Below, piece by piece: positions 1-64,000 of a DNA stretch of 64,000 nucleotides. The position numbers and the translations under genes are program-made. Source of the stretch: Spirochaetia bacterium (GTDB lineage: Bacteria; Spirochaetota; Spirochaetia; SZUA-6; Bin103); assembly GCA_965203905.1 (NCBI GenBank), contig CBDBDQ010000005.1, positions 7,680,001-7,744,000 of the forward strand, in the 5' to 3' direction. Under the pieces are notes generated by a model. That model searched no databases. It was not told the origin of the DNA and was given only the letters and a program-made list of their open reading frames with translations. Within the stretch, counting starts at the first letter, position 1. Each line of letters begins with the position of its first letter.

Positions 1-1698
1 CAGGCCTGGCCCGCCGGGGTGCCGCGCGAGGTCCGCTACCCGCTCGGCGAGATCCCGGTGACCGAGCATCTGCGCCACGCCGCGCGCGCGACACCCGACA
101 AGGCGTGCGTCGTCTACTACGGCTATCGGCTCACCTACGCCGGGCTCGACGAGGCCAGCGACCGGTTCGCCGCCTTCCTGGAGGCGCGCGGGCTGGTCCG
201 CGGAGACCGCGTGGCGGTGCTCCTGTACAACTGTCCGCAGTACTTCATCGTGTTCTACGGCATCCTCAAGCTCGGCTGCGTGCACGTGCCGGTGAACCCG
301 ATGTTCAAGGAACACGAACTGCGCTACCAACTCGTCGACGCCGACCCCAGGGTGCTGGTGGCGATGGACCGGCTCCATCCGCTGGTCGAGGCGGTGCGCG
401 GCGACTCCAACCTGGAGGCGGTGGTGGTCACCCGCTTCACCGACTACCTCCCGAGCGAGCCCGGCCTGCCGCTGCCGAAGCTGCTGCAGGAGCCGCCGCG
501 CGCCTGTCCCGGCGCCCTGGAGCTGCCGGAGCTGCTGGCCGGCCACGGTCCCGGCTTCACGCGGCCCGCCCCGAGCCTCGACGACCTGGCGAGCATCAAC
601 TACACCGGCGGCACCACCGGGATGCCGAAGGGGTGCATGCACACGCAGCGCAACATGCTGCATGCCTGCACCGCGGGCAGAGTGGCGTACCTGCGCCCCG
701 GCGCCTCGCCGCGCGACATCCGTACCGTGTCCTACGTGGCGAGCTTCTGGATCTCCGGCCAACTCCGGCTGATCGAAACGGTCCTGACCGGATCGACGCT
801 CATCTACTTCGCCCGCTGGGACGCCGAGGCCGTGCTGCAGGCGATCGAGCGGTACCGGGTCACGCACCTCAATGGACCGCTCGACACCATCGTGGAACTG
901 ATGGAACGGCCGGACGTGGAGCGCCGCGACCTGAGCTCGCTCGAAGTCACCACCTGCACGTCGTTCGTCAAGAAACTCAACCTCGACTACCGGCGCCGCT
1001 GGCGCGAGCTGACCGGGATCACCTTGCACGAGTCGTCGTTCGGCATGACCGAGACCCATACCTGGGACACCTTCACGATGGGCATGCAGGCCGGCGACAT
1101 GGACCTGAAGTCCACGCCCATCTTCGTGGGGCTGCCGACCGCCGGCACCCGCTACAAGATCGTCGACCGCGACAGCGGCCGGCTGGCGCCGCTCGGGGAG
1201 GAGGGGGAAATCGTGGTGTCCTCGCCGTCGCTCATGAAGGGCTACTGGAGGGACCCGGAGAAGAGTGCCGAGCAGATCCGGGACGGGTGGTTTCGCACCG
1301 GCGACGTCGGCATGATCGACGAGCGCGGCTACCTGCACTACCTCGGGCGCGACAAGGAGATGCTCAAGGTCAAGGGCATGAATGTCTACCCGTTCGAGCT
1401 CGAAAGCCTGCTTGGTCAACACCCGGCGATCGCCGGCAGTGCCGTGGTCGGCCGCGCGGACCGCGAGCGCGGCGAGGTGCCGGTGGCGTTCGTGAAGCTC
1501 GCGCCCGGCTGCGAGGCCACCACGGCCGACCAGATCGGCACCTGGTGCCGTGACAACATGGCGACCTACAAGGTGCCCGAGATCCGCATCGTGGATGAGT
1601 TCCCGCTCACGGAGGTCGGCAAGGTGAGCAAGGTCCTGCTGCGCCGGCGGTTGCGGGGCGGCGCGGCGGTCGACACCGCCTACCAGGTGTCGACGTAG
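1..1698 (+). CDS. AMP-dependent acyl-CoA synthetase (long-chain fatty acid-CoA ligase family), probably 5'-truncated by the window edge
   Basis: YTGGTTGMPKG AMP-binding motif, FGMTET, GWFRTGD, C-terminal GKVSK; frame is open back to the window start. Confidence 0.9.
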   Translation, partial: QAWPAGVPREVRYPLGEIPVTEHLRHAARATPDKACVVYYGYRLTYAGLDEASDRFAAFLEARGLVRGDRVAVLLYNCPQYFIVFYGILKLGCVHVPVNPMFKEHELRYQLVDADPRVLVAMDRLHPLVEAVRGDSNLEAVVVTRFTDYLPSEPGLPLPKLLQEPPRACPGALELPELLAGHGPGFTRPAPSLDDLASINYTGGTTGMPKGCMHTQRNMLHACTAGRVAYLRPGASPRDIRTVSYVASFWISGQLRLIETVLTGSTLIYFARWDAEAVLQAIERYRVTHLNGPLDTIVELMERPDVERRDLSSLEVTTCTSFVKKLNLDYRRRWRELTGITLHESSFGMTETHTWDTFTMGMQAGDMDLKSTPIFVGLPTAGTRYKIVDRDSGRLAPLGEEGEIVVSSPSLMKGYWRDPEKSAEQIRDGWFRTGDVGMIDERGYLHYLGRDKEMLKVKGMNVYPFELESLLGQHPAIAGSAVVGRADRERGEVPVAFVKLAPGCEATTADQIGTWCRDNMATYKVPEIRIVDEFPLTEVGKVSKVLLRRRLRGGAAVDTAYQVST

Positions 1699-4600
1699 GG
1701 GCGCTTCTTGCCGGACCGCGGCGCCGGCGGCGGCAGCCGCCGCATGCTGGCGGCGATCCAGCGGCGCGTGTCGGCGGGGTCGATCACGTCGTCCACGCCG
1801 CCGCCGGCTACGGCGTTGACGGCCTTGGCCCGTTCGTAGGCTTCCGCGACCCGGCGCTCGAACTCCGCGCGCCGCTGCTCGGGATCCGCGATCGCCGCCA
1901 GCTCCCGGCGGTAGCCGAGCTTGACCGCGCCTTCCAGGTTCATGCCCGAGAACTCGGCCGTCGGCCAGGCGACGGTGAAGAAACCGAGCAGCGAGCAGGC
2001 GCCGCACATCGCCTGCACGCCCAGCCCGTACGCCTTGCGTACGATGACGCCGAACAGCGGCGTGGTCAGGTTGGCGCCGGTGTTGAACATGCGCGCGCAG
2101 TGCCGGACCAGCGCCGTGCGCTCGTGCTCCGGCCCGACCATGATGCCGGGGCAATCCATCAGGCTCAGCACCGGGATGTCGAAGGCGTCGCACAACTGCA
2201 GGAAGCGCGCGCCCTTGTCGGCGGCGTCGGAGTCGATCGCCCCGGCCAGGTGGTGCGGGTTGTTGGCCAGCACTCCCAGGGGGCGGCCCTCGACCCGGAT
2301 GAACGCGGTGATGATGCCGACGCCGAATTGCGCGCGCAGCTCCAGGATCGAGCCGCGGTCGGCGATGGTCTCGATCACCTCGCGCATGTCGTACAGGCGC
2401 AGCCGGTTGTCCGGCACCACGTGCCGCAGGCGGCGCTGGTCGTGGCTGTCCCAGTCATCGAGCGCGCCCTGGAAGTACGACAGGTAGCGCCTGGCCACGT
2501 CGACGGCGCTCTCCTCGTCCTCCACCAGGATGTCGACCACGCCGTTGGCGACCTGAAACGACATCGGCCCCACCTCCTCCGGCGTGTAGACCCCCAGGCC
2601 GCCGCCTTCGATCATCGCCGGCCCTCCCATCCCGATGGTCGAGTTGCGGGTGGCGATGATCACGTCGCAGCAGGCCAGCAGCGCGGTGTTGCCGGCGAAG
2701 CAGCGCCCGTTGTTGACGCCGACCAGCGGCACCAGGCCGCTGAGTTGCGAGAACTGCATGAAGGTGGGGGTGTCCATGGCCACGCGTGGTCCCACGTAGT
2801 CGTCGCCGGGGCGGCCGCCGCCGCCTTCGGTGAACACCACCACCGGAAGCCGGAAGCGCGTCGCCAGTTCGTACATCCGGTCCTGCTTGTAGTGGTTGCG
2901 GCGGCCCTGAGTGCCGGCCAGCACGGTGTAGTCGTAGGCGACCACGATCGCGCGTGCGTGCTGGTCGTCGAACCGGTCGCCGTTGATCGACGCCGTACCG
3001 ACCACCAGGCCGTCGCCCGGCGTCTTCTCGCGCAGCCCCTGGTCGTCGTTGCGCTGGTGCTGTTGCGCCACCACCAGCGGCCAGTACTCCTGGAACGAGC
3101 CCGGGTCGACGAGTTGGGCGATGTTGCGGCGCGCCATGCGGAACCCGAGCCGGCGCCGCTTGGCGACCGCTTCCGGCCGGTGCTCGTCCAGCGTGTAGGC
3201 GTGCCGGTCGATCGTTTCCTGCAGGTCGGGGCGGATGCGGTCGAGGTCGATCGATTGCTCGGCGGCGGCGCTGCGTTCCCCCAGGTCCGCCGGTTCGACG
3301 TACACCAGCGGGTGTCCCTCGCCGACGACGTCACCCACGCTCACCGCAATGCCGCGCACGTGGCCCGCTGCCTCGGCCTCGACGAAGTGCTGCATCTTCA
3401 TCGCTTCCACCACGACCAGCTCCTGGCCGGCGTGCACGGCATCGCCCACGGCGACCAGCACGCTGACGACGGTGCCCTGGATGGGAGCCGGCAGCGCGAC
3501 CGAGCCATCCGGTGCGTCGGCGTCGGCGTCGGTCAGGGACATGGCCGCGTCGGTCCGGCCGACGGGATCGCTGCCCTGGGCCGCGCGGGCGTGGGCGAAC
3601 ACCGCCAGCGGATCGGTGCCGCCGGCGTGCGCGCCGCCGGCGGGGGCGGCCCCGGCCGCGCCGGCGCGGGCGACCGCTGCCGGCGGATCGGTGCCGCCGG
3701 TCTGCGCGCCGGCTTTGGCCGCCGCCCCGGCCAACGGTCGCGGCCGCGGGTCGGTGCGCGGCGCCGCGAGGTCGGACAGGTGGTCGTCGACGAACCGCGT
3801 GTACAGGCGCCCGGCGCGGAAGTCCGGGTGGTCCAAGAGGTTCTGCAGGAACGGGATGTTGGTCGCCACGCCCGCAAGGCGGAATTCGCCCAGTGCCCGT
3901 GACGTGCGCCGCACCGCGTCCGCGAAGTTCGGCGACGGCGAGTGACCGACCACCTTGGCCAGTAGCGAGTCGAATGCGGGGTTGGTCGTATAGCCGGCGT
4001 AGCCGTAGGTGTCGGTGCGAACGCCGGGCCCGGTCGGCGGCTCGAACGCGGTGATGGTTCCCGCCGCGGGCCGCACGCGGCCGTCGGCGCTCACGGTCTC
4101 CAGGTTCACGCGCGCCTGGATCGCGAAGCCGCGGGCGGCAGGGATCTGATCCTGCGTGAGCCCGAGTTCCGCCAGCGACCGGCCGCCGGCGATGCCGAGC
4201 TGCGCCTGCACCAGGTCGAGGCCGGTGACCGCCTCGGTAACCGTGTGCTCCACCTGCAGCCGGGGGTTGGCCTCGATGAAGTAGAACGCGGCCGCTTCGC
4301 CCGAGTCGTCCGCGTCCACCAGGAACTCGAATGTGCCGAGGCCGCGGTAACCGACCGCGGCCGCCACGCGCTTCGCCGCGTCGATGATGCGCGCGCGCAA
4401 CGCGCCTGGCAGGCCGGGCGCCGGGGCGATCTCGATCAGCTTCTGGTGGCGCCGCTGGGCGCTGCATTCGCGCTCGCCGGCCTGCACCACGTCGGTGCCG
4501 TCACCGACGATCTGCACCTCCACGTGGCGGGCCCGCGTGACCATCCGCTCCACGTACAGCGTGCCGTCGCCGAACGCCGCCTCTGCTTCGGAGCGGCACC

Positions 4601-5150
4601 GTTCGAAGCTGGCTGCAATCTGGTCCGCGCTCCGGACGGCGCGGGTGCCGCGGCCGCCGCCGCCGGCCACCGCCTTGATCATCATCGCGGAGCCGGCGGG
4701 CAGTCCCCTGAAGAAGGCGGCCGCCTGGTCGACGCCGGTCGGCGCGTCGGTTCCGGGCAGCACCGGAACGTCGTGCGCTACCGCCGCGGCGCGCGCCCGC
4801 GGCTTGTCGCCGAACAGCTCCAGCGTCTCGACCGCCGGCCCCACGAAGCGCAACCCGCCCTCCTCACAGGCGCGCGCGAAGGCGGCGCTCTCGGCCAGGA
4901 ACCCGTAGCCGGGGTGGATCGAGTCGCAGCCGGCCGCGCGCGCGAGCCGAACGATGCCGGTGCCGTCCAGGTAGGCGGGTACGCCGCGCCCGGACAGCGG
5001 CAGCGCCTCGTCGGCCGCCTGCACGTGCAGCGACGCCGCGTCGTCTTGCGAGTGGATGGCGACGGTCGCGATGCCGAGGTCGGCGGCGGCCCGCGCCACG
5101 CGAACCGCGACCTCGCCGCGATTCGCGATCAGGAGTTTGCGCAGCGCCAC
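1680..5150 (-). CDS. Single-chain acyl-CoA carboxylase (biotin carboxylase + BCCP + carboxyltransferase)
   Basis: KLLIANRGE, HPGYGFLAE, GGGGRG, EANPRLQVEH, biotinylation motif EAMKM, CT motifs GGGGRPGD and IDPADTR; true start is likely GTG at 5150, overlapping the upstream TAG. Confidence 0.9.
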   Translation of the reverse strand: MALRKLLIANRGEVAVRVARAAADLGIATVAIHSQDDAASLHVQAADEALPLSGRGVPAYLDGTGIVRLARAAGCDSIHPGYGFLAESAAFARACEEGGLRFVGPAVETLELFGDKPRARAAAVAHDVPVLPGTDAPTGVDQAAAFFRGLPAGSAMMIKAVAGGGGRGTRAVRSADQIAASFERCRSEAEAAFGDGTLYVERMVTRARHVEVQIVGDGTDVVQAGERECSAQRRHQKLIEIAPAPGLPGALRARIIDAAKRVAAAVGYRGLGTFEFLVDADDSGEAAAFYFIEANPRLQVEHTVTEAVTGLDLVQAQLGIAGGRSLAELGLTQDQIPAARGFAIQARVNLETVSADGRVRPAAGTITAFEPPTGPGVRTDTYGYAGYTTNPAFDSLLAKVVGHSPSPNFADAVRRTSRALGEFRLAGVATNIPFLQNLLDHPDFRAGRLYTRFVDDHLSDLAAPRTDPRPRPLAGAAAKAGAQTGGTDPPAAVARAGAAGAAPAGGAHAGGTDPLAVFAHARAAQGSDPVGRTDAAMSLTDADADAPDGSVALPAPIQGTVVSVLVAVGDAVHAGQELVVVEAMKMQHFVEAEAAGHVRGIAVSVGDVVGEGHPLVYVEPADLGERSAAAEQSIDLDRIRPDLQETIDRHAYTLDEHRPEAVAKRRRLGFRMARRNIAQLVDPGSFQEYWPLVVAQQHQRNDDQGLREKTPGDGLVVGTASINGDRFDDQHARAIVVAYDYTVLAGTQGRRNHYKQDRMYELATRFRLPVVVFTEGGGGRPGDDYVGPRVAMDTPTFMQFSQLSGLVPLVGVNNGRCFAGNTALLACCDVIIATRNSTIGMGGPAMIEGGGLGVYTPEEVGPMSFQVANGVVDILVEDEESAVDVARRYLSYFQGALDDWDSHDQRRLRHVVPDNRLRLYDMREVIETIADRGSILELRAQFGVGIITAFIRVEGRPLGVLANNPHHLAGAIDSDAADKGARFLQLCDAFDIPVLSLMDCPGIMVGPEHERTALVRHCARMFNTGANLTTPLFGVIVRKAYGLGVQAMCGACSLLGFFTVAWPTAEFSGMNLEGAVKLGYRRELAAIADPEQRRAEFERRVAEAYERAKAVNAVAGGGVDDVIDPADTRRWIAASMRRLPPPAPRSGKKRPYVDTW

Positions 5151-5920
5151 TACCTTCCCGTCCAGTTGGGCGGCCGCTTCTCGGCGAACGCCCGCGGTCC
5201 CTCGACGTAGTCCTCGCTGTTCCGCATCGCCTCGACGGAGTCGTGCCGGCGCCGTATCGCCTCCTCCAGCGAGGGCGTGTCGAGGCTCCGGTACACCACG
5301 TCCTTGGATGCGCGGATCGACAGCGGCGCGCAGGCGCAGATCATCTGCGCCCAGCGGTTCGCCTCGCTCAGGATGTCGGCGTCGGGAACCACGGCGGTGA
5401 CGAAACCGAGCTCGTAGCCCTCCTCGGCGGATACGTGGCGGCCGGTGAGAATCATGCCGAGGGCGCGTTTGGTGCCGATCTCGCGCGGCAGGCGCTGCAT
5501 GCCGCCGGCGACTGCCGCCAGGCCAACCGTCGCCTCCGGCAGTGCGAAGCGCGCGCTGCGCGCGGCGATGATCAGGTCGCAGGCGAGCGCGATCTCGAAA
5601 CCACCGCCCATGCACACGCCGTTGACGGCGGCGATGATCGGCTTGGTCAGGTCGAACCGGGAGGTCAGGCCGCCGAATCCTCGCGGTGTGGGCACGCGCG
5701 GTCCGCCTTCAGCCTGGTAGCGGAGGTCGTTGCCGGCGCAGAAGCCGCGGCCTTCTCCGGTAATGATCGCTACCCATGCATCGTCGTTGGCGGCGAAGTC
5801 GTCGAACACGCGGCCGAGCTCGGCGTTGGCGGGCGGATGCAGCGCGTTGAGGCGCTCCGGTCGCGTGATCGTCACGGTCATGACCTGCCCGGACAGGTCG
5901 ACCCGGCAGAATTCCGTCAT
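5150..5920 (-). CDS. Enoyl-CoA hydratase/crotonase family protein
   Basis: FCAGNDL, KPIIAAVNG..GGGFEIALACD, FALPE, AFAEKRPPNW; GGAGGG RBS before ATG 5920. Confidence 0.9.
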   Translation of the reverse strand: MTEFCRVDLSGQVMTVTITRPERLNALHPPANAELGRVFDDFAANDDAWVAIITGEGRGFCAGNDLRYQAEGGPRVPTPRGFGGLTSRFDLTKPIIAAVNGVCMGGGFEIALACDLIIAARSARFALPEATVGLAAVAGGMQRLPREIGTKRALGMILTGRHVSAEEGYELGFVTAVVPDADILSEANRWAQMICACAPLSIRASKDVVYRSLDTPSLEEAIRRRHDSVEAMRNSEDYVEGPRAFAEKRPPNWTGR

Positions 5921-6054
5921 GGCGGTCCCTCCTGGTGGGAAGCGTCCCACGTCTCGCCATCATATCTGTCCCGCACCCTCTCGGTCACACGCGGAGAAGC
6001 GGGAGGGGAGCATGACTATTCCCATGATACATACGGTATGATACCATTGGAATA

Positions 6055-7179
6055 ATGAAGCAGTTCGTGTTCGACCGGCTTGTCGACCGTGAGAACATCT
6101 GCAACCAGCAGCGCGAGCAGCAGGTGCTCCGAGATGCGGTCGCGCGCGGATACCGCATGGTGGTCTACGGCCCGCGCAACTACGGCAAGACCTCGGTGGT
6201 GCGCAACATCACCATCGAGGAGTTCCGCCGCACCCGGGGGCGCCGCTTCGTGCTGTTCGCGGATCTGCTGGGGGTCCGCTCCATGCAATCCCTGACCCGG
6301 CGGTTGGCTGGCAGTCTGCAGCGCTCCTTCGCCGCTTCCTTCCCGGTCAGGAGTCTCCTGGAGAACGCATCGCGGTTCCTGGGTGCGCTGCTTCCCGAGG
6401 TCTCGCTCGATCCGCAGACCGGGAGCCCGAGCCTGTCGTTGCACACCCGCGAGCCGGAGTCCAGCCGCAGCCTGCAGACGCTCTGGGACCACATCTCCGG
6501 CATCACCGCGGAAGTCGACTCGCTCATCGTGCTCGACGAGTTCCAGGACGTGGCGTTCATCGACGAAGCGGCGGCGCAGTTGCGCTCCTGCCTCGAAGGG
6601 CTCGATGCGACGCCCATACTGCTGCTCGGCTCCAAGCGGCACATGCTCGCCGACCTGTTCGCCGCTCCAGGCGCCCCGCTGAGTGCCTGGGGATCCGACC
6701 TGGAGTTCCACCCGATCCCCCACGACGAGTACCACCGATACATGGAGGAACGGTTCCGCCCGCGCCGCTTGACGATCTCGCGCGAGGTGGCGGCCACCCT
6801 GCAGGACGAAATGCAGCGCGTGCCGGAGGCGATCAACCGGCTGTGCGCCCAGTTGCTGGAGTTGCACCAGGCCGTTGAGATCGATCAGACCATGGTGCGG
6901 GCAGCACTGGTGAATCTGCTGGAGAACCGGGAGGGCCGCTTCGCGGCTTACTTGTCGGCGTTCTCCGGAACCGACGAGAGCGTTGTGACCGAGATCGCGC
7001 GCCGCGAGCGGGTTGCGCATCCGCAGTCGAAGGGCTTTCTCGCGAGCGTCGGGCTGTCCAACCGCACGGTGGCGCTGGCGGTCAGACGGCTGTGGGACCG
7101 CGGCGTGATCGAGCATGTCGCGGGCAGCTACCGGATCGCCGATCCCCTGCTCGCCGCCTACCTGCGCCGATACCGTTAG
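6055..7179 (+). CDS. AAA+ ATPase, archaeal-ATPase-like, with C-terminal winged helix
   Basis: Walker A GPRNYGKT, Walker B IVLDEFQ, LLGS, C-terminal YRIADPLL. Confidence 0.75.
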   Translation: MKQFVFDRLVDRENICNQQREQQVLRDAVARGYRMVVYGPRNYGKTSVVRNITIEEFRRTRGRRFVLFADLLGVRSMQSLTRRLAGSLQRSFAASFPVRSLLENASRFLGALLPEVSLDPQTGSPSLSLHTREPESSRSLQTLWDHISGITAEVDSLIVLDEFQDVAFIDEAAAQLRSCLEGLDATPILLLGSKRHMLADLFAAPGAPLSAWGSDLEFHPIPHDEYHRYMEERFRPRRLTISREVAATLQDEMQRVPEAINRLCAQLLELHQAVEIDQTMVRAALVNLLENREGRFAAYLSAFSGTDESVVTEIARRERVAHPQSKGFLASVGLSNRTVALAVRRLWDRGVIEHVAGSYRIADPLLAAYLRRYR

Positions 7180-7204
7180 CGCCGGAGGCTCCCCCGGACG
7201 GTGA

Positions 7205-7736
7205 CTTGACGGCAGGCGGCGGCGTGGTAGGATACGGGTCAGGGACTAAACGGATGCGGATGAATCGCCATGACGACTGTCAGCGCGGTGGCCGGCTGGT
7301 GACCCAGCCGGTGGCTTCTACCCGAGTTCTCCCCCCCCCAAGATACCCTATAATTATTTATCAAATAAGCAATTAAGCGCTCTACCGAGAGCACCATACG
7401 CACCCCGGCTCACGCCGTCGCCTTCACCGCCGCCACTACTTCCGGTGGCGCCGGTTCGGTCCATCGCCATGGATCGTCAGCCCTTCTGCACTCTTCCACG
7501 TATCACTCTTTTCGTCCGCGACACCCTGCCGTTTGCCGGCATACAGGAGGCACACGAGTGAGACTCAGAGAACCGTAGGCGCGCGCGGCGTGAGCCCGGG
7601 GCGACCCGGCCGAGTCACACGCCGCGCGCTCCGCAAAATGACTCGAGCTGGCCGCCCGCGTTGCGGGCGTGAGAGCAGCCAGGGAGCGGCAATCCGTTCC
7701 GCAATACTCTCAAGAAATCCACCAACGGAGTCAAGT
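7205..7736 (+). repeat. Conserved long 5' leader of Opp/Dpp-type SBP gene, copy 1
   Basis: Colinear similarity with 56663-57312 (minus): shared CCGTCGCCTTCACC, CGGTCCATCGCC, CGCGCGCGGCGTGAGCCCGGGG, GCCCGCGTTGCGGGCGT, GCAATACTCTC. Confidence 0.85.
7206..7233 (+). promoter_or_regulatory. Sigma70-type promoter opening the conserved SBP leader
   Basis: TTGACG (7206-7211), 16 nt, TAGGAT (7228-7233) preceded by TGG (extended -10). Confidence 0.55.
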
Positions 7737-9536
7737 ATGAAACCTGTAAGAACCACATTGACCTTCGCGGTCGCGTTGGTCCTGGTGCTGACCGCGACCG
7801 GCCTGTGGGCCGCTGCGGCAGAAGAGGAGCCGGCAGCCACCGCAGAGAAGGAGATGGTGCGCGACCCGTCCACCGGCGAGATGGTCGAAGCCCCCCGCTA
7901 TGGAGGGACCTTCACCCATGCCGAGAGGACCGGAGCCGACACTCCTGACACCTGGTTCAGCGGCGGTCAGGCGGCGACGTTCTTCATCAGTACCGTTCTC
8001 GAGAAGCTCAGCGTCGGGAACTGGGCGATCGACAGAGAGGAACATGGCTGGAATACGACCAGCGTACCTCTCTCTGCCTTGAAAGGGGCGCTGGCGGAAA
8101 GCTGGTCACAGCCTGACCCGCTGACCTATGTCTTCAACATCCGGCAGGGCGTCCACTGGCACAACAAGGCACCGATGAACGGTCGGGAGCTGACCGCCGA
8201 TGATATCGTGTTCAACTTTCACCGCTATCTGGGGCTGGGCAGTGGCTTTACCGAGAGCAGCCCGCGTCTCGGGCAACTCGCCGCCTTCTCATTCGAATCG
8301 GTAGAGGCCACCGACGAATGGACGGTGGTCATGAAGCTCAAGGAGCCACGCCTGTTTGCGCTGGAGATTATCATCGACCAGTACAGCAACTGGATGTACC
8401 CCCCCGAGGTCATCGAGGAACACGGCGACGCCCGGGATTGGAGGAACCTGGTCGGCACCGGGCCCTATGAGCTGACTGACTACGTCGAGGGCGTCTCTGC
8501 TACCTTCGACAAGAATCCTGACTACTGGGGCTCCGACGACAAGTACCCGCAGAACCGCTTGCCCTATATTGACCAGATAACGGGCCTGATTATGCCAGAG
8601 GGAGCGACCCGCCTGGCGGCACTGCGCGCGGGAACGCTTGATTACATAGGTACTCCCGGCAACACCCAACTGAGGACGATCGACCAGGTAGAGAGCGTCC
8701 AGCGCATCAGCCCCGACCTGGTGGTGTGGCAATATCCGTATCGGTCAGATAATTCTTTTGGCGTCAACGTCCAGAAGCCGCCCTTTGACGACATCCGGGT
8801 GCGCCAGGCAATGCAGATGGCACTCGATCTCGACACGATCTATGCGACCTATTACAAGGGTTATGGATCTACCAGGCCTCAGGGGGTCTACGGCGAAGAG
8901 CTGAAGGGGTGGACGACCCCCTTCGAAGAGTGGCCCGAAGCGGTCCAGAAGGTCTATACCTACGACCCGGCGGGGGCAGAAGCGTTGCTCGATGCGGCTG
9001 GGTATCCACGCGGCGCCGACGGTACTCGCTTCAAGGCCGTGTTGAGCCACCTCGAGCGGTACGACACCACGTTTGCGGAGTTGGTCGCCGCGCAGTGGGG
9101 TGAGGTCGGTGCCGATGTCGAGGTTCGGGTAACACCGGTGCCTGAGTTTGTCTCCCTCAGAACTGAGGGACTATTTGAGATGATCTCCGCGGAGTTAGGC
9201 GGGCTTCCGAGTCCTTCCGTAGCCGGGCTGGGCGCATACTACACGCACACGTCCTGGGCCCATTCCAACGTGTCTGACCCGGTTTATGACGCCATGTTCG
9301 AAGCCCAACAAAACGCCACCACCGTCGAGGAATCGCGGAGGCTGACGAGAGAGGGATACCTGTACGCGCTGGAGCGGCACTGGAGCATATGGGGCGGCGA
9401 AGTCCCACAGTTCAACGTGAGCCAGCCGTGGGTCAAAGGCTACAACGGGGAAATCTGGTTGGGTGTCGGTCAGCAGGACACCTTCTTCGCCCGTCTCTGG
9501 ATTGATCAGGATCTCAAGGCAGAAATGGGCTTTTAG
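7737..9536 (+). CDS. ABC transporter substrate-binding protein, family 5 (Opp/Dpp/Nik)
   Basis: Signal peptide, PRYGGT, LAESW, TADDIVF, VGTGPY, PPFDDIRVRQAM. Confidence 0.9.
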   Translation: MKPVRTTLTFAVALVLVLTATGLWAAAAEEEPAATAEKEMVRDPSTGEMVEAPRYGGTFTHAERTGADTPDTWFSGGQAATFFISTVLEKLSVGNWAIDREEHGWNTTSVPLSALKGALAESWSQPDPLTYVFNIRQGVHWHNKAPMNGRELTADDIVFNFHRYLGLGSGFTESSPRLGQLAAFSFESVEATDEWTVVMKLKEPRLFALEIIIDQYSNWMYPPEVIEEHGDARDWRNLVGTGPYELTDYVEGVSATFDKNPDYWGSDDKYPQNRLPYIDQITGLIMPEGATRLAALRAGTLDYIGTPGNTQLRTIDQVESVQRISPDLVVWQYPYRSDNSFGVNVQKPPFDDIRVRQAMQMALDLDTIYATYYKGYGSTRPQGVYGEELKGWTTPFEEWPEAVQKVYTYDPAGAEALLDAAGYPRGADGTRFKAVLSHLERYDTTFAELVAAQWGEVGADVEVRVTPVPEFVSLRTEGLFEMISAELGGLPSPSVAGLGAYYTHTSWAHSNVSDPVYDAMFEAQQNATTVEESRRLTREGYLYALERHWSIWGGEVPQFNVSQPWVKGYNGEIWLGVGQQDTFFARLWIDQDLKAEMGF

Positions 9537-9590
9537 GCTCCTTTAGGCTTGTTCCGGGGTGAGCTTGCTCCGGGGTGAGCTTGCACGAGG

Positions 9591-9627
9591 AAGGGGGCTG
9601 GGAGGCGCGGTTCTCCAGCTCCCTTTC
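9591..9627 (+). terminator. Stem-loop between SBP and permease
   Basis: GAAGGGGGCTGGGAG...CTCCAGCTCCCTTTC inverted repeat; analogous hairpins at 31507-31550 and 54816-54858. Confidence 0.5.
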
Positions 9628-9651
9628 TCATTGAACGACGAGGCGTGTGAC

Positions 9652-10611
9652 ATGAAAGCGTACATCATCAGGCGTCTGTTGCTGATGATCCCCACCCTGC
9701 TCATATTGACCGTGCTGGTCTTTCTCGCGGTTCGGTTCATCCCGGGCGACATCATCGACCTTATGATCGGGCAGATGCAATATCAGTATGACGAGACGTT
9801 CGACCGGGAGGCGCTGGAGCGTATGCTGGGCTTGGACCTGCCGGTCTACGTGCAGTATGGGCGCTGGCTCGGCGATATCCTCCTGCGCGGCACGCTTGGC
9901 GCCTCATTGGTTGGCGTTATTCCGATAGAAGAGCGGATACTGGCCCGATTGCCGGTAACCATCGAGCTGGGTGTCATGGCAATCGTGATCGGGCTCGTGA
10001 TAGCCCTGCCAGTCGGCATCTATTCGGCGATACGCCAGGATACGGCTGCCGACTACACGGGGCGCGCCGCGGCCATCATCGGCCTGGCCACGCCCAACTT
10101 CTGGCTGGCTCTCATGGTCATGATCTATCCTTCGATCTGGTGGGGCTGGGTGCCACCGATGCGGTGGGTTCCGTTCGCCGAAGACCCGCTCGGGAATCTT
10201 ACGCTGTTCTTCATTCCCAGCCTGATCCTGGGGACGGCGGGTGCGGCCGGCACCATGCGGCTGATGCGCACCACGATGCTGGAGGTGCTCAGGCAGGACT
10301 ATGTCAGAACGGCGTGGGCCAAGGGTCTGAAAGAGCGGGCGATCATCGTGAGGCACGCCCTCAAGAATGCGCTCATACCGGTGGTTACCCTGATCGGCCT
10401 GCAGCTGCCGCTCCTGGTGGGTGGATCGGTCATCATCGAGAACATATTCAACCTGCCGGGGTTGGGCCGTCTGTTCCTGAATTCGCTCAATAGCAGAGAC
10501 TACCCGGTGGTCTCCGGACTGAACCTGGTGTTCGGCGTCGCGGTGTTGGGGAGCAATCTGATGGTCGACCTGATCTATCCCTATCTTGACCCCCGAGTCC
10601 GGTATCAATAG
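9652..10611 (+). CDS. Opp/Dpp-type ABC permease, B subunit
   Basis: MKAYIIRRLL, RLPVTIEL, DYVRTAWAKGL, HALKNALIP, RDYP, DPRVRY. Confidence 0.92.
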   Translation: MKAYIIRRLLLMIPTLLILTVLVFLAVRFIPGDIIDLMIGQMQYQYDETFDREALERMLGLDLPVYVQYGRWLGDILLRGTLGASLVGVIPIEERILARLPVTIELGVMAIVIGLVIALPVGIYSAIRQDTAADYTGRAAAIIGLATPNFWLALMVMIYPSIWWGWVPPMRWVPFAEDPLGNLTLFFIPSLILGTAGAAGTMRLMRTTMLEVLRQDYVRTAWAKGLKERAIIVRHALKNALIPVVTLIGLQLPLLVGGSVIIENIFNLPGLGRLFLNSLNSRDYPVVSGLNLVFGVAVLGSNLMVDLIYPYLDPRVRYQ

Positions 10612-10613
10612 AA

Positions 10614-11516
10614 ATGCGTATGGCTCGAGGGGAATCATCAACCAACGGTGAGCGCAGGGGGTCGCTGCGGTGGGGAGATTTCTTCGTCAGGCTGGTCAAG
10701 CGGAAGCCGTTAGGCACCATCAGCGCGGTGATCGTATTGATACTGATTCTGGTCGCCATCTTTGCCGACGTGTTGGCGCCCTATCCCTACGACGAAATAC
10801 ACCTGATCGACAGGCTTCAGGGCCCATCGGCGCAGTATCTCCTGGGCACCGACCAGGCGGGGCGAGACCTCTTGAGTCGCCTTATCTTCGGGGCGCGCGT
10901 TTCGATGCTCGTCGGTTTGGCAACGACCACGCTCAGTGTTGTGATCAGCACCGTGGTCGGCGGCACCGCCGGATTCCTGGGGGGTAGATTCGATATTCTG
11001 TTGCAGAGATTTGTCGATGCCTGGATGGCGTTCCCGGGGCTGCTCCTGTTGCTGACGATGATGTCCATCGTGGGGCGGGGTGTGCCCCAGATAATACTGG
11101 TCCTGGGGATCGCCGGAGGCATCGGCGGCAGTCGCGTAATCAGGGGCGCCGTGATCGGCATCAAGGAGAACGTGTATTTTCAGGCGGCCGACGCGGTTGG
11201 CGCCTCGAGAGTGAGAACATTCATGCGCCACGTGGTGCCGAATGTCATACCTATCGTGATCATAACATTCAGCGTGAGCATCGGCGGCGTAATCCTGGCG
11301 CTGGCTTCCCTGGGCTTCCTCGGGTTCGGTCTGCCTCCCGGGATTCCTGATTGGGGAGGTCTGCTCAGCCGGGAGGGACGCGAGTACATGGAGATGGCGC
11401 CGCGGCTGGCGTTCTGGCCCGGTCTGTGCCTGACTATCACCGTCTTCAGCCTCAACATGTTCGGCGACGCCGTGCGAGACCTGCTCGACCCGCGGCTGCG
11501 AGGCGCGGGAAACTAG
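10614..11516 (+). CDS. Opp/Dpp-type ABC permease, C subunit
   Basis: LLGTDQAGRDLLSRLIFGAR, HVVPN, WGGLL, GDAVRDLLDPR. Confidence 0.92.
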   Translation: MRMARGESSTNGERRGSLRWGDFFVRLVKRKPLGTISAVIVLILILVAIFADVLAPYPYDEIHLIDRLQGPSAQYLLGTDQAGRDLLSRLIFGARVSMLVGLATTTLSVVISTVVGGTAGFLGGRFDILLQRFVDAWMAFPGLLLLLTMMSIVGRGVPQIILVLGIAGGIGGSRVIRGAVIGIKENVYFQAADAVGASRVRTFMRHVVPNVIPIVIITFSVSIGGVILALASLGFLGFGLPPGIPDWGGLLSREGREYMEMAPRLAFWPGLCLTITVFSLNMFGDAVRDLLDPRLRGAGN

Positions 11517-11534
11517 GCAATCGCCGTGTTGAAG

Positions 11535-12440
11535 TTAGCGGTTGGAGGTGGAGGGCTGGAAGCCGGCGGCGCGTTCGTCGCGGGTGGTAGGGGCGAGCTC
11601 GGTGGCGGGATCGCCGGCAATGCGCGTGGCCTGCAACACGCGCGGCTCGGAGCGGTCGTAGGGCCGCGCCCGGTGCAGCACGCAGCGGTTGTCCCACACC
11701 AGCAGGTCGCCCGGCTGCCAGCGGTGGGTGTACACGCGCGGCGGCCGGCACGCGCGCCGCAGCAGGCCGTCGATCAGCGCCTGGGCGTGGGCATCGTCCA
11801 TGCCGGGAATGCGATAGATGTGGCGTGCGATCTGCAGCGCCCTGCGCCCGGTCACGGGATGGGTCTTGACCAGCGGGCGGATCGGCGCGCCCTTGTCGTG
11901 GTAGCCGTAACCGGTACCGGTATCGAACACGTAGCCGATCTTGGCCTGTGAAGCGTACAGGGAGTGATACGCCGACAGGCCGGCGATCCGGTCCCTGGTA
12001 TCGGCATCCAGGTCGTCGTAGGCGGCGCGCATGTCGGCGAACTCGGTCTCGCCGCCGCTGGACGGCACCTCGACGGCGGACAGTAGCCCCGCCTTGGCAG
12101 AGATCGGCATGTAGGTGCTGTCCATGTGCCAGCCCTCGTTGCCACGCAGCGTCTTGAAGCGGAAGTCGTCCGGCTGCACCAGGCTACCGTCCAGGTTCTT
12201 GTTGCTGAACAGCGGCGCCTCGATGCCGTCCTCGCGCAGCATCTCGATCGCGCCGAAACGCTTGCCGAACGCAACCTGCGCGCCGGCGCGGAGGTGCTGC
12301 GCCGGAAACACCAGCACCGCGTACTCCAGGAACGCCTCTTCGACCGCCCGCCACGTCTGTCCGTCGAGCAGGTTCAGGTCGATGCCCGTAATTACGGCGC
12401 CGAGCGTCGCGCCCTTGATCGGTTCGATGTTCGGATTCAT
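11535..12440 (-). CDS. TauD/TfdA family Fe(II)/2-oxoglutarate dioxygenase
   Basis: WHMD (HxD), GGETEFAD, PLVKTHPVTG, WDNRCVLHR. Confidence 0.9.
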   Translation of the reverse strand: MNPNIEPIKGATLGAVITGIDLNLLDGQTWRAVEEAFLEYAVLVFPAQHLRAGAQVAFGKRFGAIEMLREDGIEAPLFSNKNLDGSLVQPDDFRFKTLRGNEGWHMDSTYMPISAKAGLLSAVEVPSSGGETEFADMRAAYDDLDADTRDRIAGLSAYHSLYASQAKIGYVFDTGTGYGYHDKGAPIRPLVKTHPVTGRRALQIARHIYRIPGMDDAHAQALIDGLLRRACRPPRVYTHRWQPGDLLVWDNRCVLHRARPYDRSEPRVLQATRIAGDPATELAPTTRDERAAGFQPSTSNR

Positions 12441-12484
12441 CGGATCCCCTTCCTGGTCATCGTCATCCACGGGGACACCGCCGG

Positions 12485-14131
12485 TCAAGCATGCCGTTGC
12501 TCGTAGCGGCGCTCGATCCAGCGCAGGAGGCTGGAACAGGCGAGCGTGATCACCACGTACAGCACCGCCGCCGTGTTGAACGGGGCGAACGGCAGGAAGC
12601 TGGCGGACTGGAACTCGCGCATTCGCTGGGTGACGTCGCGCACCGACAGGATCGACAGCAGCGAGGTGTCCTTGATCATGGCGATGAACTCGTTGCCGAG
12701 CGGCGGCAGCACGATGCGCAGCGCCTGCGGCAGGATGATCAGGCGCGCCGCCTGCCAGCGCGACAGGCCCAGGGTGTGGGCCGCCTCCACCTGCCCCTTC
12801 GGGACCGCCTCGATCCCGGATCGGAAGATCTCCGCCATGTAGGCGGAATAGCCGATGGCGATGGCGATCACCCCGCGCGTGAAGTTGGCCAGATCGATGC
12901 CGCCGCCGGTGGCGTCCTTGACGGCGCCGGCCAGCGGCAGGCCGATGTACAGGATGATCACCAGCATCGGGATGCCGCGAATCGTGTCCACGAAGAACTC
13001 GGCCCCCACGGCCAGTGGGTGCAGCCCGTGCAGGGCGCCGCCGAAGGTCAGGATCAGCAGCAACAGGCCGATCACCGAGAACGCCATCGCCGCATTGCGG
13101 TCGCGCTCCGGCAGGAACCGGGTCTGCCAGATCACCGGGTAGCGGCCGTCGTTCGCGGCGACCGGTACGAACGCCCCCGACACGCTGTCGACCGTGGCGA
13201 TCTGCTCCAGCGCGGTCGCCACGTCCGGCGAGCTGCGGATGCGCAGCGAGGCACCCTCGGCGCCGTCGTATTCGCCGAACCGGATCACGTCGGCGACCGC
13301 CTGCGGCGTGCCCTTGACGATGGCGATCCGGGCCTCCGTGGAACCGACCATCACGTACTCGACCCGCGGCTGCGCCCAGAAGAAGCCCGCAGCCGCCAGT
13401 AGCAGCAAACTGATCGCGCCGTACACGGGAATCGTGTGCCGGGCACTGCTCAAGCGCTGCAGCCCGGTCCAGGTCAGGCCGAGCACCGCCGCCAGCAGGT
13501 AGGCGAACACCGCGGCCCGGAAGGTCACCGCGATCCCGGTCGCGAATCCCCAGTGGCTGACGAACACCAGGTGAAACAGGGCGAGGCCGGACACCGCCTC
13601 GAATCCCCGCACGCAGTAACGGCGCAGCGCGCCCGTCCCCCAGCCGGCGGCCAGCGTGAAGGCCAGGAACAGGAGCGCGTAGACGACCACCCCGATCCGG
13701 AACCGCTGCGCCACCAGCGGCAGCACCTCCGCCTTCAGCGTCCAGGGCCGCGCGGAGCGGTCGACCAATTCGGAGGCGGCTGGGTCGAGCGAGTGGAACA
13801 GCACCGACTGCACGAACGGGCCGGTGAGCGCCGGCAGCGCCAGGATCAGCACGATGACCAGCGCGTGGATCGGCAGCGCCAGGCGCGCGGCGGTGGCCAG
13901 CCAGGGCGGCGCCGCGCCGTCCATCGCCGCCCGCCGCGCGGCCAGGAAGCCCGATGCGAGCAGCGCAAGCAGGAGCAGGAAGCCGGCCAGCAGCGCGGGC
14001 GCCCCCGGCTCGATGCCGATGATCGCCTTCAGCGAGCGCAGGTACTTGCTCGACGACGCGAACAGGAACACCAGGATCGGGGCCGCCGCCAGCAGCACCA
14101 GGTTGCTCGGCCGGATTCGCTTCAGGATCAC
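12485..14131 (-). CDS. Polar amino acid ABC permease, unusually long
   Basis: IRGIP, YSAYMAEIFRSGIEAVPKGQVEAA, LPQALR, IKDTSL. Confidence 0.88.
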   Translation of the reverse strand: MILKRIRPSNLVLLAAAPILVFLFASSSKYLRSLKAIIGIEPGAPALLAGFLLLLALLASGFLAARRAAMDGAAPPWLATAARLALPIHALVIVLILALPALTGPFVQSVLFHSLDPAASELVDRSARPWTLKAEVLPLVAQRFRIGVVVYALLFLAFTLAAGWGTGALRRYCVRGFEAVSGLALFHLVFVSHWGFATGIAVTFRAAVFAYLLAAVLGLTWTGLQRLSSARHTIPVYGAISLLLLAAAGFFWAQPRVEYVMVGSTEARIAIVKGTPQAVADVIRFGEYDGAEGASLRIRSSPDVATALEQIATVDSVSGAFVPVAANDGRYPVIWQTRFLPERDRNAAMAFSVIGLLLLILTFGGALHGLHPLAVGAEFFVDTIRGIPMLVIILYIGLPLAGAVKDATGGGIDLANFTRGVIAIAIGYSAYMAEIFRSGIEAVPKGQVEAAHTLGLSRWQAARLIILPQALRIVLPPLGNEFIAMIKDTSLLSILSVRDVTQRMREFQSASFLPFAPFNTAAVLYVVITLACSSLLRWIERRYEQRHA

Positions 14132-14207
14132 TTACTGTCCCCGCGCGCCGGCCCGCGACCGCCCCGCCACCGCCGGAGCCGGCACGCCGAAAAGGAGGAA
14201 CCGCCGG

Positions 14208-14954
14208 TCAGTCGCTCCAGTACTTGGCGATCAGCTCGTCAAGGGTGCCGTCTTCCTTGATCGCGGCCAACCCCTCGTTGAACGCGTCGACCATCGGATC
14301 GCCCTCCTGGAACACGATGCCGAGCGGGTCGGCCTGCAGGCCGGTGACCCCCATGGTGAGCTCGCCGGCGAATTCCTGCTCGTAGGCGGCCCCCGAGGTG
14401 CCGTCGATCACCACGCCGTCCACATCGCCGTTCTGCAACGCCAGGATCGCCCCGGCGAACGCGTCATACAGGCTCACGTTGTCGCGCCCGACCAGCTCCT
14501 CCGCCAACTGGGCGTTGGTGGTGGCGGTCTGCGCGGCCAGCTTGCGCCCGCCGCCCGTGAAGTCTTCGGCGGTCAGTTCGGCATCCTCCACCCGCACCAG
14601 GATCGCCTGGCTCACCACCAGGTAGGGGTCGGAAAAATCCATCGACTCGTCGCGCTCTGCGGTAATCGAAACGCCCGAAACGACCAGGTCGAACTCGCCC
14701 TGCTGCAGGGCGGCGAAGATGCCGTCCCAGGCGGTGTTCACGAACTGCAGCACGCAGTTGATGCGTTCGCACACCGCGGTCAGCATGTCGATGTCGAAAC
14801 CGACGATCTCGCCGGTAGCCTCGTCGACGGTCTCCATCGGCGGATAGGTGGCGTCCGTCCCCACCTTGAGCACCTTTCCTTCCAGGTCGGCGGCGTACCC
14901 TCCCACCGCCAGCACCACGAGCAAGCCCGCCGCGGCCACAAGTGTTCTGAACAT
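14208..14954 (-). CDS. Basic/polar amino acid ABC substrate-binding protein (family 3)
   Basis: VGTDATYPPME, GFDID, SITAER, DFSDPY, DGTLDELIAKY. Confidence 0.9.
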   Translation of the reverse strand: MFRTLVAAAGLLVVLAVGGYAADLEGKVLKVGTDATYPPMETVDEATGEIVGFDIDMLTAVCERINCVLQFVNTAWDGIFAALQQGEFDLVVSGVSITAERDESMDFSDPYLVVSQAILVRVEDAELTAEDFTGGGRKLAAQTATTNAQLAEELVGRDNVSLYDAFAGAILALQNGDVDGVVIDGTSGAAYEQEFAGELTMGVTGLQADPLGIVFQEGDPMVDAFNEGLAAIKEDGTLDELIAKYWSD

Positions 14955-15202
14955 CACTGAAACCTCCCTGCCACCGGCGTCCTTGCCCGGCAGCCATTGC
15001 ATACTGGACCCTCGCGATGCGCCTGACAAGCGAGCCGCTCCGGCCGGTACGGTTGGCTCAGCGGCCCAGGACTCGTTGACAAATACTTGCTATTCCATTC
15101 CTAGTTCCGGGAGCTTGCCGAGGGGCTCGCCGCACCGCGGTTCGGCGAGCGCTTTGCTGAGGAGAAGTCGATGAACCATGACATCAAGGCAGGAGCGGCG
15201 CC

Positions 15203-16657
15203 GTGACCGACTCCGGCGACGAAGTGCGCCATGACCTGACGATGGCGCCCGAGTTGATGCTCGACCTGGCACGCAGAACGGCGGAGTTGCTGGTGGAGCG
15301 CATCGAGGGACTGCCCGGCGAGCCTGCCTGGGACGGAGAGTTCAAGGATGCGCTCGACCACCAGTTGATGGCCGGCCCCCCGGAGCAGGGCCGGCCGCCG
15401 ATCGAGGTGATCGAGCAGGCGGCACGTGAGATTCTTCCGTTCGCAACCCGGTTGGACCACCCGCGATGCTTCGGGTTCGTTCCGTCGGCGCCGACTTGGC
15501 CCGGGGTGCTGGCCGACTTCATGGCCTCCGCGTTCAACATCAATGCATGCACGTGGCTGGTCGCGAGTGCGCCGAGCCAGGTCGAGCTGGTGGTGATCGA
15601 CTGGTTTCGCCGCTGGCTCGGCTATCCGGAAAACGCGGGCGGCCTGTTGACCAGCGGCGGCTCGGCGGCCAGCGTCGACGCCTTCGTGGCCGCCCGCGAA
15701 GCGGCCGGCCACCCGGAGCGCGCCACCGTATACATGAGCGACCAGAGCCACAGCGCGCACGTCCGCGCGGCCAGGATCATCGGCATCCGACCGGACCACA
15801 TCCGCCTGCTGCCGAGCGATGAGCAGTTCCGCCTGGACCCGGGCCGGCTGGCGCGCGCCATGGCCGACGACCGCGCCGCGGGCTTCAATCCGATTGCGAT
15901 ATGCGCCAATGCCGGGACCGCCAGCACGGGAGCCATCGATCCGTTGCCGGCGCTGGCGGACTTCTGCGAGGCGGAACGGATCTGGCTGCACGTCGACGCC
16001 TCCTACGGCGGTTTCGCGGCGGTGACCGAGCGGGGCAGGCGGCTCCTCCGCGGGATCGAGAGCGCCGACTCCGTCGGGCTGGACCCGCACAAGTGGTTGT
16101 TTCAGCCGTACGAGGTGGGCGCGTTGCTGGTGAAGGATGTCCGCACGCTCGAGCACGCGTTCGAGGTGCGGCACGACATTCTCCAGGACACGGTATGGGG
16201 CGCGAACCACCCGAACCTCTCCGATCGCAACCTGCAACTGAGCCGCTCGTTTCGCGCCCTGAAGGTGTGGATGTCGATCCAGACCTTCGGCATGGCCGCG
16301 TTCCGGCGGGCCGTGTCCAAGGGGATGGAACTGGCCGCGCGCGCGGAGGAGTACGTCCGGGAGAGCCCGACTCTGGAACTCCCGACCCCGGTGTCGCTGG
16401 GGATCGTGTGCTTCCGGGTCAATCCGTCGGATGCCGACCCTGACGAGGAGGTACTGGAGCAGATCAACCGCAAGGTGCTCGCCCGCATCTTCTGGGAAGA
16501 CCGGGCATTCCTGTCATCGACGCTGGTCCACGGCACGTTCGCGCTCAGGCTCTGCATCATCAACCACACCACGACCTGGGACGACGTTCGCGAGACCCTG
16601 GAGGCCGCCGAACGGTTCGGGACGCAGGAATTTTCCCGGCAGGAGGTGCCGCGGTAG
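15203..16657 (+). CDS. PLP-dependent group II decarboxylase (aromatic-L-amino-acid decarboxylase-like)
   Basis: HPRCFGF, TSGGS, AGTASTGAID, WLHVDASYGG, PLP-lysine motif DPHKW. Confidence 0.9.
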   Translation: MTDSGDEVRHDLTMAPELMLDLARRTAELLVERIEGLPGEPAWDGEFKDALDHQLMAGPPEQGRPPIEVIEQAAREILPFATRLDHPRCFGFVPSAPTWPGVLADFMASAFNINACTWLVASAPSQVELVVIDWFRRWLGYPENAGGLLTSGGSAASVDAFVAAREAAGHPERATVYMSDQSHSAHVRAARIIGIRPDHIRLLPSDEQFRLDPGRLARAMADDRAAGFNPIAICANAGTASTGAIDPLPALADFCEAERIWLHVDASYGGFAAVTERGRRLLRGIESADSVGLDPHKWLFQPYEVGALLVKDVRTLEHAFEVRHDILQDTVWGANHPNLSDRNLQLSRSFRALKVWMSIQTFGMAAFRRAVSKGMELAARAEEYVRESPTLELPTPVSLGIVCFRVNPSDADPDEEVLEQINRKVLARIFWEDRAFLSSTLVHGTFALRLCIINHTTTWDDVRETLEAAERFGTQEFSRQEVPR

Positions 16658-16775
16658 CAGCCACCGCGCGCGGCCGCCGACGCGATGTCCCGAGGACCGG
16701 GCACCCACCGCCCGGATTCCGCTCGCGGTGCTGCGGCGCGGTATCCGGGCGGGAGCGATAGCAGCCTGGTCGGGG

Positions 16776-18338
16776 CTACATTCCGGCGTGCTTGGCGCGT
16801 GCCTCGGCGAGCACTTCCTCGCCGCCAGCGCGCATCCACTGCTTCACGTAGGTGTCCCAGTCGTCGCCGGTGTCGGCGTCGCCGGTGATCGCCTTCCACA
16901 TGTACTCTTCGCGAATGCGCGACATGTCGGCGCGGTACTGGTTCTGGGAGTCCAGCACCCAGCCGTGGCCGAGCGCCGGGTTGATGATGTTGTAGCCCTT
17001 CTGGCGCTCCGCCATCGCCAGGGCGTCGCTGCCGAACGAGGCGGTGAACATCCAACCGTAGCGGATGTTGGTCAGGAAGTACTTCACCCCCAGGTCGCCC
17101 TGCGCCTCCATGCTCTGCGCGGCCGGCAGGAACTGGCGCATGCCCTCCTCGTCGAACTCGAAGTGCTCGCCCTCGACGCCGGACCAGATCAGGTTGTGGT
17201 AGAACGGTTCGGCTATCTGCAGGTCGATCACGCCGAGGATCTTCTCCAGCGCGCGGTCGCTGGTGTCCTTGCCGATGACGTGGTAGGTCCACAGCGGAGC
17301 ACGCAGCTCCCAGGTCGGCTCGTAACCGGCGGCGGTCAGTTCTCCCACGTACTCCACCGTGGCGTTGGGGTCCTTCTGGAACAGGTTCGGGAACCAGGTG
17401 CCGGGCCGGTACTTGGGCAGCACGTAGGTCCAGGTGTCGCCGGCGAAGCCCACCTTGCCGTCCTGGAACAGCGACCCGACCGCGAGCTTGTCCGGCAGCG
17501 TGATGTCGGGATGGATCACGCCCGCCTCCCACAGGCCGTTCATCCAGCGCAGAAAGTCGCGCCACCCGTCGGTGACCTCGAAGAAGGTGATCTCGCCGGT
17601 GGCGGGATCGAGGTAGGGGCGCTCGATATGCTCGTAGCCGAACGCGGCCACGAAGGTGCGCAGGTTGTTGGTCCAGTTGCCGGCGGAGGTCGCCGACGTA
17701 GCCATGCCCCAGGTGTCCTTCTGGCCGTTGCCGTCGGGATCGTCGTAGGTGAACCGGCGCGCCACCTCGGCGTACTCCTCCACGGTGGTGGGGATCGAAG
17801 CGCCGAGCGCCTCCAGCCAGTCGCCGCGCACCACGATCTGGTGCTTGATCTCGGCGCCGCCGTTGGGCACCGCCCACAGCGTCTCGGTGTCCTTGTCCCA
17901 GGACGGAAAGTCGAACCAGACCCCGTCCGCTTCGCCGTTCGCGTAGTCGCGCCAATAGGTGGGCGCCTGCTCCTTGACCATGTCGAGCGGGATCGCGCGC
18001 AGCAGCCCCTCGTCCTTGTAGCGCAGCATGTTGGTCTGGCTGGCCAGCATGTGGTCGGGAATCTCGCCGGCCGCGAACAGCAGGTTCATCTCCTCGGCGC
18101 TGAAGGCGTCCGACTTGACCACGCGCAGGTCGATGTCCAACGCCTTGTTGAACTCCTCGATGATCGGGCTGTCCGGCTGCGGGTAGAGCGCTCCGCCCGG
18201 CGTCTTCAGGCGCAGCCCCACCCAGTTGATCACGACCGGGCCCTCGTCCCCGGCCGCGGTCTCCGCCTCGGACGCGGCGAACACGCCCGGCGTCGCCGCC
18301 AGGAGAACTGCGAATGTTAGTACGGTGAGTCTTCTCAC
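16776..18338 (-). CDS. Carbohydrate ABC substrate-binding protein (family 1)
   Basis: Signal peptide after AGGAGG, AAGEIPD, RGDWLEALG, DPDGNGQKDTWG. Confidence 0.85.
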   Translation of the reverse strand: MRRLTVLTFAVLLAATPGVFAASEAETAAGDEGPVVINWVGLRLKTPGGALYPQPDSPIIEEFNKALDIDLRVVKSDAFSAEEMNLLFAAGEIPDHMLASQTNMLRYKDEGLLRAIPLDMVKEQAPTYWRDYANGEADGVWFDFPSWDKDTETLWAVPNGGAEIKHQIVVRGDWLEALGASIPTTVEEYAEVARRFTYDDPDGNGQKDTWGMATSATSAGNWTNNLRTFVAAFGYEHIERPYLDPATGEITFFEVTDGWRDFLRWMNGLWEAGVIHPDITLPDKLAVGSLFQDGKVGFAGDTWTYVLPKYRPGTWFPNLFQKDPNATVEYVGELTAAGYEPTWELRAPLWTYHVIGKDTSDRALEKILGVIDLQIAEPFYHNLIWSGVEGEHFEFDEEGMRQFLPAAQSMEAQGDLGVKYFLTNIRYGWMFTASFGSDALAMAERQKGYNIINPALGHGWVLDSQNQYRADMSRIREEYMWKAITGDADTGDDWDTYVKQWMRAGGEEVLAEARAKHAGM

Positions 18339-18411
18339 GTCGTACCTCCTTGTATGGATGATGGATATGCGGTCGGTCGCGCCGCCGCTGCCCCGCAACG
18401 CGGGGCCCTCG

Positions 18412-19308
18412 CTATCCCTTCAATGACCCGATCATGATACCGCGCACGAAGTAGCGTTGCACGAACGGGTAGGCGAGCAGGATCGGGCCGATCGAGATCA
18501 GCACCGTGGCCGCCTTGATCGACTCCGGCACCACCGACTCCGCGCCCGCCACCGAGTCGTTGTTCTCGCCCAGGAACGCGGTGTCGTCCTGCTCGATGAT
18601 CACCCGCCGCAGCACCAGTTGCAGCACGGTCTTGGTCTCGTCGCGGATGAAGATGAGCGCGTCGAACCAGGAGTTCCAGTGCTGCACCGCCACCCACAGG
18701 CCGATGGTGGCCATGATCGGCACCGACAGCGGAATGATGATCTGCACCAGGATGCGGAAGAAGGAGGCGCCGTCGATCATGGCCGACTCCTCCAGCGAAT
18801 CGGGGATGGTCATGATGAAGTTGCGCATGATCAGCAGGTTGTAGGTGCCGAGCAGGATCGGGAAGATCAGCGCCGCGCGCGTGTCCAGCATGCCCAGGCT
18901 GCGCACCAGCAGGTAGCGCGGAATCAGCCCGCCCGAGAAGAACATCGGGATCAGGAAGAAGATGGTGAGGTAGTTGCGCAGCGGCAGCTTGCGCTTGGCC
19001 AGCGGGTAGGCGGTGCAGAACGAGAAGAACACCGCCAGCACGGTCCCGACCACGGTGCGGAACACCGTGTTGACGTAGCCGTAGTAGATCAGCCGCGACG
19101 AGAACGCGACCCGGTACGCCTCCAGGGTCACCTCCTCCGGCCACAGCTTGATGCCCCAGCTCGACGCCAGCAGCCCCGGCAGCAGCGACACCACCGCGGT
19201 CTCCCAGAACGGGTAGATCATCAACAGCGAGAACACGATCAGGAACAGGTAGTTGGCGAAGTCGAACAGCCGGTCGGGAGAATAGCGCCCGCGCGCGCCC
19301 ACTACCAC
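18412..19308 (-). CDS. Carbohydrate ABC permease (MalG/LplC-like)
   Basis: FFSGGLIP, IPDSLEESAMIDGA, WNSWF, YPFVQRYFVRG. Confidence 0.92.
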   Translation of the reverse strand: MVVGARGRYSPDRLFDFANYLFLIVFSLLMIYPFWETAVVSLLPGLLASSWGIKLWPEEVTLEAYRVAFSSRLIYYGYVNTVFRTVVGTVLAVFFSFCTAYPLAKRKLPLRNYLTIFFLIPMFFSGGLIPRYLLVRSLGMLDTRAALIFPILLGTYNLLIMRNFIMTIPDSLEESAMIDGASFFRILVQIIIPLSVPIMATIGLWVAVQHWNSWFDALIFIRDETKTVLQLVLRRVIIEQDDTAFLGENNDSVAGAESVVPESIKAATVLISIGPILLAYPFVQRYFVRGIMIGSLKG

Positions 19309-19317
19309 GCCGCGCCC

Positions 19318-20265
19318 CTACCAGATCCCGTATTCCGAGAAGCGGTTCACGATGGCGTTGGTGAACAGCAGCATCAGCAGGCCGAGCACGTTCTTGAACA
19401 GGCCGATGGCGGTGGAGTAGCTGTAGTCGAACTCGACCAGCCCGATGCGGTACACGTAGGTGTCGATGATGTCGCCCACCTCGTAGGTGATCGGGTTGTA
19501 CAGGTTGAAGATCTCCTCGAAGCCGGCGTTCATCAGGAACCCGACGCGCAGGATGAACAGGATCACGATCACCGGCGCCAGCGAGGGCAGCGTGATGGAG
19601 ATGGCCTGCCGGAAGCGCCCGGCGCCGTCCACGGTGGCCGCCTCGTACAGTTGCGGGTCGATGGAGGAGATGGCGGCCAGGTAGATGATCGAGCCCCAGC
19701 CCACGTCCTTCCAGATGTTGGCCACCACGATCATCGGGCGGAAGAAGCCCGGCTCGATCATGAAGTTGACCGGCTCCATGCCGAGCATGATCAGGAAGTA
19801 GTTGACCACCCCGCTGGTGGGCGACAGGAGCTGGCGGATCAGGGCGGCGATCACCACCCAACTGATGAAGTGCGGCAGGTAGGAGATGGTCTGCACCACC
19901 TTCTTGAAGTGGGTCGCACGCACCTCGTTGAGCAGCAGCGCCAGGATGATCGGCGCGGGAAAGCCGAAGATGATCTTGTAGAACGAGATCAGCAGCGTGT
20001 TGCGGAACACGTTCAGGAACTGCGGGCTGCGGAACAGGCGCTCGAAGTTGTCCAGCCCCACCCAGGGGCTGCCGATGATGCCCTCCAGGATGCGGTACTT
20101 CTTGAACGCGATGATCACCCCGTACATCGGGTAGTACTCGAAGATCAGGAACCAGGCGACGGCCGGCAGCAGCATGATGAGCAGGCCGCGGTACAGGAGC
20201 ATGGACCGCCACAGCCCGCGCTTGGCGAGATCTCCGCTCCCGGTTGCCGATTGGACGCCACCCAC
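19318..20265 (-). CDS. Carbohydrate ABC permease (MalF/LplB-like)
   Basis: SPWVGLDNF, YLPHFISWVV, LYEAATVDGA, IIDTYVY; start codon uncertain. Confidence 0.9.
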   Translation of the reverse strand: MGGVQSATGSGDLAKRGLWRSMLLYRGLLIMLLPAVAWFLIFEYYPMYGVIIAFKKYRILEGIIGSPWVGLDNFERLFRSPQFLNVFRNTLLISFYKIIFGFPAPIILALLLNEVRATHFKKVVQTISYLPHFISWVVIAALIRQLLSPTSGVVNYFLIMLGMEPVNFMIEPGFFRPMIVVANIWKDVGWGSIIYLAAISSIDPQLYEAATVDGAGRFRQAISITLPSLAPVIVILFILRVGFLMNAGFEEIFNLYNPITYEVGDIIDTYVYRIGLVEFDYSYSTAIGLFKNVLGLLMLLFTNAIVNRFSEYGIW

Positions 20266-20467
20266 CGCTTCGCCGCTCCGGACGCGACATTATCACACTG
20301 AGGGAAGGTGGTGTAGGGCTGCGCCGCTGCCACCAGACGCCCCATGAGCCGGATGAGCTTGACCGGTGCGGACCGGTCAGCTCACAGGAAGCGAAGGTCG
20401 TCCAAATTGTCCGAGGTATTGGCGATTGACGGCGCGAAGCGCCATACTGCTCCAAGGAGTCCGCCGA

Positions 20468-20695
20468 ATGAGCGATGTCAGAATCGAGACGAACCCCGAA
20501 GTGATGCTGGGGAAACCGGTGATCCGAGGTACCCGCGTTACCGTCGAACTCCTCCTGCGAAAGCTGAGCGAGGGGGCGTCCGAGGACGACCTCCTCGACG
20601 CCTACCCTCGCATCACGCGGGAGGATGTGCTTGCCGCCGTGGGCTTCGCCGCCGAAACGCTGGCCAACGACGAAACCGTACCGTCAAAACCGTAG
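20468..20695 (+). CDS. DUF433 family protein (TA antitoxin-like), no partner toxin adjacent
   Basis: GKPVIRGTRVTVE..L..YP.ITREDV signature; AAGGAG RBS. Confidence 0.85.
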   Translation: MSDVRIETNPEVMLGKPVIRGTRVTVELLLRKLSEGASEDDLLDAYPRITREDVLAAVGFAAETLANDETVPSKP

Positions 20696-20701
20696 CACAA
20701 C

Positions 20702-21547
20702 TCAAGTGGCGGTGGTCAGGCGCTCGTACTCGATTTCGGATGAGCGCTTGACGCCGTGCTGCTCGGCCCACTCCTGCAGCGCCCACGCGTCGACGATCGT
20801 GCTCGGGTGCTTGTGGCCGCCGACGAGCTGGCGCGCGATCGGGTCGGTTACCCTCGCCAACAGCGCATCCGACTGCACGTCGTAGTCGAGTGGACTGATC
20901 CAGGCGTAGCAGTATCCCATCATCAGGCACTTCCTCGGCTGGTCGGTGCGGTTGATCCCAATGCGATGGAACGTCCGGCTCTCGAACAGGAACGCGTCAC
21001 CGGCCCGCATCTCCAATTCCACCACACCCTCCGGGTCGGTCCGTCCCTCCGGTATCTCCAGATGCCGCGTGTAGTTGTTGCTGCCCGGCACCAGGATCGT
21101 GTTGCCGCTGAGCGGACTGGTGTCGGTGAGCTGATAGCAGACCTTGATCATCATCCGCGGGTAGCGGTGCGGGCCGAGGTCGAACGGGCTCTCCCAGAAG
21201 TCGCGGTGCCAGTTGGGCGGCGGATCGAGGTCGGGAGGATCCGGGTAGTTGTAGATGAGGTGCGACTTGGCCAAGTGAATGTCGTAGCTCAGGAGCTGGA
21301 CCACCAGCGGAACGGTGGTTTCCCAGGTGAGCAGGGACAGGAACACGTCGTCCCGGGGCAGCACGTTGTCGAGGCTGGTGCGCCGGGAGCCGCTGTTGGG
21401 GTGTTTCTCGGCGTGCTCATCCGCAATCCGGTCGCATGCCGCCGTGACACGCCGCAGCATGTCGCCGTCGAGCGCATCGCGCACCAGCAGGTACCCGTTG
21501 CGGTCGAAGAACTCGCGCTGCTCGTCTGCAAGTCTGGTGAACTTCAT
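20702..21547 (-). CDS. Phytanoyl-CoA dioxygenase (PhyH) family protein
   Basis: FFDRNGYL, WHRD, LVPGS, AGDAFLF..RTFH. Confidence 0.85.
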   Translation of the reverse strand: MKFTRLADEQREFFDRNGYLLVRDALDGDMLRRVTAACDRIADEHAEKHPNSGSRRTSLDNVLPRDDVFLSLLTWETTVPLVVQLLSYDIHLAKSHLIYNYPDPPDLDPPPNWHRDFWESPFDLGPHRYPRMMIKVCYQLTDTSPLSGNTILVPGSNNYTRHLEIPEGRTDPEGVVELEMRAGDAFLFESRTFHRIGINRTDQPRKCLMMGYCYAWISPLDYDVQSDALLARVTDPIARQLVGGHKHPSTIVDAWALQEWAEQHGVKRSSEIEYERLTTAT

Positions 21548-21730
21548 GTGCCTCCCTTTGTCCCTTGATCACGCCGCGGCGTCAAGTATGCGCCTCCACC
21601 AACCGCCCGCGCTCAACCCCGCATCCGCCGCATCCGCCGTTGCCGCCGGCGTTCGCCGCACCCGCCCCGCCCGCTCGGCAACCGTCCGCGATCTGACAGT
21701 CAGCGGTGCACCTGCTACCCTGGCCCGCAC

Positions 21731-22774
21731 ATGAGAGCGGCGCTCACGTTCGGACCCGGCGACATTCGCGTGCAATCGATGGCCGACCCCGCGCCGGATG
21801 CCGGCGAGGTGCTGGTGAAGGTGGGCGGCTGCGGCATCTGCGGCGGCGATTACAGCGCCCACAAGCCGCGCACCGACCGGACCGCGGAACGCCGCGAGCC
21901 AACGGTTGCCGGCCATGAGGTCGCGGGTACGGTCGCTGCCTGCGGCGCCGGTGTGCGTGGGCTGCCGGCCGGCACACGGGTGGCGGTGAGCCCGAACCGG
22001 CCGTGCGGACGCTGCCCGCCCTGCCGCCGGGGCATGGCCCACCTGTGCGAGGACCGCCTCCCCCACCCCGGCCACAAGGGCGGCGGATTCGCGGAGTACA
22101 CCGCCGTCTTTCCGCAGCAGTGCTACCCGATCGGCACCGGCACCGGCATGATCGAGGCCGCGGTCGCCGAACCGCTCGCCTGCTGCCTGCACTCGCTCGC
22201 CCGCGTTCGCGTGCGGCAGGGAGACTGCGTGGCCATCCTCGGCGGCGGCCTGAACGCCCAGTTGTTCCTGCAGTTGGCCCGCCTGCAGGGCGCCCGGCGG
22301 GTGGTCCTGATCGACAGCATCGAGGAGCGGTTGCGGATGGCGGCGACCCTCGGCGCCGACGAGGTGATCGACTCCTCTGCCGTACCGCTCGCCGAGATCG
22401 GTGGCCGGTTCCCGGACGGCGCCGACGTGGTAATCAACACCCGCGGCTCGATGGAGTTCACTTCGCTGGCGTTCCGGCTGTGCGCCATCGGCGCGCGGCT
22501 GTTGTGTTACGGCGTCGCGGGAGCCGGCAAGACGGTTCCGATCGAGCCGCACGTCATCTGGCGCAAGGAGATCCAGTTGATCGGCGGTCGCTCGTTCAAC
22601 AACACGTTCGGCGCCGCCGTCGACCTGATCGACTCGCGCCGCATCCGGGTAGCCCCCCTGGTCACCCGCACCGTGAACCTGCAGCGCTACGCCGAAGTGG
22701 TCACCTCCCCCTCCGGCACCCACATCAAAACCGTCGTGGTCCCCGACCAGACGCAGCCGGAACAGAAACCGTAA
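21731..22774 (+). CDS. Zinc-dependent medium-chain dehydrogenase
   Basis: CGICGGD, GHE, CGRCPPC...C, EPLAC. Confidence 0.9.
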   Translation: MRAALTFGPGDIRVQSMADPAPDAGEVLVKVGGCGICGGDYSAHKPRTDRTAERREPTVAGHEVAGTVAACGAGVRGLPAGTRVAVSPNRPCGRCPPCRRGMAHLCEDRLPHPGHKGGGFAEYTAVFPQQCYPIGTGTGMIEAAVAEPLACCLHSLARVRVRQGDCVAILGGGLNAQLFLQLARLQGARRVVLIDSIEERLRMAATLGADEVIDSSAVPLAEIGGRFPDGADVVINTRGSMEFTSLAFRLCAIGARLLCYGVAGAGKTVPIEPHVIWRKEIQLIGGRSFNNTFGAAVDLIDSRRIRVAPLVTRTVNLQRYAEVVTSPSGTHIKTVVVPDQTQPEQKP

Positions 22775-22782
22775 CTCAAGCG

Positions 22783-24430
22783 CTACGGCATATGTGCGGA
22801 CTCGCCCCAGTGCCAGTGGGGCTGGTCGACGCGGTAGCTGTGGTAGCTCATGGCCGGCTTCCAGTGCGGCCACTCCAGTTCGACGCCGTCCCGCTCCAGG
22901 CGGTTCTGCAGGGCGAACAGGAGGCCGACATCGGCACGGACGGCGCGCGGGAGGACGCCGCGGTCCAGGCAGAAGGCGGCCAGGTGGCCGGCGGCCTCGC
23001 CGGTCGACCACTCGTTGGGGTGCAGCCGGAAGCAACCGTTGGTGACGTGGGTGGCGCCGATGTTCTTGCACGCCGGCAGCAGGTTGTCGACCCGCACCGG
23101 CAGCAGCGCCCCGAGCGGCAACTGTTGCGGCCAGTGCTTGCCGTGCAGACTCAGCGTGTAGCTCTGCCCCGCCGGGTGCGGCTCGTGCACGTCGATGCGA
23201 TACCCGCCCACCGCCACCGCGTCGGCAAACCGCTCCGGCGCCGCCTCCCGGCCCGGCTGCTCGCGATGGAACGAGCGCTCGGTCACCGTGTACGCGGCAC
23301 GGATGCGGCGCGACTCGCGGACGTAGGGCTGCACGGCGAGTCCATCAGGCGTATCGAACACGTCCGGCCGCGGCCTGATGCCGGGAAAGCCGCGCCCGCC
23401 GCGGTAGCCGGGCTCGATCTCGGTCTGCACGAAGTGCACCAGCGACAGACTCATGAGGCGCGCCGCCTCGCGGTGGACGGCGGCATCCTGCTCCGGGACG
23501 CCGCACAGCACGCCGCCGCGGTACTCATTGCCGCTCATCAGCATGGTCACGTCGGAATCGACGGTGCCGGGCAGGAAGTTGGCCGCGCACAGCACGCGGC
23601 GGAAGTTCCAGATGCAGAACTCGTAGCGCTCTGAAGGATCGTCATTCGGCGCAGCGAACAGGCGGCGCTGCTTCAGCTCGGGATCGTCCGAAACGCCAAC
23701 CAGGGAGGCGAACCCGGCGCGGAACCGGTCGTATTCCGGCGGACGCTCGATGGTGTGGTCTTCGCCGGGCCGGTAGTCGACCGCCACCAGGTGAGTAAAG
23801 CCCTGTTGCCGGAGCGGATCCGCCCGCTCCAGCGCGGTCGGCTCACCGGTCTCGGCCCGCGCCTCGGCGCCGATCACGTGCTCGACGCCGCCCAGCTCCA
23901 ACAGCTCGCCCAGCTCGGTGGCGTCCAGCACGTAGTTGGCCGCTACGGTCAACAGACCATCGCCGCGAGTTGACTCGAGCGTGACCGCGCGCACCAGGTC
24001 GCCGGCGCACTCCACGGCCACCGGCCTGTGATGCAGTACCAGCAGAATGCGCCCGGCCGACACCCACGGCGCCAGCAACTCCTCCAGCACGGCACGCCCC
24101 ACCTTGGGCTCGAAGCACAGCGCCGACACCCAGGCCGGCGCCGGGGTTGAATGCCCGGTCGGCGCGCGACTCCGCGGTAAGCGGATAGTTGCGCCGGTAG
24201 TATGCGCGCACCGAGCGCCGGAACTGCCGGTAGCTCTCGCTCGATCCGTAGCGCTCGATCCACGGGTGCTCGTCCAGCGGCACCCCCTGGGCGGTGGCCT
24301 GGCCGCCGATCCACCCCGTTTCCTCGGTCAGCACCACCCGCCGCCCGGCGCGCGCCGCCGCCAGCGCCGCCGACACCCCGCCGAAGCTGCCCCCCACAAT
24401 CAGAATCTCCGTATCCCACTCCCGGTGCAT
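22783..24430 (-). CDS. FAD-dependent oxidoreductase (FAD_oxidored family); one frameshift near 24135
   Basis: ILIVGGSFGG in ORF 23843-24430 continues as VSALCFEP...LDATELG...YVRESRR in ORF 22783-24129. Confidence 0.85.
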
Positions 24431-24514
24431 CGCAACCCTTCAGCGGTATTCCTGTCCCGGCAACGACCGTCCGTGGCGCGCCGCGTTGCCGGGAAGCGTC
24501 TCAACCCCCGTTGG

Positions 24515-24661
24515 CTCCGAGGTGTCCACCGCGGTATCCGCACAATCGCGGACGCGCGCCAAGTAGGCATCCACCGTCTCGCCGTGTGGCAACCGGCCGC
24601 GCCCCCGCCACTTGAGCAACGGATCGTCGGCTGCGCGCTTCGGTACGACCAGTTCGGACAC
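24515..24661 (-). pseudogene. Remnant of an AbrB-like antitoxin C-terminus and the first codons of a PIN toxin
   Basis: DDPLLKWRGRG...VDAYLARVRD followed directly by TAVDTS (VapC N-terminal motif), then truncated. Confidence 0.5.
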
Positions 24662-24673
24662 TCCCCCTCCTGC

Positions 24674-25105
24674 CTATGCCGGAGCCTGCACGGCGATGCT
24701 CGGTGCGAACGCTTCGTAGTGGCGTACGTTCCAGGTGATGATCGTGGAGGCTTCGGCCTTCAACGCGGCCAGCGCGATGAGCACGTCGTACATCTGCCCG
24801 CCGTTCATGGCGCGCCGCTGCGCTTCCCGCAGTGCGCTCCACATCTCGGCGCCAGTCAGTTGCACGGTCGGCGTGTCGCGCCAGTTGCTCTCGATCAAGG
24901 CGATGGCATCATTCGCCCGGAGCCGATGCGGCGCCGGCAACCGCGTCAGCACGGCATACGTCTCGGCCAGAGAATGGGCCGAGATCACCAGCTCCTCTTT
25001 GCCGCGCTTGCGACGCTCCATCTCGACGCATGTCCGATCGTGATGCTCGTGCCACGAACTCACCGCCGCGACCAGGGCACTCGTATCGCAAAGATAGCGG
25101 CTCAC
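24674..25105 (-). CDS. vapC: PIN-domain (VapC) toxin
   Basis: LCDTSAL, SLAE.Y, YDVLIA, ITWN; overlaps upstream AbrB gene (GTGA). Confidence 0.85.
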   Translation of the reverse strand: MSRYLCDTSALVAAVSSWHEHHDRTCVEMERRKRGKEELVISAHSLAETYAVLTRLPAPHRLRANDAIALIESNWRDTPTVQLTGAEMWSALREAQRRAMNGGQMYDVLIALAALKAEASTIITWNVRHYEAFAPSIAVQAPA

Positions 25106-25374
25106 TCCGCGGGTTCCTGCTCCCCGGGCCCGTCGCGTAGCTGGGCGAGGGTCTCGTCGACGTCCGCCGCGCGCATGACCGGCTGGTCCGCCTCGGGCAC
25201 CGCGACCACGAGCGAGCCGCGGCGCTGCAGCGAGACGGCCAGCGGGACGGGCTCGATCTCCACGTGGCCGCCCTGCACGCGAAACTCGACCTCCGTGCCG
25301 GGGCGCAGATTGGCGGCTTCACGTATCGGCTTCGGCACAACGACACGGCCGGCACGATCAATGGTAGAGCGCAT
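25102..25374 (-). CDS. AbrB/MazE family antitoxin
   Basis: TIDRAGRVVVPKPIRE..L.PG. Confidence 0.85.
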   Translation of the reverse strand: MRSTIDRAGRVVVPKPIREAANLRPGTEVEFRVQGGHVEIEPVPLAVSLQRRGSLVVAVPEADQPVMRAADVDETLAQLRDGPGEQEPAE

Positions 25375-25456
25375 GCCAGTCTTGGTACCACGAGCTACCC
25401 CATTACGCAAGCGGTAACCATGCGTCCGTGTAGTGAGCGTCGTGAGCGCTCTTGAT

Positions 25457-25484
25457 TTGCACGGATATCGTGCACACGTATAAT
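25457..25484 (+). promoter_or_regulatory. Promoter with palindromic operator, probably leaderless
   Basis: TTGCAC, 16 nt, TATAAT; inverted repeat TGCACG-N5-CGTGCA; ATG 6 nt after the -10. Confidence 0.6.
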
Positions 25485-25490
25485 GTGGTC

Positions 25491-25718
25491 ATGAACCTTA
25501 CCCTGTCGGTCGACGAACAGATCGTGGAGCGGGCCCGGACCACCGCGGCCGCGATGGGTATCAGTCTGAACCAGGCGGTGCGAGACTATCTTGGCGAGCT
25601 GGCCGGGCAGTCGTCGCCGGAAGCGGACATCGCGGAAATCGAGCACCTGTCACTGGTCGCGCGCGGCGACCGTCGCGGCTGGCGCTTCGACCGCGAGCAA
25701 CTGCACGAGCGTGCGTAG
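25491..25718 (+). CDS. Ribbon-helix-helix antitoxin (DUF6364-like)
   Basis: MNLTLSVDEQIVERAR..A..G.SLNQ.VRDYL, C-terminal FDREQLHER. Confidence 0.8.
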   Translation: MNLTLSVDEQIVERARTTAAAMGISLNQAVRDYLGELAGQSSPEADIAEIEHLSLVARGDRRGWRFDREQLHERA

Positions 25719-26122
25719 CTTCTTCGACACCAACGTCCTCGCGTACACCGATGACGCCGGCGAGCCGGAGAAACAGGCTGCGGCGCTGAAGCTTCACGCC
25801 GCCGCCCACCGGCGCGGCCACGCCGTCGTCTCCACGCAGGTCTTGCAGGAATACTTCGTCACGACCACGCGAAAGATGGGGGTCGATCCGGTTGTTGCAC
25901 GCCGCAAGCTGGAGCTGTTCGCCCGCATGAACGTGGTGGTGAACCAGGTCGACGACGTCATCGCCGCCGTCGATCTCGCCCCGGCTCCATTCCCTGTCGT
26001 TCTGGGACGCGCTGATCGTGGGCGCCGCTCAGCGCGCGGAATGCCGCGTGCTCTACTCGGAGGACATGCAGCACGGCTGGAAGCTGGACGGCCTGGAGAT
26101 CATCGATCCGTTCATCGCCTGA
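25711..26122 (+). CDS. vapC: PIN-domain (VapC) toxin; frameshift near 25980
   Basis: FFDTNVL, STQVLQEY; shifted frame gives SFWDALIV...LYSEDMQHG. Confidence 0.8.
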
Positions 26123-26139
26123 CGGTTCCGTACCCTCTC

Positions 26140-26176
26140 TTGAACATACGTATGATCTCTTCTATTCTGGTACGTA
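26140..26176 (+). promoter_or_regulatory. Promoter with palindromic operators
   Basis: TTGAAC, 17 nt, TATTCT; palindromes CATACGTATG and TACGTA. Confidence 0.55.
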
Positions 26177-26182
26177 TAAGTC

Positions 26183-26457
26183 ATGGGCACGAAACTCACC
26201 CTGAGCATCGACGGCGCGGTGGTCCGGCAGGCCAAGGCGTTCGCGAGACAGCGCCGCAAGAGCCTGTCGAGGCTCGTTGAGGAGTATCTGCGATTCGTCA
26301 GCGCCGATGCCGGGCACGCGCCGCCGATCAGCAACCGAGTCCTCGCGGTCGCCGGAGACGCTCGAGATGCCGCCCGGCTGTTTCGGGCGACGACCTGCGG
26401 GAGCAGTACCTGCGCGAGAAGCTGCTCGGGGGTGGCGGTGCACCGGATCCTGATTGA
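26183..26457 (+). CDS. DUF6364-like antitoxin; indels near 26355-26385
   Basis: KLTLSID..VV.QAK.FA...SLSRLVEEYL; typical C-terminus DDLREQYLREKL lies in another frame. Confidence 0.7.
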
Positions 26458-26908
26458 CTCCGACGTCATTCTCGACCTGTTCATTGCGCGCGAGCCGCAC
26501 CACACGATCGCCCTGCACTTCTTCTCCCGCATCGAGATGGAGAGTGGCGTCACCACCGCGACGGCGTCTCCCGTTGCACTGGCCAACGTCGCCTACATCC
26601 TGACCAAGCTCAAGGACCGCACCTTCGCGGTGCACAAGCTGCGCGAGCTCAGAACGCTGATTGGAGTGTCTCCCATCAGTCAGGCTGCCGTCGACCGCGC
26701 CCTGGCACGCCCGCATCGCGACTTCGAGGACGCCCTGCAGCGGGAGTGTGCGCTCGACAACGGGATCGCCATTCTCGTGACCCGCAACACGCGAGACCAT
26801 CCCAGGGCCGCGCTCGAGATTCATACCCCGGCCGATTTCATGCGCCTGCGCGCCGCCGAGCATGCCGTGGAGACAGGCCAAGACCATCATCCAGCAACAC
26901 CCGTTTGA
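26438..26908 (+). CDS. vapC: PIN-domain (VapC) toxin
   Basis: ILIDSDVILD, DFEDALQ, LVTRN. Confidence 0.82.
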   Translation: MHRILIDSDVILDLFIAREPHHTIALHFFSRIEMESGVTTATASPVALANVAYILTKLKDRTFAVHKLRELRTLIGVSPISQAAVDRALARPHRDFEDALQRECALDNGIAILVTRNTRDHPRAALEIHTPADFMRLRAAEHAVETGQDHHPATPV

Positions 26909-26974
26909 TGCCCGAACGTGCGACCAGTAGCGCGCTTGACGATGGCCTTGAACGTGTTGCGTTGCACCCGATCC

Positions 26975-27389
26975 CGATCGAGCTCTGTGCCCGGCGCTGC
27001 GCGACGCCGTGGGGCCCGACGTCGACCTGATCTACGACGCGGTGTTCGCGCATACCCGGCAGGAGGCGCTGGCGGTGGGCCGCGAACTGGAACGGCTGGG
27101 CTACTTCTGGTACGAGGCGCCGCTGCCACCTGACGACATCGAGGGCTACGTCGACCTGCGCAGCCGCGTGGACGTGCCGCTGACGGTCGAGTTGATCTAC
27201 GCCACCCAGTACCGGGAGTACGTGCGGCGCCAGGCGGTGACCTACCTGCGCACGCTGTCCGGCATCCGCGGCGGGCATCACCGAGATGCGCAAGGCGGCG
27301 GCGGCTTCGTCCACGGCCCCCGCCGCCCCGGCCTGGGCCTGCCGATCGACTGGGAGCAGGTCGCCGCCGGCACCGAACTGGAAATCTGA
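26975..27389 (+). pseudogene. Mandelate racemase/enolase-superfamily remnant (no N-terminus, internal deletion)
   Basis: GPDVDLIYD, WYEAPL, then a jump to the C-terminal PGLGLPIDW motif. Confidence 0.7.
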
Positions 27390-27537
27390 CCCGTTCAGTC
27401 TATGCGCCAGAGAGCGCAAGTGCCGCATTGTTGACGGCTCGCGGGGTCGCCGGGCCAAGCCTGCCGTGTAGCATGATACACCTCCACGAAAAGGCGCAGG
27501 GCCAACCCCCCAAGCGTCGTCAACGAGGGTCGCAACC

Positions 27538-29119
27538 ATGCGTTCGTTCAACACTGCCGGTCCCGTCAAGCCCGCCAAGCACTATTGCATCCCGCCGCTT
27601 GAGCGCATCGACCTGGACGAGGTCCTCGGGCTGGTGCGAGACGAGCAGTACTTCGTGCTGCACGCGCCGCGGCAGACCGGCAAGACGTCGGCGCTACTGG
27701 CGCTGGCCGAGGTGCTGAACCGGCGCGGCTACCGGTGCCTGTACGTTACCGTCGAAACCGCCCGCACCGCGCGCGACGACGTGCAGCGGGCGATGCGCAC
27801 GGTGCTCGTAAGGCTGGCCTCGCAGGCGCGGGCGACGCTGGACGACGGCTTCCTGGACGACATCTGGCCGGACATTCTGGCGCGCATCGGTCCGGACGAG
27901 GCACTGGGTGAAGCGCTCTCTCGTTGGGCGCAGGCATCGCCCGGACCGCTGGTGCTGCTGATCGACGAGATCGACACCCTCGTCGGCGATTCGCTGCTGT
28001 CGGTGCTCCAGCAGCTCCGCGCCGGCTACCCAACGCGCCCGGAGCGCTTCCCGCACAGCGTGGTCCTGTGCGGCATGCGCGACCTGCGCGACTACCGCAT
28101 GGGCGCTGCCGGCAGCCCGTTCAACATCGCCGCCGCGTCGCTGCGGCTGGGCGACTTCACGCGCGAGCAGACGCAAGCGCTGCTGCGCCAGCACACCGAG
28201 CAGACCGGCCAGGCGTTCGCACCCGAGGCGCTGGAGGCGGTGTGGACGCAGACGTGCGGCCAGCCGTGGCTGGTGAACGCGCTGGCGTACAGGACGTGCT
28301 TCAAGAAGAGGGAACTGCGGGAAGATCGCTCGCGCACGGTGACCGCGGGATGACATTGCGGCGGTGCGCGAGGAGCTGATCGTGAACCGCGTGACGCACC
28401 TGGACTACCTGGCGGACAAGCTGCGCGAGGACCGCGTGCGGCGGGTGATCGAGCCGATGCTGAGCGGCACGCACACGCACGCCTTCACCGACCGCGACAT
28501 CGGGTACGCGCGCGACCTCGGGCTGCTGGCCCGCGACGCGCCGCTGCGGGTGGCCAACCCGATCTATGCCGAAGTGCTGCCGCGCGAACTGGCGTGGGTG
28601 GCGCAGGAGACGCTGGATCTGCCGCCGCCGCGGTACTTGAAGGCGGACGGCAGCCTGGACGCGGAGTTGCTGATGGCGGAGTTCCAGGACTTCTTCCGCC
28701 GCCACTCCGAGCACTGGCGTAACCGCTTCGCGTACGAGGAGGCGTGGCCGCAGTTGCTGCTGCAGGCATACCTGCAGCGGGTGGTGAACGGCGGCGGGCC
28801 GCATCGAGCGGGAGTACGCTCTGGGGAGCGGGCGGGTCGACCTGCTGATCGTGTGGCCGCTGGCGGACCGGGTGCAGGAGTTCGTGGTGGAGTGCAAGGT
28901 GGTGCGCGAGCACGACGGGCCCGAGCGCGTGGTGGACGAGGGCGTGGAGCAGACGGCGCGCTACGTGGACCGCTGCGCGGCGGAGGCCGGGCACCTGGTG
29001 GTGATCGACCGGCGCGAGAACCGGAGCTGGGAGGAGAAGATCTCCCGCACGCGGCGCCGCTCGGCGCACCTGCGACGCGGCGGCGGCGCCGTGCCGGTCG
29101 CGGTGTGTGGGGGATGTGA
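27538..29119 (+). CDS. AAA-like ATPase with C-terminal PD-(D/E)XK-like domain; frameshifts near 28350 and 28800
   Basis: FNTAGP, APRQTGKT, LIDEID, GQPWLVN, ANPIYAE, IEREY..GRVDL..VVECK. Confidence 0.8.
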
Positions 29120-29160
29120 GTCGGCGACGGAGTGGGGCGGTCGGTCGCCATCATCGGCCT

Positions 29161-29241
29161 GCAGACAGGCTGCAGGGCTCATCCGCCCGGTATCCTCTTG
29201 GTACCGACCAGTTGGGGCGAGACCTCTTGACCCGTCTTATC
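29161..29241 (+). pseudogene. 81-bp fragment of Opp/Dpp permease C
   Basis: Encodes ADRLQGSSARYPLGTDQLGRDLLTRLI; near-identical to 32797-32877. Confidence 0.85.
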
Positions 29242-29308
29242 TCGAGCAGGTCGCGCTAGGCATCGCCGAACAGGTTGACTCCGAAAACGACAATGACCAG
29301 GCTGCGGG
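29242..29308 (-). pseudogene. C-terminal fragment of a different permease C
   Basis: SLVIVVFGVNLFGDA*RDLL. Confidence 0.7.
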
Positions 29309-29314
29309 CCGGGC

Positions 29315-29408
29315 TTACGCCTTGAGCCCCGTCAAGGCGATGCCCCGGACAAAGTACTTCTGGGCGAACAGGAAGACGACGAGTATCGGTATGACCGCGA
29401 CACTCGCC
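29315..29408 (-). pseudogene. C-terminal fragment of carbohydrate ABC permease
   Basis: ASVAVIPILVVFLFAQKYFVRGIALTGLKA*. Confidence 0.75.
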
Positions 29409-29498
29409 TGCCCACTGGCAACATGACAGATAGCCCGTTCGGCTGCTACCTTCACGATACAGACAGGGGTCGAAGCGCGGTGCGTGGCGGAGGCCGGT

Positions 29499-29908
29499 AT
29501 GGCATCCGTGACCGTCGCCCCGACCAAGGATCGGTTCCTGCCCGGGGAGGTCAGGTGCGCAAGAGTCATACCGCGGCCATGGAGATCTTCGCCGCCAAGG
29601 CCAACGGGCCGGTGGCGGACCGAGCCGTACGAGGCCGGCTGGGCGCGCGAGGCGTTGGCGGTGATCTACTGCCACGAGGCGCACGGGCCGGCGCCGCGGC
29701 TGGAACTGCGCGCCCAGATCTCCGCGGACGGGGTGCGCTGGATCCGACTTCGGGCGCACGCTACCGGTCATCGGCGAGCCGGGCGGCTACTTCCTGAACC
29801 TGGACGGCTTCGGCAACTGGCTGCGCCTGGCGGGCACGGTCAGCGGCGGCCCGACCGACGGATCGGCCCGCCGTGGTGGTGGACATCTACTGGGTGTTGA
29901 AGGAGTAA
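29499..29908 (+). CDS. DUF6385-like protein; multiple frameshifts
   Basis: TEPYEAGWAREA, QISADGVRW, FGNWLRL, VLKE* across frames; family recalled from memory. Confidence 0.55.
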
Positions 29909-29911
29909 GCG

Positions 29912-30891
29912 ATGGCGAAGCTTCCTGATCGCGGGCACGACGAGGCGGTGCGCAAGGCACTGCTGCGCGCCGACCCGCTGCTGTCGCGCTACGACCCGTT
30001 GGAACGGCTGCTGATGCACTGCGACTTCGACGCGGGCATCCACGGCTGGCAGACCTACTTCCCCGACTACGACGGCTCCTCCGACTATCCGGACCGCGAT
30101 CCCCACTTCCAACCGCTCGACCAGATGCTCGCCCAGTCGCGCACCGATCCGAGCATGCGGGTCGACCGGCGCGCCCCCACCGGCGTGCGCGGGGTGCCGA
30201 TGCTGAGCACGCTCACCTCCTGGGACGTCGGCGCCTCCGGCAGCTTCCGCGGCACCTACGCGCTGAAGATTCCCACCGCGCCGCTGGCCGGCACGCACAG
30301 TTGGGCGCTACGCCGGGTCACCTCGCCGTGGCGCGGCAAGGTGCGCTTCGAGTGCTACTTCACCTACAAGGCAGAGCCATCCGACTTCCGGCTCGGCGAA
30401 CCTGGACGTGCGCAGCGTGTTCCTCAGCGTGGACGCCATGGGACCTGGGCAACGTGCGCGGCGCGGCGCAGGCTCCGGTGCGCTGGTGGCCGTCGGTGCG
30501 CTATCACAACGCCCAGGACGGCAAGCTGATCCAGCGCTGGCAGGCCAACTTCAGCGGCTCCAAGGGCACCAAGGACGGTCCCTTCACCGACCTGGAGGAC
30601 GGCTACCAGGAACTGGGCTTCAACCGCTCGCCGACCAAGTACCAGTGGCACTACCTGCGCTTTACCTTCGACACCGCCCGCCACGAGTACGTCGACCTGC
30701 ACTGCCACGGCCAGGAGTTCGACGTAGCCGGGCGCCGGCACGTGTTCGACCCGCCGCTTACCGGCTTCCGCGCCTCGACCGAGCGTTGCGCCGGCCTGCT
30801 GAACTTCGGCATCGGCATCGAGACCAACACCGACAAGCGCTGCTTCCTCTACCTCGACTCCATCGTCGTGTCGGTGGAGCCGGTCCGGTAG
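29912..30891 (+). CDS. DUF6772-like protein; frameshifts near 30400-30440
   Basis: DPLLSRYDPL..DFDAGIHGW, ECYFTYKAE, TKYQWHYLRF, FLYLDSIVVS; family recalled from memory. Confidence 0.55.
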
Positions 30892-30910
30892 TCCGTGACC
30901 GCGCCCGCGA

Positions 30911-30960
30911 GCCAAGGTCGGGATGGTGAGCAATAACCGCCGGATGATATAGGTACGCAT
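30911..30960 (-). pseudogene. N-terminal 16 codons of an Opp/Dpp permease B
   Basis: ATG at 30960 gives MRTYIIRRLLLTIPTL, matching the starts at 9652, 31629 and 54718. Confidence 0.8.
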
Positions 30961-31111
30961 TGAGGGCGGGCAGGCGGGACAGTGGCGGTTCATGGCCCGG
31001 CAATATCGACGCCATCCCGATCCTGGTGCGCCACACGTGGAGTGACGACGCCGGCACCGAGCTGGAGATCCGAACGACCGCCGACGGCGCACGCAGCGCG
31101 CATGCGAACCG

Positions 31112-31393
31112 GTTATTCGAAGATCGTCGCAAGACGGGCAAGTACGTCGTCCATGATCTGTTCGGGAACCGCGTCGACGTGCATCCCCATTCCGAGCGCC
31201 GACATCGAGTGCACGAGGCTGGTCGCATCGGATCACCCCGGTGGTTCGCGTGCCTGCGCCTTGGAGGGAAACGGCAAATCCACGCCTGCGGGCATAGCTT
31301 CCACCCCTGGTGATCGGCACTACCACCGGTGTCCTGGTCAGCTTGTTGAACGACCCGGGTGAGACGATCAGTACCGGCCGAGTGCCCTGTTGA
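31112..31393 (-). pseudogene. PemK/MazF toxin, N-terminally truncated, one frameshift
   Basis: QQGTRPVLIVSP..FN...VVPIT, TTGVIRCDQPRALD, DDVLARLATIFE*; no antitoxin upstream. Confidence 0.8.
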
Positions 31394-31424
31394 CGGTGAA
31401 GTCGATCTGGGGAGGATCAGTCAG

Positions 31425-31483
31425 CGCCTGATCTACGCGCGCCTCTGGATTGATAGTGAGCTGAAGGAAGAGATGGGTCAGTA
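31425..31483 (+). pseudogene. C-terminal remnant of a family-5 SBP
   Basis: YARLWIDSELKEEMGQ*, compare ARLWIDQDLKAEMGF* and LWIDSELKEAMGH*. Confidence 0.8.
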
Positions 31484-31506
31484 GTCGCCTGAGCTTAGGG
31501 GAAAAG

Positions 31507-31550
31507 GAAGCCGGGAGGCTGTCGCCTGCAGGCGCGCTTCCCGGCTCCCC
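31507..31550 (+). repeat. Hairpin after SBP stop, shared with 54816-54858
   Basis: CCGGGAGGCTGTCGCCTGCAGGCGCGC(T/C)TCCCGG at both loci. Confidence 0.75.
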
Positions 31551-31560
31551 ACACAAACAT

Positions 31561-31594
31561 GTCATTGCGAGGAACGTTAGCGACGAAGCAATCC
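31561..31594 (+). repeat. REP-like palindromic element
   Basis: GTCATTGCGAG...GCGACGAAGCAATC; related GTCATTGCGG...CCGCAATCC at 54733-54782. Confidence 0.55.
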
Positions 31595-31628
31595 CGTTGA
31601 CGGCGGAAATCGCGATGAGGCGGATCCC

Positions 31629-32590
31629 ATGAGAGCCTATATCATCAGGCGATTATTGCTGATGGGTCCCACACCTGTTGCTATTGACCATCGTGGTCTT
31701 TCTCTCGGTGCGCTTCATCCCCGGCGATGTCATCGACGCCATGGTGGGCCGCATGGATCAGTCCGCTACAAATATAGACCGGGAAGCGCTCGAGCATCTG
31801 CTCGGATTGGACGTGCCGGTCTGGGTGCAATATGGAAGGTGGTTGGGAGGTGTTTTCCTGCACGGCAGCCTTGGCGAATCACTGATGGGCCGTGGGGCGG
31901 TAGAGGAGCGGATAGTCGCAAGGCTGCCGGTCACCCTCGAGCTGGGTGTCCTCGCAATCCTCATTAGCCTGGTGATCGCGATGCCCGTTGGCATCTATTC
32001 CGCCCGTTCGCCCAGGATACCGCCGCCGACTTCCTGGGGCGGTCGGTGGCCATTATCGGCCTCGCCACGCCGAACTTCTGGCTGGCACTCATGGTTATCA
32101 TCTACCCGGCCATCTGGTTCGGCTGGGCGCCACCGACAGAGCTGGTTTCCTTCACCGAAGACCCGCTGGGGAATCTGGCGGTGTTCATCATTCCCAGCCT
32201 GATTCTGGGGACCGCCTCGGCGGCCGCCACCATGCGGATGACGCGCACCATGATGCTCGGAGGTGCTGAGGCAGGACTATATCCGCACCGCCTGGTCCAA
32301 GGGGCTCAAGGAACGGGCCGTGGTGATCCGACACGCCGTCAAGAATGGCCTTATCCCGGTGGTGTCCCTGATCGGCCTGCAGTTGCCGATCCTGGTGGGT
32401 GGCGCCGTAATCATGGAGAACATCTTCAACCTGCCGGGGCTCGGGCGTCTCATGCTGATTGCCCTCAACGAGAGAGACTACCCGATGGTGTCCGGAATAA
32501 ACCTGTTTTTTTGCCACGGGGGTTGTGGTATTCAATCTCGTTACTGACCTGACCTATGCTTTCTTGGACCCCAGGGTCCGGTATGAATAA
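31629..32590 (+). CDS. Opp/Dpp-type permease B; about four frameshifts
   Basis: MRAYIIRRLL, RLPVTLEL, QDYIRTAWSKGL, LDPRVRYE* spread over several frames. Confidence 0.82.
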
Positions 32591-32604
32591 AGAAAATAGC
32601 AAGT

Positions 32605-33573
32605 ATGAGTGACGCCGAAGGGATACCACCAGCAGTAAGTGAGCCAAAGAGACGTAGCGGGTTGGTTGATTTCTTCACCAAACTGGTCACCGAGAAGCCA
32701 CTGGGTACGGTCGGCGGGATTATCGTATTGCTGTTGATGTCGGTCGGTATCTTTGCTGATGTTCTGGCCGCTTATCCGTATAATGAAATACACTTGGCAG
32801 ACAGGCTGCAGGGCTCATCAGCCCGGTATCCACTCGGTACCGACCAGATAGGGCGAGACCTCTTGACCCGTCTGATCTTCGGGGCTCGTATTTCGCTAAC
32901 AGTAGGTCTTGCAGCGACCGCTGTTAATGTCGTGGTGGCTGTCCTGATAGGTGGCATTTCGGGATTCTTTGGCGGTAAATTGGACCTGGCTGCGCAGAGA
33001 TTTGTAGACGCCTGGATGGCTTTCCCGGGATTGCTCCTGTTGTTGACCATAATGTCCTTCGTGGGGCAGGGTCTGCCGCAGATAATAGTGGTACTGGGGA
33101 TAACCGGAGGGATCGGCGGTTCAAGAGTAGTCCGAGGAGCTGTTATTGGGGTAAAGGAGAATGTCTATTTTCAGACGGCAGAGGCGATTGGCTGTACAAA
33201 ATGGAGAACACTTGTCAGACATGTCCTGCCCAATGTCATGCCCGTCGTAATCATCATATTCAGCATCAACATCGGTGGGGTGATTATCAGTGAGGCGTCC
33301 TTGAGCTTCCTCGGATTCGGACTACCACCGGAGGTTCCTAGCTGGGGAGGCATGCTGAGCCGGGACGGGCGCGAGTTCATGGAGGTGGCGCCACGGTTGG
33401 CTCTCTGGCCTGGCCTTGCCCTGACTATTACCGTTTACAGTCTGAACATGTTCGGTGACGCCGTGAGGGACCTGCTGGACCCGAGGTTGCGTGGCGCAAG
33501 CGGGGTCAGGGGGCGTGTAGGTCGGCTCGGTGCTGATCCGTCAAAGAGAGCCAACAAGAAACGGCTCTTCTAG
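32605..33573 (+). CDS. Opp/Dpp-type permease C
   Basis: LGTDQIGRD, HVLPN, EASLSFLG, GDAVRDLLDPR. Confidence 0.92.
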   Translation: MSDAEGIPPAVSEPKRRSGLVDFFTKLVTEKPLGTVGGIIVLLLMSVGIFADVLAAYPYNEIHLADRLQGSSARYPLGTDQIGRDLLTRLIFGARISLTVGLAATAVNVVVAVLIGGISGFFGGKLDLAAQRFVDAWMAFPGLLLLLTIMSFVGQGLPQIIVVLGITGGIGGSRVVRGAVIGVKENVYFQTAEAIGCTKWRTLVRHVLPNVMPVVIIIFSINIGGVIISEASLSFLGFGLPPEVPSWGGMLSRDGREFMEVAPRLALWPGLALTITVYSLNMFGDAVRDLLDPRLRGASGVRGRVGRLGADPSKRANKKRLF

Positions 33574-34034
33574 ACGAGCTTGAACACCGGCACGGTGCCG
33601 CTTCCGTCCGCGAGCGCCTCGAACGCCACCTCGACCTCGCGACCGACCTTGATCTGATCGGCGTCGGCGTCGTCGTCGAGGTCGACGATGTTGGACTGCA
33701 GGCGCACGCCTTCCGCCAGATCGATCTGCGCCAGGACCAGCGGCAGCCGTCCCTGGTGTCGCAGGTGGTACGGTCGGTGCAGCACGGCGTGGCTGAAGAT
33801 CGTGCCCCGGCCGGAGGCGTCACGCCACTGCATGGCGCTCGAGCCGCACGCCTGGCAGCGCGTACGCAACGGCAACGCCCACGTGCCGCATGCGCGGCAG
33901 CGCTGGAGCCGGAGCTTGCCGTCGCGCGCAGCAGCGAAAAACGGTGCCGCCCCGACCGCCGACGCCGATGCGCCCGACGTCGACACAGCCGCCGTCTCCG
34001 CGGCCCCTATCGGCAACCAGGCTTCTCCGGTCAC
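33570..34034 (-). CDS. Zn-ribbon/OB-fold (DUF35) protein, thiolase partner
   Basis: FFAAARDGKLRLQRCRACG...CQACGS, DLAEG; GTGA overlap with the thiolase stop. Confidence 0.85.
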   Translation of the reverse strand: MTGEAWLPIGAAETAAVSTSGASASAVGAAPFFAAARDGKLRLQRCRACGTWALPLRTRCQACGSSAMQWRDASGRGTIFSHAVLHRPYHLRHQGRLPLVLAQIDLAEGVRLQSNIVDLDDDADADQIKVGREVEVAFEALADGSGTVPVFKLV

Positions 34035-35209
34035 GCCTTCGCCTCCGGCGACAGCAGCAACGTCGAGTGATGCTGCAGCGTGCCGCCGTTGCCGCTCACC
34101 AGAATCAACTGGTTGTTCGCTTGCCGCTGGCCACCCTGTCCGCGGCCTTGAATGATCGCCTCCGAGATCGGCGTCATCCCCCACATGTAGTAGGACGAAA
34201 GCTGCCCCCCGCCGGTGTTGGTCGGCAGTGAACCGCCGCGCCCGATGGCCCCCGACGCGACGAACGGGCCGCCTTCGCCCTTGGCACAGAAGCCGTAGTC
34301 TTCGAGGGTGGTAATGACCGTATAGGTGTAGCAGTCATAGAGCTGGCACTGGCTCACGTCGGCGAGTTGCGCGTCGGCCATCGCCAGCGCTCTCGGGCCC
34401 GACCGCCTGGCCGGCGACTCGGTCAGCGGATCGAAGCCCGCCCAACCCACGTCGTGGTGGTGAGCTTGTGCGAACCCACGGATGTAGACCGGCGGCTGCG
34501 CGCCATCCCGGGCCCGCTCGGCGGACGTCACGATCACCGCTACGCCGCCGTTGGAGACCAGGCAGCAATCCAGCACGTGAAAGGGTTCCACCACCCACGG
34601 CGATGCGTGGTAGCCGTCCAGATCCAACGGCTCGCGCTTGGTCGCATGTTCGTTGAACGCGGCCCACTTGCGTTGCGCGATGGCGACCTGCCCCAGTTGA
34701 TCCTGCGTGGTGCCGTACAGATCCATATGGCGGCGGGCGCCCGACGCATAGGCGGCAATCGGACCGGCCCAGCCGTATATCTGCCGCAAGCTGTCGAGTG
34801 CCGACATCGGCCGGCCGCCCGCATACGCAGCCCCGGCGCGCTGCCCTTCCTGCAACGGGTCGTCGGCGAACACGCAGCAGACGACCTTCGCCAGTCCGGC
34901 GTTCACCGCCATCGCCGCGTACTGGACCATCTGACCGGCGCTCGATCCGTAGCCCTGCATGAAGGTCAGCAGGTCGAGCTCCCGCAGCCCGAGCGCCCGC
35001 TGCAGCGACACATCGATTCCCTGCGTCACTCCCGCGTTGATGAGCAAGCCATCGAGCTGCGATTTGTCGAGCCCGGCATCCTCCAGCGCCAGGTAGACCG
35101 CCTCGACCGCGAAGTCCTCCGCGCTACGATAGACCCGCCCCATCTCGGTCATACCGAGCCCGCACACCGCGGTCGCGCCTTGCAGTGGATGTGATGCCGA
35201 CCCGCTCAC
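34031..35209 (-). CDS. SCP2-type thiolase family protein
   Basis: DCCLVSNGG, LYDCYT, LEDYGFC.KGEG, TNTGGGQLS; GGGAGGG RBS. Confidence 0.88.
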   Translation of the reverse strand: MSGSASHPLQGATAVCGLGMTEMGRVYRSAEDFAVEAVYLALEDAGLDKSQLDGLLINAGVTQGIDVSLQRALGLRELDLLTFMQGYGSSAGQMVQYAAMAVNAGLAKVVCCVFADDPLQEGQRAGAAYAGGRPMSALDSLRQIYGWAGPIAAYASGARRHMDLYGTTQDQLGQVAIAQRKWAAFNEHATKREPLDLDGYHASPWVVEPFHVLDCCLVSNGGVAVIVTSAERARDGAQPPVYIRGFAQAHHHDVGWAGFDPLTESPARRSGPRALAMADAQLADVSQCQLYDCYTYTVITTLEDYGFCAKGEGGPFVASGAIGRGGSLPTNTGGGQLSSYYMWGMTPISEAIIQGRGQGGQRQANNQLILVSGNGGTLQHHSTLLLSPEAKA

Positions 35210-35512
35210 GCCCTCCCAGTATAGCCTACCGGCCACCGAAGTTCAGGTCACCCAGGAGGCCGACGTGGACCACGTCCCATTACCGGACATCGCGCTGCAC
35301 GAACGCGGTACCCCGGCAGAGCAATACCGGCAACACCTCGCCGCCCGCGAGCCGCCGGCCCGACCACAGCGGAGGCGCCGCCCTCGCCGCCCTTCCTGCG
35401 GTTTGTGCACGCCCCCGCGCCTGTGGTACCGTGGGGTCGGGTACATGGCGATGCAGACAGCCCGGAAGCAGCTACCCGACCGGGCCGGCAGTGCTCAGGG
35501 AGGTCTCGCGCC

Positions 35513-36705
35513 ATGACCGGACACACACCTATCGAACCGCCGACTCTGCGGAGGATCAGGGGAAGGAACCTGCTGTCTTTCGGGCCTGAGGGGATCGACC
35601 TCGAATTGGCCGCCCTCAACGTGCTGATCGGTCCGAACGGCTCGGGAAAATCGAACCTGTTGGAGGTCATCAGGCTGCTACAAGCCGCTCCCCACGATCT
35701 GTCCGCTCCCGTCCGCACCGGCAGCGGCGTCCCGTGATTGGATCTGGAGAGGGCAGCCGCAGTCCTCGGCGACGGTCGAGGTGATCATCGACAACCCGCA
35801 TGGAAGACAACCGCTACGGCACGTGATCGCGTTCAAAGAGTCCGGGCGCCAGTTTACCCTGGACGACGAGCGGATCGAGAACGAGCATCCGTTCCCCCGG
35901 ACAACCCGACTCGTACTTCTACTACAGACTTCAGGGCGGGAGCCCCGTGCTGAACGTAGTTGGAGACGGCCGGCGGGAGCTTCAACGGGATGACGTCGAA
36001 CCCGACCGGTCGATTCTGTCGCAGCGGAAAGAGCCCGATCAGTATCCGGAGCTCGCCTATCTGAGCACGTTCTACGAAGGCATCAACCTGTACGGCTCCT
36101 GGGAGTTCGGGCGGAGCGCCGGCATCCGTGACGCGCAGAGAAGCGACGTTCGTCCGAGTCCGTTGGCCGAGAACCTGTCGAACCTTGGCATGTTCCTCAA
36201 CCGGCTGGCGCCGTACCCGGCCGCCAGAGCGCGTCTGAAGGCGCATCTGACCGAGCTTTACGAAGGCATCACCGACTTCGAACTCTACTTCGATCCGAGC
36301 ACCGTACAACTCCTATTCACGGAGGGCGATTACTCGATCCCGGCATCGCGCCTGTCCGACGGTAGCCTCAGATATCTCTTTCTACTGGCGGCGCTGCTGG
36401 ACCCGGAGCCGCCCAGGCTCCTGGGAATCGAGGAGCCTGAGTTGGGGCTGCACCCGGACCTGCTTCCCAAGCTGGCGGACCTGCTGGTCGACGCGTCAAG
36501 CCGGTGCCAGCTCGTCGTGACGACCCACTCCGACCTGCTGGTCGACGCGCTGTCCGAGCACCCGGAATCGGTAGTAGTATGCGAAAAGCACGACGGCCGA
36601 ACCAGCATGAGGCGTCTCGACCGATCGGACCTCGCCCGGTGGCTCGAACGGTACGGGCTGGGGCAGCTGTGGACCAAGGGGAAGCTGGGTGGTGTGCGCT
36701 GGTGA
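35513..36705 (+). CDS. AAA_21/ABC-type ATPase; frameshifts near 35735 and 35895-35940
   Basis: LNVLIGPNGSGKSN, LSDG, IEEPELGLHP, TTHS. Confidence 0.82.
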
Positions 36706-37307
36706 GGGCGGAGATCTACGTCGAGGGCGGTGGACCGCCTGACAGGCTCACCAACATTCGATGCCGCGAGGGGTTCCGCAAGCTGCTTGCCAAGTGCGGC
36801 CTGGACGACAGCAGGTTCCAAGTGACCGCCTGTGGGGGACGCGGAGATGCTCGGAACGACTTCCGGGACGCCCATGCGGATGCCGGAGACCAATACTATG
36901 TCGCGCTTCTGATCGACAGCGAGTCTCCTGTGGCGAACATCGAAGAGACGTGGAATCACCTCACCGAGGAGCATAACTGGCAACGCCCTCCCGATGCCCG
37001 GGATGACCAAGTGCTCTTCATGACCACGTGCATGGAAACCTGGATCGCAGCGGATCGGTCGGCCTTGTGCGCGCACTTCGGTCAGTGCCTTCTGGTTAGC
37101 GAACTTCCCGACCTCGACGGTCTGGAGGAGCTGAGACGCGGCACCGTGAAGGATCGGCTGCGGCACGCCACCCGGAGCTGTCCGGTCCCGTACGGCAAGG
37201 GGCCGAACTCGTTCGAAGTGCTGAGCAGACTCGATCCGACAGTCCTGGAAGAACGCCTGCCGAGCTTCCGCCGGGCGCGCCGAATCCTGACCGACAAGCT
37301 GGGATAG
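36702..37307 (+). CDS. DUF4276-like (TOPRIM-like) protein
   Basis: IYVEGG, ACGGR, LLIDSE, CMETWIAAD, YGKG; GTGA-coupled to the ATPase. Confidence 0.7.
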   Translation: MRAEIYVEGGGPPDRLTNIRCREGFRKLLAKCGLDDSRFQVTACGGRGDARNDFRDAHADAGDQYYVALLIDSESPVANIEETWNHLTEEHNWQRPPDARDDQVLFMTTCMETWIAADRSALCAHFGQCLLVSELPDLDGLEELRRGTVKDRLRHATRSCPVPYGKGPNSFEVLSRLDPTVLEERLPSFRRARRILTDKLG

Positions 37308-37448
37308 AAGAGTAAGAGTAGGAGGCACGACCATCTCGCTCCCGCCTACTTCATGGATCAGTTCACATCGAATTCAACCCGAACGCCGACCAGTTGGGCA
37401 AAGATCAGGGCTACGATAACTGGCCTGCAGCAGCGAAAGGAGAACGAC

Positions 37449-38858
37449 ATGGCCCGGCCCAACATCCTGCTTATCACGACCGACCAGGAGCACCACCGGC
37501 TGACTCACCACGCCGGCGACGAATACGTCCACACGCCGGCGCTGGACGGGCTGGCCCGGGATGGCATGCGCTTCGACCGGACCTACGTCGCCAACCCGGT
37601 CTGCGTGCCGGCGCGTTACAGCCTGTTCTCGGGACACATGCCGCACCGGTTCGACGGCATGGAGGTGAACCACCAGAGCATTAAGAAGCCCTTTCCCGTA
37701 ATCGCCGACAGCGTGTCGACACCGTCCATGGGGCGCTGTCTACAGGCCGCCGGCTACGACACGGTCTACGGTGGGAAGCTGCACGTGGAAGGCTTTCCGC
37801 TGTTCAAGCCCGAGCTCGAGGAGCGTTTCGGTTTCCGCTGCCTGATCGACAATTCGCGGGAGGAGCTTGCGCTGCGCAGTCGGGACTTCCTCATGGAGGA
37901 GGGGCGGAGGCGGGCACGAGGCTCGGGAGACGCCGGCGGCGCAGAAGGGGGCGCCAACGGCGACGACGGGCAGCCCCCCTTCTTCCTGTGGGCCTCCTTC
38001 ATCAACCCGCATGACATCTGCCTGGTGCTGGACCGTGAGACCGGCAAGCTCTCGTTCGATGGCGTGACTCTGGACCGGTGTCCGCCGCTACCGGACAATT
38101 TCGCCCCGACCCGCGACGAGCCGCGTTGGATCAGCCGGTTTCGCGACGGCACCCTGGGCGACGAGTCTACCGTGGAGCTGGGCCTCAACCGCCGCTTCGG
38201 CCGCAGCTCGCAGTCCTGGACGGAGGATGAGTGGCGGCTGTACCGCGGCGCGTATCGCCACTTCATGGGCGACGTGGACCGCCAGATTGGCATCGTTCTC
38301 GATGCGCTGCATCAATCGGGCCTCGAGGAGGACACGGTGGTGATCTTCACCAGCGACCACGGCGACCACGACGGCGAGCACCGGCTGACGATGAAACGTT
38401 CCTTCTACGAGGCGGCGGTCCACGTACCGCTCATCGTCCGCTGGCCTGGTCACGTCGCAGCGGGCGCGGTGGACGACACCCACCTGGTGAACAACTGCAT
38501 CGACCTCCTGCCGACGCTTTGTGAGCTGGCCGGCGTCGATCCTCCCGAGGGCCTTCCGGGCCGCAGCTTCAAAGGTCTGGCGCTGGGCGACCAGCCGCGC
38601 GCCTGGCAAGACTTCGTGGTGAGTGAAACAGTGGCGGGCCGGATGCTGCGCAGCGCCCGCTACAAGTACTGCGTCTACCATCACGAGAGGGAATCGGAAG
38701 AGCTGTTGTGCGACCTCCAGGAGGATCCGCTGGAGACCCGGAACCTGGCCGGGTCGCCGGCTCACCGGCGCGTGGTGAGGGAGCACCGGCAACTGCTCAC
38801 CGAGTGGACGCGGCAAGCCGGCGATCGCAAGGGCGCTGACTACCTGGCGGCCATCTGA
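37449..38858 (+). CDS. Cys-type sulfatase (choline-sulfatase-like)
   Basis: PNILLITTDQ, CVPAR (CxPxR), GKLH, FTSDHGD. Confidence 0.9.
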   Translation: MARPNILLITTDQEHHRLTHHAGDEYVHTPALDGLARDGMRFDRTYVANPVCVPARYSLFSGHMPHRFDGMEVNHQSIKKPFPVIADSVSTPSMGRCLQAAGYDTVYGGKLHVEGFPLFKPELEERFGFRCLIDNSREELALRSRDFLMEEGRRRARGSGDAGGAEGGANGDDGQPPFFLWASFINPHDICLVLDRETGKLSFDGVTLDRCPPLPDNFAPTRDEPRWISRFRDGTLGDESTVELGLNRRFGRSSQSWTEDEWRLYRGAYRHFMGDVDRQIGIVLDALHQSGLEEDTVVIFTSDHGDHDGEHRLTMKRSFYEAAVHVPLIVRWPGHVAAGAVDDTHLVNNCIDLLPTLCELAGVDPPEGLPGRSFKGLALGDQPRAWQDFVVSETVAGRMLRSARYKYCVYHHERESEELLCDLQEDPLETRNLAGSPAHRRVVREHRQLLTEWTRQAGDRKGADYLAAI

Positions 38859-38879
38859 GCACCCCGGCCAATCAGTCCC

Positions 38880-38952
38880 CGGAGTCGCGTCCGGCATGAT
38901 CTGACGTGCGCCTGGTCGATCATGCCGGCGGCCACGTCGATGCCGACGGCAT
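38880..38952 (-). pseudogene. Methyltransferase fragment
   Basis: 38917-38952 is 36/36 identical to 59423-59458 (AVGIDVAAGMI). Confidence 0.75.
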
Positions 38953-39002
38953 GTGTCCCAAGGCCCCTTCGTCACGGCAGATGAGATCGTCAGTAGGGAC
39001 AG
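38953..39002 (+). repeat. ~50-bp dispersed repeat, possible group II intron 5' end
   Basis: GTGTCCCAAGGCCCCTTCG.CACGGCA.ATGAGATCGTCAGTAGGGA.AGG, also at 42932-42982; 17-nt core also at 58821-58837 (minus). Confidence 0.7.
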
Positions 39003-39064
39003 GCCGAGTAGGCGGGGTCGTTACCGAGCCCCGCCCCTCGCAGACCCGAGCGTGCGCGATTAAC
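39003..39064 (-). mobile_element. Group II intron 3' remnant (3' half of domain V plus domain VI)
   Basis: AATCGCGCACGCTCGGGTCTGCGAGGGGCGGGG...CCCCGCCTACTCGGC: DV bulge pattern, DVI stem, branch A near the end. Confidence 0.7.
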
Positions 39065-39442
39065 TCTGAGTGCGAGCAGGATGCGCGGCCGCCGGTGGAT
39101 TGCGCAGGTCCATCTCAGACTCAGCGCGTCCATTTACGCTCGTTCGGTTCTCGATTACTCTTCCTATCACTCGATGCTGCGCAAGTACGGACTCGACAAG
39201 GCGATCCTCGCCGTGGAGGTTCCTCTGCTGCCATTCTGGCTTTGCGGGCAGTGATCGATGTTGACCTGGGAAGGGGCCTCGTGGCTGAGAAACGACTTCG
39301 CGATCCCGTATCGCGTATGATCACCAACGAGTCGCGACAATTCGGCGTGTGGAGGCCCGTGGTGGGTGGTGCTGATCAGTCCAGCCTCGCAGCGCACCTG
39401 GGCGGTGGGCGATTCCTCCCGTCCCAGCCTCCGAGCGAATAG

Positions 39443-41215
39443 ATGCGGCGCCCCACCCCAAACAACAGCGCGCCGAGCGGCCGCGACGCCGACTTCATCG
39501 TCGTCGGTGCCGGTGCGGCCGGTGGCGTGATGGCGGCACGGCTCTCCGAGGGCCGCGCGAAGCGAGTGCTGCTGCTCGAGGCAGGACGCGACTACGACAG
39601 GGCCGGAAGCAACGAAGGTCTCCCGGACACGATTCGCTACGGCTACGGGAATCGGGGCAACGGTGGCCCGGCAGAGATCCGAGGGCATCACTGGTATCCG
39701 GATTCCGACAACCCCCTATCCAAAGACGAGGCGTTCGCGCGGCGGGGCGGCCTCTACGGCTACACGCGCGCGGGCGGACGGCGCGCCGTCGACCTGCCGC
39801 GCGGGCGTGTGGTCGGCGGGACGACCTCGGTGAACAGCCAGATGTGGGTCCGTGGCACGACCGAGGATTTCGAGCACTGGAGCGGGACGCTCGGCTGCGC
39901 GACATGGTCGTTCGAAAACGTGCTGCCGTTCTTCAACGCCGTCGAGTCGGACGCTGACTATGGGGCCGAAGACTTCCACGGAGACCGCGGCCCCGTCCCT
40001 GTCCGGCGCCACCCGCGCTCGGAGTGGCGGGCGGCCGACGTCGCCTGGCACGACGCCTGCGTGGCGGCCGGATTCGACTGCTGCGCGGACGTCAACGAGC
40101 CCGGGACTGCGGGCGGTGTTGGGTCGCTGGCGCTGAACAACGTGAACCGCGTGCGCCAGAGCTCGGCGCTCACTTTTCTCGCCCAGGCGCGGGGCCGCCC
40201 GAACCTGGTCATCCGCGGTGATTCCGAGGTCCGGCGTGTTCTCTTCGATGACGACCGCGGCACGCCACGGGCAGTCGGCGTGGAGCTGACGGACGGCACG
40301 GTTCTGCGTGCCCGGACCGAGGTGATCCTATGCGGTGGGGCGATCGGTTCGCCGCACATGCTCCTGCGCTCCGGCGTGGGTCCCGCGGAGGAGCTCGAGG
40401 CGGCGGGGGTCGCCACGATTATGGATCTCCCCGGTGTCGGCCGGAACCTGCGCGACCACGTTGCGCTTCCGTTGACGTTCCGAATGAAGGAAGGCATCGC
40501 CTCGAACAACGTCGACGGCTCCGCGCACCCCATGCCGATGTACCTTCGGTACACCGCAGACGCGCTCGACGGGATGGCGCCCATGAGGAACGACATGCTG
40601 TTTTTCCTGGGACCGCTGCAGAGCCAGGTGGGCGAGGTCGAGCGCTTGGCCGGCCACAACTCTTCCGGCCACCGCGTTTTCGTCATCATTCCGACCCTCA
40701 TGCTCGAGCTCAGCGCGGGCACGCTGAAGATGCCGGCCCCCTCCGCAGACGGCGCACCAGACATGGAGGCCATGCCCGTGATCGAGATGGGCTGGTTGGA
40801 GCATCCTGCCGATCGCATACGCCTTCGCGAGGGGCTGCGCCTGGCGCTGCGGCTCGCCGCCTCCACCGAGATGGCGACCGTCCTCGAAGGTCCGATCGTG
40901 CCGGCCGAGGACGAGGTGACGGCCGAGTCGTCCGACGCCGCCCTCGACGACTGGGTCGAGAGGCACGTCATTACGTCGCACCACCAGAGCAGCTCGTGTC
41001 GAATGGGCGATCCCGCCGACCCGACGGCGGTGTGCGACGAAGACGGGAACGTGCTCGGGACGAAGGGCCTGCGCGTGGTGGACGCGAGCCTGATGCCGGA
41101 TTGCCCGCGGGCAAACACGCAGGCGACGACCTATATGATGGCTGAGCGTATCGCGGGCATCGTCAACCACGGCTCGTTGGCGGCGGCGCTCCGGGCCGCG
41201 GTCGAGGGAGAGTGA
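39443..41215 (+). CDS. GMC oxidoreductase (choline dehydrogenase-like)
   Basis: VGAGAAG, RGRVVGGTTSVN, GVGRNLRDH, SCRMG, GLRVVDAS. Confidence 0.9.
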   Translation: MRRPTPNNSAPSGRDADFIVVGAGAAGGVMAARLSEGRAKRVLLLEAGRDYDRAGSNEGLPDTIRYGYGNRGNGGPAEIRGHHWYPDSDNPLSKDEAFARRGGLYGYTRAGGRRAVDLPRGRVVGGTTSVNSQMWVRGTTEDFEHWSGTLGCATWSFENVLPFFNAVESDADYGAEDFHGDRGPVPVRRHPRSEWRAADVAWHDACVAAGFDCCADVNEPGTAGGVGSLALNNVNRVRQSSALTFLAQARGRPNLVIRGDSEVRRVLFDDDRGTPRAVGVELTDGTVLRARTEVILCGGAIGSPHMLLRSGVGPAEELEAAGVATIMDLPGVGRNLRDHVALPLTFRMKEGIASNNVDGSAHPMPMYLRYTADALDGMAPMRNDMLFFLGPLQSQVGEVERLAGHNSSGHRVFVIIPTLMLELSAGTLKMPAPSADGAPDMEAMPVIEMGWLEHPADRIRLREGLRLALRLAASTEMATVLEGPIVPAEDEVTAESSDAALDDWVERHVITSHHQSSSCRMGDPADPTAVCDEDGNVLGTKGLRVVDASLMPDCPRANTQATTYMMAERIAGIVNHGSLAAALRAAVEGE

Positions 41216-41311
41216 CCTACGCGCGCCATGGCGCGGGCCCAAGGACACAAGACGCGAGGGTCAAGATGCGGAGCACGTCTCCATCGGCATCGGGGGCGGC
41301 TGTGCCTTTGA

Positions 41312-41395
41312 CTCACCAAACCGTATTCAGCCATCCGAGATCGCGCATCAGCTTATCCTTGGTTACCAGCGGCGCGTCTTGGGATAAGGCAATCT
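41312..41395 (-). pseudogene. C-terminal remnant of a VapC toxin
   Basis: ALSQDAPLVTKDKLMRDLGWLNTVW*. Confidence 0.55.
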
Positions 41396-41643
41396 CGGTG
41401 TTGGTGGAAGAAGAACGTTGACCGCTCTGAGGTTTCAGATCCACGCACGGGAACACCGCCTAATCAGAATTCTGCCGCGGCCGATCGAGCGGCGGCACGA
41501 CGTGGCAGCGCTACCTCTCACGCCACCACGATCCGCGCCGGCACCACCGGCCAACCGTCACTCTAGCGGTGCGCTCAGGTTGACCAGCACATGATGAGGC
41601 ATAGCAGAGTCAGTGTAAACGGTCGTCCTGTCTCGCGCTCGGG

Positions 41644-42696
41644 TTACGCCCGCCGCAGCTGCACGTTCGCAACCGCCAGCAGCGACTCGACGCAGTCGCG
41701 CAGCGACTCATCGAACGGCCGAAACTCGACGCCGGTGACGGCGCGAACGCGGTCGTTGCGCAGGTCGCAGCCGGCCCAGATCGCTCGCAGCTCCGCCTCC
41801 CGCGCCTTCGTTTCCTCAGACTGTTTGTCGGCGACCGAAGCTTCGGTGCGCCCCAGCTCCGGCAGCAGCTGGCCGATTCGGCGGTCGATCGCTTCCACCT
41901 TGTGCATCTCGGCTGCCCAGGCCAGGTAGCGCTCGCCGCTGCGCACCTGCACGCTCTCGAGCAGGCCGATGTGGCAGTCGGCGGTGTCGCGCACGTCGAC
42001 CGGCATCCACGGCCGATAATCCTCGGTCTGCGGATACTCACCCAACAGCATCATCTCGATACGGTGCTGCCACGGCCCCATGTCCTTCTGGTGCGCGGAC
42101 TGTATCGGGCCGACGTTGTCGGCGGGCAGGCACGCGATCGACTCCCATCTGCCGCTGCGCTCGGCGGCCTGGGCGAACGAGCGCTCGGCGATGAGCTTGC
42201 CCATCGCGTAGCCGGCGCGCTTGGCCGTCCAGTCGGGTTGCTGCTCGTTCGGGTAGCGGTCCTCGTAGAGTACCGGACGCGGCGCCAGCTCCCGCCGGTC
42301 CACCTCGGCCGACACGGCGGCCAGGCTGGAGGTGACAATCACCCGGCCAACGCTCCCGGACTTGTCGATGCTGGCGATGGTGTGATCGCACACCATCCGG
42401 ACGTAGTCCATATCGTCGTACTTGCTGACGTGCGACACGTGACACACGCCGTAGCAGCCGGCAAAGGCCTGGTCGAAACAGCCAGGCTGGTCTAAGTCGG
42501 CGCTGTGGATTGAGAGTCGGCCCGACGCGTAGCCGGGCATCTGTCGCAGGAAGGTAGTGCGAGTCGAGTCATCGGAGTCGCGCACGCAGGCGCGCACGCG
42601 GTACCCCTTGTCCAGCAGCCGCCGCACCACCCAGCCGCCGATGAAGCCGGCAGCGCCGGTAACTGCGACGGTGCCGCCCTTCTGTACTGGTGCCAT
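41644..42696 (-). CDS. NAD-dependent epimerase/dehydratase (dihydroflavonol-reductase-like extended SDR)
   Basis: VTGAAGFIG, TSSLAAV, YAMGK (YxxxK), VDVRD. Confidence 0.88.
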   Translation of the reverse strand: MAPVQKGGTVAVTGAAGFIGGWVVRRLLDKGYRVRACVRDSDDSTRTTFLRQMPGYASGRLSIHSADLDQPGCFDQAFAGCYGVCHVSHVSKYDDMDYVRMVCDHTIASIDKSGSVGRVIVTSSLAAVSAEVDRRELAPRPVLYEDRYPNEQQPDWTAKRAGYAMGKLIAERSFAQAAERSGRWESIACLPADNVGPIQSAHQKDMGPWQHRIEMMLLGEYPQTEDYRPWMPVDVRDTADCHIGLLESVQVRSGERYLAWAAEMHKVEAIDRRIGQLLPELGRTEASVADKQSEETKAREAELRAIWAGCDLRNDRVRAVTGVEFRPFDESLRDCVESLLAVANVQLRRA

Positions 42697-42931
42697 TTGA
42701 TCCGGAGCGTATCCGACCCGATCTGGTCGATCAAGTCCGCCAGGGCGTGGCGCCTCGCACAGGGCGCGCGGCCCAACCGCCCAACCTCTTGCATGCCTCG
42801 AGCAAACGGAGTAGTTGTGTGCTATCCAGTCGTGACCATCAAGACCAACGGAACTCAGCGGCGCGCCCGCGACATCAGCACAATGGTGATACCTGCGATC
42901 CGGCAAAAGGGCCCATTGGCCGATTCGGAAC

Positions 42932-42982
42932 GTGTCCCAAGGCCCCTTCGACACGGCAAATGAGATCGTCAGTAGGGATAGG
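42932..42982 (+). repeat. Second copy of the ~50-bp repeat
   Basis: Few mismatches to 38953-39002. Confidence 0.75.
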
Positions 42983-43014
42983 CGTGTAAGCACACATACG
43001 CTTATGATGGATGT

Positions 43015-43239
43015 ATGAGTACAACTCGATGGTCGCTGGTGGTCTCCGAAGCAACTGACCGCGCCCTGCGTACCTTCCTTGCGAGTCGGGGACTGAAGAA
43101 AGGGCATCTCTCGCAGTTTGTTGAGGACGCCGTGAGAGAAAAGCTGTTCGATCTGACCGTCGCAGAAGTCAAAGAGCGAAACGCGGGACAAACCGATGCT
43201 GTCATGCAGGCCGTCGAGGAGGCTCTCGAGCGAGCCTGA
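43015..43239 (+). CDS. Ribbon-helix-helix antitoxin
   Basis: RWSLVVS..TDRALR.FL....KKG.LSQFVEDAV; TATGAT just before the ATG. Confidence 0.75.
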   Translation: MSTTRWSLVVSEATDRALRTFLASRGLKKGHLSQFVEDAVREKLFDLTVAEVKERNAGQTDAVMQAVEEALERA

Positions 43240-43242
43240 GGC

Positions 43243-43652
43243 GTGCGTGTTGTGCTCGACACCGGAATCCTCGTTGCCGCTCTGATCACACGGACACACC
43301 CCCAGACCAACTGTACCAGCTGTGGCGCAAGCGACGGTTCACGCTGATCACGTCCGAGCCGCAGTTAAGCGAGTTCCGGCGCGTCACTCGTTACCCGAAG
43401 CTGCGTCGGTTTCTGAAGGCTCACGAAGCGGGGACCCTCCTGCGCGGGGTGCGTGCGCGAGCTGTTGTTGTCCCAGGGCTGCCACAGATCGATCTTGTCG
43501 ACGACCCCGACGACAATCTCGTGCTTGCCACCGCTCTCGCCGGCGAGGCTGACTATCTGGTCACCGGAGATCGGCGTCACCTACTGCACCTGAAGAAGGT
43601 GCAGCACACGAGGATCTTGACGGCACGTGAGCTCACAGAGTTGCTCAACTGA
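43243..43652 (+). CDS. PIN-family toxin; frameshift near 43295
   Basis: MRVVLDTGIL, DPDDNLVLATA, ADYLVTGD. Confidence 0.8.
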
Positions 43653-43860
43653 CCGTTCCCGACGAACGGGACCGGCCGATGGCCATACCAAGTTCTCGAT
43701 CCCATCCCTGGTGTTGCGTTGCGCGCCCCGAGCCGAAGTTCGTTGCAGGATAGATGGCACGGAGTGTGGGCGGTGGGTGTTCCGTTCCGAGCGTGTCCCT
43801 GGAGCGGAACGCGGGAACGGCGGAACGGTGGGCGGATGAGAGCGAGTAGGCCGTTGGGAG

Positions 43861-44802
43861 TCAGGCCGGCAGGTGCCAGCCGGCGGGACCGCGGACGGCG
43901 AGACCGCGTTGCTGGAGAGATTGGAGGGCGAGACCGAGACGAGCGTTGTTGACGCGCAGGCGTTGGCGGAGGGCGGTCCTGGAGAGCGGCTGGCCGGCGG
44001 TGCGAAGAGCGGCGCGCACGGCCTCGGTGAGCGGGGGCGGCGGAGCGGCGGCACCGTCGACGATCAGCGAGAGGGGCTGGTGGGCGCCGCCTGAGAGGCG
44101 CAGCAGGAGGGGATCGGGAGCGGGAGCGGCGCGGTGTTCGACGGTGAGTTGGAGCCGGTCGTCGGCCCGCCGCACGAGGTAGCATGCGGAGTCGGTCCAG
44201 GCATGCAGATCGGAGGAGCCGCGCAGGGACTGGCCGAGATTGCGGCGCGAACGCTTGGCCATGTGGTGGACGAGGACGACCGCGAGCTGATGGCGGCGAT
44301 TGATGGCGCGCAGAAAGCCGAGCAGGGAAGAAATGTCTGAAGCGCTGTTTTCGTCGAGGGAATGAAGGCGGACCAGGGGGTCCAGCAACAGCAGCGCCGG
44401 GCGGATGCGTTGCACGGTGTGGTCGAGAGCGAGCCGGTCGCGCTCGGTGTCGAGGCGCAGCCGGTCGGCCGTGACGACGTGCAGGTCGAGGCGGGACAGG
44501 TCGAGGCCGCGGTGGCGGCACAGGTGGGCGACGCGGTCGCGGACGCGCGGCAGAGCATCCTCGGCAAGATAGACCAGGGCGGGTCCGGTGGCGTCGACCG
44601 GGAACCGCCCGAGGGCGGGAGTGCCGGACGCGACCGAGACGGCGAGATCAAGACCGAGCCATGACTTGCCAACCTTGGGGCTGCCGCCAATCACGCCGAC
44701 AGCGGCGGTGGTCCAGAGGTCGCGCACCAGCCACTGGGGAGTGTCTGGTTGGGGATCGATGGCATGGACCGGAACGGTGGGCAGGGGACCGGTCATGGCC
44801 AC
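43861..44802 (-). CDS. RecA/RepA-like AAA_25 ATPase (helicase-like) with probable C-terminal HTH
   Basis: WLVRDLW, GSPKVGKS, YLAED, LLDPL, VHH..K, RGSS. Confidence 0.8.
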   Translation of the reverse strand: MAMTGPLPTVPVHAIDPQPDTPQWLVRDLWTTAAVGVIGGSPKVGKSWLGLDLAVSVASGTPALGRFPVDATGPALVYLAEDALPRVRDRVAHLCRHRGLDLSRLDLHVVTADRLRLDTERDRLALDHTVQRIRPALLLLDPLVRLHSLDENSASDISSLLGFLRAINRRHQLAVVLVHHMAKRSRRNLGQSLRGSSDLHAWTDSACYLVRRADDRLQLTVEHRAAPAPDPLLLRLSGGAHQPLSLIVDGAAAPPPPLTEAVRAALRTAGQPLSRTALRQRLRVNNARLGLALQSLQQRGLAVRGPAGWHLPA

Positions 44803-45596
44803 AGCGACTTGCGAGCGGCGATCACGTCGCCGGCGCTGACGGTGGAGTGGGACGACTTGGCGGCGCGTTGCAGGGCGGCCAGGGCGAGGCGGTCGATGGC
44901 GCGCAGGTTGCCGCGGCTCATTTCGAAGATGGTTTGCTGAGCGTCGCCGTCGAAGGGATTGGTGCGCGCGCCGGCGAGGGTGCAGCGATGTTCGAGGTAG
45001 GCGCAGGTTTCGTCACGGGACAGGAGGCGCAACTCGGCGTAATGCGCGAGGCGGTGCGCGATGGCGGCTTGCTCGGGACGCCGCAGGAGCTGTCTGAGAG
45101 CAGGCTGGCCGGCGAGCACGAGGGACACGACGAGGCGACTGTCCATTTCGAAGTTCGTGAGGACGCGCAACATGGCCAACGATTCGGGGCGCAGGTCATG
45201 TGCTTCGTCGAGCAGGATAACCGGGCGCATGCCGTCGCTGGCGGTGTGATCGAAAGCGCCCTGCAACTTGCGCACGAGGGCGGGATAGATGCCGGTGGGA
45301 GAGAGGCCGCAGGCGACGGCGATCTCCTTGCACAGGTCACGCTTGGAGAGGCCGGTGACCTTGACGTAGTGGACGCTGAAGCGCACCTCCGGGAGAGCGG
45401 CGACGAGCATGCGCAAGGCGACGGTCTTGCCGGTGCCGGCGGGAGCGATGAGTGCGGCGCTCATGCGCTCCTGGACGGCCTCGGTGAGAGCGGCGGCGAC
45501 CTGGGCCTGAGGTTCGAGCGGGAAGCACTCGCGCACCTGCAACTCGCGGGTAAAGGGGGTCTTGCGAAAGCCCAGTGTGCTGAGGTCGTGGCTCAT
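44793..45596 (-). CDS. ExeA/GspA-like AAA+ ATPase (transposition regulator-like)
   Basis: GFRKTPF, APAGTGKT, LLDEAH, LAGQPAL, SRGNLRAID. Confidence 0.85.
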   Translation of the reverse strand: MSHDLSTLGFRKTPFTRELQVRECFPLEPQAQVAAALTEAVQERMSAALIAPAGTGKTVALRMLVAALPEVRFSVHYVKVTGLSKRDLCKEIAVACGLSPTGIYPALVRKLQGAFDHTASDGMRPVILLDEAHDLRPESLAMLRVLTNFEMDSRLVVSLVLAGQPALRQLLRRPEQAAIAHRLAHYAELRLLSRDETCAYLEHRCTLAGARTNPFDGDAQQTIFEMSRGNLRAIDRLALAALQRAAKSSHSTVSAGDVIAARKSLWP

Positions 45597-46990
45597 GGCT
45601 GCTGCTCCTGGTCGTGGCGGTCGTCGTGCGGGTCGCTATAGCCGCCGTCGGGATCGACCAGCGGGCGGGTGTCGTTGGCGTAGGCGATGCCGGCCGCGGT
45701 GGCGGGGAGTTCCTCGCCGTCGTCGTCGTCAGTCGGTTGCGGCGCGCTGCCGGAGCCGCGCGGTGAGGTCGCGTTGGCATGCGGGTCCACCTCGGCCAGT
45801 TCGATCATGCGGCCCTGGTGCAGCACCCACAGGCGCCCGTCGAGCACGTGGCGCGCCACCTCGACCCAACTGCGGGCGCTGCGGAGCGGTGCTTCCCACA
45901 ACCGACCGCCGGCCTTGATGACGTGATCGTTGGAGACCTTGTGCAGGGCGCGCACCACGAAGCGGCGGTACAGGTCGGCGTCGTCGGTCGGGAAGCGCAG
46001 CTCGCGTCCCTGCTCCCAGCGCTGGCGCGGGGTGATCTCCTTGCCCAGAGTCTCGTGCGGGGTGTCGTTGTAGCGGTTCAGGAAGTGGCGCAGGCGCAGT
46101 GTGAGTGCCTGGCAGGCGGGGTCCACGTCGGCGGCGCCGTCGAGGGCACGCAGCGCCTAGTCGTAAGCGGTGCGGTGGAAGCGCTCGACGGCGCCGTGGC
46201 CCTCGGGATACCTGCTGGCGCCGTGGATCAGCAAGGCGCCCAGGCCGCCCTGGACCACCGCCAGGGTGTCCTTGGAGATGAAGCCCGGTCCCTTGTCCAG
46301 GTAGTACAGGTCCGCGCTACCGTGCCGCATGACCGCTTCGTGGAGGCCGCGCAGGAACAGTTCGCTGGACTCCGCGGTGCCCACCACCACCTCGAGGCCG
46401 TAGCGGGTGGCATCGTCGAGGAAGAACAGCGCGACCCGGCGCAGCCGCGCCGCGCCGGCGCGGAAGTGCTTGCCGTCGGCGAGCACGCACTGCATACGCT
46501 CGGCGTAGCGCCAGCGCCGGGTGTCGCCGTCACGCTTGTGCGGTCGCACGCGCGTCGGCAAACCCATCCGCCGGCAGGCGCGCCACACCGTGGTGCGATC
46601 GATCTTCAGGTCGACCGGGATGATGCCGCGCTCGCGCGCCCGGCGCACCATCTCCGGTACCGAGGCGCGCGCATCACGCTGCTTCTCGGTGCGCACAAAG
46701 GTGACCAGCTTGGAGCTCAGCGCCAGGGAAGTCGCGATGCGGGTGCGCGGCTGCGGCTCCAGGGCAGCCAGGCCGCCGGCGGCCCAGGCAGCACGCCAGC
46801 GTTGCAAGGTGCGTACGCTGACCCGCAGCGGGCGACCGTTCAGGTCCACGCGGTCGCGACCGGCAACGTGCCGTACCGCGGCTCCCGCGGGGTATCCGCG
46901 CAACACCAGGGCCTCCACCTCGGCGACTGCCAGGGAGCGCACCAGCGCGGTCGCCGAGGCCGGTAACGGGGGACGCGTCGAGTCATTCAT
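45593..46990 (-). pseudogene. Mu/rve-type DDE transposase (465 codons) interrupted by an in-frame TAG at 46157-46159
   Basis: HTH SVRTLQRW, LADG, LDDATR, YLDKGPGF, GHGAVERFHRT; the same frame continues to YNDTPHETL..TP. Confidence 0.85.
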
Positions 46991-47844
46991 GCGCCTACCG
47001 TAGCGCCGCCCGAGGCTGCTCGAACGGGCGCTTTCGTGGCCGGCGGCGCCCGTCCCCGAGGGCTGCCGGCCATCTCCTTCTCCCGCGCTTCGGAACGACC
47101 CGTCGCGGTAACGATCCAGCTCTTGCCGGCCTGCTCCCAGCGCGCCACCAGCCGCGGGCGCGGTGGCCCCCACAGATCGCTGACCGCACCCGCCGCTCCC
47201 ATGCGGTCCCCCAGCGTGGCGCTCACCGCCAGCGCCACCAGCACCGCCACGATCGCGGCTCCGCGGCTCTGCCAACTGCGCTCCCAACTGCGTGCTCCCG
47301 CGAGCACCGTCATGGTCGCCACTCCCAGCCGCGTCGCGATCTGCTCTCGCTCCCGCTCCTCCAGTTCCGGGCTCACCCCGGTCAGCCGTCCGGCCATCTC
47401 CAACCGCCGCTCCTGGGTACGCCGGCATGGCGTACTCGACGACCGCCACCAGTGCAACTCCGATGGCCACCCCTTCTCCTGCTCCGCATCCTGCGCTGCC
47501 CTGAACAGCGTCGCCTGCCACTGCGGTTGGCTGCTGTCAGCGTCGAGCAACAGCTCGCCGTCTGTGCTGTACCGCACCACAGCCACCCGTCCGTACGGGT
47601 AATGTCCCGGCGGATACAGCGTGTAGCGCCGCCCCCCATGCTCCCGGCACCCCACCACCGCTATCGGGTAGCACGGTCCGCTCTTGCGCTCTCGGTAATG
47701 ATCGACGAAGATGGCACACGTCTGCTCCCCCGTGGCGTAGACGCATCGTGTCGGCAGCACGGCGTGTAAGGCTCCGTCCTTATCCGTCTCGTAGCTCGTC
47801 GTCGCGTACGGGAGCGCGTGTGCCTCGGTTCCACCCTCGGACAC
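46987..47844 (-). CDS. Cys/His-containing hypothetical protein, first gene of the transposon operon (weakly DUF6431-like)
   Basis: C-x8-C...CREH...YTLYPPGHYPYGR; ATGA overlap with the transposase start. Confidence 0.6.
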   Translation of the reverse strand: MSEGGTEAHALPYATTSYETDKDGALHAVLPTRCVYATGEQTCAIFVDHYRERKSGPCYPIAVVGCREHGGRRYTLYPPGHYPYGRVAVVRYSTDGELLLDADSSQPQWQATLFRAAQDAEQEKGWPSELHWWRSSSTPCRRTQERRLEMAGRLTGVSPELEEREREQIATRLGVATMTVLAGARSWERSWQSRGAAIVAVLVALAVSATLGDRMGAAGAVSDLWGPPRPRLVARWEQAGKSWIVTATGRSEAREKEMAGSPRGRAPPATKAPVRAASGGATVGA

Positions 47845-47895
47845 TCGCTGCCTCTCGTGTGCCTCGACTCGCGGTCACCCGCCCGCCGAGGCTGC

Positions 47896-47933
47896 AAAAA
47901 AGTGAAGCCCGCAGCATTCACCTGCTGCGGGCT
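47896..47933 (-). terminator. Hairpin plus T6; insertion target of the IS110
   Basis: Minus strand AGCCCGCAGCA-GGTGAA-TGCTGCGGGCT TCAC TTTTTT. Confidence 0.7.
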
Positions 47934-47949
47934 CCTTAGAAACACATAG

Positions 47950-49335
47950 TCAGGCGGCGTGAGGTACGAGATCGAAGCCGAGAGAACGGGCTTGGTTGCG
48001 CAGGTTGCGCTCACGGCGTTTGCGATCCTGGCAGTGCTGTTGCGAGAGCAGGTCGTCGTCGTAGAGGACATGGTGCGTGACGAGGTGGTAGATGATGCGA
48101 GCCATCTTGTGGGCGGTGGCGGTGATTGCCTGTGGAGTGCCGAGGCGGGCACGCTTGCGGCGAAAGTGATCTCCGAGCGAGGAGTGGCTCCGATACAGCG
48201 TTTGGGTTGCGATGCGGAGCGCCTGAGCGGCGCGATTGGTGCCGGGTCCGGTCTTCGAACTGATGATCTTGCCGCCGGTGATCTTGTTGTGGGGGCAGAG
48301 ATTCAACCAGGAAGCAAAGTGCGCGGCGTCGGGAAAGCGTGACAGATCGGCGCCGATTTCGGTAAACAAGGTAAGGGCAGTGCTCTCGCCGATGCCGGGA
48401 ATAAGGGTCAGGTCGGTACCGAACAGGCGCGTGAGGTGGCGGCTCAGCACGAACCGTTCAGACGTACTCGGGGAGCTGGGAGCCTCACCTTCGCCGGGAA
48501 CCGCGCTGCGGTCGGCGCCGGAGGGAACGTCAGGCGGCACATTCGGGTCCGTCTCCAGGGTGCCGATCATGGTCTTGATCTGCTGATCGCAGGTATCGAT
48601 GAGCTGCTGGTAGTGCGCATAGGTCAGCCGCGCTTGCTGCAGGGTAAACAGATGCTCGGGACGCCAGTCACCTTGCAGTGCCTTGATCAACGTCTCGCGG
48701 CTGGCTCTGATCCCGCGATGGGCCAGCGCGGCCAATCGTGCTGGAGCCCGTTCCCCGCCCAGGATGGCGTCGGTGATGGCCATGCCGGTCACCCCGGTCA
48801 GATCAGAGATCGCATGGTGCAAATGGATGTTCATCTGATCGTAGGATTTCTGCATATGCAGCACGCTCCGCGATGCCGCCTTCACCAGGGTGTCGCGATG
48901 GCGCAGCAGCGTGCGCAGCGCGCACACCTCGTCGGGCGGGCGGAAGGAGCCGCTCAGCAGTCCCACCGAATGTAGATGACGCAGCCATTCGCAGTCGGCT
49001 ACGTCGCTCTTGCGACCGGGCACCGAGCGCACATGACGGGCGTTGACCAGTACCACGTCGAAGCCACGAGCTTCCAGGATCTGGAGCACGGGTATCCAGT
49101 AGACGCCGGTAGACTCCATAGCGACCGTGGTTACCCGGCACTCGCTGAGCCAGTCGGCCAACGCGTGCAGGTCGCTGGTGAACGTGGGGAAATTACGGAT
49201 CGGCACCGCGGCGCGATCTTCGCGTACTGCGGCGTACACCGCGGTGGCGCCTATATCCACACCTGCGGCGTCGGGATGGACCTGGTTCGGCTGCGCCGGG
49301 CGTTTGCCGTTGCGTCGCCTCTTACGTCGTGCCAT
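47950..49335 (-). CDS. IS110 family recombinase/transposase
   Basis: DEDD motifs GVDIG, AMESTGVYW, KSDVAD; Tnp20 domain IPGIG, EIG.DLSRF, A.AHKMARIIY. Confidence 0.93.
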   Translation of the reverse strand: MARRKRRRNGKRPAQPNQVHPDAAGVDIGATAVYAAVREDRAAVPIRNFPTFTSDLHALADWLSECRVTTVAMESTGVYWIPVLQILEARGFDVVLVNARHVRSVPGRKSDVADCEWLRHLHSVGLLSGSFRPPDEVCALRTLLRHRDTLVKAASRSVLHMQKSYDQMNIHLHHAISDLTGVTGMAITDAILGGERAPARLAALAHRGIRASRETLIKALQGDWRPEHLFTLQQARLTYAHYQQLIDTCDQQIKTMIGTLETDPNVPPDVPSGADRSAVPGEGEAPSSPSTSERFVLSRHLTRLFGTDLTLIPGIGESTALTLFTEIGADLSRFPDAAHFASWLNLCPHNKITGGKIISSKTGPGTNRAAQALRIATQTLYRSHSSLGDHFRRKRARLGTPQAITATAHKMARIIYHLVTHHVLYDDDLLSQQHCQDRKRRERNLRNQARSLGFDLVPHAA

Positions 49336-49602
49336 GAAAAGCCTCCACTATGCACCAAGTGCAGCGGCCGAGGCGTGAACAAGAGGCATTCTCCTTACCG
49401 GGATGGCCGTCGCCGACAGTGCCGGTGCCGACCTCACCAATGACTACGCCACCTGCCTCGGGACCAAGCTTCACAACGGGTTCGCCACAGCGGGCGGTCA
49501 CACCAATGTTCGCGCGGCCTACTTTCGCGCCCCACTCGGTGAAATATCGCCCCCAGTATATCTCGCTCCCGTTTCTTCCATGATCACTCCGGACCGTCAG
49601 GC
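49336..49602 (-). ncRNA. Candidate IS110 bridge RNA
   Basis: Contains TGTGAAGC (target match) and TAAGGAG (donor match); 5' hairpin CCGGGCC-TGAC-GGTCCGG. Confidence 0.7.
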
Positions 49603-49910
49603 CCGGTAGGATAGCTTCACACTTTACGCCCCCGTCGCTTCTCCGCCTACGCCATCGTCACCGCAACCGGTACTCCCTCACCCCGCCCTTGGGCGCGCAA
49701 CGCAATACCTGGCCTTACACCAGGCGGCGACTTGGCCCAACTCGAACGCCCCGTGCATCGGCTTCGCTGACCGGCCAGGTCACGCCCATCCTGCGCACGC
49801 CGCTCAGAAAGTGAGCCATTTGCCGCTTAGAAATTGACCCACCCCCGGCAGGCGAACCCTCCGGGTGATAGTTTGGTGTTGCTGAACATCAAACTGAACC
49901 GGAGAGAAGG

Positions 49911-51374
49911 ATGCTGGGGATGGATCGCGTATACGTTATCAGACACAAGTGGCACCAAGAAGGGCTGTCGATCCGCCAGATAGCCCGTGACCTGGAGATA
50001 AGCCGGAACACGGTGCGCAAGTACATCGACGATGCCGGCGGGCCGCGGCAGCCGGCGCGGTCGAAGCGGGCGCGGCCGGTGCTGGAGAAGGTACACGAGC
50101 GGATCGACGAGATCCTGGAGGAGTGGAGTACGCGCACCACCGACAAGCAGCGCGTCACCGGGACGCTGGTGCATCGCCAACTCCGCGAGGAGGGGTACGA
50201 GGTGGGCAGCACGACGGTGCGCTCCTACTTGGCGGAGCGGCGCCGGAAGCGGCAGGAAGTGTTTGTGCCGCTGATCTGGCGTCCCGGCGACGCGGCGCAG
50301 GTGGACTTCTTCGAGGTCACCGTCGAGGTCGCGGGGGAGCGGCAGAAGGCGTGGTTGTTCGTGGTGCACCTGATGTACTCGGGGCGCGACTTCGCGTGGC
50401 TGTACGAGCGCTGCAACCAGATCGCGTTTCTGGACGGCCATGTGCGCGCCTTCGAGCACTTCGGCGGGGTGTCGGTGCGCTGCATCTACGACAATCTCAA
50501 GGCGGCGGTGAAACGGAGGCTGGGGGTGGAACGGGAACTGAGCGCTCGGTTCCTGGCGTTGTGCTCGCACTACCTGTTCGAGCCGTGCTTCGCGCGCCCA
50601 GGCGAGGGGCATGACAAGGGCGGGGTGGAAGCGCGCGGCAAGAACGTGCGCCTGCAGCACCTGACGCCGATTCCCGGTGGCCCATCGTTGGATGCGATCG
50701 CGACCGAACTGCTGGAGCACCTGGACGCGGCCTGCGACACGCGCGCTGACCAGGACGGTCGCACCGTGGCACAGCGTTTCAGCGAGGAGCGCCCCTTGTT
50801 GCGCCCGCTGCCGCAGCGATCATTCGAGGCCCGCCAGGTCGAGCCGGTGGCGGTGAGCCGCCAGGCGCTGGTGCGGGTGGACGGCGCGCGCTACTCGGTG
50901 CCCAGTCACTGGAGCGGCAGCCAGGCGACCGCCTACGTGGGGGTGGCGGACATCATCCTGGAGTGGCGCCAGGAACGGATCACGGTCGCCAAGCAGCCGC
51001 GCGGCACGCGCGCGGTCCAGTATCGGCACTATCTGGACGAGTTGGCGAAGAAACCGCAGGCGGTGCGCCAGGTGGCACCCGAGCTGATGGAGGAGCTTGG
51101 TACTCCCTACGTGCGGCTGTGGAAGCTGCTGTCTTCCCGCTACGGCGAGCTGGATGCCGCGCGGGTCGTCGCCAAGCTGGTCGGCGCCATCGTCGACCAT
51201 GGCGAGCAACGGATCAGTGAGATCCTCGAGCAGATACTCGCCGCGCCACCGCCCGTGGCGACCGAGGACAACCCGCCGCCGGCCACGGTGCCGGTGCCGG
51301 TCGCCCTGCAGCGCTATCAGGTGGAGTCGACTCCTGCATCGGCCTACAACGTCCTGATGGTGAGGGAGGACTGA
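49911..51374 (+). CDS. istA: IS21 transposase IstA
   Basis: [42 protein letters not shown]. Confidence 0.93.
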
Positions 51375-51375
51375 T

Positions 51376-52152
51376 ATGAGCGAACTGAACGATGCGCTGA
51401 TCGAAGAGCACTCCAAGACTCTCAAGCTGCCGGCGCTGCGACGTGAGTACGGTCAGCTCGCCCGCCAGGCGCGCGCCGAATCCTGGTCCTACGAGGAATA
51501 CCTGCGCGAGTTGTTGGACGGCGAGGTCCGCGCCCGCGAAGCCAGCACCACAGCACGCCGGCTGCGCGAAGCACGGTTCCCGGACCTCAAGACCCTCGGC
51601 CAGATCGACTGGACTGCCATGGAGGGCGTCTCCAAGCAGCAGATCCTCGAATTGGCAACCTGCCAGTTCGTCGAACAGCCCGCGGACGTGGTCATCGCCG
51701 GGCCGATCGGCACGGGCAAATCGCATCTCGCGATCGCCCTCGGCGTCGAAGCCGCCCAGCGGCGCTTCCGGGTGCTGTTCGTGAAAGCGGCCGACCTGGT
51801 CCGACAACTCCTGGAAGCCAGGGATGACCGCGAACTCGGTCGTCTCCAGCTCCGGTTGCGCCGAGTGAACCTGTTGATTATCGACGAGTTGGGGTTTGTC
51901 CCCTTTGACCGCGCCGGCGGCGAGCTGTTGTTCAACCTCGTCGCCGATCGCTACGAACGACGCTCGACCATCGTCACCACCAATCTCGCCTTCGGCGAGT
52001 GGGTCAGCGTGTTCGCCGATGAGAAGCTCACCACCGCGCTGTTGGACCGGCTCGGTCACCACGCACACATCATCACCACCAAGGGCCTCTCCTACCGCAC
52101 CGCTGCCCGGCGCCGCGGCGCCGCCAGCGAGGCCGAAGAGCCCGACAACTGA
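51376..52152 (+). CDS. istB: IS21 helper ATPase IstB
   Basis: [32 protein letters not shown]. Confidence 0.95.
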
Positions 52153-52456
52153 TCCGTGGGGGCGGTGTGATGCCCGTGCGCACTGCATATCTGCATATCG
52201 ACGGCCGCCGCCAAGCGAGGTCGCTCTCAGCGGCCCTCCAAGGCCCCGCCGCGAGCCAAGGTGGAACTCCTACACCCCCGTGTTCTGCATAATCATGCAA
52301 CCAAAAACGAACTTATCCACATTTCCACAGGCACTCTCGACCCCTCCCCCAGACCCCCTCCCCATTTACCGCCGCCTCCGCTATAGTTCCTCTGCACTGC
52401 CGGGGTGGGTCAATTCCCGACCGGCATTCTGGCTCAATTCTCGAGCGGCGCGCGCA

Positions 52457-52617
52457 CATCCACAGCCGGCGCTCGTCGACCTGGTCGGCCGCGTTCCGGG
52501 CGCGCCTCCGGAACTGCCGCCGGCGCATGCACACCCGTGGCGCCACGGGTGGAGGGCCCGGTGCATCCGGCGTGACACCCCGGGAGGTGCCGGTCGGCCG
52601 CACATCCATGGGTCGGC
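52457..52617 (+). repeat. Non-coding repeat, left copy (begins at 49766-49791, split by IS21)
   Basis: Joined flanks match the reverse complement of 57892-57969 almost exactly; weaker similarity continues to 57738. Confidence 0.85.
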
Positions 52618-52770
52618 ACGGCGGTGGCGAAGCCAAAGGAGGCCGGCACCGGGGCGATCGAGCGGGAAGACATCTGGGGCCGATCCGTCGCACCTCGCCT
52701 TGCTGACCTGGCTGGACGGCCGCCCGGGCGCAGGCGCGTGCACACCTGCGCTGCCGCAGGCGGGCCTTCC

Positions 52771-53701
52771 TTAAACCGACCCGGCGGCTCCGGCACCGAG
52801 GCGACCACCGCCCCTCAACCTCGGATCAAGCAGGTCCCGCAGGGCGTCGCCGAACATGTTTAGACTGTAAACGGTAATAGTCAGGCAAAGACCCGGCCAG
52901 AGAGCCAGGTGTGGCGCCTGCTCCATGTATTTACGCCCTTCCCGGCTGAGCAGAGCTCCCCACTCAGCAATCTGGATTGGCAGACCGAATCCGAGGAAGC
53001 TCAGAGAAGCTATACTCAGGATTACGCCTCCGATGTTGATGCTGAATATGATGATTACGACAGGAATAATATTGGGCACGACATGTCGCACAAATATTCT
53101 CCATCTTGAGCTACCAATCGCCTCCGCCGCCTGAACATACACGTTCTCCTTTATGCCAATAACGGCGCCTCTGACTATTCTTGAGCCGCCGATGCCTCCG
53201 GCTATCCCCAGGACCAGTATCATCTGTGGCACACCCCGCCCCACCAGCGACATTATGGTTAACAACAGGAGCAGTCCCGGGAAACACATCCAGGCATCGA
53301 CCAATCTCTGCACAGCCAGGTCCGATTTACCACCAAGGAATCCTGAAGTGCCACCTATCAGGGTAGCGACGACAACATTAACACCGGTCGCGGCCAGACC
53401 GACAAGTAACGAAATACGAGCACCGTAGATAATGCGGCTCAAGAAGTCTCGCCCCAGCTGGTCGGTACCCAGCAGATACTGGGCTGATGAGCCCCTGCAG
53501 CATGTCGTACAGGTGCATTTCATCATATGGATAAGGAGCCAGAACATCGGCAAAGATAGCGACAAAAATCAATATCAATACAATAATCCCGCAGGCAGTA
53601 CCCAGTGGCTTCTCCTTCCACATCCTGGTAAAGAAATCAGCCACCGCGTTGCGTCTCTTTGGCTCGCTTACTGTTGATGGTATCCTTGTGATATCACTCA
53701 T
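52771..53701 (-). CDS. Opp/Dpp-type permease C; frameshift near 53495
   Basis: KPLGTACG, LGTDQLGRD, GDALRDLLDPR. Confidence 0.88.
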
Positions 53702-53719
53702 AATCCCGATTTTCCTCCT

Positions 53720-54718
53720 TTATCTATAACCGACCCTGGGGTCTATATAGGGATAAATCAGGTCGATCATTAGATTGGCCCCCATAACCACGACGGCGAA
53801 AAAGAGATTTACCCCGGAGACCACCGGGTAGTCTCTGCCTTCGAGGGCAACCACCATGAGACGACCCAACCCCGGAAGGTTGAATATGTTCTCCATGATG
53901 ACCGAACCACCTATCAGGATCGGCAACTGCAGGCCTATCAGGGTAACTATCGGGATGAGGGCATTTTTGACGGCGTGTCTGATTATGATTACCCGCTCCT
54001 TGAGGCCCTTAGACCAGGCGGTCCTGATATAGTCCTGCCTTAAGACCTCCAGCATCATGGTGCGCGTCAGCCGCATTGTTATCGCAGCCATGCCCGTCCC
54101 CAGAATCACGCTGGGAATGATGAACACCCCCAGATTCCCCAGCGGGTCTTCCGTGAAAGGAATCGGTTCCATTGGTGGCGTCCAGCCCCACCAGAGTGCC
54201 GGGTAGAGCATGACCATCAGTGCCAGCCAGAAGTTGGGAGTTGCCATGCCGATGATGGCGATGGAGCGCCCCAGGTAGTCGGCGGCGGTATCCTGGCGAA
54301 TCGCCGAGTAGATGCCGACTGGCAGGGCTATCAGCAGCCCGATTACGATTGCCATGAAACCAAGCTCAATGGTGATCGGCAATCTACCGAATATACTGTC
54401 CTCTACCGCCTCCTGGCGGTGATGCAGTGACCGGCCAAGGGTGCCCTGGAGGAGACCGTTGTAGCGGGACTCACCGGTAACCCAGTCAGGGGTCGGCAAC
54501 ACTCCTATCCAGCGTCCATACTGCACGTGCACAGGCACGTCCAATCCCAGCATATGCTCCAGCGCTTCACGGTCTACCTCACGACCCGTGACATCCTTAC
54601 CCAACATTGCGTCTATTGTATCGCCGGGGATGAAGCGGACGGAGAGAAAGACCAGGGTGCTCAATATAAACAAGGTGGGGACTATCAGCAATAACCGCCT
54701 GATAATATAGGCTCTCAT
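53720..54718 (-). CDS. Opp/Dpp-type permease B
   Basis: MRAYIIRRLL, QDYIRTAWSKGL, RDYP, DPRV. Confidence 0.92.
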   Translation of the reverse strand: MRAYIIRRLLLIVPTLFILSTLVFLSVRFIPGDTIDAMLGKDVTGREVDREALEHMLGLDVPVHVQYGRWIGVLPTPDWVTGESRYNGLLQGTLGRSLHHRQEAVEDSIFGRLPITIELGFMAIVIGLLIALPVGIYSAIRQDTAADYLGRSIAIIGMATPNFWLALMVMLYPALWWGWTPPMEPIPFTEDPLGNLGVFIIPSVILGTGMAAITMRLTRTMMLEVLRQDYIRTAWSKGLKERVIIIRHAVKNALIPIVTLIGLQLPILIGGSVIMENIFNLPGLGRLMVVALEGRDYPVVSGVNLFFAVVVMGANLMIDLIYPYIDPRVGYR

Positions 54719-54879
54719 GTCACACTACTCCTTGTCATTGCGGCGAAGAACCTGCCCCGGAATGGATCCGGGGCCGCAATCCAGAGTAATTTCAAATGGT
54801 GCGTTTTCTGTATTCGGAACCGGGAGGCTGTCGCCTGCAGGCGCGCCTCCCGGTTCCCTTTTTCCCCTGAGATCAGCCG

Positions 54880-56662
54880 CTAATGACCCATTGCTTCCTT
54901 CAGCTCACTATCAATCCAGAGGAAGGTAAAGAGGGTATGCACTTCAAAGCCGCCCAAGCGATTTTCTCCGTTATAGCCTATGAGCCAGGGCTGGGCCAAA
55001 TGAAACACTGGACTCTTTGGACCCCATATCTGGAAGTGGTTCTCTATCGCGTACATATCTGCCTCTGCAATCAGCCTCTGCTGCTCCTCAATGGTAGGAG
55101 CGGCTAGGGCGGCTTCAATGATGGCGTCCAACTCAGGCCACTGGTGTCCGCCGCGGTTCCACTGTGCGTTCGAGTGATACCGGCCTACAAACATGGCAGG
55201 GTCATAAGCGGCGCCCGCAATGGCACTGATCATGCCTTCATAATTACGCGAGAATAGCCTCTCGTGATATTCGGGGTTGTCCAGTGCATCAATCTCAACA
55301 TCGACGCCAATCTCAGCCCAGTAGGAGGCAGCTATTTCTGCATATTCTAAGGTTGCCCAAGCCCCGTAAGTCAATGAGGTCTTGAATCTAGTGTCGTCGG
55401 CGCCGCGCGGATATCCAGCCGCATCAAGGAGCTTCTCGGCTGCTTCCGGGTCATACCTGTAGTATTGCTTGACCTCTTCGGGCCACTCTTCAAATGGGAT
55501 GTAATACCCTTTATTCGCTATCCGTCCCATAGGTGTCGCATCTGCCTGACCCTTCCAGAGCGTGGCCGCAATGGTCTCGTTGTCCAGCGCCATCTGCATT
55601 GCGCGGACCACGTTGATGTCGTTAAAGGGCGGCACGCGATGGTTAGGAGCAAAAGAATCACTCGACCGAGACCAAAGCGTGTGCACCGCGATTTCGGGGT
55701 TGGTCCGCTGCAGGCTCATTACCGAGTTCATATCAGTAACCCACTCTTTGAGATCAATCTTGCCTGAGCGTAGTGCTGCCATGGTTGTTGCTTCCTCTGG
55801 AATAATCAGGACCCTGTGCTCGTCGACGTATGGCAAGCGGTTCTGCGGGTATTTTGGGTCGAAGCCCCAGTAGTCAGGATTCTTGGTATAGGTCCTAGAG
55901 CTGCCCAACACCCACTCAGTCAGCATAAAGGGCCCGGTGCCGACCAGGTTCCTCCAGTCCATATCGACGCCATGTTGCTCGATTACCTCGGGGGGCATTA
56001 TGTAAGCAAAGTCGTCGAGGAGGATAAGCCCCAGCGCAGGGAGGTATGGCTTCGCCAGCTTAATAACAACCGTCGATTTGTCGGTGGCCGTTACCGATTC
56101 CCATGGTATTGCGATGAGTGCGGCGGCGGGACCAAAGGCGCTAGGTCCTGCTTCGGAGAACTTGCCCAGACCCAACATACGGTGAAAGCTGTATTCGACA
56201 TCATCGGCGGTCATCTCCCGACCGTTCATCGGCGCCTTATTATGCCATTGAACGCCCTTGCGGATGTGGAATGTATAGGTGAGGCCGTCCGGGGAAACAT
56301 CCCACTTTTCAGCCAGCCTCCCTGTCACGAAAGACACAGGGAGGAACGATTTTAAAGTCATGTACGTCTCTATCTACTCCCCAGTTGCCGATACCAAGCT
56401 TCTCTACGACGCCCGAGATGGTTAGGGACGAGTACCCGACATAGGGGTCAGCAGGGAAATCCTGAGGACTTGGTACGGCCTTGGTTATTGTCCCGCCATA
56501 CTGTGGCGCCGTTACCATCATGCCGGTGGTCGGGTCGAGCACCATTTCCTTCTCGGCGGCGGACGCCGGCTCCTCCTCGCTGGCAGCGCCGGCCCACAGG
56601 CCGGTTGCGGTCAGGTTGAGGACCAACGCAACCGCGAAGGTCCTTGCAAGAAATATCTTCAT
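54880..56662 (-). CDS. Family-5 SBP; frameshift near 56340-56370
   Basis: Signal peptide and PQYGGT in ORF 56309-56662; LAEKW, TADDV, VGTGPF in ORF 54880-56361. Confidence 0.88.
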
Positions 56663-57312
56663 CGTTTCTTCCTTGAATGTTATTTCGAGAGTATTGCATT
56701 GCGGGTTGCCGCTCCGGCTACTCTGACGCCCGCAACGCGGGCGCGCCCGCCAAGGCGGGCCACCGGTCTGAGTCGATTTGTGACGCGCGCAGCGTGTGAC
56801 TCATCCGGGTTCACCCCGGGCTCACGCCGCGCGCGCCCAGGGCTCTTTGAGTATCATTCGAGCCTCCTTCTTCTCTAGATCTACGTCGGGATCTGCGTTA
56901 CAACGCCACGCGTGGCGGTGGTCTGAGCAGCAGTGAGTCTGAATGGCCGCCAACGCAGGCGGTGGGTTTTGCGCGCAGTTAGTAGCAGGCGGGGATCCGG
57001 CACCGTTGCAGTCGACCGGAAGGGTGCGGGCGGTCTTAATGCCGGTTCGGCGATGGACCGAGCCGGCACCACCGATAGCTGCAGCGGTGGTGAAGGCGAC
57101 GGTGTGCGCGGGGGCACGTACGCGGCGATCAGACGGAACGGTTAATTGTTGCTCTAATAAAGAATTGCCCGCGGGGGGGAGGGGGGGGGGGGGGGGATGC
57201 ACCGGTCGCTTCACAGCGAACCGGTCACTGCGCTGCCTATCATCATGGCGCGTCATCGGCATCCGTCGCCCCAAGCCAGACATGGTAGCGTGGGCGCGAC
57301 CACCCTGTCAAC
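56663..57312 (-). repeat. Conserved long 5' leader of SBP gene, copy 2
   Basis: Colinear with 7205-7736, including poly-C tract, AT-rich patch and GC hairpin. Confidence 0.85.
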
Positions 57313-57734
57313 GACTCGGACGTCACCGACGTCACCGAATATGACCGGCCACCGGCCACTGCGCTGCCTGTCGTCATCGCGCGTCATCATCGATCCGTCG
57401 AACCCCAGGCGAGGCAAGCATGCTGTGGACGCGACCACCCTGTCAACGACTCCGAGGTCACCGAACGTCATCGCCAACCGACCACTGCGCTGACTGTCAT
57501 GATGGCGCTCCATCCGCGTCTGATCAACCCGAATCACCATCTTCCGCGGGCGACTCAGAAAAGTCAACGGCGATTCTAGCCTCGTGCACCTTGCCACGCC
57601 CGGCTCTGCGATCGGCTGAACTTGCGCGCCTCACCCCTAACCAGTCACTGCGCTGGCGGTCGTCGTGACGCGTCATCTGCATTCGCCGAACCCCTAACGG
57701 TGCTGTCTCTCGCGAGCGCGGCCACCCTGTCAAC
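57226..57734 (-). repeat. Array of four ~87-bp units (GTTGAC...ATG...CAGCGCAGTG) with unique spacers
   Basis: Plus-strand CACTGCGCTG at 57226, 57357, 57483, 57646; GTCAAC ending at 57312, 57447, 57568, 57734. Confidence 0.85.
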
Positions 57735-57737
57735 AGC

Positions 57738-57969
57738 GCCGACCCGTGGGTGCGCGGCCGACCCGCAGCCGGGGCGGTATCACGCCGGATGAACAGCGAC
57801 CTCCAGCCGTGGCGCCCACCCTGCCGCCACGGCTGGCATGTAGCTCCCGGCCCGCGACAGGGACATCGTGGGCTGGGAGCGGTTGTTGCTATTCCGGAGG
57901 CGCGCCCGGAACGCGGCCGATCAGGTCGACGAGCGCCGGCTGTGGATGGGCGTGACCTGGCCGGTCAGC
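57738..57969 (-). repeat. Non-coding repeat, right (uninterrupted) copy
   Basis: Contains the empty IS21 site CACGCCCATCCACAGCC with a single CATCC. Confidence 0.85.
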
Positions 57970-58509
57970 TCGAAGTGGCGCCTGGGCACCGCATTGTCGC
58001 CGCATCATCGGGCACCGCAGACCGACGGCGGGCAAACGCCAGCCAACCGCGAGCTGACGCGCGCGAGTCGATTGCCGGTCGGTGTGGTCGGAGCCAGGAT
58101 CGGGCGCACGCCGGTTGGGGGCCCCAAAAAAGAAAACCTTCGTCTCGTTCGCGTTGGCCACTGGGAGCTCGTGAAGGTCCCGATGGATCAAGCACCCTTT
58201 CTGCGCAGATGAATCTCGGGGACTGCTTCGAGCGCATCGGCCAGACGCCGGAGAAACGATAACGATAGATTGCGGTAATTGCCCGATTCGACTCGGGCGA
58301 TTGCGGGTTGAGATGTACCGACTCGTTCTGCGACCACTATTGATATTGCCGGTCAAGGAACCCCGCCGCGGCGTTGCGAGCGATAGGTCTCGGACTGCCT
58401 CCGGACTCACCCAGCTGGGGCGGAATGCTCAGCCGCGAGCGGCGGGCAGGCCACCGAGGTGAACGCTCGCCGGAACGGACGGCCCACTGCGGCATGGCCG
58501 TGGACCACG

Positions 58510-58615
58510 TGACACTTCCCGCCAGGTATTCGAGAACGTCGTAGACCGTGATGCGATCCCTCGAATGCACGGTCTGCCGAACGCGGGACCAGATCAACGA
58601 TTATGTGATCCAGGA
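58510..58615 (-). pseudogene. DUF433 remnant
   Basis: GRPCIRG and RITVYDVLEYLAG in shifted frames. Confidence 0.65.
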
Positions 58616-58639
58616 GATCCTGATGGCATCTCAGGATAT

Positions 58640-58837
58640 TTGAGATGGGGATTGGTGAACACGGCCACATGGGGGTCCCGTGTTGTCGGTCCAGGCCGAG
58701 ATCAGCTTCATGTTCCCCGGACGCCTTCACCTCGGCACCGCCAACACTGAGCAAAGTCTCCCGCTTCGAGCGAGCGTCACTCTTGCGGACGTCGCCCTCT
58801 AGGCGACCTCCTTTCCTCTCAAGGGGCCTTGGGGCAC
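58640..58837 (-). mobile_element. Possible group II intron 5' (domain I) remnant
   Basis: Starts GTGCCCCAAGGCCCCTT (shared with 38953 and 42932); several hairpins; GCGGGAGA...GAAGGC segment. Confidence 0.35.
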
Positions 58838-59027
58838 AGTTCAGCGCGGCAGGCACCTGGCCCGGCCACGTAACCTGCCGCACCCCACCACTCGGCGGCG
58901 AAGTCGGCGGGGTGCGCGGGGTTGCCGCTGCCGACGGCGAGGCCGATGGCTCCGCCGCTGGATAACTGACGCGCAGGCGACGCGCGGCGGTACGCTCGGC
59001 ACGCGGGGATCCGGCGATCGGGCCGGA

Positions 59028-59726
59028 CTACGCTGCGCGGCGGTAGATCCAGGCGTCCCAGGACAGGGTGTGGGCGGCGAAGATGCGACGGAATCCGGCG
59101 CTGGCGATGGCCGCGGCGGCGCGGTTCCAGTCGTGGTAGAAGGGGTGGAAGGAGCTGCGCAGCATCTTGAACACGGCGATGGCGAAGCGCCAAGTGGCTG
59201 CCACCAGCCAGTGGGAGCGCGGGACGACCACCGCGTAGAGGCGCTCGGTGCGTTGCAGCGATACCGCCAACAGGCGGTCCAGGTCGGGGTAGCAGCACAG
59301 CACCTTGTCCAGCACCACCAGCCCCGCGGGGGCCAGCTCCGCGGCGCGCTGCACGGCGTCTCCGACCAGAAACGCGGCCCGCCCGCCAAATCCTTCGCGT
59401 TCCGCCGCCGCCTGCGCTTCGGCGATCATGCCGGCGGCCACGTCGATGCCGACGGCATCGGCCGCGCCGGCGGCGAGCACGCGGCGCTGCAACTCGCCGG
59501 TGCCGCAGCCGATCTCCAGCACCGAAGCGCCGCCGACACCGGCCGCCTTCAGCCCGTCGAGTAGCTTGCGTTGCACGGCATCGAGCCCGCGGCGGCGGTA
59601 GCGGCGCGCCAGGCGCGTTGCCTCGCGAGAGAAGAAGCGGTCGGTGCCGGGACAGGGGCCGCCGCGCGAACGCTGCGAACGTCCCGCGCCTCCGACTCCG
59701 CCTCCAGCAGAGCAGCAGCACGCCAT
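59028..59726 (-). CDS. Class I SAM-dependent methyltransferase
   Basis: VLEIGCGTG, GIDVAAGMI, VVLDKVLCCYPD. Confidence 0.85.
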   Translation of the reverse strand: MACCCSAGGGVGGAGRSQRSRGGPCPGTDRFFSREATRLARRYRRRGLDAVQRKLLDGLKAAGVGGASVLEIGCGTGELQRRVLAAGAADAVGIDVAAGMIAEAQAAAEREGFGGRAAFLVGDAVQRAAELAPAGLVVLDKVLCCYPDLDRLLAVSLQRTERLYAVVVPRSHWLVAATWRFAIAVFKMLRSSFHPFYHDWNRAAAAIASAGFRRIFAAHTLSWDAWIYRRAA

Positions 59727-59771
59727 GCGCCCATTATGCTGCGTCTCGGCGGCCGCCGGAAGACCTGTTCG

Positions 59772-60572
59772 TCAGGCGGGGGTTTCCGGGAGCATCAGGC
59801 CGAAGCCGGCGCCCTGCGGGTCGTGCACGAAGGCGACCCGGCCTACCGTGGCGATATCCATCGCCGGCATGTGGACGCCGCCTCCCGCGGCGGTGACCGT
59901 TGCTACCGCGGCGTCCACGTCGGCGACCTGGAAGTAGACGCTCCAGTACGGCGGCACCTGCATCGCGCGCAGCTCGTCGGGCAGCGCCATGAGCCCGGCC
60001 GCCGGCATCCCCTCCGCCATCAGCACCGTGTATTCGACGCCGTGCTCCATGGTCTGACACTCGCTCTTCAGGCCGAGGAGATCGGTGTAGAAGGCGGCGG
60101 CGGCCGCGGGATCGGTCGTCATCAGCTCGCACCACGCCATGGCGCCGGGTTCGTACTTGACGCCGACGCCGATGTGGTTGCGCGGCTGCCACAGCGCGAC
60201 CACGGCACCGGTGGGATCGCTGAGCAGTGCCATGCGGCCCGACTCGAACACGTCGAACGGTTCCATCAACAGCGATCCGCCGAGCTCGCCGACACGGCCC
60301 GCGGTCACGTCGACATCCGCCACGGTCAGGTACACGTTCCAGCACGGGGGAATGCCCCTGCTCCGCTGCTCCTCCTGCTGTGTCTGGATGGCCGCGGCCG
60401 AGGAGCCGTCGAGGCTCGCCATGCTGTATACCTGCTGGCCCGCTTCGTCCATCGGCATGTCCTCGTAGCTCCAGCCGAACAGCTCGCCGTAGAACGACTT
60501 GGCCGCCGCCTGGTCGGTCGTGGCCAGGTCGACCCAGGAGGGCGTACCGGGTACGTGTCGTTCGAATTTCAT
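59772..60572 (-). CDS. Two-domain VOC/glyoxalase family protein
   Basis: PSWVDL, FYGELFGW, DPTGA, WCEL, DPQGA. Confidence 0.9.
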   Translation of the reverse strand: MKFERHVPGTPSWVDLATTDQAAAKSFYGELFGWSYEDMPMDEAGQQVYSMASLDGSSAAAIQTQQEEQRSRGIPPCWNVYLTVADVDVTAGRVGELGGSLLMEPFDVFESGRMALLSDPTGAVVALWQPRNHIGVGVKYEPGAMAWCELMTTDPAAAAAFYTDLLGLKSECQTMEHGVEYTVLMAEGMPAAGLMALPDELRAMQVPPYWSVYFQVADVDAAVATVTAAGGGVHMPAMDIATVGRVAFVHDPQGAGFGLMLPETPA

Positions 60573-60851
60573 CAGTAGTCCACCTTTGACGGAGCCCGGG
60601 TAGTCGGGGACGTCGATCGACGCCCGCCGGTGGCCGCTTCGGCATGCCGCCTGCGGTCTCGCTCCGCTGCCGACGCAAGGTACTCACGCCGGCGCCGCGT
60701 GTCGACAACACCACCGGGCGAAGGCCAGGCAGGCCCCGCGACAACCCACACCTACACCTGGAGGCCGGCGTGACACCTTGGCTGCTACGGCTCATGCTAC
60801 ACGCCCTGCTATAGTCATGGCACCGTCAGACCACACTCAGGAGGCTACCAA

Positions 60852-61860
60852 ATGGAACAACGCAGGTTCGGGGACAGCGATCTGACCTGTTCGGCACTCG
60901 GGTTCGGAACCTGGGAGTTGAGCACCAACCAGTATGGCGAGATCGACGTAGCGGAGGCGGAACGGGCGGCCCGGGAGGCGATCGACCACGGCATCACGCT
61001 GTTCGACACCGCCGAGGCATACGGGCCCTGCATCTCGGAGGAGCTGCTCGGCAAGGCGCTCGGCGCGCGGCGCAAGGAGATCGTCCTGGTGACCAAGGTG
61101 GGGTTCAAGTACGGCGGCGGCCGCCAGGGCGCACAGTGCTCGACGTTTGACCACGTCGTGTCCAGCACGGAGGGCTGCCTGCGCCGCCTCGGCACCGACT
61201 GGATCGACCTGATGCTGATCCACTGGCCGGACCACAACACCCCGTACGGGGAGCCGATCGCGGCGCTGGAGAAACTCAAGCAGGACGGCAAGATCCGCCA
61301 CTACGGATGTGTCCAACTTCTCCCCGGCGATGATGGACGTGTGCGAGAGCACCGGGCACCTGGCCGCCAACCAGGTGGGCTACCACCTGTTCGACCGGCG
61401 CGTGGAACGGGCCGTGCTGCCCTACACGCGGTCCCACGGCATCGGCTTCATGGCCTACGGCACGCTGGGCTTCGGCCTCCTGACCGGCGCGTTCAACGAG
61501 TCGACCACCTTCGTGGACTGGGACTGGCGCTCCAAGGGCTACGCCTTCGGCCTGCCCCTGTTCCAGCGCGAGCAGTTCCTTGGGCAACTGCGCGTGGTCG
61601 AACGGTTGCGGGCAATCGCCGCCCGCCACGGCAAGTCGGTCGCGCAGCTCGCCATCTCCTGGGTGCTCGGCAACCCCGCGGTGACCGTGGCGCTGGTCGG
61701 CATTCGCCGCAGCGACGAACTGAAGGAGAACGTGGCCGCGGTCGAGTGGCGCCTGTCCGCCGAGGAACGGCAGGAGATCGACGCCATCTTCGCCGAAGAG
61801 GGGGTGCCGACCCACGCCGAAACCGCGCAGATTACGGAGCCGTTCCTGCCGGCCCGCTGA
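60852..61860 (+). CDS. Aldo/keto reductase; frameshift near 61308
   Basis: LGFGTW, FDTAEAYG, IHWPD, GKIRHYG/VSNF, QLAISW. Confidence 0.88.
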
Positions 61861-62010
61861 CCAGGGTCACGGACGGCGCACGCCCGCCGTCACGGCGCGG
61901 CCGCGGAGGACGCCCCAACTGAGGAGCGTTACCCTCCGCGGCCAAGCGGGAAGACGCGCACGGAGCGAGCCGGTTTCCCGGTTATCCGCAACCGCGTCTT
62001 CGATATCGGG

Positions 62011-63732
62011 CTAGTATCCCATCGACGCCTTCATGTCCTGGTCGAGCCACATGAGGTCGAAGAGGCCGTCGTGCACCATGTAGCACGCCTCGCCGTAGTA
62101 GTTCTTCACCCACGGCCACCAGAAGGTGAACTTGAGCGGATGCGGAATGGCGACGGTGAGCGCGTTGTCGATCAGGATCAGGTTCGCCTCCGTCAGCAGC
62201 TCCACGCGCTTGTCCTTGTCGAACTCCTTCTCCGCCGCGGCCAGCAACTCGTCGAAGCGCGCATCGCTGAACCGGTTGATGTTGTTGCGCGCGTCCGTTG
62301 CCGCGTTGCCGCGGAACCTCATCAGCGTCAACTCGGTGCCCCACCACTCGATCCAGGCATCCCAGTCTTCCCGGTCATGCGGCTGTCCCCAGTGCAGACC
62401 CGCCTCGTTTACCTCGATCTCGACATCGATGTTGAACTGCTGCTTCCACAAGCCGGCAAACGCCTCCGCTACCGGCGGCGTGAACGGCCGGTTGCTCGAC
62501 AGCAGCTTCATCTTGAAGCCGTTCGGGTAGCCGGCGTCGGCGAGCAACTGCTGCGCCTTCTCCAGGTCGTAGGTCAGGATCTCCTTGTGCTGCGGCGGCA
62601 GTTCATCGTACGGCACGAAGCCCTCGGCGCGCCACATCAGCGGCCACTCCAGCGGTGCATCGCGTTCGTAGACGGTTTGCGCAATGGCTTCCCGGTCGGT
62701 GCCCATCGACAGCGCCCGCCGCACCGCGACGTTGTCGAACGGCGGCCGGTCCACGCGCAGGCGCATGCCGATTACGCCGCCGTAGACGTCGTACGCCTGC
62801 TGGATATCGGGATTGGTCATGGCCAGCGAGTCGGCGTGCGTTTTCTCGGCAAACGACACGTAGTCCAGCTTCGCCGTGCGCAGCGCGGCGATGCGCGTGG
62901 TTTCATCGCGAATGATCGGAATCACCACGTTGTCGACGAACGGAAGCTGATACTGCTTGCCGTCTATGGTGGTTTTGCGCCAGTAGAGCGGATTCTTCAC
63001 CATCCGGAAGTGAGAGCCCGGCGAATACTCCTCCAGCGCGAACGGGCCGGTACCGACCATGTTGTTCCAATCGACCGGCCCGGCTTCCACCATCTCCGGC
63101 GGAATGTGCCAGCCGCGCGCGAGGTCGAGCAGATCCTCCAACCAGATCGGGTTGAAATACTTGGTGTGCAGCTTGACCGTGCTGTCATCGATAACCTCGA
63201 TCGACTCTATCCAGTCCTTTTGCAACACAGCCGAGCCGCGCGGTGCGTCCAGGAAGCGGCTGATGTTGAATTCGAAATCGTGGGCGGTGTACTCACGCGC
63301 TTCCATGACCGGGTTGGGGCTCATACCCGACCACATGACACCCGGCCGAATGTGAAATACCAGCGCGTCGGGGCTCTGTTCCCAACGCTCCACCGTGCGC
63401 CCAACGTAGTACTTGTTGGGTGGGAACTCACCGTCGAACGGATACTCGTTGGTGCCTCTCGGCCCATACTCCTCGACGCCCCCAGTCCACGGTTTCTCGC
63501 CGATCAGGGTAGCTACCCTGGTTTCGCCAGGCGGCGCGGAGCTGACCGGATCGCCGGTGCCATCGGTCTGAATGATGCGCTGCATCACGTTCAGGGTGCC
63601 GCCATATTGCGGTTCGCCGTCCTCGGCTGCCATGTCTCCCGCCGCCGTGGAGGACTCTTCCTCTCCGCCGGCAAACAGCGGCGCACCGGCCACCAGGAGA
63701 CCCAGAATGATAAGGGTCAAAAACTTCGTCAT
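62011..63732 (-). CDS. Family-5 ABC substrate-binding protein
   Basis: Signal peptide, PQYGGT, VGTGPF, PPFDNVAVRRAL, WLDQDMKASMGY. Confidence 0.9.
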   Translation of the reverse strand: MTKFLTLIILGLLVAGAPLFAGGEEESSTAAGDMAAEDGEPQYGGTLNVMQRIIQTDGTGDPVSSAPPGETRVATLIGEKPWTGGVEEYGPRGTNEYPFDGEFPPNKYYVGRTVERWEQSPDALVFHIRPGVMWSGMSPNPVMEAREYTAHDFEFNISRFLDAPRGSAVLQKDWIESIEVIDDSTVKLHTKYFNPIWLEDLLDLARGWHIPPEMVEAGPVDWNNMVGTGPFALEEYSPGSHFRMVKNPLYWRKTTIDGKQYQLPFVDNVVIPIIRDETTRIAALRTAKLDYVSFAEKTHADSLAMTNPDIQQAYDVYGGVIGMRLRVDRPPFDNVAVRRALSMGTDREAIAQTVYERDAPLEWPLMWRAEGFVPYDELPPQHKEILTYDLEKAQQLLADAGYPNGFKMKLLSSNRPFTPPVAEAFAGLWKQQFNIDVEIEVNEAGLHWGQPHDREDWDAWIEWWGTELTLMRFRGNAATDARNNINRFSDARFDELLAAAEKEFDKDKRVELLTEANLILIDNALTVAIPHPLKFTFWWPWVKNYYGEACYMVHDGLFDLMWLDQDMKASMGY

Positions 63733-63833
63733 CTTCACTCCTTCATGAATCCGACAACTGAACCATGAATGATCGAAGGCATGGCGGGTGGTTCCGGCCT
63801 GCCATGCGGATCCCGCGTGATATCTTCCTGAAA

Positions 63834-64000
63834 TCACCTCCTCCGTTGCGTGACTCGAAAGTTGCCGGTGCCGCCGCGCAGCCGCGGATCGAGCAGATCG
63901 CGCAGCGCGTCACCGAGCACGTTGATGCCGAACACCACCGCGGCCAGGGCAACTCCCGGCCACAGCGCCATCCACGGCGCCTTGAACATGTACAGCCTGC
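63834..64000 (-). CDS. Opp/Dpp-type permease C, 3' end only (window edge)
   Basis: APWMALWPG...GDALRDLLDPRLRG. Confidence 0.85.
   Translation of the reverse strand, partial: RLYMFKAPWMALWPGVALAAVVFGINVLGDALRDLLDPRLRGGTGNFRVTQRRR

What the first reader, a model, noticed from the sequence alone, without database searches (positions are those of the whole stretch)
43712..49707. Four-gene Mu-like transposon carrying a RepA/AAA_25 helicase-like ATPase: possibly undescribed family
Seen: 17-bp TIRs (TGT.../TAT...), CCTGG 5-bp duplication, and a subterminal GTTGC-N6-GATGGC motif at both ends (43742-43758; 49651-49667 reversed). Four overlapping genes encode a Cys/His protein, a DDE transposase, an ExeA-like ATPase and an AAA_25 ATPase. 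Without the IS110 the element is about 4.3 kb. Established: Mu, Tn7 and Tn5053 pair a DDE transposase with an AAA+ regulator and make 5-bp duplications; Tn7-like elements add a Zn-binding TniQ. Inference: the first gene may be a target or assembly factor, and the helicase-like gene may give the element its own replication step. I know no named family with this gene set.
Basis: partly seen in the sequence, partly recalled or inferred. Interest (0 to 1): 0.8.

Follow-up and report, generated by a model that had tools for sequence, protein, structure and literature searches.

The report
Transposon family carrying its own helicase
This is a real jumping gene, widespread in uncultured bacteria, that carries next to its Mu-type cut-and-join enzyme and ATPase helper a helicase-like motor of the kind plasmids use to start DNA copying, so it may bring its own replication starter.

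Summary
Window 43712-49707 is a transposon with 17-bp inverted ends (16 of 17) and a 5-bp CCTGG duplication. Contigs from two public runs join 43706 to 49708, which is the exact empty site. An IS110-family element (about 47934-49616) and an in-frame TAG in the transposase disable this copy. Three intact 4.3-kb copies lie elsewhere in the genome.

The four translationally coupled genes are:
- a Cys/His protein with no Pfam family;
- a Mu/TnsB-type DDE transposase;
- an ExeA-like AAA_22 ATPase;
- an AAA_25 ATPase with a winged-helix tail, whose only solved relative is the RSF1010 RepA helicase.

AAA_25 is core, not cargo. It follows AAA_22 in 39 of 41 informative metagenome loci and has the lowest dN/dS of the four genes. 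One exception carries a DnaG-type primase in that slot. A second transposon family acquired the same AAA_25 gene together with its downstream GGAAC-repeat hairpin.

My best reading (inferred, not shown) is a Mu/Tn7-superfamily element whose helicase helps replicate the strand-transfer intermediate. The closest named relative is the three-gene Tn6049 type. I rate it a new variant of a known kind. ISfinder and TnCentral could not be consulted.

The parts
43707..43711 (.). Target-site duplication, left copy (CCTGG)
   Evidence: The empty-site contigs in runs X1 and X4 skip 6001 nt, with 5 letters shared between the two sides.
43712..43728 (+). Terminal inverted repeat at the AAA_25-side end, TGTTGCGTTGCGCGCCC (starts TG)
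   Evidence: This end is conserved in 20 of 20 aligned elements.
43742..43758 (+). Subterminal repeat GTTGCAGGATAGATGGC, a candidate second transposase-binding site
   Evidence: Consensus GTTGCA.G...G.TG.CA, conserved at 80% or more across 20 elements. Binding is inferred.
43779..43828 (-). Conserved hairpin of GGAAC/GTTCC repeats (CCGTTCCG...CGGAACGGAAC) between the AAA_25 stop codon and the end. Candidate cis site for the AAA_25 protein.
- Folds at -15.8 kcal/mol, z -3.4.
- The 11-mer is found downstream of AAA_25 in 25 of 30 metagenome loci.
- It moved together with AAA_25 into a second transposon family.
- It is absent from the primase variant L092.
Function is inferred.
43861..44802 (-). 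Gene 4: AAA_25 (RepA-like) ATPase with a C-terminal winged-helix region, 313 aa
   Evidence: - Pfam PF13481, E 1e-33.
- Best PDB match by profile is RSF1010 RepA, E 3.2e-11.
- K46, S47, D141, D150, E151, H179, H180 and R194 are invariant in 20 sequences.
- dN/dS 0.10-0.11.
44793..45596 (-). Gene 3: ExeA-like AAA_22 ATPase, 267 aa, the presumed MuB/TnsC/TniB-type partner of the transposase
   Evidence: - Pfam PF13401, E 1.3e-21.
- TIGR03015, E 5.6e-31, below its cutoff.
- Only weak PDB matches to TnsC, E 0.05.
45593..46990 (-). Gene 2: Mu/TnsB-type DDE transposase, 465 codons, broken here by an in-frame TAG at 46157-46159
   Evidence: -. The intact copy L004 has Q at that codon.
- Family members match rve_3 in 21 of 22, rve in 13 of 22 and Mu-transpos_C_2 in 7 of 22.
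- Best PDB match by profile is ShCAST TnsB, E 9.9e-10, over residues 222-456.
46987..47844 (-). Gene 1: 285-aa protein with a conserved Cys/His set (C43, C66, H69 invariant; C34 invariant in 19 sequences). N-terminal beta-rich domain plus a helical domain. No described family.
   Evidence: - No Pfam or NCBIfam hit, and 0 of 66 family members hit a relevant Pfam family.
- 909 cluster representatives at E up to 0.001.
- Alignments.
- Models with pLDDT 78.8 and 79.2.
47904..47933 (.). Conserved hairpin GAAGCCCGC...GCGGGCTTC upstream of gene 1. In this copy its 3' arm is cut by the IS110 element and resumes at 49617.
   Evidence: It is conserved in most of the 20 aligned elements.
47934..49616 (-). 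IS110-family insertion sequence (transposase at 47950-49335), a later insertion that is not part of the transposon
   Evidence: - Pfam DEDD_Tnp_IS110, E 4e-21, and Transposase_20, E 4.4e-12.
- Boundaries.
- Contigs of runs X3 and X4 join 47930 to 49614, skipping 1683 nt.
49651..49667 (-). Subterminal repeat at the gene-1 side (GTTGCGGTGACGATGGC on the minus strand)
   Evidence: Consensus GGTTGCA.....GATG.CGT.
49691..49707 (-). Terminal inverted repeat at the gene-1-side end (TATTGCGTTGCGCGCCC on the minus strand)
   Evidence: Most relatives in other phyla have TGTT here.
49708..49712 (.). Target-site duplication, right copy (CCTGG)

Best explanation
What it is (shown, about 0.95). Window 43712-49707 is one disabled copy of a 4.3-kb transposon of the Mu/Tn7/Tn5053 superfamily. 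It carries a nonsense codon in the transposase and an IS110 insertion. The family has TG-type 17-bp inverted ends, one conserved subterminal repeat at each end, 5-bp target duplications and a single operon of four overlapping genes: a Cys/His protein, a MuA/TnsB-type DDE transposase, an ExeA-like AAA_22 ATPase, and a RepA-like AAA_25 ATPase with a winged-helix tail.

How it most likely works (inferred).
1. The transposase binds the terminal and subterminal GTTGC repeats, nicks the 3' ends and joins them to a 5-bp staggered target.
2. The AAA_22 ATPase plays the MuB/TnsC/TniB role of capturing the target and activating the transposase.
3. The Cys/His protein is a zinc-binding accessory or DNA-binding factor. 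It occupies the position that DUF6431 proteins hold in three-gene relatives.
4. The AAA_25 protein is a core part of this clade. With its GGAAC-repeat site next to one end it acts as a helicase at the forked strand-transfer intermediate. The element is then copied, or its gaps filled, without depending fully on the host restart primosome.

The gene and its site form a portable module that has moved between transposon families.
For: Mobility
- Four copies in the genome.
- Perfect 5-bp duplications at 7 of 16 elements examined, from several lineages.
- Exact empty site in contigs of two runs from two studies.
- Paralogous empty site for copy L004.

Transposase type
- rve_3 in 21 of 22 members, Mu-transpos_C_2 in 7 of 22.
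- Best solved relative is TnsB, E 9.9e-10.

ATPase: AAA_22, E 1.3e-21.

AAA_25 is core
- It follows AAA_22 in 39 of 41 metagenome loci that extend 300 nt or more beyond AAA_22.
- It is present in loci labelled Gemmatimonadales, Chloroflexota and Poribacteria.
- It has the lowest dN/dS of the four genes, 0.10-0.11.
- Its ATPase motifs are invariant.

Link to replication
- Its only solved relative is the RSF1010 RepA helicase, E 3.2e-11.
- Phage relatives are annotated RepA or DNA primase/helicase.
- In L092 the fourth slot, inside the same ends, holds a DnaG-type primase: Zn_ribbon_DnaG E 1.8e-10 and Toprim_2 E 7.7e-9.
- The element has no TnsA-like nuclease or resolvase gene.

Gene-plus-site module
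- In a second family in genome G020 the transposase and AAA_22 are 27-28% identical to ours, but AAA_25 is 78% identical.
- The CCGTTCC...CGGAACGGAAC hairpin came with it, while that element keeps its own different ends.
- The 11-mer lies downstream of AAA_25 in 25 of 30 loci.
Against: - No experiment or read evidence shows replication of the element, cointegrates or helicase activity.
- Matched 5-bp duplications and an exact empty site are what simple insertion gives. They do not require a replicative pathway.
- Three-gene relatives lack AAA_25, so the core machinery can work without it. These are L119 and L120, the Burkholderia and Cupriavidus elements, and L015 with a 102-aa fourth ORF.
- The primase variant is a single locus.
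- Similarity to RepA covers only the ATPase core. Some phage relatives are annotated 'DNA recombinase', and there is a faint RadA hit at E 0.016.
- The hairpin could be only a transcript end. It is missing in 5 of 30 loci and in L013. Its arms do not vary, so there is no covariation evidence either way.
- AAA_22 matches TnsC only weakly, E 0.05.
- The role of gene 1 is unsupported by any similarity.
Confidence: 0.5

Rival explanations
1. The AAA_25 protein is a RecA/RadA-like recombination or repair motor. After strand transfer it would promote branch migration, gap repair or homologous resolution of cointegrates, standing in for the missing resolvase. It would not drive replication.
For: - AAA_25 belongs to the RecA-fold group. 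There is a faint RadA/Sms hit (TIGR00416, E 0.016) and a weak RadB hit in the PDB (E 0.7).
- Several phage relatives are annotated 'DNA recombinase'.
- The element has no resolvase gene.
- Many copies have matched duplications, as expected if intermediates are repaired or resolved cleanly.
Against: - The best and only significant solved relative is a replicative helicase, RepA, at E 3.2e-11.
- The natural replacement in L092 is a primase, not a recombination protein.
- A conserved cis site next to the gene suits a site-loaded protein better than a general recombinase.
Confidence: 0.2
2. The AAA_25 protein with its winged helix is a regulator or target chooser. It would bind the GGAAC repeats or a target structure to control when, where or in which orientation the element inserts, or to repress the operon. 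It would have no part in DNA synthesis.
For: - It has a C-terminal winged-helix region.
- Conserved repeats lie next to one end only, which makes the ends asymmetric.
- Tn7-like elements use dedicated target selectors (established knowledge, recalled).
Against: - The ATPase motifs are invariant and under the strongest constraint of the four genes, which is more than a simple repressor needs.
- The module works alongside a transposase and ATPase only 27-28% identical to ours, which argues against tight protein-protein coupling to the transposition machinery.
- A primase takes its place in L092.
- The 5-bp targets show no clear common site.
Confidence: 0.15
3. AAA_25 is a passenger gene with no role in transposition. 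It would be retained because it benefits the host or another mobile element.
For: - Related three-gene elements transpose without it.
- The gene has been exchanged between transposon families, as cargo often is.
Against: - It is present in 39 of 41 informative loci across phyla, at a fixed position, overlapping the AAA_22 stop codon.
- These 4.3-kb elements carry no other cargo.
- It has the lowest dN/dS of the four genes.
- It has a conserved cis site.
Confidence: 0.07

Closest known systems
Tn6049-type three-gene elements. Examples: Cupriavidus metallidurans (transposase plus gspA/ExeA-like ATPase), and look-alikes on Burkholderia sp. RPE67 plasmid p2 and a Streptomyces plasmid.
   Same: - Same order of the first three genes: a small Cys-containing protein (DUF6431 in Burkholderia and Streptomyces), an rve transposase with a Mu C-terminal domain, then an AAA_22 ATPase.
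- A related family in genome G020 also has TG...CA ends and a 5-bp duplication.
- Tn6049 is described as 3.5 kb, with 12 copies that all carry gspA (PMC2864759, passages read).
   Different: - They have no AAA_25 gene. A 71-78-aa ORF follows the ATPase.
- The transposase is only about 26% identical to ours (E 2e-7).
- Gene 1 of our family shows no significant similarity to DUF6431: hhalign probability 0.2%, although the Cys motifs were the part aligned.
- That locus L122 is Tn6049 itself is my inference, from the record length of 171,459 bp and the paper's tables. It is not named in the record.
Tn7 and CRISPR-associated Tn7-like transposons (TnsA, TnsB, TnsC, TniQ/TnsD)
   Same: - The closest solved relative of the transposase is TnsB (E 9.9e-10).
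- An AAA+ partner is encoded downstream.
- It makes a 5-bp duplication, has TG ends and has asymmetric ends with subterminal repeats.
   Different: - No TnsA-like endonuclease gene.
- No TniQ: gene 1 has no PF06527 hit and no fold match.
- AAA_22 matches TnsC only at E 0.05.
- No cargo and no attachment site.
- AAA_25 has no counterpart in Tn7.
Tn5053/Tn402 (TniA, TniB, TniQ, TniR) and Tn552
   Same: - A Mu-type DDE transposase is followed by an AAA+ ATPase.
- They make a 5-bp duplication (Tn5053; recalled).
- They transpose replicatively (recalled).
   Different: - No serine resolvase or res site in our element.
- No TniQ.
- A RepA-like ATPase is present instead.
Phage Mu (MuA and MuB)
   Same: - The transposase has a Mu C-terminal domain.
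- It has an ATPase partner, a 5-bp duplication and TG...CA ends.
- There is no resolvase.
- In Mu the forked strand-transfer intermediate must be handed to a replisome (established knowledge, recalled).
   Different: - Our element is not a phage. The gene-1 family was not found in the viral contig collection.
- Mu relies on host restart proteins (recalled), whereas this element encodes a helicase-like protein of its own.
RSF1010 RepA, the hexameric plasmid helicase (PDB 1g8y), and phage RepA or primase-helicase proteins
   Same: - AAA_25 domain, E 1e-33.
- RepA is the only significant solved relative (E 1.2e-6 with the single sequence, 3.2e-11 with the profile).
- Phage relatives are 29-37% identical.
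   Different: - Ours carries an extra C-terminal winged-helix region.
- It sits in a transposon operon, not a replicon.
- No RepB/RepC-type partners are present.
- No plasmid record matched at E up to 1e-8.

Membership tests
Mu/Tn7/Tn5053 superfamily (MuA/TnsB/TniA-type transposase with an AAA+ partner) | DDE (RNase H-fold) transposase with a Mu-type C-terminal domain | tested here: met
   - rve_3 in 21 of 22 family members, rve in 13 of 22, Mu-transpos_C_2 in 7 of 22.
- The profile matches TnsB at E 9.9e-10 over residues 222-456.
- The window copy alone gives only HTH hits.
Mu/Tn7/Tn5053 superfamily | AAA+ ATPase gene directly downstream of the transposase | tested here: met
   AAA_22, E 1.3e-21, overlapping the transposase stop codon. 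That it is equivalent to MuB/TnsC is not shown: TnsC matches only at E 0.05.
Mu/Tn7/Tn5053 superfamily | 5-bp target-site duplication and TG...CA termini | tested here: met
   - Perfect duplication at 7 of 16 elements.
- Empty site that skips the element plus 5 nt.
- The AAA_25-side end starts TG in 20 of 20 elements. The other end starts TA in this lineage and TG or TC in others.
Tn7-like transposons | TnsA endonuclease and a TniQ/TnsD target selector | tested here: not met
   The four genes are all accounted for and none is TnsA-like. Gene 1 has no Pfam hit, and 0 of 66 family members hit TniQ. Fold searches were blank, which is inconclusive for a remote TniQ likeness.
Tn5053/Tn402 and Tn552 | Serine resolvase (TniR or BinL) with a res site | tested here: not met
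   No resolvase gene lies between the ends, either in the window copy or in intact copy L004.
IS481 family | A single transposase gene that passes the NCBIfam IS481 model | tested here: not met
   NF033577 scores 94.9 bits against a cutoff of 224, and the element has four genes.
IS21 family | IstA with an IstB-type (IstB_IS21) ATPase | tested here: not met
   No IstB_IS21 hit among the 9 Pfam families matched by the ATPase.
Tn6049-type three-gene elements (DUF6431-like protein, rve transposase, AAA_22) | Same three genes in the same order, with detectable homology | tested here: inconclusive
   - The gene order is the same.
- The transposase is 26% identical, E 2e-7.
- Gene 1 against a DUF6431 alignment gives hhalign probability 0.2%.
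- The extra AAA_25 gene sets this clade apart.
AAA_25 / RepA-like helicases | PF13481 domain above threshold with intact Walker A and B motifs | tested here: met
   117.1 bits against a cutoff of 27. K46/S47, D141 and D150/E151 are invariant in 20 sequences. RepA matches at E 3.2e-11.
AAA_25 / RepA-like helicases | Hexameric ring and DNA unwinding | not testable with these tools
   This needs biochemistry. No fold or oligomer job was run for this protein.

The most novel reading that the evidence does not exclude
This is a replicative transposon that brings its own replication starter. A RepA-like helicase (in one relative a DnaG-type primase) is loaded at a GGAAC-repeat site beside one transposon end. 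It turns the strand-transfer fork into a replication fork without the host restart primosome. The gene and its site form a portable module that different Mu-type transposon families have captured independently.
Probability: 0.35. Interest if true: 0.85.

Novelty: new variant of a known kind. Interest (0 to 1): 0.7.

Why it matters
- Mu-type transposons are the model for how a transposition complex hands DNA to a replisome, and the known ones depend on host factors for that step. A widespread family that keeps a helicase, or in one case a primase, as a core gene with its own cis site would be a natural system for studying this hand-over with element-encoded parts.
- It would add a fourth functional class to the transposase, ATPase and selector scheme of this superfamily.
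- It shows that such a module can be swapped between families.
- Gene 1 defines a large protein family (909 cluster representatives) with no description.
- The elements are compact (4.3 kb), carry no cargo and occur across phyla, which makes them tractable and possibly useful as tools.

Tried and rejected
Fold and family searches for gene 1
- The whole model and the N-terminal domain alone gave no match: Foldseek PDB best E 0.4 and 0.18; VIA wide best Z 4.4 and 3.8, with the NrdR zinc ribbon at Z 2.9.
- The protein atlas gave no usable hit.
- These blanks show neither a new fold nor absence of a TniQ likeness.
- hhalign of the gene-1 family against single DUF6431-like proteins and against a 24-sequence DUF6431 alignment gave probabilities of 0.2-0.25%, although the Cys motifs were the part aligned. 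Homology is not shown.

Complex prediction
- Complex prediction with gene 1 as partner against AAA_22 and AAA_25 returned no answer: score 0.00, controls not run. This is no evidence either way.

Other blanks
- Rfam on the whole element found nothing relevant; the one hit was a chance miRNA match at E 0.29.
- The sigma-70 promoter scan of intact copy L004 found 0 sites. The terminator scan found 3 against 1.4 expected, none at the conserved hairpins.
- The viral contig scan with the gene-1 alignment found no relatives.
- The plasmid collection gave no match for gene 1 and none for AAA_25 at E up to 1e-8.
- The phylum-level genome sample found the gene-1 family in 0 of 400 other genomes.
- No RNA holder was listed among the sequencing runs, so nothing can be said about expression.

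Analyses left open
- I tried to read replicative history from mismatched flanks of the copies in genome G001. L008 and L017 share CCAGC on opposite ends, but homologous recombination between copies gives the same pattern, so I dropped it.
- TIR detection for the three-gene relatives L116, L117, L119 and L120 gave no convincing ends.

Literature
- Seven searches found no description of a Mu-type transposon with an AAA_25 or RepA-like gene.
- Passages were read only in PMC2864759 and bioRxiv 10.1101/2024.11.13.623437. All other papers were seen as search listings only.
- The 2009 paper that first described Tn6049 is not in the library, and supplements were not opened. Either may define the Tn6049 genes and ends more exactly.
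- ISfinder and TnCentral could not be consulted.

Full report
**Observation.**
- TGTTGCGTTGCGCGCCC at 43712-43728 matches the reverse complement of 49691-49707 at 16 of 17 positions. CCTGG flanks both ends.
- GTTGC-N6-GATGGC is at 43742-43758 and, reversed, at 49651-49667.
- Four minus-strand genes overlap by ATGA or by 10 nt.
- An IS110-family element (Pfam E 4e-21 and 4.4e-12) sits at about 47934-49616.
- The transposase frame is interrupted by a single in-frame TAG at 46157-46159.

**It is a mobile element.**
- The window's own genome (8.0 Mb) holds three more copies at 88% nucleotide identity. They lack the IS110 and have all four genes open.
- I examined 16 elements from this genome, a related genome and other phyla. 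Seven have a perfect 5-bp duplication (window, L004, L002, L022, L060, L077, L084), two match at 4 of 5, and seven do not match. Most of the seven non-matching elements come from one multi-copy genome or from short metagenome contigs, where recombination or chimeric assembly is possible.
- The strongest evidence comes from public runs. Contigs of runs X1 and X4, from two studies, join window 43706 to 49708. They skip 6001 nt, which is the 5996-nt element plus one 5-nt repeat, with 5 letters fitting either side. X1 may be the sample the genome was assembled from. X4 belongs to another study.
- The same table shows the transposon without the IS110: joints 47930 to 49614, skipping 1683 nt.
- A paralogous uninterrupted site for copy L004 carries the 5-mer once.

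**Genes.**
- *Gene 2* is a Mu-type transposase. Among 22 family members, 21 match rve_3, 13 match rve and 7 match Mu-transpos_C_2. The family profile's best solved relative is ShCAST TnsB (E 9.9e-10), covering the second half of the catalytic core and the C-terminal domain. NCBIfam's IS481 model scores far below its cutoff.
- *Gene 3* is an ExeA-like AAA_22 ATPase. Its sequence likeness to TnsC is weak (E 0.05).
- *Gene 4* is an AAA_25 ATPase (E 1e-33). Its only significant solved relative is the RSF1010 RepA helicase (E 3.2e-11). Its Walker A and B and further motifs are invariant in 20 sequences, and a winged-helix-like tail follows.
- *Gene 1* has no Pfam or NCBIfam family, yet it belongs to a large family of 909 cluster representatives at E up to 0.001. 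C43, C66 and H69 are invariant. C34 is invariant in the 19-sequence alignment. The models are fairly confident (pLDDT 78.8 and 79.2), but nothing in the PDB resembles them.

**Is AAA_25 cargo?** No.
- In genome contigs, all four genes occur in order in loci labelled Gemmatimonadales, Chloroflexota and Poribacteria, and in a genome of the window's own genus.
- Of 80 metagenome loci found with gene 1, 41 extend 300 nt or more beyond AAA_22, and 39 of those have AAA_25 directly downstream. These 80 were the best of 468 candidates, so they lean toward closer relatives.
- Exception L068 has an unrelated IS inserted in AAA_22.
- Exception L092 has a DnaG-type primase (Zn_ribbon_DnaG E 1.8e-10, Toprim_2 E 7.7e-9) in the fourth slot, inside ends of the same type.
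- A more distant locus, L015, has a 102-aa ORF there.
- Between the copies in this genome, AAA_25 has the lowest dN/dS, at 0.10-0.11. The values are 0.15-0.23 for AAA_22, 0.24-0.35 for the transposase and 0.29-0.40 for gene 1.

**Cis elements.** I aligned both ends of 20 elements.
- Both ends share the terminal 17-mer and one subterminal GTTGCA-type repeat.
- The gene-1 side has a conserved GAAGCCCGC...GCGGGCTTC hairpin. This is the one the IS110 hit in the window.
- The AAA_25 side has a hairpin built of GTTCC/GGAAC repeats at 43779-43828, folding at -15.8 kcal/mol with z -3.4.
- The 11-mer CGGAACGGAAC, allowing one mismatch, lies downstream of AAA_25 in 25 of 30 loci with enough sequence. 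It occurs twice in the whole 64-kb window. It is absent from the primase variant and from L013.
- The hairpin arms do not vary, so the conservation is of sequence and no covariation test is possible.

**A module swap.** Genome G020, from the same taxonomic family, carries several copies of a different transposon.
- Its ends are TGTCAGTGCCCGCGATCTGGT and its duplication is GCAGG.
- Its genes are a DUF6431-like protein (E 0.0035, below cutoff), an rve/Mu-transpos_C transposase, AAA_22 and AAA_25.
- Its transposase and AAA_22 are 27-28% identical to ours, yet its AAA_25 is 78% identical.
- The GGAAC hairpin lies behind that gene, while the terminal repeats are its own.
- So the gene and its neighbouring site moved together between families. 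Simple adjacency could explain the co-transfer, but it fits a gene-plus-site unit.

**Mechanism.**
- Shown: the anatomy, mobility, 5-bp duplication, protein families, core status of AAA_25 and the swap.
- Inferred from established knowledge of Mu, Tn7 and Tn5053 (recalled): the transposase nicks 3' ends and joins them to a 5-bp staggered target, and the AAA_22 protein captures the target and activates the transposase. With no TnsA-like nuclease the product is a forked intermediate. With no resolvase the element depends on replication or repair, and on host recombination.
- My best reading is that the RepA-like protein, loaded at the GGAAC repeats, unwinds DNA at that fork.
- In favour: the primase in the same slot in L092, and the replication-type phage relatives annotated RepA or DNA primase/helicase.
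- Against: matched duplications and an exact empty site do not need replication. Three-gene relatives work without AAA_25. The primase case is a single locus. Some phage relatives are labelled recombinase.
- I put the whole statement at 0.5, with the identity part near 0.95.

**Comparison with known elements.**
- The nearest annotated relatives are three-gene elements: a small protein (DUF6431), an rve/Mu-transpos_C transposase and an AAA_22 ATPase, sometimes followed by a tiny ORF. Examples lie on Burkholderia, Cupriavidus and Streptomyces plasmids.
- The Cupriavidus one is, by inference, Tn6049. That element is described as 3.5 kb, with 12 copies that all carry a gspA ATPase gene (PMC2864759, passages).
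- Tn7-like, Tn5053/Tn402, Tn552, IS21 and IS481 each fail a defining feature (see Membership tests).
- No paper among seven searches describes a Mu-type transposon with an AAA_25 gene.

**Verdict.** This is a genuine, widespread but patchily distributed transposon family. The gene-1 family was found in 0 of 400 other genomes sampled from the phylum, while near-identical DNA occurs in runs from 10 studies, several labelled sponge metagenomes. I rate it a new variant of a known kind, of clear interest to people who study transposition. Its proposed replication role still needs testing.

Noticed in passing
window 47934-49616: The IS110-family element landed in the 3' arm of the transposon's conserved hairpin. 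The genome holds at least five full-length relatives at 76% identity plus fragments. One of them lies about 475 nt beyond transposon copy L003.
   Followed up: partly
window 49911-51374: A 487-aa ORF about 200 nt to the right of the element has rve and Mu-transpos_C_2 domains and an N-terminal HTH. It is another DDE transposase, IS21-like by my reading (not tested). The element sits in a patch of mobile DNA.
   Followed up: partly
window 43015-43652; L004 1400-1500: The left flank holds a ribbon-helix-helix gene (RHH_6, E 3.8e-24) and the end of a PIN-domain gene. Copy L004 is inserted in a short multi-copy sequence that I read, without a test, as also ending a PIN-type gene. Two insertions next to toxin-antitoxin-like genes may be chance.
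   Followed up: partly
L092 3283-4152: A relative of the element carries a DnaG-type primase (zinc ribbon plus Toprim) in place of AAA_25, inside ends at 78 and 4291.
   Followed up: yes
L121 3256-7416 and L118: A second four-gene transposon family in genome G020 has different ends and a GCAGG duplication. Its AAA_25 is 78% identical to the window family's. Copy L118 carries a 1.9-kb insertion.
   Followed up: yes
L007 and L010 (genome G001): In two copies the 5-mer found at the AAA_25-side flank recurs at the other side, but 3 or 4 nt away from the terminus: GCTAA + AAA and CATGG + CCGC. This could mean imprecise end processing or carried-over donor flank. It is unexplained.
   Followed up: no
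L063 4608-8123: One metagenome copy has its AAA_25 gene split by an insertion of about 3.5 kb. I did not examine its content.
   Followed up: no
L084 11087 and 11195: This element has two copies of the AAA_25-side terminal repeat 108 nt apart. The inner one pairs with a GCGGG duplication.
   Followed up: no
L119, L120, L116 (genomes G009, G012, G001): A three-gene sister family occurs in up to 10 copies per genome: a Cys-rich protein of about 207 aa with no Pfam family, a transposase about 30% identical to ours, and AAA_22. I could not define its ends.
   Followed up: partly
whole genome (G000): The genome is 8.0 Mb. The sampled genomes listed from its phylum are mostly 1-3 Mb. A genome contig found with the same element is labelled Spirochaetia. 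Holders of near-identical DNA include runs labelled sponge metagenome.
   Followed up: no

Follow-up and report, generated by a model that had tools for sequence, protein, structure and literature searches.

An IS110-family insertion sequence interrupts another transposon in the window, the whole stretch of 64,000 nucleotides analysed here, and sits in one arm of a terminator-like palindrome. Does the element carry an RNA that names its target, and was it the palindrome or a word within it that was chosen? Our answer, held with high confidence, is that this is an intact IS110 element whose leader very probably encodes a guide of the bridge-RNA type, the target module coming before the donor module.

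The element and its insertion site

The element, its recombinase gene and its surroundings are located as follows.

47932..49616, minus strand: IS110-family insertion sequence including both AG core copies (from empty paralogous sites, junction reading and the joint in an X2 contig)
47934..49614, minus strand: element body, with the left core at 49616-49615 and the right core at 47933-47932
47950..49335, minus strand: intact recombinase gene, 461 aa (ORF list, Pfam, NCBIfam)
43712..49707, minus strand: host transposon, 4.3 kb without the insert, with 17-bp inverted ends at 43712-43728 and 49691-49707
47896..47935, minus strand: terminator-like hairpin rebuilt from the last bases of the element and the right arm, followed by a T-run

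The intact element consists of a 279-nt 5′ leader (49614-49336), the gene for a 461-aa DEDD/Ser recombinase and a 16-nt 3′ end (47949-47934), and thus has the long left and short right non-coding ends expected for the IS110 group. The assignment to the IS110 family in the earlier note was borne out by matches to Pfam PF01548 (DEDD_Tnp_IS110; 4e-21) and PF02371 (Transposase_20; 4.4e-12) and to NCBIfam NF033542 ('IS110 family RNA-guided transposase'; 251.5 bits, cut-off 140). The protein combines the DEDD RuvC-like domain with a Tnp domain carrying the catalytic serine, which is the IS110 criterion. Residues D27, E74, D111, D114 and S342 were invariant in eight relatives and, judged by their order, may be equivalent to D11, E60, D102, D105 and S241 of IS621, the recombinase of which has ~326 aa. 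The element is present as a single copy in the source genome, which also contains five copies of a 76%-identical relative. The relatives found in plasmid records were all distant, at 65-67% identity over 29% of the query.

The element and its exact borders were observed directly. The empty target deduced in the earlier note is real and was seen without the insert in three paralogous copies of the host transposon in the same genome, which read ...GTAAAGTGTGAAGCCCGCAGCAGGTAAATGCTGCGGGCTTCAC TTTT. It was also seen in a contig of metagenome run X2 that fuses 47930 to 49614 (1683 bases skipped, with three ambiguous letters). The left junction reads GTGTGAAG followed by CTATCC and the right junction TCTAAGGAG followed by CCCGCAGC; the insertion context is ...GTGTGA-AG-CCCGCAGC..., within the left arm of the palindrome. 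There are no terminal inverted repeats, and AG(C) occurs once in empty sites and at both junctions when the site is occupied. The core, previously given as AGC, has to be corrected to AG: the base after ...TAAGGAG in the five copies of the 76% relative is C, C, G, A and G, and the C is thus shared by target and element by coincidence. All strings quoted earlier were found in place, namely TGTGAAGC (49475-49468), TAAGGAG (49397-49391), CTGACT (47953-47948) and TATCCT (49613-49608).

In run X5, a contig fuses 47934 to 49620 (1685 bases skipped); its flanks match the window at 100% identity. It is 2 nt shorter than the precise empty site, a discordant observation that counts against our reading. 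The same run contains pieces of the element at 100% identity beside this bridging contig, and recent mobility is a possible reading of the two together. Run X5 has the same organism label as the best holder.

The interrupted sequence had been called a transposon, and its inverted ends, the 5-bp CCTGG duplication that flanks it and three further copies (88% identity, each with its own duplication) confirm this. An empty site of the host transposon is found at C5:7027960-7028020. Its genes, on the minus strand, encode a weakly DDE-transposase-like protein, AAA_22 and AAA_25. The host transposon is itself nested in another repeat. The palindrome lies ~75 nt inside one of its ends, and its uninterrupted stem of 15 bp is intact in the three paralogous sites. 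As the earlier note had supposed, the terminator-like hairpin was left mostly intact: it is largely rebuilt from the right end of the element (13 pairs, 9 of them G-C, a loop of 6 and the tail ACTTTTTTGC).

Guide words and helices in the leader

The features of the leader and of the sequences that it matches are the following.

49615..49621, minus strand: left target in the flank, TGTGA plus core AG (the same 7-mer as in the leader at 49475-49469, and found in all three empty sites)
49469..49475, minus strand: left target guide UGUGAAG, made up of 5 flank nt and the AG core (covariation with the flank)
49467..49468, minus strand: CU following the target guide; handshake-like, the same as the two bases that open the left end
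49508..49514, minus strand: CGCGAAC at the family's right-target-guide position, on the 5′ side of the target loop
49462..49519, minus strand: target-binding module, closed by the helix GGCCG (49519-49515) with UGGUC (49466-49462)
47932..47938, minus strand: left donor, formed by the right end TAAGG and the core AG (the relatives with five copies end in ...GGAG)
49391..49397, minus strand: left donor guide UAAGGAG, equal to the right end TAAGG plus AG (exact leader/right-end match in homologues)
49368..49461, minus strand: donor-binding module, with the long-range helix CCGAGGC..GUG (49461-49450) to CAC GCCUCGG (49377-49368)
47938..47943, minus strand: subterminal repeat arm GTTTCT, adjoining the left donor
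49571..49576, minus strand: subterminal repeat arm AGAAAC in the leader, the reverse complement of GTTTCT
49555..49560, minus strand: TATACT, a -10-like box and possible internal start of the guide RNA
49589..49606, minus strand: hairpin CCGGGCC-TGAC-GGTCCGG, close to where the left end begins

In the proposed mechanism, the 279-nt leader would encode the target module and then the donor module, each with a 7-nt word directly 3′ of a conserved hairpin (UGGUGN...N′CCCG, then one base). The guide words would have the same sense as the DNA that they read, UGUGAAG corresponding to the left flank plus AG and UAAGGAG to the right end plus AG, and by the IS621 rule they would pair with the bottom strand. 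The CU behind the target word, equal to the first bases of the left end, would serve as a handshake-like guide. Recombination at the AG core would then have placed the element in the left arm of the palindrome. We infer from sequence that the leader is transcribed, that its RNA pairs in the manner of IS621 and that the element is active.

The two guide words and their covariation across the family are matters of direct observation. The selection of homologues itself used the guide-flank match, and the counts are therefore tests only through their controls. The target word equalled the left flank plus core in 40 of 50 homologues when up to one mismatch was allowed (shuffled mean 5.4), and exactly in 30 of the 50 (shuffled mean 1.3). 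Exact 7-mer matches between leader and right end occurred at 57 of 90 loci, with 22 distinct words; the two controls gave 5 and 3. In homologues, the same leader positions are occupied by the words of their own flanks and ends, so that the matches of both 7-mers exceed chance. The left target guide, the left donor guide and their target-then-donor order, all claimed beforehand, thus stand; the guide-target covariation suggested as a check was seen, as was covariation of the donor word with the end.

Single substitutions follow the same rule. Our element and its 76% relative have the words UGUGAAG and UGUCAAG, and their flanks differ by the same single G-to-C base; a third element type combines the guide word UCAAGAG with the flank TCAAGAG. 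We considered whether the left 7-mer is part of the element and rejected this, as it occurs in empty sites and varies between copies of one type (those in genome G014 adjoin AGTAAAG, TGTAAAG and TGCAAAG). In G014 and in G020, a right end is joined precisely to the first base that follows a second copy's guide-coding 7-mer, and guide-coding DNA thus behaves as a target. Across 32 homologues, the first CU position agreed with left-end base 1 in 0.97 (z 7.9) and the second with left-end base 2 in 0.84 (z 7.6). Run X3 contains a full copy, 97% identical, with another upstream flank, alignable through GTGTGAAG. Its guide position 49472 reads C>G, which bears neither way on the guide-flank rule.

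The framing helices were likewise seen directly. Within the closing helix of the target module lies the hairpin UGGUGU...ACCCG (49505-49477); 32-34 of 34 homologues retain the pairs of this module, with compensatory changes, and the minimum-energy fold contains them. The donor hairpin UGGUGA...UCCCG (49439-49399) lies inside the long-range helix and its pairs are kept in 33-34 of 34 homologues, again with compensatory change. The long-range helix itself was recognized by eye in relatives, with other sequences, and is also in the fold.

The right-hand guides gave a weaker picture and, with the poor fit of this copy's right flank, speak against the explanation. The candidate slot for a right target guide consists of the 7 nt 5′ of the target hairpin, and across the family its in-register complementarity to the right flank had a mean run of 1.67 vs 0.63 (p<0.0002, n=33). 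The signal was weak in the position matrix and significant when tested. No right donor guide appeared when the sequence next to the two hairpins and that following the donor guide were compared, in complementarity and identity matrices, with 12-25 flank or end positions, and a register scan gave no signal for one. A free duplex search of the whole leader yielded only scattered matches of at least 8 pairs in single elements. The subterminal repeat GTTTCT/AGAAAC covaries in 36 of 41 homologues (shuffled mean 17.7, maximum 27).

As for transcription signals, 24 of 34 homologues, vs 11.3 expected, have a TAnnnT box at a distance of 48-85 nt upstream of the target guide, and left-end hairpins of other sequences were seen by eye in the alignment at the same place in relatives. 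The earlier note had proposed that circularization creates a sigma-70-like promoter. Its strings were confirmed, the joined ends bringing CTGACT and TATCCT together across a 17-nt spacer; a strong or conserved promoter was not supported. The junction scored 8/12, below the scan threshold, and the family mean was 5.9/12 with one of 34 homologues reaching at least 9 and the two nearest relatives at 5 and 6, all by a sigma-70 consensus that may not be the host's promoter rule. The scan found no sigma-70 promoter in 47700-49800. Contigs of four runs were compared with the element and gave no RNA evidence, those of the one RNA run (X20) matching just small, diverged pieces of the gene.

Layout compared with IS621

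The element resembles IS621 in its DEDD plus serine recombinase family, in a 2-nt core at both junctions without terminal inverted repeats, and in a long left non-coding end upstream of the gene with a short right end. Shared as well are the target module preceding the donor module in the leader, guides placed after a helix and a G-N linker, and a 7-nt guide followed by two handshake-like bases. Unlike in IS621, the core on the gene's strand is AG instead of CT, its reverse complement, a right donor guide was not found in the matrix, register and duplex scans, and the putative junction promoter appears not to be conserved. The subterminal repeat of 6 bp compares with 2-3 bp reported for the IS110 group. 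In the published numbering, the left guides of IS621 precede the right ones in both modules (LTG 50-58 before RTG 77-80; LDG 123-130 before RDG 157-165; PMC11208160/PMC11208158). Both strong same-sense guides in our element, unlike in this published order, lie 3′ of the internal hairpins.

These differences may tentatively be read as a mirror image. The clade would then have IS621-like modules, in which a hairpin stands between a 9-nt 5′ slot and a 7-nt 3′ guide with its two handshake bases, and would read the crossover with reversed polarity with respect to the gene, AG being CT on the other strand. The 3′ guide would dominate natural targeting and read the flank next to the RNA-coding end, with the 5′ guides and the right donor side nearly unused. 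The GTTTCT/AGAAAC repeat may replace the right donor side and could fold the joined ends or bind protein. If this is true, 7-8 nt of one guide would suffice for natural target choice.

Word content or hairpin as the target

We also considered that the insertion is an off-target event at a half-matching site, in which the preferred site would fit both guides and the palindrome fits the left half only. Such an event is possible though less probable than an ordinary insertion. The right flank of this copy is complementary to CGCGAAC at 3/6 positions, with no run from the core; sites fitting both guides are absent from the genome as perfect matches and number five with one mismatch. Half-matched substrates are reported to be sufficient for IS621 (bioRxiv 10.64898/2026.08.31.748434). 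Against this, the right flanks of multi-copy close relatives also fit their right-guide slots little, save for a frequent C at the first position, and the weak right-side reading may thus be normal rather than off-target. The half-match reading refines the bridge-RNA explanation rather than excluding it.

Nested IS110 elements are known from other transposons. IS4321 and IS5075 (IS1111 group) have a fixed site in the inverted ends of Tn21-family transposons, where they strike the terminal repeat itself, recurrently; their guide RNA is in the right end and their subterminal repeats are long. Our element is similar in being an IS110-family member near the end of another transposon. It differs in that the insertion is in a hairpin ~75 nt inside the end and occurred once in four copies.

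Hairpins could also be sought as such, a structural gate of the kind suggested by the REP stem-loop of ISPpu10 making the 7-nt word only part of recognition. We regard this as improbable. ISPpu10 of Pseudomonas putida, an IS110-group element with a CT core, naturally targets a GC-rich palindromic repeat and has inserted many times into a single repeat family. Our insertion in the left arm would allow the left target to pair within its strand, as described for ISPpu10 (bioRxiv 10.64898/2026.03.19.712850), and the reconstructed site folds strongly (z -5.8). Among the 40 more distant homologues with assigned left flanks, ten are at GTCATYCTGAG-like words, one of which visibly belongs to a palindrome. 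In contrast to ISPpu10, our element is a single insertion in its genome, the three identical palindromes are empty, and of 27 sites reconstructed for close relatives only two have an unusually stable fold (median z 0.07). As related copies show no preference for palindromes, word content rather than the hairpin appears to be what is chosen. The earlier description of an RNA aimed at a palindrome and parasitizing a terminator thus fails as a property of the clade. The 7-nt word is present 194 times in the genome. The hairpin was most likely struck since it contains the 7-8-nt word and not because hairpins are sought.

That the leader is only a 5′ UTR whose words match by chance or shared ancestry, with the recombinase reading DNA directly, is very improbable: its fold energy is ordinary (z -0.41) and Rfam gave no match in 47000-50500 at a permissive threshold, but the words vary from element to element and follow flank and end in their changes, far more than in shuffled controls, the framing helices covary, and RNA guidance has been shown experimentally for the protein family (PMC11208160, PMC11208158).

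For the genome, the bridge-RNA reading adds nothing beyond routine annotation: a further RNA-guided IS110 copy within a transposon. The locus is also a clean natural case, in which empty sites, multi-copy relatives and ~90 homologues come together and the guide words can be read straight from the sequence. Our comparison suggests that the leaders of IS110-group elements do not all share the IS621 layout; guide order and core are different in this clade, as is the apparent weight of left and right guides. Such differences bear on the mining and programming of orthologues as genome-editing tools, and on the length of sequence that a bridge recombinase in fact reads in nature.

The element, its borders and its host transposon

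The element encodes a 461-aa protein that matched the Pfam families DEDD_Tnp_IS110 and Transposase_20 and the NCBIfam model 'IS110 family RNA-guided transposase' (251.5 bits; cut-off 140). Residues D27, E74, D111, D114 and S342 were invariant when the recombinase was aligned with seven relatives. An IS110 element with readable guides, as observed in the earlier note, is confirmed.

47950-49335, minus strand: recombinase ORF, 461 aa, open frame
49614-49336, minus strand: upstream non-coding leader, 279 nt
47949-47934, minus strand: downstream non-coding end, 16 nt
43712-49707, genes on the minus strand: host transposon with 17-bp inverted ends TGTTGCGTTGCGCGCCC that begin with TGT; a 5-bp CCTGG duplication flanks it

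The host transposon measures 4.3 kb without the insert, and its minus-strand genes encode an AAA_22 protein, an AAA_25 protein and a weak DDE-transposase-like protein. Its inverted ends and duplication, an uninterrupted empty site elsewhere in the genome and three further copies (four in total; 88% identity, each with its own duplication) bear out the claim that the element lies inside another transposon. This host copy in turn interrupts another repeat, whose two parts, 42926-43711 and 49705-49791, adjoin each other at 7027207-7028073 of the same contig. The stretch 52453-57500, densely matched by sequences (72-99% identical) at 10-20 other genomic places, is further repeated, probably mobile DNA beside the nested elements.

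The left junction reads GTAAAGTGTGAAG/CTATCC and the right junction TTTCTAAGGAG/CCCGCAGCAGGTGAATGCTGCGGGCTTCAC, followed by TTTTTT. Three insert-free paralogous stretches in the same genome each read GTAAAGTGTGAAGCCCGCAGCAGGTAAATGCTGCGGGCTTCAC, and a contig of metagenome run X2 joined 47930 to 49614, skipping 1683 bases (3 ambiguous letters). The empty paralogues and this joint together define an element of 1681 bp plus the repeated core. The letters common to both junctions are AGC, which had been proposed as the core. A 76%-identical relative is present in the window's genome as five identical copies (positions 347273, 2657026, 4979660, 5154564 and 6652562 of the contig; L003-L007). Their left flanks all end in TGTCAAG, and the base following ...TAAGGAG is C, C, G, A and G. 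The third letter of AGC therefore does not belong to the core, which is AG.

Run X5, which carries the organism label of the best match, contained fragments 100% identical to the element, along with a contig whose flanks are identical to those in the window. This contig bridges 47934/49620, skips 1685 bases and reads ...AAAGTG/GAGCCC..., 2 nt shorter than the precise empty site; this version would form a longer perfect stem. The contig may stem from a variant host-transposon copy or from imprecise loss of the element, and the data hint at recent polymorphism at the site. Elsewhere, L137 (assembly G004) and L024 were head-to-tail tandem copies with right end joined to left end, and at 7137340-7138625 of the window's contig (L002, L009) a copy with right end TCAGGAG and 85% identity to the window element was broken and rearranged.

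Guide words in the leader

Both leader words read in the earlier note were found in place.

49475-49469, minus strand: UGUGAAG, left target guide
49397-49391, minus strand: UAAGGAG, left donor guide

The leader reads CCCGU-UGUGAAG-CUUGG in the window element and CCCGU-UGUCAAG-CUUGG in the 76% relative, and the flanks carry the same one-base difference: all five copies of the relative have the guide UGUCAAG and adjoin TGTCAAG. A third type (five copies in one assembly, L016-L020) combines leader UCAAGAG with flank (C)TCAAGAG, and leader UCAGGAG with right end TCAGGAG.

We examined covariation across 12 genome and 80 metagenome loci, counted as 90 (the window copy plus the collected loci, with one copy per multi-copy relative). 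The loci were chosen using the word matches themselves, so the match counts are tests solely through their controls. In 57 of 90 loci, an AG-ending 7-mer after CC[CT][GA]N in the leader had an exact repeat shortly after the stop codon, with 22 distinct donor words; the reverse-complement control yielded 5 and the reversed control 3. Of the 50 loci that had a candidate, 40 repeated the target word 100-175 nt upstream with one mismatch or none, 30 of them exactly, against means of 5.4 (maximum 11) and 1.3 (maximum 4) when words were shuffled among loci. The guide-target covariation that had been proposed as a check was found, and the donor word likewise changes with the right end.

We excluded the left 7-mer as part of the element: it stands in empty sites, and it varies (AGTAAAG, TGTAAAG, TGCAAAG) among the copies of one type in assembly G014. 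In G014 (L150) and G020 (L161), a right end abuts, without a gap, the base that follows the guide-coding 7-mer in a second, 5'-truncated copy, as expected if the guide-coding DNA word is itself a target.

The palindrome and target choice

The palindrome lies ~75 nt inside the host-transposon end from which its genes are read and is followed by a T-run. It looks like an inward-facing terminator, which would shield the transposon genes from outside transcription. The element has the same orientation as the host genes, and its last bases and the right arm rebuild a 13-pair stem, in agreement with the claim that the terminator is left mostly intact.

The suggestion that the palindrome is the aim fared worse. 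Among 27 reconstructed close-clade sites (four nested insertions excluded from 31), only two folded unusually well (window site, z -5.8; one other, z -7.6), and the median z was 0.07. Three identical palindromes in the same genome stand empty, and the genome contains 194 copies of TGTGAAG but no site that is a perfect match to both guide positions. The likely reason why the hairpin was hit is that its left arm contains the word. Among 40 more distant homologues with assigned left flanks, 10 sit at GTCATYCTGAG-like words (metagenome loci L026, L034, L035, L037, L041, L065, L066, L072, L075 and L102). This word looks like a widespread palindromic repeat serving as target, and its frequency suggests that other members of the family commonly insert into hairpin repeats, matching passages on REP targets in published accounts.

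Leader architecture and comparison with IS621

Six of 40 homologues were left out as near-duplicate or ambiguous, and the remaining 34, non-redundant, entered an anchored alignment, in which each module consists of a closing helix, a 9-nt slot, a conserved hairpin UGGUGN...N'CCCG, one base and a 7-nt guide. The pairs of the target-module closing helix GGCCG:UGGUC are conserved in 32-34 of the 34 homologues, alternating between G-C, A-U and G-U, and the hairpin closing pairs swap C-G for U-A and A-U for G-C. A long-range helix (here CCGAGGC..GUG paired with CAC GCCUCGG) closes the donor module; it also appears in the computed fold and, judged by eye only, recurs in relatives with other sequences. 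The target guide is followed by two bases that match bases 1 and 2 of the left end in fractions of 0.97 and 0.84 of 32 elements and behave like a handshake guide.

Whereas the core of IS621 is given as CT in passages of PMC11208160 and PMC11208158, that of the window clade is AG, reading CT on the other strand. The clade's same-sense guides are located 3' of the internal hairpins, the opposite of the published IS621 order. On the other strand, the 3' guide and its two bases fit the 7+2 right guide and handshake guide of IS621. The simplest reading is that the RNA plan would be conserved while the crossover site would face the other way with respect to the gene; we do not claim this 3'-guide/AG-core lay-out as undescribed.

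Across the family, seven nucleotides of the target loop's 5' slot, a candidate right target guide, were complementary to the right flank, in register from the core G, above chance (n=33; mean run 1.67 versus 0.63; mean pairs 2.94 versus 2.22; p at most 0.0002). The window copy has 3/6 pairs and no run (CGCGAAC, 49514-49508, against CCCGCA), and in close multi-copy relatives the right flank is little constrained, its first position often being C. In the 76% relative, 3/5 right flanks contain CATC, matching its 5'-slot word GCGAUGC. Leader scans across homologues found no right donor guide.

47943-47938, minus strand: subterminal repeat arm GTTTCT, adjoining the left donor
49576-49571, minus strand: subterminal repeat arm AGAAAC, in the leader
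49560-49555, minus strand: candidate internal -10-like TAnnnT box TATACT, from sequence

The 6-bp subterminal arms vary in concert in 36 of 41 elements (shuffled mean 17.7, maximum 27), with pairs such as GTTCCT/AGGAAC, GTTCAT/ATGAAC, GTTGCT/AGCAAC, GTTACT/AGTAAC and GTTCCC/GGGAAC, whereas the passage of Durrant et al. (PMC11208160) on the IS110 group gives a repeat of only 2-3 bp. The proposed junction promoter is present but scores 8/12, with 5 and 6 in relatives, a family mean of 5.9 of 12 and a score of 9 in 1/34. In 24 of 34 homologues (11.3 expected), the target guide is preceded by a TAnnnT box at a distance of 48-85 nt. In the one RNA run identified, matches were confined to small, diverged parts of the coding region.

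Taken together, the interpretation in the earlier note is partly supported, in its guide words and not in its AGC core or its palindromic aim, and the clade features of the element deserve specialist attention.
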